DNA of 63,993 bases, filler included, from Bonamia ostreae (GCA_040357525.1; 20 parts of 20 records of this genome joined end to end with filler, not necessarily neighbours in it), one strand, 5' to 3'; shown: positions 1-63,993, numbered from the whole stretch's first letter. The notes: a model not told the origin generated them from the letters alone. A program made the numbers and translations.

Positions 1-32
1 TGTCAAAAAATTTCAAAAAATTTTGGATAAAG

Positions 33-895
33 ATGGATTTCAGTCTAAATGTGCGGAAAAACGAAGAAATCGACCGATTGCAAAGAGACGAAAGAAGATA
101 CGCTTCGAAGATAGTCCAGAAAATAGCCAAAACAGGATGCAATGTCCTTTTGGTGCAGAAGTCGATCATCAGAGACGCGCTCAGTCCGCTTTCGCTCCAT
201 TTTTTGGCGAAGAAAAGAATAATGGTCGTCTCCGACATTGAACGAGATGACATTCAGTTCATCGCAAAAGTTCACCTTTTTGACGAAAGAGCTTAAATTT
301 GCGTCCGATTGCTTCGGTCGACGACTTCGTCTCCGACAAACTGGGCAGCGCGGAGATCGCAGAAGATGAGCAGACAGCGAACGGCGCCATCGTCTCCATC
401 CGCGGGATTCGGAAACAGCGATCTGCTTCCGTCCTCCTCCGCGCCTCCAGCAAAATCGTCCTCGACGAAGCGCACCGCTCGTTCCACGACGCTCTCTGCG
501 TCGTGCGCTGTCTCGTCCGCGTCCCGCGCACGATTCCCGGCGGCGCCGCTGCCGAATCCGAGATCGCCTTCCGGACGCGCCAACTCGCCGAGTCGCTCGA
601 AGGCGCCGACGCGATGTGCGCGAAGGCGTTCGCGGAGGCGATGGAGGCGGTTCCCTTCACCTTGGCGGAGAACTGCGGGCTGAAGCCGTTGGAGATCATC
701 GGAGAGCTGCGAGAGCAGCACGAGAAGGGCGAAGGGCGAATGGGCATCGACGTGCGGAAAGGGAAGGTGGGCGACATGGAGAAGGCGCGGGTGTTGCAGC
801 CTGCTTTGGTGAGTCTGAGGGCGGTGGCACTGGCGACGGAGTGTGTGCGGATGGTCCTGAAGATCGACGGAATAGTTCAGACGGCGAGAGATTAG
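33..895 (+). CDS. CCT4: Chaperonin CCT/TRiC subunit delta, 5'-partial; 20-nt intron 270-289
   Basis: Motifs GCNVLLVQKSIIRDA, DEAHRSFHDALCVVRCLV, PGGAAAE, LATECVRMVLKID. Removing GTTCACCTTTTTGACGAAAG joins FIAK to SLNLRPIAS in frame. Confidence 0.95.
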
Positions 896-1162
896 TAAAT
901 CTGTTGTTGTTCCATCAATTTTACATTTTTTTTATTTTTTTGGTCAAAATGTTCTATTTTTATCATTTTTTGGTCAAAATGTTCTAATTTTGGCCAATTT
1001 TATTTTGTTTGAAACAATCGATTAACAAAAATCAGCAGAAACAATAAAAATGACTTCCACCGATCGAACACTAAAAAGAAAAAATCTGCGCCATTAAAAA
1101 TCGGCTAAACCTTTAAAACAAAAGCTAAATTCGATTATATAAAAATTTTCAAAACAACAAAA

Positions 1163-1641
1163 ATGAACAAAAGTTTTCTGAGTACAAAAGATGCTTTAAA
1201 ACAAGACATTAAAGGCGATTTGACAGAAAATCTTTTAAACAAAATTTCGTCTCTCGAAATCAGTGACATCGAAACCGCTGTCAGACAAGTTACAAAAATT
1301 TTATTTTCCAAAAATCTTAATTCTGAAAAATAAGCGAAAATTGGACGAATTGGAAATAAAGAAGAATTTGCTATCAAAAATTTACGGCGACCATTTCTTC
1401 AATACAATTGACAACGAATTGGTTTCAATGACAAAAAAAATTGCAACAAAATTTTTATTAAAAAATTGCAAAAAAGAAATTTTTTTCGGCGGCGAGCAGA
1501 TTGCCCGGTTTGAAACAAAGTTATTTTGGTCTTGACATCTTGCTAAATTTGGACGAAGATATTGATTTCGACGATATCAACGAAAAAGATATCGTCGAAA
1601 CTTCCAAATTCGATTTGAAAGAGGAACTTGAAAAGCTTTAA
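1163..1641 (+). CDS. UMP1: Proteasome maturation factor UMP1/POMP-like, two introns
   Basis: Spliced translation gives ...KIYGDHF...SRLPGLKQSYFGLDILLNLDEDIDFDDI..., matching the UMP1 C-terminal pattern. Not visible as one ORF in the track. Confidence 0.7.
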
Positions 1642-1877
1642 TAAATTTATTGCTATTTTTGATTTCATTTGGCAAAAATTTTGTTTCGCCAAAAATTGTT
1701 TCTGTTTTTAGGCGGAAATTGAGTTATTATAATTTACAAAACTGTTTTAAAAATCCCCAATTTGCAATTTTCCATTTTTTCATGCAAAAAAATTAGAAAA
1801 CAAAATGTCCCGAAAAATAAAATTTAAATAATTTTATTAAAAAAATATCCTGTTCAAAAAATATTAAAATCGGAAAC

Positions 1878-3155
1878 ATGAAAATGATTCCGTTGCTCAT
1901 TTCTTTCTTTTTGCTGTTGACAAAAAGAAAAACGAACAGTTGCAATGTAACAAATGCCTATTTCTGTTTGTCGACGCGTTTCTATAACGGAGACTCTCAA
2001 CAAACGGAGCTCATTGATCGTGTGAAAAAATATTTTGAAGAAAACTCTGAGAATTTTGTCGATTTTATGAACAATCAAAGCCAAACTCGGTTAACGGCCA
2101 ACAAATGTATGAGAGATTCGATTTTGAAGTATAAAAACAACCAAATGAACAGATTGGATGTGATTTTTTATTTTTACGAAGACGTTGACATTGAGATAGT
2201 CAAAAATTCTGTTGAGAATGGATTTGTACCTTTGACCATGGTACAGTATGGGCCCATAAAATCTCCTGAAGAGTATAAGGAAATATTATGCAGTTTTTTG
2301 TTTGTTAAAAATTGTCTTTTATAAAGATACGCCATTAAAATGCTCCAGACCAATTATAAATCATCCCTCTTTGGACCAAAGTTCCTTGTCACAATGCGAA
2401 AACACAAAGTTATTTCATACTTGCGATATAAAATGTGCCCCGAAGTACAAACTAGTTAATAAAATCTTTTGTGATTTATCGAATGAATGGAGTTTTGATG
2501 AAAATGATTGTGAAAAATGTTTTTCAATTTGACTAATTTGCAATAACACATAAAAAATAGTACAATGCGAACCATTGTTAATCGAAAACTCGGAAAACGG
2601 ATTACTTCAAAACGTTCAAGTTGACACTGCCATCGACATCAAATGCAGAAGCAATTTTCTCTTATATGATTTTGACGAACCTTTAACTTGTGAATACGAC
2701 CAGTTCGATATAGAAAAAGGTAAATGGAGCAATATTCCATTTTGTGTCAACAGTTTTAACAAAACACCCCCTTTAAAAGAAAAATGCTCCCCTCTCACTA
2801 TTGAAAACTCTTCAAATGCTTTTAATTTGGATTATTATACTGTCGGATATGGGCTAATCGTCGAATGCGTCAACGGCTATGAACCATCTTTGAAACCGAA
2901 AGACAATAGATTTCCGATTGTTACAGAATGCGTCATTGAAATAACGAATATGAAGCCGGGAGAGCCAACTTGGAAGAATGTTGTTGCGTGTGAAAAAAGC
3001 GATGTTCTGAAATGCGGCATTTTTGAAATACCTCATTCAAACTTTGCGTCTGTAGTAGTGCATTATGAGATTGAAACAATTTTGACTGTAATTTGTGATG
3101 AAGAATATGAATTGTCTGACGCAAATTTGATGTCGATCAAATGCGGTGTCGAAGG
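1878..3155 (+). CDS. Secreted or surface protein with tandem sushi/CCP modules, 3'-truncated
   Basis: Hydrophobic N-terminus MKMIPLLISFFLLL. Repeated C..P.I.NS...C..GY...C...W...C modules. GT-AG introns near 2293 and 2519. Confidence 0.75.
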
Positions 3156-3255
3156 NNNNNNNNNNNNNNNNNNNNNNNNNNNNNNNNNNNNNNNNNNNNT
3201 TAATTAATTAANNNNNNNNNNNNNNNNNNNNNNNNNNNNNNNNNNNNNNNNNNNN
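3156..3255. other. Artificial contig linker (first of 19 identical linkers)
   Basis: 44N-TTAATTAATTAA-44N. Recurs at 6409, 9661, 12903, 16143, 19382, 22620, 25857, 29093, 32325, 35553, 38779, 42004, 45227, 48448, 51667, 54884, 58096 and 61305. Confidence 0.99.
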
Positions 3256-3558
3256 TTTTGATTGTGTTTAGTTAATTTCTTTTACATAAAAACGTGATCC
3301 CTTCCAATTTTTAAAACGTGACCAATTTTTAAAAACTGATTGGAAAATGTAGTACATCAAAAACATCGCGATCTCTTCTTTGGAATTTTATCTTTTGTCA
3401 TGCACCTTTGAATGTCTGTGCTATTTGGCACAAATGAAGATTTCTCTTCCTGACTTACACAACACTAAGAAACCAGTAAATAGAAAACTTGTGGGACTTG
3501 AAGGATAACAATACAATTTCAAATGATTCGCAATAGAGAATAAGTTTAAACCTAATAT

Positions 3559-4676
3559 TTAATCAATCTTCCTCTTTAAATAAGTCCCGTCCATTTCCTC
3601 TTTTGGTGGAGCTTTAAAAGTGCCAAATAGCCAATCGAAAACGATAAAGTACTGTCCGTAGTTATAATTGAATTTGGCGTGGTGCAAAGAATGATTAGCA
3701 GCCCCGTTAATTAATGTCAACCTGTTAAAATATATCATGTCGTGAATCGATATAGTCCAACAATTTACGAAGACGAACAGAGAGACGTAGAGTCTTTTGT
3801 GGAGTGGAAACAAGTAGACGAAAATGTGATATGGCAAACTCTTAGATGTTAAGTTTAAAACTTGAAGCCATCCGTCGACTGGGTGAAAAGCATGCGAAGC
3901 GAAAGGACTCATTATGTCGACAAAGGCGTGATGGTTTTTATGGATATAACCGTACAGTTTTCTTGTGTGAAGTGTTCTTTTTTCGTGTAAATTTTATAAA
4001 TTTGGTGTTTGATAGAATTAAAAATATTTAAAAATGTATCGTTTGCCCAAATGTTAAGATTTGATTCAGTTAAAACCTGTGTATCCAATAAATACAAAAA
4101 TCACTGAACAGAATAAACCAAAAAATTGAGAAGAAGAAATAAAAATAGCCGTATTCTGAGATTTGAGAATAAAGTTTAGAATGTCCTCTTACTTCGGGAA
4201 GTATAACTGGAACAGTTAACACTACAATTTAAAGTTGTTTATTAAAACTAAAATAGTAAAAAACATGACATAAAAGGGATACTGCCAAGAGCAGTTTCTA
4301 TTTCCTTCCTTAAATTCGGTTGCTTGTCGTTGTAGCCGAAAAAATAATCATGATATAGATATCGAAATATAAAGTAACTAGATCCAGCAACAGATAAATA
4401 GAGAGAGGCACCGCCAAGAAAAAACAACAAATAAAGAGATAATATTTGTTTTGGATACGTATTCGCTTGAAACCATTCTAAAAGTTTTTAACAATATATG
4501 TTACCACCGATAGAAATAAAAAATATAAATCATAAAAATCTATTAATTGCCATTCTGTTGTTAATTAAAAAATTTTTCAAAATAACCAAATTAAAAATAT
4601 AAAAACTGTTCGGAAGTAAAAAATAAAAATAAGGATCCAGAAAATAATGATCGAATCTTTCAACTAACAAATCCAT
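3559..4676 (-). CDS. ERG3: Sterol C5-desaturase (lathosterol oxidase), multi-exon
   Basis: N-terminus MDLLVERFDHYFLDPYFY. His boxes YWIHR, YIHKNHH, HSLHHAKFNYNYGQYF, plus SPFASHAFHPVDG. Confidence 0.9.
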
Positions 4677-4969
4677 TGCAACCCTTTAAATTTTTCGTGG
4701 CACTTTTTTTAAAGATTTGTTAATTTATTAAAATAGAATTATAGCTATTTTATTTGGACTGTTTTAATATAAATAAAAGTTATTTTTCTCGTTTAACATT
4801 CCTTTATCGATTTTATATTAATGGAAAAGTTACTGAATATTAGTCAAATTTTATATTTAATTGATATTTTGTAAAAAACTGAGTTTAATAATAACAACAA
4901 AAAATTATTTTGTTAATTATCTAGAAAAAAAACTTTTTAATAAAAATTTGTCAATGGTATACAAATTAT

Positions 4970-5143
4970 TTAATATGTTAATTCTTCGTCTTTCCCTTTG
5001 TAGTCATTTATAATTTGATCCAGATGATAATATTTTATTCCGCAAAACTCATTTCTATTATTCAAACAACACATGAACATGATTACACCATAAGACGATG
5101 TAGCAGACAAAATAACCATTATAAGTATTCCGATTTTTGGCAT
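4970..5143 (-). CDS. Small single-TM protein, microprotein family member 1
   Basis: MPKIGILIMVILSATSSYGVIMFMCC...YYHLDQIINDYKGKDEELTY; C-terminus resembles two neighbouring genes. Confidence 0.6.
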   Translation of the reverse strand: MPKIGILIMVILSATSSYGVIMFMCCLNNRNEFCGIKYYHLDQIINDYKGKDEELTY

Positions 5144-5418
5144 TTTCCAAAATTTTTTCACAACTATTATTTTTAAACTCCAAATAGATTCGCTAATATT
5201 TAATATTATTTTTTTACAAATTTTTTAGTTTTCAATATACAGACAAAATTAAAATAACGAACGTATATTTAAAAATAGAATTTATTCAAATTATTCTGCT
5301 ATTTTTCTTCTTCGCGGGAATTTATATGTAATTATTCTTTTATAGAATATTTTATAAATTCTTTCCTTATTTGAATAAATCTAATTTATATATAAAAATT
5401 ATTAAAAGCGTTTGGAAA

Positions 5419-5609
5419 ATGTCATTCGAACTTATTGCTATTGTTTTTTTTAATTATATAAGATAATGATGCTTTTAGTAACATTTGTGTTTTTCTATGC
5501 AATCGGTGCGCATTTGTGCTATATTAAAGTTGTAAAGAGAAAACAATTTGCTCAACTGGATAAAATCATAAAGAAATATAAAATAGAAAATGAAGAGATA
5601 AGATATTAA
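5419..5609 (+). CDS. Small single-TM protein, family member 2; 20-nt intron 5443-5462
   Basis: Spliced: MSFELIAI|IMMLLVTFVFFYAIGAHLCYIKVVKRKQFAQLDKIIKKYKIENEEIRY*. Confidence 0.65.
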
Positions 5610-6015
5610 ATATTAATTTGAGTATTAAAAATATTTTTAAATAATTTAAAGTTCAACATTTTTCATTATCTGGAGTATATTTTTTGTTTGGGTTTCATTT
5701 TCCTTCTTTTTTGTTCCTTGTAGTTTGAAGACAACCCAATCATTCTTTTGTTCTCACTTTTGTTCACAATCTTTGCCGTCTGATAAACTTACAAGGCGAA
5801 TAAAAACTTTTGTACATTATTTTTATCATTTTCCTCATTTTTTCTTCAATAAATCTTTTGCATATTTTATCATTCAACTTATGAACATAAAATATTTGAC
5901 ATAAAATATTAAATAAAAAATTTCAATCGGATGAACAGTCGAGGCATTGATGTGGATTAAAAAAATATGAGCCAAGAATTTATGTTTATATATGACGTAA
6001 AATATTTTCAATAAT

Positions 6016-6200
6016 TTAAATATCATATTCCTCTTGTTCTTGCCTATATTTTTCGATAATTTTCTCAAGTTCAACAAATTGATTTCCGAAAATCTCATTT
6101 TCACATTTAAAGTCACAAAAAAGTAAAAAAAGATAATTGATACAACAATAATCCACACAAACTATTTTATAAAAACAGTAGTCATTGAAATAGCAGACAT
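6016..6200 (-). pseudogene. Family member 3; TM segment and conserved tail in different frames (poly-T frameshift or consensus error)
   Basis: Tail frame CDFKCENEIFGNQFVELEKIIEKYRQEQEEYDI* matches members 1 and 2. The TM VWIIVVSIIFFYFF is one base out of frame with it. Confidence 0.45.
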
Positions 6201-6508
6201 TTTCTATCTACAATAATAAATTTATTTTATTAATTTCTAAAACTATAAATTTAATTTTTAAGATATTTTATTTTTTTATAGAAGTTAATCACCCACTCAA
6301 AGAAGATTGACAGACTATGGTTTGACTAAAATAGCAAAAGATTTTAATATGTGATTTCCTCGTATTCCTGCTGTCTATAATTTTCAACAATTTCGTCCAG
6401 TCCAACACNNNNNNNNNNNNNNNNNNNNNNNNNNNNNNNNNNNNNNNNNNNNTTAATTAATTAANNNNNNNNNNNNNNNNNNNNNNNNNNNNNNNNNNNN
6501 NNNNNNNN

Positions 6509-7175
6509 TTTCTTACGAAATGACCCTTCGAATTATCGACAATTATTACAGAGATTTCTTGACTGGTAACATACAAGATTCACTTCCCTTGGCAAAGTTC
6601 GCCATGAAGATCGTCGAAAAAGCTGATAAAGAGCTTTACAAACATCTTGATGAAAATTGTATCGATGAAACAATGATTTTGCCGTGGATAATGACATGGT
6701 TCAGTCAAAATAAAAGTTCGTTGACTGTCATTTGGAGAGTTTTTGATTTTATCATTAAAAACAATCTCGTCATGCCTTATTACATCGCTGCACAGAAAAT
6801 ATTAACGAATAGAAGCAATCTTATGACGGCTGAATGGATTCATACTGCGATGAAAATGATTTCATCAGTTTTTTCTTTTTATTTAAAAGGCTCCTGAGAC
6901 GAAAAGAATCCTTACGGAGAGCAAAAAACTTTTTAAAAAAATTCCGCCATCTAAAGTATTAGAACTGATGAAAAATGACGGTATAGTTATTGACACGTTT
7001 TAAATAACAAATTTAAAGTAAGTCTCGATTGGCGACTAATATAGAAAAAGTGAAGTTGGCTGAACCCAAAAAAGGTTGCTGCAAAAATAAGTACATTTTA
7101 ATCGTGTTCTTATTTGGAATTTCGATGTTGGTCTTACTTTTGATGTTAGTGGATGAAATTTTTAATATTTATTAA
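6509..7175 (+). CDS. Rab-GAP TBC-domain protein (TBC1D20/Gyp8-like), 5'-partial, C-terminal TM
   Basis: YYRDFL, ADKELYKHL, LPWIMTWFS, WRVFDFII, MPYYIAA; tail ILIVFLFGISMLVLLLMLV; two mini-introns. Confidence 0.8.
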
Positions 7176-7449
7176 ACTGACTTTTTATTAAATTGTTTTC
7201 GTTTTTATAATTGTAATAAACGTAATTAATAGTTTCGTTGTGTTTTTACCCAAAAATCATTAATTCTCCGCCTCATCTACGATGAACCAATAATTATAAT
7301 GATTAATTTGTACATAAATATGTAAATATTTTTAGTATATACCAATAAATATAATAAATATTTTTAGTATTCACCAATAATATGTACATCTTTGGGTTTA
7401 TTTGAATTCCAATACATATAATCAAGTAAACAAACCACAAATTTTCCAA

Positions 7450-8715
7450 ATGAGTTTTTTCGATTTTAGAACACCCACAGAAAAATTTGACGCAGCTCTA
7501 ATCGATTTATATGATTTGCAGTATCATGAAGGCATGAACCTTTTGGAACTTAAAGAAATTGGAAGAACGAGTGGCTTTGGAAGTAAAAAATCAACAACAA
7601 GGAGTGCATCCTACAAATTAATCTTGAAATTAGACAGAAAAGATCGAGACCTTCCTTCTTGGAATAACAAAGAAGTGGAATCAGTTCAAATTGATGTAGA
7701 ACACCAAGATGACGTTGCTAGCAGAGCGTTTAACTTCGAGGAAAATGAACGTTTCTTCAAAGATGATAAAGACTTGTTTTTAGTCGATAATTATTTATCA
7801 AAATCTCTCGAATTTGTATGTTTTGAATTTTTAGAAAATTAAGGAGCATCTAAAGAATAATATTTTAATAGGGATGATGCGAGAACGAAAGTGACTTCAA
7901 TGATTCGCAGAATTTTATTATCTGAAGATATGTACGATATTGAATATAATCGCCATATAATAGACGTTTATTGCTTTTTTTATGTTGTATTCGATGACGA
8001 AATAGAAACTTATAATATGTTGATGAAATTTCTAAGGGATTTCTACGGAATTTTGTTGTTAAATAGACAAACATACAAAACTAATTACCATGTGAGCATC
8101 TTAAAGAATGTATTAAGGCAAGTAGACAGTAGCTTGTTAGCTTTTTTAGAAAATAATTTTGACAACTTTGAGTTCTTTGATGATTACTTATTAAAATTAC
8201 CTGGAAAAACTTTGGAACAAATGATGCGGCGCTTTGATTTTGTGGTTTCGACCGATTTTAACGTCGCGTATTATATTTTAGCTGTGGTTTTTAAATATAA
8301 AGATTTGATCTTGTTATTTCAAAGTTTTAATCTCTCCATATTTGATAAAATATCATTTAAAATACGACATTAACAATATATCTTTGAAACTTTTAAAAAA
8401 TACTTTTAACTATATTTTTTATTGTCTTTGGAAATTCATATTTAACATATAAATTAAACAACCAGTTTGTTATTAGAAATTTTTTGTGACGATAAAAAAT
8501 AAATATAGAAGTTAAGAAAGCATAAAGAAATGATTATGGACAATACAATGGATTTAGTTTACAGTATGAATCACGCTTTGGATGAAGCAGAAGATGTAGA
8601 ACTGTGGGAAGTTGCGTGGAATGAATTTAAAAATCACAATGGAGATAAAACCACAGAATCTATGATGCCTTTTAGGAAACAAGATGATGTCTCTATTAAA
8701 TACAACTTCTATTGA
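7450..8715 (+). CDS. Divergent TBC-domain paralog
   Basis: GFGSKKSTTRSASYKLIL, QDDVASRAF, FLRDFY, VDSSLLAFL, RRFDFVV. Confidence 0.55.
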
Positions 8716-9880
8716 CATTTTCGCATTAATTATGTGTGAATTATTTTAAATAGTTAATCTGCAAACGTTCTATATTATATTAACTATTGACTTTATGCTT
8801 ATCTCTTCAAACTTGACTTCAATACATAAAATCGAAATTTTAATTTTCAAACTTAACCTTTATCTACCACATATAAAATATTTAGATTCTCTTTATTATG
8901 TTTTTAATTTTCGACTCACCAAAATGAACCGATCGAGGAGGGAAATGATTAAATCAAATATTTAAATTTTGAATAGTTTGCTCATGATAATATGAATGTA
9001 CATAGTTCTTAATTTTTTGGTTCTGATGGCTTTTTGTACGGTTGAATTTCTGGATTTAGCAAATTTAAATCAATAAATTTTAAATAAAAATTTAAATAAA
9101 GCGATATTTGAAATTTAAGCGACGCTTTTAAAATTTAAATTTAAGCGACGCTTTTAAAATAAAGCGACGCGCAGAATCTTCTGGAATTGAAAAGAAATCG
9201 ATTCTGTTAACAGAAGAAAAAACAAAAACGAGTAATCAAATAAAAATAATGTCAATAGAAGTTTCATTTTGAACAAATTTTATTGAAAAAAGTATAAAAT
9301 TATCATTCATTTTTCTTTAGAAATTGATTTTTTCGTGGAGGTTTCGGTTTTTCTATTTTGTTGAAATTTTTGATTACTGCAAATCGTTTATTTATAGTTT
9401 CGAAATCAATTAAAAATGTAATTTTGAAAGCTGAATTTTAACCAAATTTTAAAAAAATCAAATCACTGCCCATTTTCTCTTCCATTTCGTCGTTTTCGCA
9501 TTCACAATCTTTCGTTTTTTCAGATTCTTCCCTTTTCTTCTTTTTTCTTTTTTTCTTTTTCCTTTTTTTCTTTTTTCGATGTTTTTTCACATTTCCGTCA
9601 CCTTCTTTATTTTCACTGTCGTCTAATTCTTCTATTTTACCCAAATTTTTATCTTCTTCCNNNNNNNNNNNNNNNNNNNNNNNNNNNNNNNNNNNNNNNN
9701 NNNNTTAATTAATTAANNNNNNNNNNNNNNNNNNNNNNNNNNNNNNNNNNNNNNNNNNNNGAAAACTTTTGTTTTTTGGCGATTGCAATTTTTTTATTTT
9801 GAAAACTTTTGTTTTTTGGCGATTGCAATTTTTTTATTTTGAAAACTTTTGTTTTATGAGCAATTGGAATTTTGAAAATT

Positions 9881-12800
9881 TTTAGAGTGGGAATCGGTAG
9901 CGTCAAAAGAATATTCATTAAAAAACGAAATAAAAGAAATATTGGAAATTTGCACTAATTTGAGAAAAAAGCAAATCCAAAAATGGGCAGATTCTGTAGA
10001 AAAGACAGAAAAAGAAATAAGTCTGAAAGCTTTAAATTCTTTCTTCTATTTGTATCCGTTATTGATGGACAACGATGTGGAACAAAATAATGCAGTTTTT
10101 AGAGGTTTTTTTATATTTTAATATTTTTTCGTTTTGCTGTTTTTAATATTTTTTCATTTTATTTTTCGTTTTGTTGTTTTTAATATTTTTCATTTTATTT
10201 TTCGTTTTGTTGTTTTTAATATTTTTCATTTTATTTTTCGTTTTGTAATTTTTAATATTTTTTCGTTTTGTAATTTTTAATATTTTTTCGTTTTGTTATT
10301 ATTAAAAAAATTTAAAAAGAAATCGAAAAGTTCATAATATCTTCCAAAACAGGACATTTTAGAGACAAAAGAAGATTACTGCTATTCTTCGCAAAATTGA
10401 CAAATTCGCAAAAACTCGAAAATCTGTTCTGTTATTACGCGCACTGGGACACTATAATAACCGAAGATGTTCTTCGCGACAAGAAAACAAATCTGTGCAC
10501 AGAAATCCAAGACGCCATAAAACTGTCCAGTTGGGACAACAAAAGTTATTGGCGATACAAAGAATCCATTTCGAAACTTGATTCAAAAATCAAAAAACGC
10601 ATCGAAAAATGGCGGACTGATATCACATCCGTTTCAATCAATTTAAAATAAGGAAAATTCTGAACAAATCATTTTTTTCAAAAGCCAAATGACCGAAAAG
10701 GTCTTTCCAGACAAAATTTTGTCGGAACAAGCAACAAAAAGAAAATCACCAAAAGACGAAAAATGTGAAAAGTCGAATCGGAAAATCGAAGAAGCAAATT
10801 TAGTTCTCTCCAAAATAATTTTGAGTACGCTTCAATTCCAAGTTTCTCGATTTACAAATTTAATAGAGAAAAAACACGTCAAAAGCGGAAAAGAAAAGAG
10901 CGCTTTTAATTTTATTTTCAAAAATGAAATTGATTAAATTTGGCAAAAACTCGAAAAAATTGCCAATTTTTCGCGATTCAAATTTTCTGGAAACTTTAAA
11001 TTGCGAACATTTTTTCACCAACAAAAGCGATTTGATTAAACTTGTCAAATCGGCCGAAACCGCTTATTTTGACAATATTAGAAAAATGGGGACTTTTAAA
11101 CAATGTTTGCAAAATTGCAACAGCGATATTGGTGCGAGCGAAGTTTTTTATTTCAATTTTAGAAAAATATGTTTTTAAAAATATCGGACAATTTAATGGA
11201 TTCCGTTGTAAAACAGCGAAACGAAATCGCACAATTTTTAGAAAAAATTGTTCAAATTTTGCGTTTTTTGTCGTTTTTTGAAAATTGTGAAAAAATGACG
11301 AAAAATGTCAAAAATTGCGATAAAATAAAAATATTTACAAATTTGGAAAATTTTACGTTATTGACAAACAAAATCGAAAAAACAAAATTAGTTCTAATTT
11401 TTTACAAAACAATTTTCAAAAATATTGTCAAAAACAGCCAAAACTCAAATTTGGCCAAAATTGTCAAAATCGCCGATTCTTTCGAAAAGGCAACCGATCA
11501 GATTGACCAAATCTTGAATTTCAGTGTTGTTGTAACAACTGAAATATCAAAATTTGAGGTTCGACATAAGTACTTTCCAGTCGGTAACAACATTTAACAT
11601 AACAGATTTTTTGGTTTTCGACATTGAATCAGCCCAAAAAATGAAAAAATGTCTGCTCGACTTTTGCTTTGAGTTGAACAAGATAAAAAATGTCGAAGTT
11701 TTGACAGAAGAGAGTGCAATCGCAAGAGTTATTTCAGAACTGGTAGCAACGATCGGAGCCTTAAAAATGGAGAAAATAGTCGATTTTGAACAAATCACCG
11801 GAAAAAACGCGATTCGCGAAAAAATCGATTCTTTGCGCGAAAAGATTGAACTGGAAAAGAAAAGAATTGAAGAAAATAGAGACAATTTTAGAAATGAGGT
11901 TTTGTCGCTGTTAAAATATTAAAAAAAGAGCATTTATTCGTCGAAAAACTTTGTCGAAAATTTTGGGCAATTGGATTTTATCGACGACATTAATTCTTTC
12001 GCAAAGTTTTTGCGGAAAAATAAAATTTGCATTTTCGGCAATAACAACGAAAAAAGCTTTTTCGTAAAATTTATTCTCGCTCTTAGAAATTTCAAAGATT
12101 TTGCAATCGATTTGACTTTTGAAGCAACAAAGTTTTTCCAAATTTTGTAAATTGTCGATTATTGCAATTTTCAAATAAAACAAAATTTTGACAAAAAAAA
12201 TTACAAATTTGCAAAAAATTACAAAAAACAAAACAGATTCCACATAACAACAAACAATTTGGCAAACACTATTCTATCGCTCTTCTCAAAATTATCCATC
12301 GACGGCTTCGGCGAAAAAGACGACAAAACGGACGAAACAGAAACTGGCAAAACCGAAAAACTGGAAGGGACGGGACTGGCGAAAGGCATTGGCGACAATG
12401 ACGTCACTGATCAATTGGACAACGAAGAACAAGTTTTGAAACAACAAAATTTTAGATTTTAGGGCTAAAAAACGATATCGAAAATGACGTTGAAGAAAAT
12501 GAAGCTGAAGAGAAAAATGACATTGAACAAAATGACATTGAAGAGGGTGCGACTATCGAAGGAGATTTTGACGAAACGTCTGAAAATGAAAGAATAGAAA
12601 TGTCTGAAAATGAAAGAAAAGAAATTTCTGAAAATGAATTTGAAGACGATTTGACAAACGAAATTGCTAATGAGCAAAATATCAAAGACGACGCTAAAAA
12701 AATTGAAGACAGTGAAGATTTGAAAGAAGATAGCGATTTTATTGATTTTGAACAATTTGAACAAAATGATCAATTTGATCAAAATCAACAAAACGAACAA

Positions 12801-12902
12801 AATGACCAATTTGAAAAAAATGACAATAATATTAACGAAAAAGATAATTTAAGCAATGAAGAGATAGAAGAAATTAATGAAAAAACAACAGATAATAACA
12901 AT
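9881..12902 (+). CDS. MDN1: Midasin (Rea1) internal fragment: linker plus acidic region
   Basis: IKLSSWDNKSYW, GTGLAKGIGDNDVTDQLDNEEQ|ILG, followed by a long D/E/N-rich tract. Confidence 0.8.
10104..10310 (+). repeat. T-rich tandem repeats inside a midasin intron
   Basis: Repeated TTTTTCGTTTTG(T/C)TGTTTTTAATATTTTTCATTTTA-like units. Confidence 0.8.
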
Positions 12903-13002
12903 NNNNNNNNNNNNNNNNNNNNNNNNNNNNNNNNNNNNNNNNNNNNTTAATTAATTAANNNNNNNNNNNNNNNNNNNNNNNNNNNNNNNNNNNNNNNNNN
13001 NN

Positions 13003-15282
13003 TAAAGAATGAGATAGTTCCTCTTTGACGATTTTCTTTGAAACATTTTCGTTATTTTGCAGATTACAAAATTTTTCGATCAAATAACTTCCATATTGAT
13101 TTGTGGCCAACTTTTAGCAATGAAAAATTAAACTTTAACAAATTTGTTCTTTAATTTTAAAAAAATTTCTGTTTTCATTTTTTCAAAATTGTTTGCTTCG
13201 ATTAATGCACTTATAAAATGACTTGAAACTGGATTTGTGGCAATATAAAACAAAAGTTCGTCTTGTACAAATTTTAAACTAAAATTTATAAAAATACCTT
13301 TTTATCACTGAAATTGTTATTTTTGGATCAAATTTTAGTAAATTTTGCAACAAAATGCAGCCTGGATATGAAGGTTTCGTCTATTTTTTAGTAAATTTTG
13401 AAGAAAAATTAATCTCTTCCCAAATTTTTTTTGTCTTAAAAATGAATTTACAGCCAAAATCAGAAAAAAAAATTGATTTTGTCCCAAATTAAAAAAAAAT
13501 TGAATTTAAAGTTTTCAAGAAATGAATTTTTTTTTTCGATTAAAAAAATGACAAATTTTTAGAATAAAAAACAGTCAAATAATCATCCCATTTTCTCAAA
13601 TTATATCTGTCTTTGGCAAAATCGAATAAAAAATTTAGACAGATATTTTTAGTTTTGCGGGGAAATATTTTTGCCAATTCTTCGTAATAAATTTTTTGAG
13701 TTTCTTCGTTTTTTGTACAAAATTCACTCATTTTTGCAATAATTAAAGTTTTATTTTCGTCTTTATTTTTTTACAAATCAAATTTTGTAAATTGAACCTA
13801 AAAGATTTTTAAAATGTGGTTTAAGTTCATTGAAGATGGCTAAAAATGTTTTTTGTGATAGATTTTTGTTTTGGAAAATCGATTGAACGACAAAATTTCC
13901 GTTTTTATGCAAGCTCAAGAATTTTATTTTTGGTAAAATTATTTTTGTTATTTCATTCATTGTTTCTTCTGTTGATTTCTAATTATAATATTTGCAAAAA
14001 AATTTAAAATAAATAAAACAACAAAATTACAAAAAATTGCTTTTTCGTTATTAACAAAACAACAAAATTTACCAAAAAATTGCTTTTTCGTTATTAACAA
14101 AACAACAAAATTTACAAAAAAATTGTTTTTTCGTTATTAACAAAACAATTAAATTTACAAAAATTGCTTTTTCGTTAATAATAAAACAATAAAATTTACA
14201 AAAAAATTGTTTTTTCTTTATTAACAAAACAATAAAATTACAAAAAATTGCTTTTTCTTTATTAACAAAACAACAAAATTACAAAAAATTGCTTTTTCGT
14301 TATTAACAAAACAACAAAATTACAATTCGTTAATAAAAAAATTTAAAACTGTTAAAATAGTTTGAGCCAGAAAACTAGAAATAGGATTACAACAAAGAAG
14401 AATAAAATCGTTATTAAAAATTATCTTTTCGCATAATTTTCTCACATACTTTCTATCTCTTTTAGTTCCGTCGGACATTTTCGATATTAAAGTGCTCAAA
14501 ACGGGAGAAAAATGTTTGTTTCTACATTTGTCGAAAACACTTTTCAATTTTATTATTTTTCTCGTCAATTTTACACAAAATCTTTTTTCGATTCTTTTGT
14601 TTTCTCTTATTTTCACTAAAATGTAAAATTTTAACATTTCTTCAAATCAAAATCATCGAATAAATCTGGAAAAATTTTGATAATGTCTCTCACAACAAAT
14701 GTAGCAAATTGACATTCCGACAAAACAAAAAAGTTTTTGACAAATTTGTTTAAAATTTTTTTGATTTCGTCATAAAATGTTGCCATTTCATTTTTTTCCA
14801 ATTTTAGTTCACCAAATCTCCCCAAAATGGCTTGTAATGGATGGGATGAACACCTTCCTCTCGATAAATCTAAAAAACTTATTCAAATGTTCTAATTTTA
14901 CCGGTTTGAAACAACCAAAAAGAATTTTAGTAATTTTTTCAAATCTTTTGTCGTCTTAAAAAGGATTTCAAGCGTTCTTGACGTGTGTCTATTCAACAAC
15001 AGAGATTCCTCGTTTCCTTCAATTTCGTCAAAAACGGATCGTAATAAAATTTCAAAATCTTAAAATTAACATTTTTGATTTTGAAAAATTTAAAATTTTC
15101 GAATTTATCATTTTTAATTTTTTCAATCAAAAATGACCTGGATCGCTATAAGAAAAATATTTGTCCAATTTTTGGTCGAAGTGGTTTTGGATTTTTCTAA
15201 AGTACGCTAAAATTTAGCAAATCAAACATAAAGTTTCTTGTTTTAGTTGATGATTTTTGACGTTTAACAGTTCAACTGACAT
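13003..15282 (-). CDS. NOP9: Nucleolar PUF-repeat protein NOP9-like, 3'-truncated
   Basis: QETL|SYFRKIQ N-terminus, IDTRQERLKSF region of PUF helices, FATFVVRDII, HKNGNFVVQ, NQYGSYLIE. Confidence 0.75.
14015..14340. repeat. About 40-nt tandem repeat filling a NOP9 intron
   Basis: About 8 copies of ACAAAAAATTGCTTTTTCGTTATTAACAAAACAACAAAATT. Confidence 0.9.
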
Positions 15283-15339
15283 TTTTTAAATATCGCAAAA
15301 TTTAGTTTTGATCGTAAAATAATATTTAGACAAATTCAC

Positions 15340-16002
15340 ATGTTCAGTCTTTTCAGGAAACGGTTAAATTTCAATTCTTTACGGTTCTTCTCCAATCGAT
15401 CCAGAGACGCATCGCTAATAATCCCTGGAACCATTAAGCTTAAACCAAAAACTCCGGGAACCAGACATGCGAGATTGCCCGATAAATCAAATTTGTTTGA
15501 TGGTCCCCCGATCGAAGTTATTAAAATCGAAACCAATTAATTTTTTAATCAAATCTTTCCACTTTAAATTTCGTCAAATTTTGATCAATTTTGTGCACAT
15601 TTTCAAATTGGTCGTTTTGGGATTTAAATTTGATCAATTGATGTCGATTCACAATATTCGTGATCAGACATTTAAAGATCGAATTATTGTATATTTTATG
15701 AAGGAATTGACAACGCCGTTAAAAAGAACGGGTGGACGTAATAACCACGGAAGAATAACAGTAAGAGGAAGAGGCGGCGGGGAAAAAAGGGTCTACAGAT
15801 TTATCGATTTCAAAAGAAACATTTATGATACAGGTTCAGAAATTAAACCTTCGAAGATGCCAAAGTAGTCAGACTTGAGTTCGATCCAAATCGATCGTCG
15901 CATATCGCGCTCTTAAAGTATCCGGATGGAAAAGTTAACGACATTTTGGCGCCTGAAAACGTGAAACCTGGAGATGTGATTATATCGAGTAGACAAAACG
16001 AT
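15340..16002 (+). CDS. MRPL2: Mitochondrial ribosomal protein uL2m (nuclear-encoded), 3'-partial
   Basis: Presequence-like [73 protein letters not shown]. Confidence 0.92.
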
Positions 16003-16242
16003 GTTTTGATGCATTCTTTGATTCGGAATTTTGTTTCGAGCTTTATTGCTTTTGCAAAAAACGAAATATGTGAATTTTGTTATAATTCGATTTTCGAAAA
16101 TTTGTAGAATGGCGAGAAACTTAATTTTTATAATAGGATTTANNNNNNNNNNNNNNNNNNNNNNNNNNNNNNNNNNNNNNNNNNNNTTAATTAATTAANN
16201 NNNNNNNNNNNNNNNNNNNNNNNNNNNNNNNNNNNNNNNNNN

Positions 16243-16590
16243 TTTAACATTTTTTTATTTGAATTTTAACATTTTATTTTGTAGAATTTAAACAATTTTT
16301 TGTCGATTTTTAACATTTTTTAGTCGAATTTTAACATTTGTCGAATTTTAACATTTTTTTATTTGAATTTTAACATTTTATTTTGTCGAATTTTAACATT
16401 TTTTTTGTTCGAATTTTAACATTTTTTGTCGAATTTTAACATTTTTTTTGTCGAATTTTAACAATTTTTTTATGTTAAATTTTAACATTTTTTTGTTCGA
16501 ATTTTAACATTTTTTGTCGAATTTTAACAATTTTTTTGTCGAATTTTAACAATTTTTTTGTCGAATTTTAACATTTTTTTGTCAAATTTG
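16243..16590. repeat. About 21-24-nt tandem repeat at contig start
   Basis: TTGTCGAATTTTAACATTTTTT units. Confidence 0.9.
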
Positions 16591-16666
16591 CAAATTAAAA
16601 TATAAAAAATAAGGTCGAAAGAAGAAAATCTGATAAAATTTGTGCGCAATTTGAACAAATAAATTT

Positions 16667-17124
16667 TTAAATCTCTTCAAAATTGATTTCTTCGTCGTCG
16701 CTTTCCGGCTCAACCGTTTCCTGCTCCAGATCCTTCTTTTCCGCAATCGCATCCGCCTGGCCTATAACGACTTACTTTTGCAATTTAAACTGTTGCTCGG
16801 AATTTGCTTAAGTTTTTGGAGCTTCCTGCTCTCTTCCGCAGTGTATTTAAGAATCACGTCTCCTTTTTCGTCTTGGAAGTCCCTCAACCCGATGAGGACA
16901 ATATCGCTCTGGTTGACCCAAACTTTCTTTCTCATTTTGCCTCTTATCGTGCACAAGCGCGTTTTACCGTCAAAGCAATAAGCTGACAACCGGCCATTTC
17001 CGAGCATTTGGACGACTTGCGCGTATTCTTGTTGCGGCTCTTTTAAGACCAAATCTCTTTTGAAATCGTTCATGTTCTTTCCTTTTCTTCGGCGCTTTCC
17101 CCCTTTCGCTTTGTTTTTGGGCAT
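16667..17124 (-). CDS. EIF1A: Translation initiation factor eIF1A; 20-nt intron 16771-16790
   Basis: [39 protein letters not shown]. Splicing restores the acidic tail ...[12 protein letters not shown]. Confidence 0.97.
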
Positions 17125-17212
17125 TTTACTGCGGAAGTTGGCTAAATTTGACTGGAAATATGATTTAGTGCGAACGGTTTTATATACGAAGACGTTAACA
17201 AATTTGGATTTA

Positions 17213-17430
17213 ATGGACGAAATGAGTTGTCTCGATAACAGTTCGATCGTTTTTTTTATAAATACAAGCTTCTTTTGGAGAATTTGAAAAATGGCGGTCG
17301 AATTTTGGAGCTGCTGTCGGAGATCGATGGTGCCAAATCAGAGCAAATCAGAGAATTGCTGAACGATTATTTTTCCAATTTGTACAAAATGGATCGCGAT
17401 ATTAATGTCGTCGCAGCTAAATTTGAGTAA
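17213..17430 (+). CDS. Small helical protein, possibly Mediator subunit Med11; 20-nt intron 17249-17268
   Basis: Spliced [65 protein letters not shown]. Med11 resemblance judged by eye only. Confidence 0.45.
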
Positions 17431-17821
17431 ATCTTCATTTTTTGCAAAACATTTATTTTTTGATTTTTTAAAAATGTTCTATTTTTGTGTTACGGAAGAA
17501 TGAACAATTAAAAGAAATTTCGTGATCAAAAAGAAATAAAAAAATTCTTGATTTTTACGCAACATTTAACTGTTTTTTTTGCAGGAAAATTGAAATTTTT
17601 CTGCAGTTAAAGAAAATTGAAATTTTTGGGCGCGCGTCAAATTAAAATTTTAAAACGATATAAAAATTTTTGAAAATATTATCAGATCAAAATTTAATCG
17701 CGTCAAATTGCAAAAATTCAAAATTTTTTGCAGTCAATTATAAAAATTCCTCATTTCTTAAACCGCAACAAAACTTATTTTAAACCATAAAACGCTAAAA
17801 ACACTATTTAAAAAAATCAGA

Positions 17822-19381
17822 ATGGACGGAAAAATGGATAAAAAAGGAAAATGGCTGTCCGAGAAAATGTCTTTTCTCAAAGGGGAAACTATTGGCGAAA
17901 AAATAGAGGGAATAAATTGTTTCCCTCGATTGGCCGCCTTTCTCGGCCCCGTCAAAACCACTGAAATTCTCATTCCTCTTATTGTCAGCATCGTCGATGA
18001 AGACGAAGCTTTAATAGAAAGCTTTTCAAAAATCATTGAAGACATTCCAGAAATCTTCGATTCAGAAGATTTCAACGCAAATTATGTTTGCAAAATCGGA
18101 AATCTCTGTTTTTCCGACAACAACTTGATCCGCAGCAGAGTTCTGAATTTCAAATTTAGAGCGTCAAATCGATACTGAAAATTCTGGACAAAAGCGGAAA
18201 AGCCGGCAACGAAAGTTTTGCGCAACAAATTTTATTCGTTTACGACAAAAACGACGCGCCAATTATCAAAATCGCGATGTGCGAAATGGCGCCAAAATTG
18301 CACCGGAAAATTGTAAAGTTCCAAATCGATTCCGTCAAGATCGATGTTTACGACATTTTTAGTTTTTGTTGTCAGCACGACGACTCTTCGGTGCGCAAAC
18401 ATTCGATCTTGACGATTGACGTTTCGACATTTTTAACAATAATTTAGGGCTTTTTGGACGAGCTTAAGGAATATGACGATTTTGTGTCCAAATTCGAGAA
18501 ACTTTTGTTTGATTCGTGCGATTTGGTGCAGATGGCGGCCATTGAAGTTTTCCGCGATATTCTTGCAATCTTGATGAATACGCAAAACGCGGAAAAATGG
18601 GTAAACGTTGAATTAAAATTAGTCGGAATTTGCTAAAATCAAAATAGAATCGCTCATTAAAAGCGATTCCTGGCGAATTCGAAGGAAAGTTTGCGATAAT
18701 TTTTGCAGATGGACAAGACTGCTTTCAAATTTCGACATCAAAAACTTTGTCATAAAATCGTTTTTGGATTTCTCAGACGACGCAGAAAACGAAGTGGTTT
18801 TTTCAGCCGCTTCGAACATTGTCAGTTTTTTCGCAAAATTTAAGATTTTGCAAAATTTGTCGACGACAAACAAGTCGAAAAAGAGTTTTTGGGCGCGTTC
18901 AAAAACATCGTCGCAATTGGTCACAAAGACACATTAAGTTTTCTAGAAACATTAAAGTCGCCGCTGTTGCAAATTTGTCTGCTTTGCTAAAATTGGTTTC
19001 GGCTGATTTTTCTAAAAACGACTGTGAAGAAATCTTTCAGACGATCTTAAATCTCGAAGATGAGATTTCGATCGTTTTCATAATGAATTTGGATAAACTC
19101 GAAAATGTCAATTTTTAAATTTTTGACTATTAAAATTTTGATCTAATCCAATTAAATTCAGTTTTCGCTGATCGAAGATTTTGCGACCAAATTAAACACA
19201 AAATTTTTGGATCTTCTAAAAAATCCGAATTGGCGTATTCGCATGAAAGCAGCGCAATATTTATGCGAATTTTTAAAAATTCTCGTTTTTGATTTTAGTC
19301 AATAACAATTTAATCTTTCCACTTTCCATTTCTTCCTTTGTGGGAATGTTGACACTTTTTTTCGAAGATATGTCGTCTTAG
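17822..19381 (+). CDS. Divergent PP2A scaffold A subunit (PR65)-like HEAT-repeat protein, 3'-partial
   Basis: LAAFLGPVKTTEILIPLI, DDSSVRK, SDSWRIRRKV, DAENEV, NPNWRIRM. Confidence 0.75.
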
Positions 19382-19481
19382 NNNNNNNNNNNNNNNNNNN
19401 NNNNNNNNNNNNNNNNNNNNNNNNNTTAATTAATTAANNNNNNNNNNNNNNNNNNNNNNNNNNNNNNNNNNNNNNNNNNNN

Positions 19482-19660
19482 TTTTCGAACAAAAAAATTG
19501 ATTTAAAATGGTCGAACAAAAAAAATTTGATTTAAAATGGTCGAACAAAAAAAATTTGATTTAAAATGATCGAACAAAAAAATTGATTTAAAATGGTCGA
19601 ACAAAAAAAATTGATTTAAAATGGTCGAACAAAAAATTTGATTTAAAATGATCGAACAAA
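19482..19660. repeat. About 28-30-nt intronic tandem repeat at contig start
   Basis: TTGATTTAAAATGGTCGAACAAAAAAA, about 6 copies. Confidence 0.9.
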
Positions 19661-19671
19661 AAACAGATTTA

Positions 19672-20362
19672 GCGCTAACAGATTGGAAGACTTGAACCAA
19701 TGGAGCAAATTGACAGAAGACGCGTTAAAACGAAAACTCAAATTGGTCGAACAAATTTTGACTTGTTCAAAACTGAACAGTCTCTCACTTTTCGAAGTCG
19801 AAAATCTTCACAAAAACTATTCGAAACATTTCGACTCGAAGAAAAATGGCTATTTAGACAAAAAAGCGTTAAATCAATGTTTATCAGATTTGGGCGCTGA
19901 TTTTGACGATAGCGAAATTGACGATATTTTTGATAAAAATGGTGTACGATCTAAAAAAACTCCGAATTTAAAGCTTTTGAGTTTTAAAAAATTTTCTGAT
20001 TTTTTTAATGTTTTTTTTTAACTTTTTATATTTTTAAAAATAATTGCGAAAAATGGTTACAAAAGAGAGCCGGAAGCGTAAGATCGCGTAGAAAAATTTT
20101 GGAAAGTTTTGCAAATTTGAACAATGGAGTGCCATTTGTGACGAAAAGACAATTGGCAACAAAGTTGTCGTTGAACGACCTGAACTTTGTGGAAAATGAA
20201 ATTAAAATGGCAACGGATAATAACGAAAAACTGTTCTTTTCGAAGTGGATTGAAAAAGTGTTCGAAGGGGAACCGAAAGAAAGAACGGCGACAAATTTGG
20301 AGAATCGAAAAGAAAAAACGATAAAAAAGTTGTTTTTGAAGAAAAGAAAATCTGTTCTTTAG
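19672..20362 (+). CDS. Alpha-actinin/spectrin-like C-terminal EF-hand region, 5'-partial
   Basis: HFDSKKNGYLDKKALNQCLSDLG EF-hand, then ESFANLNNGVPFVTKRQL resembling the Ca-insensitive EF-hand of actinins. Confidence 0.7.
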
Positions 20363-20554
20363 GTTGAACAAAAGAGATTTAATGTTGTTACTGATTTTTT
20401 TTCTTTAAAATTTTTATTAATTCAAAATCGCAAAAATATTTTTTTGAAAAATGGCACTAATCGTTATTTTTACAACGATCAAATATTTTTTTTTAGAAAA
20501 AATGGCAGTAGTCGTTATTTCGACCAATAAAATTATTTACATTTTTGAAGGAAT

Positions 20555-21388
20555 TTAATAAAAATATTCCAAATCTTCGACCATTTTAATAAAATTCTCT
20601 GTTTTCTCATTTTCGATAAAATCGTAAATAACTTTCAACTGATAATATTTTTTAATCTTAAAATTTTCCAATTTGTGTTCAAACATTTCTTTGTCGTCGT
20701 TTTTGTAATCTTTGAGCACCTTTTCGTTAAAAAATGTTGGATTTGCGACATAGTTTTTGCATTTTAACAATAACGAAGCGTCTTTTCTGAAGGCGAAATT
20801 TTTGTCAAAAATATCAAATTTTTGACAAATGGCATTGAAAACATCCAAATCTATTTTGTCTTTTGTTTCACTTTTTATAATCGCTTCAAGTAAAAGGATT
20901 GTCTTTTTTATTAATTATCTCGTTTTATTGATATTAAACATAATCGAAGCTATATTTTAAAACATCTGCAACAGAAGCATGTTTGATGTATGAAAGGCAT
21001 TCATGAGAATTGATTTTATCAGTAAAGTTTGTTTTTAATTTTAATTTTTCTTCCAAATTTGAGACGGTATCAAAAAGTTCGAGAATCGTTTTGATCTCTT
21101 CTGGAAAATTAATTTTTCTCGATATTTGTATCACGGCTTCCTCTTTTGACGAATAATATATTAAATAGTTTTGGGATCCTGAAGAAAGATCATTTTCGTC
21201 TATGTTATATTTTAATGATTGGAATAACTATAAAGTACAAATTCGATGAGTAATAGCAGTAATTTAAAACTTGAATTGGTTCGTTTTTTCTTCTTTTTAT
21301 CCAAAAAAAAGTACACAATGATTGCGATCAAAATAATAGTGCCGATAAGAATAAACACAAAAAGGTAAACTGACATTTTTGTTTCCAT
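20555..21388 (-). CDS. Uncharacterised N-terminal TM protein, tandem paralog A
   Basis: TM VYLFVFILIGTIILIAIIV then KKKKK; SGSQNY motif; last exon shared with paralog B. Confidence 0.6.
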
Positions 21389-21873
21389 TAAGAAAAATAA
21401 TTTTTGTTTAAGAATTTTAAATGAAATTTTAAAAAATAATTTCAAAAAAAATTAAAATACACATCAAAATAATAAAATGAAATTTTAAGCAAAGAGGACA
21501 CGATAAATTTACAAAAGGCAAGGCATATTTACTGATTTTCAATCATTTTAATAAACGTGTTTGTATTTTCTGATTCAATAGAATTAGAGATGACCTTCAA
21601 CTGATAATATTTTTTAATCTTAAAATTTTCCAATTTGTGTTCAAACATTTCTTTGTCGTCGTTTTTGTAATCTTTGAGCACCTTTTCGTTAAAAAATGTT
21701 GGATTTGCGACATAGTTTTTGCATTTTAACAATAACGAAGCGTCTTTTCTGAAGGCGAAATTTTTGTCAAAAATATCAAATTTTTGACAAATGGCATTGA
21801 AAACATCCAAATCTATTTTGTCTTTTGTTTCACTTTTTATAATCGCTTCAAGTAAAAGGATTGTCTTTTTTAT
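20634..21873. repeat. 278-bp identical direct repeat (20634-20911 = 21596-21873)
   Basis: Constant offset of 962 nt; no mismatch seen on manual comparison. Confidence 0.9.
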
Positions 21874-22463
21874 AATTTTTTAAAATTTTTTTGGGTGGCA
21901 TCCATTTAATAAATAAAACATTTTCTACTGAAGTATCTTTTATAAAGGAAAGGCATTTTTCTTTATTTAATTCATTCGTAAATTTTGTTTTTAAACAATC
22001 CTTTTCTTCCGAATTAAGATGATCAAAATGTTCGATCATTGTTTCAATAATTTCATTAAAATATTCTTTGTCAGATTTTTCATTTTCTCGTTTAATATCT
22101 TCGTATTGTTCTAATGTACATATTCCCAAATCAACTATATCAATTGCATAATTTTGAGACCCTGAAGGCAAATTTTCGTGGTCTTTATCAATAATATTTC
22201 AATTGCAATAAATCAAATATAAAATTTACCAATATCAGACATAAATTTGTCACTTTGGTCTTGCGAATCTCTATATTTTCGAAAACTCTTAAATTTTGCA
22301 GCGATTTTTTCTGATTTTGGAGAATATTCTAAATTTTTGCAAGAAAACGACAAAAATCATCATCGTTCAATATTATCCCCTTTCTATTTAAACAGTAACA
22401 TAAAATTACTAAAATGACTATAATTGCCATGGCGATTATGAGCACAATCAAATTGTTTTCCAT
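21529..22463 (-). CDS. Uncharacterised N-terminal TM protein, tandem paralog B
   Basis: MENNLIVLIIAMAIIVILVILCYCL; PSGSQNY; KTKFTNELNKEKCLSFIK aligns with paralog A KTNFTDKINSHECLSYIK. Confidence 0.6.
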
Positions 22464-23159
22464 ATTTGATGTTTATATAATTTGGAAATTTATTAAAATT
22501 GTTTTAACGGTAGAAAAAATTAACTCGGTTGTTTATTTAAAACAATTTGCAAAAGTTTATTCTAACTTTTGATATTAAGTAGCTGTTCTTGTTATGTACA
22601 TCGAAAATTTGTGTTAACTNNNNNNNNNNNNNNNNNNNNNNNNNNNNNNNNNNNNNNNNNNNNTTAATTAATTAANNNNNNNNNNNNNNNNNNNNNNNNN
22701 NNNNNNNNNNNNNNNNNNNCGTTTTTTTATCAATTTTTTTTTGATAATTTTTGTTAGTTTTTTACCGATTTTTTTTGTTAATTGGTATTTTTCCAATTTT
22801 TTACCGATTTTTTTATAATATTTTTAATATTTTTTACCAATTTTTTTTAGTTTTTCGATAATTTTTGTGCGTTTTTTTTATCAATTTTTTTTAATATTTT
22901 TGTGCGTTTTTTTAACGATTTTTTTTAGTTTTTTAATACCTTTGCAATTTTTTACCGATTTTTTAGTTTTTTAATACCTTTGCAATTTTTTACCGATTTT
23001 TTTTAGTTTTTTTCAATATTTTTTTCGTTTTTTCAGCGATTTTTTTAGTTATTTAATATTTTCAATTTTTTTGATTCTTGTAATTTTTTATTTTTCTATT
23101 TTTTAAAGATTTTTATTTTATATTTTTTATCCCAATTTTCGATTAAAAAAAAGTTTCAA

Positions 23160-49258: not shown

Positions 49259-49783
49259 ATGTTGCTTTTATTGTCGATTTTTCTCGGATTTTGTTTGGTT
49301 TTTACATTTTTTTAAAGCTCGATTTTTTTTTAATCTGAATATTTTATTTTTAGACGTCGTTTTTAATTTTTAGTCGTCATTTAAATTTAAGTGGTCGTTT
49401 TTAATTTTTAGTGTTCATTTTTAATTTTTAGTGGTCATTTTTAATTTCTCATATTTACAAAAATTTTCGATTTTTAAATATTGTTAAAAAATATTTTATA
49501 GAATTGCCAAGTGAACGATATCCATTTTTTACAAAGAAGAAGAATGATGGCCATTTTCTTGGATGAACCATCCTATCCGCTTAGCTTCATTCGAGCTCAA
49601 TACAGAATGGCAGCAGATTTCGGAGAAACGCCAATAATGACTTATTTTTGTTATCCGATGTTAATCGCTCTAGACCCTTTCTACGAAATAACTTTCGCTC
49701 AAGGATTCTCTCTGTGCTCCAACAGCCTTTGGGAACCGCTTCCAGCTTGTTATAGAATAATAAGATTGGTCGTAATGTATTGA
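49259..49783 (+). CDS. Small secreted protein with one degenerate sushi-like module, two exons
   Basis: MLLLLSIFLGFCL|NCQVND...YFCYPMLIAL...SLCSNSLWEPLPACY. Confidence 0.5.
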
Positions 49784-50142
49784 TAAATGAATGCAGATAT
49801 TTCATACATTTTTAATGCTTTAAATATTTTTTTTATACAAAAGCTCATATAATATATATTATTTTTAAAGCTTTTTTAAGCTTTAATGTCTTTTCTCTTC
49901 TAGAAATTTATCGATTTAATAGTTTGTTTGGTTTCAAAGCATTTTTAAGCTTTTTATGGCTTTGATAATTTTTATATAAATCGTTAAAAATTGATCGAAA
50001 TAATGTCGACTCGAAAAAATTTTGGTTTTAGTTCATAAGGATTTTTAGTTAACAAAAGTCATTAAAGATTTTCAGATCGATTTTTGCAAATTTTGCCAAA
50101 ATGTAAATTATGTAAAGTGGATTTTACAAGTATTTTAGTCTC

Positions 50143-51548
50143 TTACACATCGAGACTAATGCTGTTGAATAGTCCGGTGCTTATATCTTCTTTCACAAAA
50201 GTGCTCAAATCCGAATTATTGAATGATCGGACATCTTTTGCGACCGCGATTGAAATAAAAGCGATAATGCCCCACATGAAGATGGAGACACATCCAATAA
50301 CAACAACTGCCCAACTCCCTCCNNNNNNNNNNNNNNNNNNNNNNNNNNNNNNNNNNNNNNNNNNNNNNNNNNNNNNNNNNNNNNNNNNNNNNNNNNNNNN
50401 NNNNNNNNNNNNNNNNNNNNNNTGCCCCACATGAAGATGGAGACACATCCAATAACAACAACTGCCCAACTCCCTCCTGGTCCGAGTTGCGTCAAAACGT
50501 TAAAAATTCCACTTTATGTTATTTTTTTGACGTAAAAAATTTTAGTAGCAAAAATGGCCAAAAATAAATTTTCACAACAAAAAAAATTTTCGTAACAAAA
50601 ATGGCCAAAAATAAATTTTCACAACAAAAAAAATTTTCGTATCAAAAATGGCCAAAAATGAATTTTCACAACAAAAATTTTCGTAACAAAAATGGCCAAA
50701 AATCAAAACATCGTAGCCCAGTTCGGCAACCCGACGATAGAATAGACGATGAAACAAACGTGGGCACAAAACAACAACCAAAAACCAATCAAAAGCGATC
50801 GCGTGTTTTTCGTCTTAGAAACCCGAACGGCGTAGTAAAGACACTTGAACATCAGAACGGCGCCGATGGAGCCGAAAATGAAATTGATTGTCGCGATTAT
50901 CACATTGTTCATCGCTTTTTAATCTCTTTAAAAACGCAAAAGAACGACATTCTTGCTCAGCGAAGCGACCAAAATCTGTCCGACGAAATTTAGCGAAAGA
51001 GCGAAAATTGTAACTTTTTTAAAATTTGAAAACGGAGACACAAATAAGAAGCGCGTTTGGCCGTCTTTTTGAATCCAGGAGGAACACAATTTTCAATGTC
51101 GACGTCATATTTGAGCCATTGCATAAACGAGTTCTTTTGCTTTTGCTCTTCGAACATGCTGTCGAGGATTTTGCCTCGTTGCTCCAACAGTTCCTCTCTC
51201 TTCTCCAAATATTTTTTCTGTTCGTTCAACTCTGTCACCAGCTTTTCTTCTTGGCTCAATGGCAATTGCCCATCTTTCCTATTTTTAGTGATTAAGATAA
51301 GCTTTCGGAGATGGCAATAATCGGATTGCAAAAGTAGAACTATGTGGAAATGTTTAAACTTTTTGTTTTCGGTTTCGTTTTCGGAAATGGTATTTATTGG
51401 GAGTTCTAATTCGCTTTTATCGTCGATTTGTCTGTTTTGGAGATCGTCGATCGATTCGTCCTAAAATTGAGAGCAATGTTACTTTCAGAGGTTTAGTGAT
51501 GTCGGTATCGTCTCCGGGATGTTTGTTTTTGTCTGAAAAATCAACCAT
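50143..51548 (-). CDS. SCAMP-family secretory carrier membrane protein
   Basis: Coiled coil LEKREELLEQR, LKYDVDIENCVP, four hydrophobic segments including AHVCFIVYSIVGLPNW. Confidence 0.65.
50323..50422. other. 100-N scaffold gap with a 55-nt duplication on either side (assembly artefact)
   Basis: 50268-50322 is identical to 50423-50477. Confidence 0.9.
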
Positions 51549-51766
51549 TTTATATTATGTCTTGTTAAATAATCAAATTTGCTGATATTTTTAGTATATC
51601 GGATTTTGTTAACGCAAAATTTGCAGCTAGCAATTATTATACAGAAAAACAGTAATTAAAATTAAANNNNNNNNNNNNNNNNNNNNNNNNNNNNNNNNNN
51701 NNNNNNNNNNTTAATTAATTAANNNNNNNNNNNNNNNNNNNNNNNNNNNNNNNNNNNNNNNNNNNN

Positions 51767-54143
51767 AAGACGACATATCTTCTAAAGCGAAGCGTCGCCA
51801 TACCCACAAAACACGAAAAATAAATTTGATATTTTATCAAATAAAAACAACCTGATGCAACCAACACAAGTAGCTCCAACAGCAATAACTAAAACTTTGC
51901 CCATTAATTTTGTATCGAATTCGCAAATAACGCGTTTGTTTGCAGTGAAAACGTCGATTTTGCGATTTACAGCGATTGGATTTACTGTCAGCAGCCAACC
52001 TGAAATGGGGGTCACACTACGCATTGTGCCCGTTATGGGACTATGCCAACGATGGTAATCTTGCGGCGCAAGCCTCGCTATAACCAATGTACACTCCTTA
52101 AAGGTAGTGCTGAGATAGGAAAGTTTTGGGCCGAGTAATCGCGCAATAGTGAAATGAGAGTCTTTTACCCAAAACCTAGTGGAATCGTAAAAAGATCGGA
52201 AGGACATCATTCTACAATCCGCGGGAGAAGTTACTACCGCGTCGTTTAGAGGTTCTGAAAGTGGTCGAACTCCTTTTTTTAGACTTCGCGCGAAAAAATC
52301 GTTGAAAGTCGCAAACGAATCGATTGTGCCTTCTATTTCATCCACGTTCACATTATATTTCTTTATAAAGTTTCTTATTTGCTTAGCTGTGTTACGTTTG
52401 TTCTTTTTTAATATTTTAATATGCAAAAATTTAAATTTCCCATTTCGTTATCGAATAAATTGATCGATTAATCGATTTACAAATGCGATTTAGCAATTTA
52501 CAATTGAATTTTAAAATGTTTAAATTTGTCAACAATTTTCTTAAAATTTTAATCAATATTCAATTTTTTGCAATAAAACAACATTGACAAATCTTGAATT
52601 TTCAACAAAAACCTCATATTTTTCCCCATAGCTCAAAGACAATTTTACGAGTTTCTTTTTTATGAACCCGGGCAAACAGTTTTTGGTGTACATCAGTTTC
52701 ATTGCTTTCCTTATATATTTCTTAAAATTATCGAAAATAACAGGAATATATTCTTTAGTAACAAGACCAGTTTTTCTGTCCTGCACGAAATGGTTTCGTT
52801 TGATATCCGCCGGAATGTACAGCATTGGTTTTTTTGCAAGGTTATCCCATTCAGTTAAAAACTGCTCGGTCACTTTTTTCAATAACTTCCCGTTGCCGAT
52901 TTTGTTAGAAGTCAAAACATAGATGACATCGAGAGGATTCAAAATCCTTTTAGTTCTGATAACGCGTTCCAAACTGTCTTCTTCTTGTTTTGTAATCTTT
53001 ATTCTGCTTTTTAGATAATTTAGAATCTAAATGGTCATTTTTTTAAACTTCTCTAGTTTCCAAAATGCCGTTTTTGTTAATGTCTATTTTTTTGAAGATG
53101 TTATTGAGAATGTTTTCTTCCAGATTTTTTCTTGACGTTATTTCTATTTCTATCGATAACGTCTTTTTTTGAGAAATGGTTAAGTTTAAAAATATCCAGA
53201 TTTAAAAACTCCCTTGTTTGCCGATTTGTCTACATCGCCATTCTTTTTATTACATTTCATTGGCAACATTGAAACCATTATGTTAGATACATGTATGTCC
53301 AAATCTGAAAAGTATATATGCAAAGGAACATTCAATGAAACCGGTTTATTTTGTGCTTCTCTAAAAAACGTAGCAGCTCTTAAATAGGCCACACCCAATC
53401 TTTGCGTTGTCCAATTAAAACTTATCGTTTCTCGAAAAAGAATCGTAATCCAAAACGAGAATTTTGAGGAGACTGTCTTTCTGTTTGTCCAAGTTCACCA
53501 AAAACACGCAAAATTCATTCCACTTTGGATTCAACGTTTTAAGTTTTGTTGATGTTCGATACGACTGCTTTCCCCATGACGCAATGCAAAAAGGATCTGA
53601 TTTGTACATGTCTGCCCTTCTCAGATTGGATGCTTTCTTTACAATTTTAATTTAGACTTTTATGTTTATTCTGCACGCGTGGCTGTAATCATAGCTATTT
53701 ATTTCATTTTCGTCGCAGAAAGACTTTTTGCAGACGACCTGCAATTCTATGGAACCGACGTGTTGCTCTTCTGTGATTCCAGAAACAACTTGTGTGTACA
53801 AGGGCACAATCACCCATTCTGTTACAGTGAGGGGCCACTTAAAGCTCGTTATTCCGTGTGCAATGACTTTTTTGTTTTTGTTTTTCGGAGTGGATACGAC
53901 TATTGATATTTTAAAAAAGGTGCCGGGATTGAAGGTGAAGACAAAATTTACAGGTTCGTTCCAAATCGGATTGTTCGAGATTTTTTGTTTGCTAGTTGAT
54001 TTTGAAATGGGACCTTCGGTCACTACACATTCTATTTCTTTGAATCCGGTTGAAGATATTATGCTTTGCTTTAAAAAAGCCTGCAATATGCGAACGTTGA
54101 TTAAATATTTTAATTCAGATATATCGGGAGGATATGTCTCCAT
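51767..54143 (-). CDS. PSD2: Type II phosphatidylserine decarboxylase with C2 domains, 3'-truncated
   Basis: C2 motifs SDPFC, KTLNPKWNE, VLDYDSFSRND; catalytic FATFNDFFARSLK, SPADCR, RLAPQDYHRWHSP, VGATCVG. Confidence 0.93.
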
Positions 54144-54540
54144 TATTTGAGTGGTGTAAAACTTCTGGAAATTTAGGAATTTGTAGTGTACAACAAAGTG
54201 TTAAATTTATATGCAGACGGTTATTTATTTTTGTCAGAATGCTTAACGGGGACGAATCTGCAAAAATTATCGAGATATTTTCCAGATTTTAGGAAAACTT
54301 TGGCATATTAATTAATTTTTTTAATCACAGCTCTTGGATGTGCCCTTTTAGGCCCAGGAGGTAACATCCTAGAATGTTAAGATTGTTTGGAACCAGGTAA
54401 CATCCTAGATTATAACAATAGTCTAAATGTGGTATGACAACCAAATAGGTTCCCAGATGGTGGACGTCTTAAATAGTTTCCAATTTAGTTATTTACATAT
54501 TATCGCTTAATTGTTGGTTCCTAATTTTATCACTTAGAAG

Positions 54541-54883
54541 ATAAACTGCAGCAAATGTCATTTCGACTATATATTGCAGCAAATATCATTTCGACTATAA
54601 ACAGCAAATGTCATTTCGACTATAAACTGCAAATGTCATTTCGACTATAAACTGCAAATGTCATTTCGACTATAAATTGCAAATGTCATTTCGACTATAA
54701 ACTGCAAATGTCATTTCGACTATAAACTGCAAATGTCATTTCGACTATAAATTGCAAATGTCATTTCGACTATAAACTGCAAATGTCATTTCGACTATAA
54801 ACTGCAAATGTCATTTCGACTATAAATTGCAAATGTCATTTCGACTATAAACTGCAAATGTCATTTCGACTATAAACTGCAAA
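54541..54883. repeat. 25-nt minisatellite with a 75-nt higher-order period, truncated by contig end
   Basis: A(C/T)TGCAAATGTCATTTCGACTATAA; T variant at 54676, 54751 and 54826. Confidence 0.97.
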
Positions 54884-54983
54884 NNNNNNNNNNNNNNNNN
54901 NNNNNNNNNNNNNNNNNNNNNNNNNNNTTAATTAATTAANNNNNNNNNNNNNNNNNNNNNNNNNNNNNNNNNNNNNNNNNNNN

Positions 54984-55658
54984 ATATCTGACGAATAGTC
55001 GTGCTTCAATTTAGTAAATTTAGGCAAAAATTTTTTTGTAATTTTTGTCGGTTTTTGAAATTTTTGTTTTGATGATTTTTTTGTCAATTTTTTTAGAAAT
55101 TTTTGTTTTGATAAATTTTTTGACAAATTTTAACATCAAAAATTAAAAACCAGAATAATTAAATCTTGTCTAACAGCTCTTAACCGATCACAGATAAATT
55201 CATTTTTAAGCTCAAAATCAGCCAAAAAATGATTTAGAACATGGACCAATAAATGATATGTTGTCTTTAATAACAAAGAATGAGATCTTATAAGGTCCGG
55301 CGTCATTTTTCTGCCGGCATCGGATCTGCGAAATGATTTAACCATTAAAAGTCGATTTGCTTTTAATTGCATAATATCGACATTTTTTTTGAATTTTGTC
55401 TATTATTTAATTTTTTTTTGAATTTAGCCTTGAATTTTTAATAACATTTACAAAATGTTTTTAAGAATAAACTCTCGATGAATCGTCCATTTCGAAAAAA
55501 CTAAATTTTTGAAATTTTAGTCTTTCTTCGATCTCCTCGTCTGGACACATGTTCTTACAAAGAGGCGTAATGGCTTTTGTGAATGTAGCCTTATGTAGAT
55601 CGCCAATGTTTACTTTGGAATCGTAAAGCTCAATCGGATTTTCTATTTGAGCTAACAT
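54984..55658 (-). CDS. SAC3/GANP-family protein, N-terminal fragment
   Basis: CKNMCPDEEIEER, MVKSFRRSDAG, FICDRLRAVRQDLII. Confidence 0.85.
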
Positions 55659-56001
55659 TTGGCTAAATAAATAAACGGTATTTTAATAATTTTTGATATA
55701 GTTTTTTTTTGCAAATTTACAATAAATAAAAATGGTCATTTAATATTTTTTTACTAAAGACGGTTGTTGTTTTGTTGTTGTTGCAAATATTTTAAATTGG
55801 CAAAATTCTGAAAAATCAATTTTCTGAAATCGACAATTTATGAAAATAAATAATTTTTTGACAATTAAAATTTCTTAAAAAGTCAAAAATTTAGTTTTGT
55901 TAAGATAATAAACAATTCATAAAATAACTGTTTTTGCTATTTTTACAAACATAAATATTACACATAAAATTAAAATTTATCCAAGAATTAGAGCAGAAAT
56001 A

Positions 56002-57822
56002 ATGTCTGAACAAAACAAAAGGTTCGATTTAAAAATACGCTCTTGTTAAAATTTTTTTCCGATATTTACCGAATTAGCTCTTTTTATAAATTTTAGCCTT
56101 AACCAAATGGTTTTTTGGTTTTGGCATTTTTGAAATTTTTATATCACTTTTTCTATTGTTTTCAGGATGGATTCGACTAATACTTCAACCGAAGTCACAA
56201 ATAATGTCGATTCCAATAATACTTCCGCAAAACTCGCCGGCGAACTTGCCGCAAATGAACAGCCGGTTTGGAAAAAAATCTACGACTCGGCCTCCGCTAA
56301 ATATTATTATGTCAATGCCATCACTAAGGACACGACATGGAACGCCCCTCCGGACTATGTAATTACATTTATTATATTGATTTTGTTAATATTTTTTGTT
56401 TAAGCTTCTATATAATTGTTTGAATTTAATGCTTTATATTTGTTTTGAATTTTAAAAATTTAGTTAAAAATGGCAGTTTGACAATACAAAAAATTAAATC
56501 TAATTTCGGATATTTGAATAATATAAAAAGATTGAAAGGGAAAAAGTGCAGGAAAATATTGAACAGAAAGAAGAGGAAACTCCAAAAAGTGAAACCTTTC
56601 CGAACAAAGAGGAATCGGAAAAGAAAGAAGAACAGAAAGACGAACCCGACAACCCGAACACAAAATTGCAGAAAGAAGACAATATTTACAATTCGAATTG
56701 GCGAACCGCCATAGACCATGATTCTGGAAGAACGTACCACTATAATATGCAAACTGGTCAGACGCAATGGGCGAATCCACGTGATATCGCGCAACATACT
56801 CCAACATCCGGCGATTATGCCTTCCAAAACCAAATAACTGGACGGCGGTTTCATTTTTATTAAATCGATTTTTTTGTAATAAAATTTTATTTTCAAAATC
56901 GATTTTTTTGTAATAAAATTATATTTTCAAAATCGATTTTTTTGTAATAAAATTATATTTTCAAAATCGATTTTTTTGTAATAAAATTATATTTTTAAAA
57001 TCGATTTTTTTTGTAATAAAATTTTATTTTTAAATCGATTTTTTTGTAATAAAATTTTATTTTTAAAATCGATTTTTTTGTAATAAAATTTTATTTTTAA
57101 AATCGATTTTTTCAAAATTTGATTAAAAATCGCTCGCTCCGGTTTCCAATTTTAATCCAAAAATCTCAGACGACGCAGAAGCATGAAGGAAATGCAAGAT
57201 GCGTGGGACAGAGGAGACAGAGTCGGCCTTTGGGAATGCCCCGATTGCTCCAAAATCCTCACCGAAGGCAGCAAGAAAACACACCCCGATTCTTGCAACG
57301 CCCGCAAAGCGCGAAGTGTTCATGTTTCATAACACATTTAAAGATGGTCCAAGGAACTCCCGCCGACATTCTCGCCGGAGCGCATTGGAGAGCTGTCCAG
57401 GACAGAAACGGCCAGACGTACTATTATCACCAAATCACCAAACAAACTTCCTGGTACAAACCGACCGAAATGAGCGTTTGTTTTCCCAATTAAAGAACTT
57501 TGAGCAATATCAGCAAAACCAATCGATCATCCAGACCACTCTGGGCAGCCGAAACGTGGGGTACAATCAGTGGACAGAAGTGACAGACTCGAATGGCCGG
57601 ACTTATTATTACAACAATATCACCGGCGCGACGAGTTGGACGAAGCCGTCGGGGTCGCAGGACGAAAAGGTGGCGCGTCCCGATTCAGTCGGAGACTACA
57701 GCGCGGCTGGCTTCGACGGTCAGCAGAGCAACGTTGGCGAATGGGTTGAAGTGATCGATTCTTCTACTGGCGGAAAGTATTATTACAATTCTGTGACAAA
57801 AGCTACATCTTGGACTAATCCG
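56002..57822 (+). CDS. Multi-WW-domain protein (at least 5 WW) with a C2HC zinc finger, 3'-truncated
   Basis: Five W..(D)..G..YYY.....T.W..P modules; exon from 57169 encodes WECPDCSKILTEGSKKTHPDSC. Confidence 0.85.
56860..57115. repeat. About 35-nt tandem repeat filling a WW-gene intron
   Basis: AAATCGATTTTTTTGTAATAAAATT(A/T)TATTTT, about 7 copies. Confidence 0.92.
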
Positions 57823-57894
57823 GTTCCTTTTTGTTTTATTTAAAAATGGTTGACGTCCTCGTAAATTTTATTTGCGGCGACCAAAATATTTTAA

Positions 57895-58095
57895 TGATTT
57901 TGGTTTAATGTTTTTAGAAAAATTTTGTATAAAAATGGTCGATGTCCTCGAATTTTTGAAATTTATTTGATTTTGGTTTAATGTTTTTAGAAAAATTTTG
58001 TATAAAAATGGTCGATGTCCTCGAATTTTTGAAATTTATTTGATTTTGGTTTAATGTTTTTAGAAAAATTTTGTATAAAAATGGTCGATGTCCTC
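57895..58095. repeat. About 74-nt tandem repeat at contig end (intronic)
   Basis: TGATTTTGGTTTAATGTTTTTAGAAAAATTTTGTATAAAAATGGTCGATGTCCTCGAATTTTTGAAATTTATT, repeated. Confidence 0.9.
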
Positions 58096-58226
58096 NNNNN
58101 NNNNNNNNNNNNNNNNNNNNNNNNNNNNNNNNNNNNNNNTTAATTAATTAANNNNNNNNNNNNNNNNNNNNNNNNNNNNNNNNNNNNNNNNNNNNATAAA
58201 AATTTCCTGACAGAGCTTAAACAAAA

Positions 58227-58955
58227 ATGGATAAAGACAAAATGCTGGGAGACAAAATGGGATCATCTTGCCATCAATGTAAAAGCCGTCGCAACAAAAG
58301 CGTTCTTTTGTGGTGCTCTTCTTTGAATTCTTCAAAAGTTGCACTTTTCTAAATAACATCTTCTTTAAAGCAATGCAAGAAAAAGTACTGTGACAATTGT
58401 CTAAAAAAATTTTACAATCAATCCATCTTCAATTTTACCGAAGTACAGCAAAAACAGTTTTAATTTGCAAATCGTCAATTTCGAAATATCTGTAAATTTG
58501 CGAATTTGGTCTAAAAATGTCTTAAAATAAAGTTGGAAATGTCCAGCGTGCGAAAACAACTGCTCGTGTGCAGCTTGCAGAAGACGAATAAGTACAATGA
58601 AAAACTTTAAAGTCGTCAGAGAAGTTTCCGTCGACCACAAAATCGACGAAAAATGTTTAAAATTTAGACGTGCACAAAAATAAGAAATCAAAATTTGAAA
58701 ATATTTTTTAATTTTAATTTGGAAAAAATTTGAAAAATCAAAAAAGTTTCTATCGAAGATGAGACAAATTCGGAAGAAACGGAAGAAAAGTTTAGCGAAT
58801 ACGGAGACGTGTTTAATTTGTTATATGAAACGGCGCAGAACAAAGGAAATCGGCTAAAAATGATCCAAGTTTTAGCCGACAGTAAATTTGACAAGGATGA
58901 AAAAATAAAGAAGATTTCAGATATTTTGCAAGAAGGAATTTATCTTCAAAAATAA
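58227..58955 (+). CDS. zf-4CXXC_R1 (CDCA7-like) zinc-finger protein
   Basis: GSSCHQCKSRR...CKKKYCDNCLKKFY...WKCPACENNCSCAACRR across mini-introns. Confidence 0.8.
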
Positions 58956-59173
58956 ATTACCTTTTTAATTGTTTATAAAACTGAATTTTATATTTATCAT
59001 TTTTTTTTCTTCGAAAAAATCATAAAAAACAAAATTTGTTGTTCGAAAAATATTCTAATCACAAAACCAAAAAAATTATGTTCAACAATACAAAAATCTA
59101 AAAAAACTCGCAAAATTTAGTTAATAGCTATACACGAAAACCTTAATATCCAAAATCGAACAGAGCTTTAAAA

Positions 59174-61304
59174 ATGGCAAACAAAAAAATTAAAAAAAAA
59201 ATCGAACAAACACCACAATCCCTAAAACCCGTTCAAAAATCAAAAAATCCGAAAGAAGCTCAAAACTCCGAAGACAAAAAAACGGAACTTGAAATTGTCG
59301 CTCTAAAAAACAAAATCGTCGCAACAACGAATAAAAGTAATTTGTCAAAAAGACTTTAAAAGACATTGAAAAAGACATTGAACAACTTAAACACAAAATC
59401 AGTTCCGCCGCAAAATCGATGACATCGATTCCAAAACCATTAAAACATTTAAATCCGCATTTTGAAGAATTAAGAAAATTTTTTGACGGATATCAAAATC
59501 CACCAAATTTTTTGGCCGACATTATTAGTTGTTTGGCGATGGTTTCTTCGGAAGAAGAAAATTTATATTGTTTGAAGTATAAGCTCCAAAGCAACAATGA
59601 TGACATATCGCTTTGGGGAGATGATTACATTCGTCATTTGTCAAGAGAAATTATTGCGGAGTCCAAAAAGAGAAGAGAAAATATTATCGAATCTTCGAAA
59701 ATGTTTTTTTATCGATTTATTTATGTCAAAAAAATATTTTTATCGATTTTTTGTGTCCAAAACAAAATTTTTTAATCGATTTTTTTTATGCCAAACAAAA
59801 TTTTTTTTATCGATTTTTTTATGTCAAAACAAAATTAACAAAATCTTTAACGATTTTTAGAACTTCTATCGCAAAGAAAATCGTCGATTTTTATTTTAAA
59901 AACGCCGCTGAAGCGGAAGCCGTCGATCTTTTAGTCGAAGTTTCCCTCAATTTTTAAATCCAACAAAGATCGGCCGATTAGACATTTTATTAGAAAAAAG
60001 CGACAAAGAGTCGGCGCCGAGGATAGCTTCCTATCTGTTTCAATGTCTCCATTACATCCCTTCTGAAATGGAAGATTTTGAAAAAATGGCCAAAACCGCC
60101 TTCGAACTGCACGCTCGTTGCGGCAACTACTCCGAAGCGCTTCTCATCGCTCTTATCGCAAACGACGACGAATTAATAAACAAAGCTTTAAATTCTTGTA
60201 AAACGGACATTGAAAAGCTTCAATTGAGTTATATGGTTGGTTTAACGCGCAACGCGAATGGATACGAAAATTTGAGCGTTTCGGAGAAAATGGTGTCTGC
60301 GGCGGGAAACGAGGATTTGGGGAACTGGTTTGACTTGTTGGCAAAAGAGTTGAGTGTCATGGAGCCGAAGAAAATGGAAGATATTTATAAGTCGCATTTG
60401 ATTGACCGATCTACTTTTGGCAAATGTGCTCATTTTATCCATTCAAATTTTTAATTTTGCAGTCAAATTTTTTCGATATTATCAAATTTATTTTTGTAAA
60501 ATTTTTTTTAATAAATTGTTTTTTTCGATAGTATCAAATTTTTTTTTGTTTTTATAAATTTTTGTTTTTTCGATATTATCAAATTTATTTTTGTTTTTAC
60601 AAAATTTTGCTTTTTCGATATTATCAAATTTATTTTTATTTTTGTAAAATTTTTTTTAATAAATTGTTTTTTCGATATTATCAAATTTATTTTTGTAAAA
60701 TTTTTTTAATAAATCGTTTTTTCGATATTATCAAAATTTTTTCGTTTTTTTAAATAAATTTTTGTTTTTTCGATATTATTAAAATATCTTCTTTGCATTT
60801 TAACAATTTCTAAATAAAATTTTATCAAATTTAATTTGTTGTCTTTAATTTTATTTTTCCGTTTTTTGTTTCTAACTAATTTTTTTGTTAATAAAATTTT
60901 GTATTTAAAAATCTGTTTTTTGATATTTTTGTGATTAAAAAGACGAAAAAACAATACAAACAAGTTCACAAAATCTTAATTCGGCGCGCGAAAATCTGGC
61001 TACAACTTTCGCGAACGCCATCGTCCACGCTGGTTTTGGCAACGACACGCTCGTCTCGCCCGAAGACAGCGACTGGGTTTTCAAAAACAGAGATCGCGGC
61101 AAAGCCAGCGCTGTCGCTTCAATCGGATTGGTCAACATGTGGAAACTCGAAAAAGGTTTCCAAGCCGTCGACCGCTTTTCCGAAAGCGTCGACGAAGAAC
61201 TCAAAGCCGGGTCCCTTTTAGGATTTTCTTTGGTCGGCTGTGGAATAAAGTCTGATTTGGATGCGAGCGCTGCACTCTTGGCGGACCATCTGGAAAGCGA
61301 ATCT
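59174..61304 (+). CDS. RPN1: 26S proteasome regulatory subunit RPN1/PSMD2, 3'-truncated
   Basis: SMTSIPKPLKHL, WGDDYIRHL, AEAEAVDLLVE, MEPKKMEDIYKSHL, NSARENLATTFANAIVHAGFGND. Confidence 0.95.
60465..60800. repeat. Degenerate tandem repeat in an RPN1 intron
   Basis: TTTTTCGATATTATCAAATTTATTTTTG units. Confidence 0.85.
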
Positions 61305-61915
61305 NNNNNNNNNNNNNNNNNNNNNNNNNNNNNNNNNNNNNNNNNNNNTTAATTAATTAANNNNNNNNNNNNNNNNNNNNNNNNNNNNNNNNNNNNNNNN
61401 NNNNTTTCACGTATCACTGTTTTATATCTAATGATTTGTAATAAACTGTTAATACGACAATAATAGCATTCATTTCAAACAAATTGAGTGTTTGGATCAC
61501 AAAATATACGCCAAAGTCTTGTAATTTAGCATTCAAAATTAAAGCACGAATAGCTGTTGAAGCAACTAATGAACTTTCTATGTCAAGAAAGAATGTTCAT
61601 GCATAGTACAAATAGGAAAGACAATTTTAAATTATGTTTATCGAAATTGAAGTGCATTGAACTGGTTAATTTTCAGTTTTACCTGATTATTTCGAATTTG
61701 CAAGTGAAAAGTTAATCTATATATATTTCCATGAGAACAAAAACGTTGTTTGATATATCACATGATGAATTTTTTAAGCAAACCGGATATCAATAGATCA
61801 AGAACCGTAAATTAGGCCAATTTCCAAACTCTGTAATCAACAATATGCGATTATTTGTCAGTGTCTAATATCACATATCAGTTAATCTTAATTTTTGAAA
61901 TTAAAACAGGTTTAC

Positions 61916-62489
61916 CATTGATTATTTTCTTTAGTGCGCACACCTCGATAGTTGCATTTCTATGGGTATTTATAACGCAGTGGTATTGGAACTCGGAAGG
62001 ATCCGCTGTACAGTTGTTTTCTCTTGCATATCGTTCACATTGCTTCTTTTCTGCAAATTTATCTTTTTCCCGATCATCGGTTGGACAGGAATCAACAATT
62101 TTCTTAGTTTTTAGCGAACAATTGCTGTCACTTATCACAGTATCCTGCGAAAAAGAAATTCAGTACATATCATTATGTAAATACATTTAGTTCATAATAA
62201 TATATTTGCTTTATACTAGTAAAGGGTCTATGTAACTCGTTAGCAGAGGATGCCTCTTATGCACCTGATACTCTGGTGTTTCCATGGGCCCGTGTTTGCT
62301 CTTCTCTACATTTTGTATTTCATAGCGATATATACATGTACACGTATTGATTATTGTGCGTTATCTTTACTTTTTCATGTACAGTAATGTATCCAGTTTT
62401 TATAATTGTTACTATCAAATCTTCAAAACACCAAAATATTTTACCGTGATAATCAACACGAGAAGAAATGAATGTTGCCTTTCAAGCAT
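61916..62489 (-). CDS. First two coding exons (62445-62489, 61916-62144) of a bivalve-type Cys-rich secreted or membrane protein; probable host DNA
   Basis: VDSCP...KKQC...FQYHCVIN...EVCA resembles, from memory, an expanded uncharacterised oyster family. The 300-nt intron has a GTAA donor and polypyrimidine-CAG acceptor. Confidence 0.7.
62242..62378 (+). repeat. Degenerate copy of an abundant oyster interspersed repeat
   Basis: GCAGAGGATGC...GCACCTGAT...CTCTGGT...CCGTGTTTGC...TTTTGTATT...GTTATCTT; recognised from memory, not searched. Confidence 0.6.
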
Positions 62490-62739
62490 CTCCTTTCAGA
62501 CAGATTTCTGTAAAGAAAGAGACAAATAATTACGAAAAACATAATGATGATGAATAGCAAAATGCATCTGCGATAATAATTCAACATGTCTTAACTAAAG
62601 CCGTGTAACAAACCAAAACATAATGTATGTTTACATTAGTCCTTGCACTTTATACAATTGATGACTTGTGAGAGGTGGATACGATGGGTAAAAGATTCGA
62701 GGATAATTTTTTTTATATACATTCAACTTTCATAATAAA

Positions 62740-62953
62740 CAAAATTTTATACTACATAATCATTATGTAACTTTGGACTCAAATGAATCATCGCCCGGCA
62801 AGTAATTCTCGAATTATTCAAGAAATATATGTGACTTTCATTTCTTATTCTGCATGCTTCACCTTTCCATCGTTACAAGAGTATCATATTGATATTACAG
62901 ACATCAAAGGCAAAAACAATGCTATGATGGATGTTTTGTCAAAAGTTTCATGA
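62740..62953 (+). mobile_element. Gypsy-type LTR retrotransposon RNase H remnant
   Basis: LQEYHIDITDIKGKNNAMMDVLSKV resembles the LQEY.F.I.HI.GK.N..AD.LSR motif. Confidence 0.6.
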
Positions 62954-63993
62954 ATATACAACATTCCAGTTTCATGTTTGTTGCTTTGATTTGATGTATA
63001 TGCGTTCGGGTGTTGATATTTATAGAACTGAGTTTTCAATGTCATTCACTTTTTCAAGAGGTGATGTTGCGTAGTAAATGTGTAATACAGACACATGTGA
63101 ACTAAATAATCAACTAAAAATACCATGGTGTTTTATTTCTAGAACGATGTTTGGGAACATACACAAGTTTCTTGTTAATCATTTGTAGAATGGAACCCTC
63201 TAAAATTTGTGTTAGCATGAATAGACTGTGGATTTTGTGGCTAGAACCACCCTGTAGAATTACATTGGATCGTACATTACGGGGAAATTAAATTGACGGC
63301 TGATTTCGAGAGTATTGTAAACAGGCTTCGTATCCTGCATGAACTCAATTCAGTAGTAAGCAAACAACGGATACTGGATTGCAAACTTTGACTACTGGAA
63401 GTATTTTTTCATTGATAAACTTTATAATAAATAATTGTAAATGAATTACTAAATCTTTGAATTGTGTGTAACTGATTTTTCCTGGACTTAGAGGGTAGTT
63501 CTGACTATTCTGTAATAATATATGTTTAGTTTATGCGGTATGAAGCAAAGGTGTGGTTAAATATGATGATTGTGAATGCAGAATTACTATATATAAATAA
63601 TGCATTCTCACTTCTATCAATGTCTTTTACTTTCAGTAAAATAAGGACATGTGATTAAAATGTAGTCAAAAAGTAGTTTAAATTATATTTATCTTTAGAC
63701 ATACAATTGAAATCAACAACTACTTGTACAGAAAATAAAGACAGTTATAAAAAAATCACCTATATCAAAAATAGTTATTCGTTTATTATATATATTTCAT
63801 ATATACCGGTCAGGATGGTACAGTGCTTACAGATTTTAACTTCGCTACCAGGAGGCCGTACGTTTGAACACCCACCCACGTGCCAAGGTCACAACAAAAA
63901 TACGCAAAACCTATACAGATAATGATTGTTCCTTCGTCTATGGCGTGTTCAGAATTTTTCAGTCATATTTAGACTTCACCAGCTGTAGGTAAA

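Follow-up and report, generated by a model that had tools for sequence, protein, structure and literature searches.

Why should the silent sites of one exon favor C up to a single nucleotide and G beyond it? The exon in question lies near the start of the window, by which we mean the whole 63,993-nucleotide stretch of Bonamia ostreae DNA analyzed here. The window includes N stretches plus one 100-N gap, and its genes are of ordinary eukaryotic type: CCT4, RPL8, eIF1A, Torsin, RPN1, a mitochondrial release factor and a non-LTR retrotransposon ORF. It begins inside CCT4, and the upstream part of that gene falls outside it. A preliminary description of this DNA had noted a GC-rich CCT4 exon at 299..895 with a switch from C-ending to G-ending synonymous codons near 610, and had ascribed the switch to a fixed, strand-asymmetric process such as a replication origin or a double-strand-break hotspot.

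By homology, positions 33-269 and 290-892 encode CCT4 (T-complex protein 1 subunit delta), of which they supply the last 280 residues. The Cpn60_TCP1 family (PF00118) scores 176.8 bits for 284-892 and 53.4 bits for 3-293, against a curated cut-off of 34.3. The best named homologues are T-complex protein 1 subunit delta sequences at 49-54% identity; the database returned no close relative, with nothing above 54% identity. The locus is laid out as follows.

1-32, plus strand: 3' end of the intron upstream of the penultimate exon, with its acceptor AG at 31-32, placed with X4 contigs
33-269, plus strand: penultimate CCT4 exon (exon A), 79 codons, PF00118, ordinary composition
270-289, plus strand: predicted 20-nt intron, GTT...AAG
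290-895, plus strand: last CCT4 exon, 201 codons and the TAG stop (893-895), assigned by PF00118 and homologues; the GC island
896-911, plus strand: 3' UTR (16 nt) and poly(A) addition site, from an X8 RNA contig
927-986, no strand assigned: 30-nt tandem repeat in the AT-rich intergenic spacer, 90% identity, copy number varying by sample
1163-1333, plus strand: start of the next gene, in tandem orientation, with an ATG at 1163 in ORF 1109-1333

The acceptor at 31-32 is supported by X4 contigs, in which 18 non-window letters precede position 33 and translate (by hand) to S-A-P-K-T-D. This is orthologue-like: in a panel of 98 full-length orthologues (480-560 residues, taken from a set of 240 proteins and chosen by similarity to the last exon), the residues just upstream of the first query residue are SAPKTD in 12 and SPPKTD in 67. 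Splicing of 270-289 is predicted. Removal of these 20 nt, which have 40% GC, joins ..DDIQFIAK to SLNLRPIASV.., and no other GT..AG removal joins the two frames. An X4 contig at 241-318 crosses the intron unspliced at about 1/10 of the depth of its neighbors, and none of the listed contigs lacks the 20 nt, X4 being a spliced RNA-like run. Given this intron, the exon starts at 290 and not at 299 as first proposed, whereas the proposed end stands, 895 being the last base of the TAG.

At the other end of the gene, the X8 RNA contig spans 716-911 and then continues into an A run that is absent from the DNA, which places the mRNA end at 911, 16 nt past the stop codon. The next transcript starts at or before 1137, at most 226 nt beyond the CCT4 poly(A) site, and is represented by an X4 contig at 1137-1206 and by an RNA contig of X8, which shows a GT..AG intron of 55 nt (1421-1475). 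The X4 contig matching 1137-1206 also carries 30 GC-rich non-window letters upstream, with no canonical splice signal there; this oddity may reflect structural variation, chimerism of the contig or an atypical junction. Relative to the window, X2 has 29 extra letters behind 955 and is missing 4 letters at 1004. In X4, cover is missing past about 625, and in X8 it is missing up to about 716; the contigs were filtered, so such absence is no evidence.

The CCT4 intron has counterparts elsewhere in the window, where the frames of RPL8, RF1 and RPN1 likewise connect only across predicted GTT..AAG introns, here of 23-29 nt.

270-289; 15834-15856; 34981-35003; 59940-59968: predicted ultra-short introns, GTT...AAG, in CCT4, RPL8, RF1 and RPN1

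According to the excerpted text of PMC13644364, animal introns this short have been reported only in myxobolid myxozoans and a dicyemid. In the myxobolids, which have 29% GC, the median intron length is 22 bp (PMC13644364, in excerpt), and the dicyemid has 36.7% GC and a mean intron of 38 bp (PMC6736024, in excerpt).

The last CCT4 exon is indeed strongly GC-rich in AT-rich DNA. GC is 0.292 (29.2%) over the whole window and 0.61-0.72 in 100-nt windows from 301 to 850, and 251-900 is both the largest and the richest of the four stretches in the window with GC of at least 0.5. The exon has a GC3 of 0.80, compared with 0.21-0.53 in 29 other exon ORFs (those supported by Pfam out of 135 ORFs scanned; some overlap). 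Along the gene, GC3 forms a hill: about 0.5 in exon A (0.53 over 33-269), it reaches 0.67-0.87 from 293 onward and 0.93-1.0 at its summit (593-697), then falls to 0.67-0.73 in the last codons. The non-coding DNA after the island (911-1000) has a GC of 0.13-0.30. With composition changing at both borders, the island coincides with the exon, bounded by the 20-nt intron on one side and by the stop/poly(A) site on the other. GC3 so far over background is what an island of GC-biased gene conversion (gBGC) would show; gBGC-type spread into adjacent non-coding DNA is absent, both at 911-1000 and in the intron at 270-289. CpG is over-represented window-wide and within the island (observed/expected 1.57), and since no CpG depletion is seen, CpG methylation is probably absent.

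Strand asymmetry is similarly confined. GC skew rises from -0.25 at 401-500 to +0.49 at 751-850 and holds at +0.42 to +0.49 across 701-900. It continues neither into exon A, where the sense-strand skew at third positions (skew3) is -0.05, nor into the 3' spacer, where it is -0.17 to -0.33 at 1001-1200. The skew thus crosses downward at both island edges, near 215-290 and 900-1000, and upward within the exon, between two domains.

290-610, plus strand: C-domain, third positions C61 G22 A12 T12
611-892, plus strand: G-domain, third positions G59 C19 A9 T7

The codon counts that had drawn attention to the switch proved exact on recount. Before and after 610, respectively, Val is encoded by GTC 8 and 1 times and by GTG 1 and 6 times; Leu by CTC 7 and 0 times, the nine Leu codons after 610 being CTG (5) and TTG (4); and Ala by GCC 7 and 0 times and by GCG 3 and 11 times. 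Arg CGC (7 and 0) and Ser TCC (5 and 0) behave likewise. We located the switch with a change-point test restricted to those codons of A, G, L, P, R, S, T and V that end in G or C (101 in all). Its statistic peaks at nt 611 with 5.80, a value reached by none of 5000 within-amino-acid synonymous shuffles (shuffle maximum 4.64). A split at this nucleotide separates C43/G16 on the left from C6/G36 on the right (Fisher p = 5e-9), and the flip coincides with the GC3 peak. A step model has a log-likelihood (LL) of -51.7, compared with -58.3 for a linear-logistic ramp. A four-parameter sigmoid fits best at zero width, with s = 30 nt costing 1.9 LL units and s = 80 nt costing 3.4; with s at or below about 30 nt, the switch is abrupt and takes place within roughly 130 nt.

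The two halves are not mirror images of each other. In fourfold boxes, the left half has C.62 and G.23 and the right half G.67 and C.13, compared with a baseline of A.26, C.24, G.23 and T.27 in 27 non-overlapping exon ORFs of the window (the retrotransposon and one WW frame dropped). Among twofold codons, those ending in a purine take G at.43 on the left and.90 on the right (baseline.20), whereas those ending in a pyrimidine take C at.81 on the left and.82 on the right (baseline.40). This asymmetry points to an exon-wide pull toward C (or GC), with a pull toward G added in the last 285 nt. With a skew3 of -0.47, the left half stays within the range of the other exons (-0.57 to +0.14), which the right half, at +0.51, exceeds by a wide margin. 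The true outlier is therefore the G-rich right half, and the left half exaggerates the usual excess of C3 over G3 in the window.

The amino-acid composition is pushed too, beyond synonymous sites. In the right half, G at codon positions 1 and 2 amounts to 0.59 per residue, compared with 0.44 +/- 0.03 (maximum 0.50) in the 98 orthologues. Relative to the orthologue means, this half has less Ser (1 versus 4.2) and more Gly (8 versus 4.4) and Lys (7 versus 3.4), with Met and Glu also raised and Thr, Asn, Tyr and Ile lowered. The left half has more Ser (12 versus 6.3) and Arg (11 versus 6.4) and less Gly (6 versus 9.8) and Lys (3 versus 6.5), with Met also lowered. Protein divergence is not faster in the island: the ratio of query-orthologue to orthologue-orthologue identity is 0.74 in exon A, 0.72 in the left half and 0.74 in the right half, values that the choice of panel could bias slightly. 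RPL8 shows no preference for C- or G-ending codons (fourfold C 8/41 and 3/28), and C-rich and G-rich exons occur regardless of expected expression. The unbiased RPL8 and the shifted amino-acid composition exclude translational selection, as the preliminary description had argued on other grounds, and the class of explanation that fits is therefore a pressure on the nucleic acid that differs between the strands.

The switch would be trivial if it came from a chimeric join or from an overlapping antisense gene that imposes its own codon bias, and we find an artefact of either kind scarcely credible. A 3285-nt X1 contig covers 15-3100, and a 2276-nt X2 contig from another study covers 15-2265. 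Both bridge 610 and show no differences from the window in 15-987, so the entire island is identical in the window and in these two further samples. From 988 on, there are 10 differences in X2 (to 2265) and 7 in X1; the between-sample substitutions all lie outside the CCT4 exons. Excess diversity in the island was not seen in X1 or X2, a comparison of low power in which about 2.7 neutral differences are expected (by hand). Long open frames do run on the minus strand, at 262-876 (205 aa) and 296-931 (212 aa), as is expected of GC-rich DNA, which is poor in stops. We rejected an antisense gene: three minus-strand ORFs matched no Pfam families, and the sense frame is well-aligned CCT4 throughout.

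Candidates based on structure were likewise rejected. An RNA hairpin between the halves is not apparent, with a minimum free energy (MFE) of -265.2 versus -268.3 +/- 7.0 in 20 shuffles (z = 0.44). For selection against local mRNA structure, the mean MFE of 60-nt segments is -17.12 versus -18.25 +/- 0.67, and 3 of 100 synonymous shuffles are as weak; a slight weakening of this kind is expected from the skew itself. A palindrome or inverted duplication fares no better, since the right half and the reverse complement of the left share 42 words at k=6 versus 42.5 in dinucleotide shuffles, and 18 versus 14.8 at k=7, where 84 of 300 shuffles reach 18.

The island shows sharp boundaries at three places (290, next to the intron; 611; and the stop/poly(A) site), as would a mosaic in which ectopic gene conversion had brought in one or both halves from a second copy of CCT4. 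A processed retrocopy that had evolved in a different compositional or strand context could be such a donor. The missing intron and the poly(A) end of such a donor would set the island edges, and a 603-nt intron-free last exon amid frequent 20-29-nt introns fits cDNA-mediated conversion of the 3' end. However, the uniform relative divergence of exon A and the two halves implies that any donor was an equally constrained copy of the same lineage. No second CCT4 copy lies in the window, and scans of public metagenomes returned no relative (0 confirmed of 418 pattern matches in a protein scan, and 0 in a 40-nt exact scan). Conversion would, moreover, merely shift the question to the skew of the donor, and we regard a mosaic origin as doubtful.

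A C-left/G-right arrangement is the sign of origin-type upward skew jumps and of divergent CpG-island promoters. A fixed bidirectional site near 611, acting through replication initiation or through divergent transcription (internal sense plus antisense), would make each outward 5'->3' strand G-rich. The plus strand does step upward from C to G at 611, the step is the best-fitting shape, and the flip sits at the GC3 peak of 593-697. Origin-type skew, however, lasts for kilobases on both sides, whereas here it stops at the island, having vanished in exon A and turned negative in the 3' flank. A silent-site amplitude of about +/-0.5 over 300 nt is also far beyond known replication skews. Because sense transcription of CCT4 crosses both halves, transcription asymmetry alone predicts a single sign; an internal start or antisense RNA was not seen in the contigs, which cannot show starts or strand. 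We consider a central bidirectional site quite improbable.

The other process first proposed, which we considered as a single central meiotic break hotspot with GC-biased conversion, would explain why GC3 peaks at the flip and why amino acids are pushed toward GC-rich codons. Human hotspots expose single-stranded DNA of the forward strand on the left side of the break, and it is C and A that this strand loses on that side (PMC7615360, in excerpt). By this rule, a break at the flip, with C and A lost from the forward strand on the left and G and T on the right, would leave G on the left and C on the right, the opposite of the polarity observed. The island also does not extend into the non-coding flanks, and no polymorphism was seen in it in X1 and X2. 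A central break is, in our estimation, very improbable. The interpretation put forward in the preliminary description is thus partly supported: a strand-asymmetric pressure on nucleic acid is retained as a class, and neither the replication origin nor the single central break survives in the form proposed.

The right half contains a further element that bears on the cause.

727-744, plus strand (sense, non-template): G-cluster GGG-N4-GGG-N5-GGG, followed by 100 nt with 46% G (to 844)

With thresholds of the QmRLFS type, this G-cluster and the G-rich zone behind it on the non-template strand predict an R-loop. It is the sole such G-cluster site on either strand of the 64 kb, and poly(A) addition (911) follows it by about 170 nt. 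Selection at the nucleic-acid level could have shaped the final, G-rich 285 nt into a terminal R-loop element that aids RNA polymerase II termination before the tandem neighbor about 250 nt downstream, the left half being an exaggeration of the C3>G3 habit. In humans, terminal GC skew is enriched in genes with a tandem neighbor within 2 kb and forms R-loops (PMC3787257, in excerpt), and CCT4 has both a co-oriented 3' G skew and a tandem neighbor well within that distance. Such an element would account for the island ending at the poly(A) site and would agree with the outlying skew3 of the right half beside a left half within the normal range. However, selection per site would be very weak, yet conserved chaperonin amino acids have been changed, which would demand implausibly effective selection. 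The exon-wide GC3 of 0.8 and the C excess on the left would go unexplained, and other terminal exons of the window lack a consistent C-to-G shift, being positive in eIF1A, RF1 and the fatty-acid hydroxylase and negative in USB1, PSD and the WW gene. G-ending codons are, moreover, generally under-represented in the last 15-30 codons of eukaryotic genes (PMC6892556, in excerpt), a tendency that runs against a terminal G-rich element and for which we also rejected a general 3'-end codon effect. On balance, we think it unlikely that a selected R-loop element produced the island.

The reading that we tentatively prefer is that the two abutting domains of about 300 bp were written by a strand-specific, GC-enriching substitution bias in DNA, associated with repair or recombination and conversion at breaks in both flanks. 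None of the mechanisms that we ranked comes close to being probable in its own right, this one included. We infer a mutational or conversional cause, with break or repair zones in the AT-rich flanks, one at the boundary with the intron (around 270-290) and the other in the intergenic promoter region 3' of the gene (around 900-1150). Biased conversion in this locally hot segment would drive the left domain to C and the right domain to G on the plus strand, each exon half being dominated by its nearer flank. If silent-site GC is fixed by any GC-favoring force, the ratio of G to C would be set only by differences between the strands in C-to-G and G-to-C change, and modest repair asymmetries could then yield large skews. 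Which of the two bases is chosen at GC-fixed sites would depend on which strand is exposed or resynthesized. Such a pressure would re-code amino acids of an essential chaperonin without speeding its overall divergence. As a by-product, possibly a self-reinforcing one, the gene would end in a G-skewed stretch prone to R-loops, directly before its poly(A) site.

Several observations argue for flanking breaks. Transferred to this locus, the human-hotspot rule predicts G-rich sequence to the left of a break at 900-1150 and C-rich sequence to the right of a break at 270-290, which matches the observed sign. Breaks so placed would also remove T more strongly than A from the left half, where pyrimidine-ending codons take C at 0.81 and purine-ending codons take G at 0.43. 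Pressure beyond synonymous sites, the absence of translational selection, the GC3 hill, the skew crossings at the island edges and the exclusion of an artefact all point the same way, as do the faint G3/C3 domains in other parts of the window described below. Other observations weigh against flanking breaks. The island ends at the exon edges, whereas a process at the DNA level should spill into the flanks, unless their AT-richness is held by selection on terminator, promoter and splice signals. Two influences that decay and overlap would give a less sharp step at 611 than the one observed; the halves do not mirror each other, with pyrimidine-ending codons on the right still taking C at 0.82; and the island shows neither excess diversity nor faster protein divergence. 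The asymmetry rule itself comes from human hotspots and may not hold here, and the window offers a single case.

How general, then, is the pattern? Change points in the 29 other exon ORFs run both ways, with 12 positive and 13 negative among 25 non-zero values and a best value matched by 11 of 500 shuffles, and we rejected a C-to-G rule for all exons of the window. Local G3/C3 domains elsewhere in the window show weak signs of the same kind. Neighboring codons share the same G3/C3 state in 408 of 740 pairs, versus 380 +/- 12.8 after shuffling (pooled z 2.19; 13 of 1000 shuffles reach this value). Local GC correlates with the slope of the skew (rho 0.29 over 482 overlapping positions in 1500-63993, the overlap inflating the p-value), and the right-minus-left skew is above zero at 11 of 18 GC peaks. 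The correlation and the clustering may reflect splice-signal composition or a faint genome-wide pattern like that of CCT4.

Two other regions of the window stand out in composition. The last WW-domain exon is the second GC-richest stretch (up to 0.63) and passes mildly from negative to positive skew; the WW-domain exons (56134-57840) are flanked by AT-rich tandem repeats of about 30-60 nt (56900-57110 and 57850-58095). At 40775-41968, a 398-codon endonuclease-reverse-transcriptase frame of a non-LTR retrotransposon has a GC3 of 0.21, the lowest of the coding frames examined.

A broader proposal follows if the CCT4 exon is the extreme pair of a more common kind. Genomes of ultra-reduced parasites with introns of about 20 nt might contain domains of less than a kilobase whose composition is strand-specific. 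A fixed process acting on the DNA in both directions would have written them, be it initiation or repair at a specific site or breaks in a pair of flanking zones, and would overrule codon and amino-acid choice even in an essential chaperonin. In a very compact genome, a G-skewed gene end could then be co-opted for R-loop-mediated termination. We offer this generalization as speculation and consider it improbable. A keyword search of open-access text found no prior report of a mid-exon C3/G3 flip (where PMC7447979 speaks of skew, it means protein binding and not bases), and as a single locus within 64 kb the island is, for now, a well-documented curiosity. Abrupt silent-site changes within an exon serve as natural landmarks for the beginning or end of a strand-specific process on DNA. 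Should such islands recur across the genome, they would provide a map of break, repair or initiation sites drawn from sequence alone, in an organism that cannot be cultured or crossed, and they would reveal the reach of non-adaptive nucleotide pressure in re-coding a conserved protein.

The feature is real, sharply defined and unusual, and it relates to known phenomena of strand asymmetry and GC islands. With replication origins and bidirectional CpG-island promoters it shares a step from C to G excess at a GC-rich point. The asymmetries of those systems are small and extend over kilobases to megabases, whereas the CCT4 flip has a silent-site amplitude of about +/-0.5, all of it within 600 nt. 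The CCT4 island also contains an internal strand flip between G and C, which gerbil-type gBGC islands are not known to have. In the Pdx1 region of gerbil and sand rat, gBGC has driven extreme GC islands that alter conserved proteins (PMC6573468 and PMC7403616). The rodent islands share with CCT4 a local surge in GC3 and amino acids dragged toward GC-rich codons, but they involve many genes, non-coding DNA and accelerated protein change, whereas the CCT4 island occupies one exon and shows no acceleration.

The closest parallels concern the strand asymmetry itself. With the terminal-skew genes of Ginno et al. (2013; PMC3787257, in excerpt), CCT4 shares a co-oriented G skew of the non-template strand before the poly(A) site, a close tandem neighbor, and a G-cluster with a G-rich tract. 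It differs from the genes described there in that its element is wholly coding, re-codes the protein and is preceded by an equally strong C skew; it also stands in a 29% GC genome, is unique within 64 kb and has an R-loop predicted from sequence. The break hotspots of Hinch et al. (2023; PMC7615360, in excerpt) show a mirror-type asymmetry at a fixed site on the same sub-kilobase-to-kilobase scale, including the C>G and A>G classes. Their sign is opposite to ours if the break is placed at the flip, and the CCT4 exon agrees with them only if the breaks lie in both flanks.
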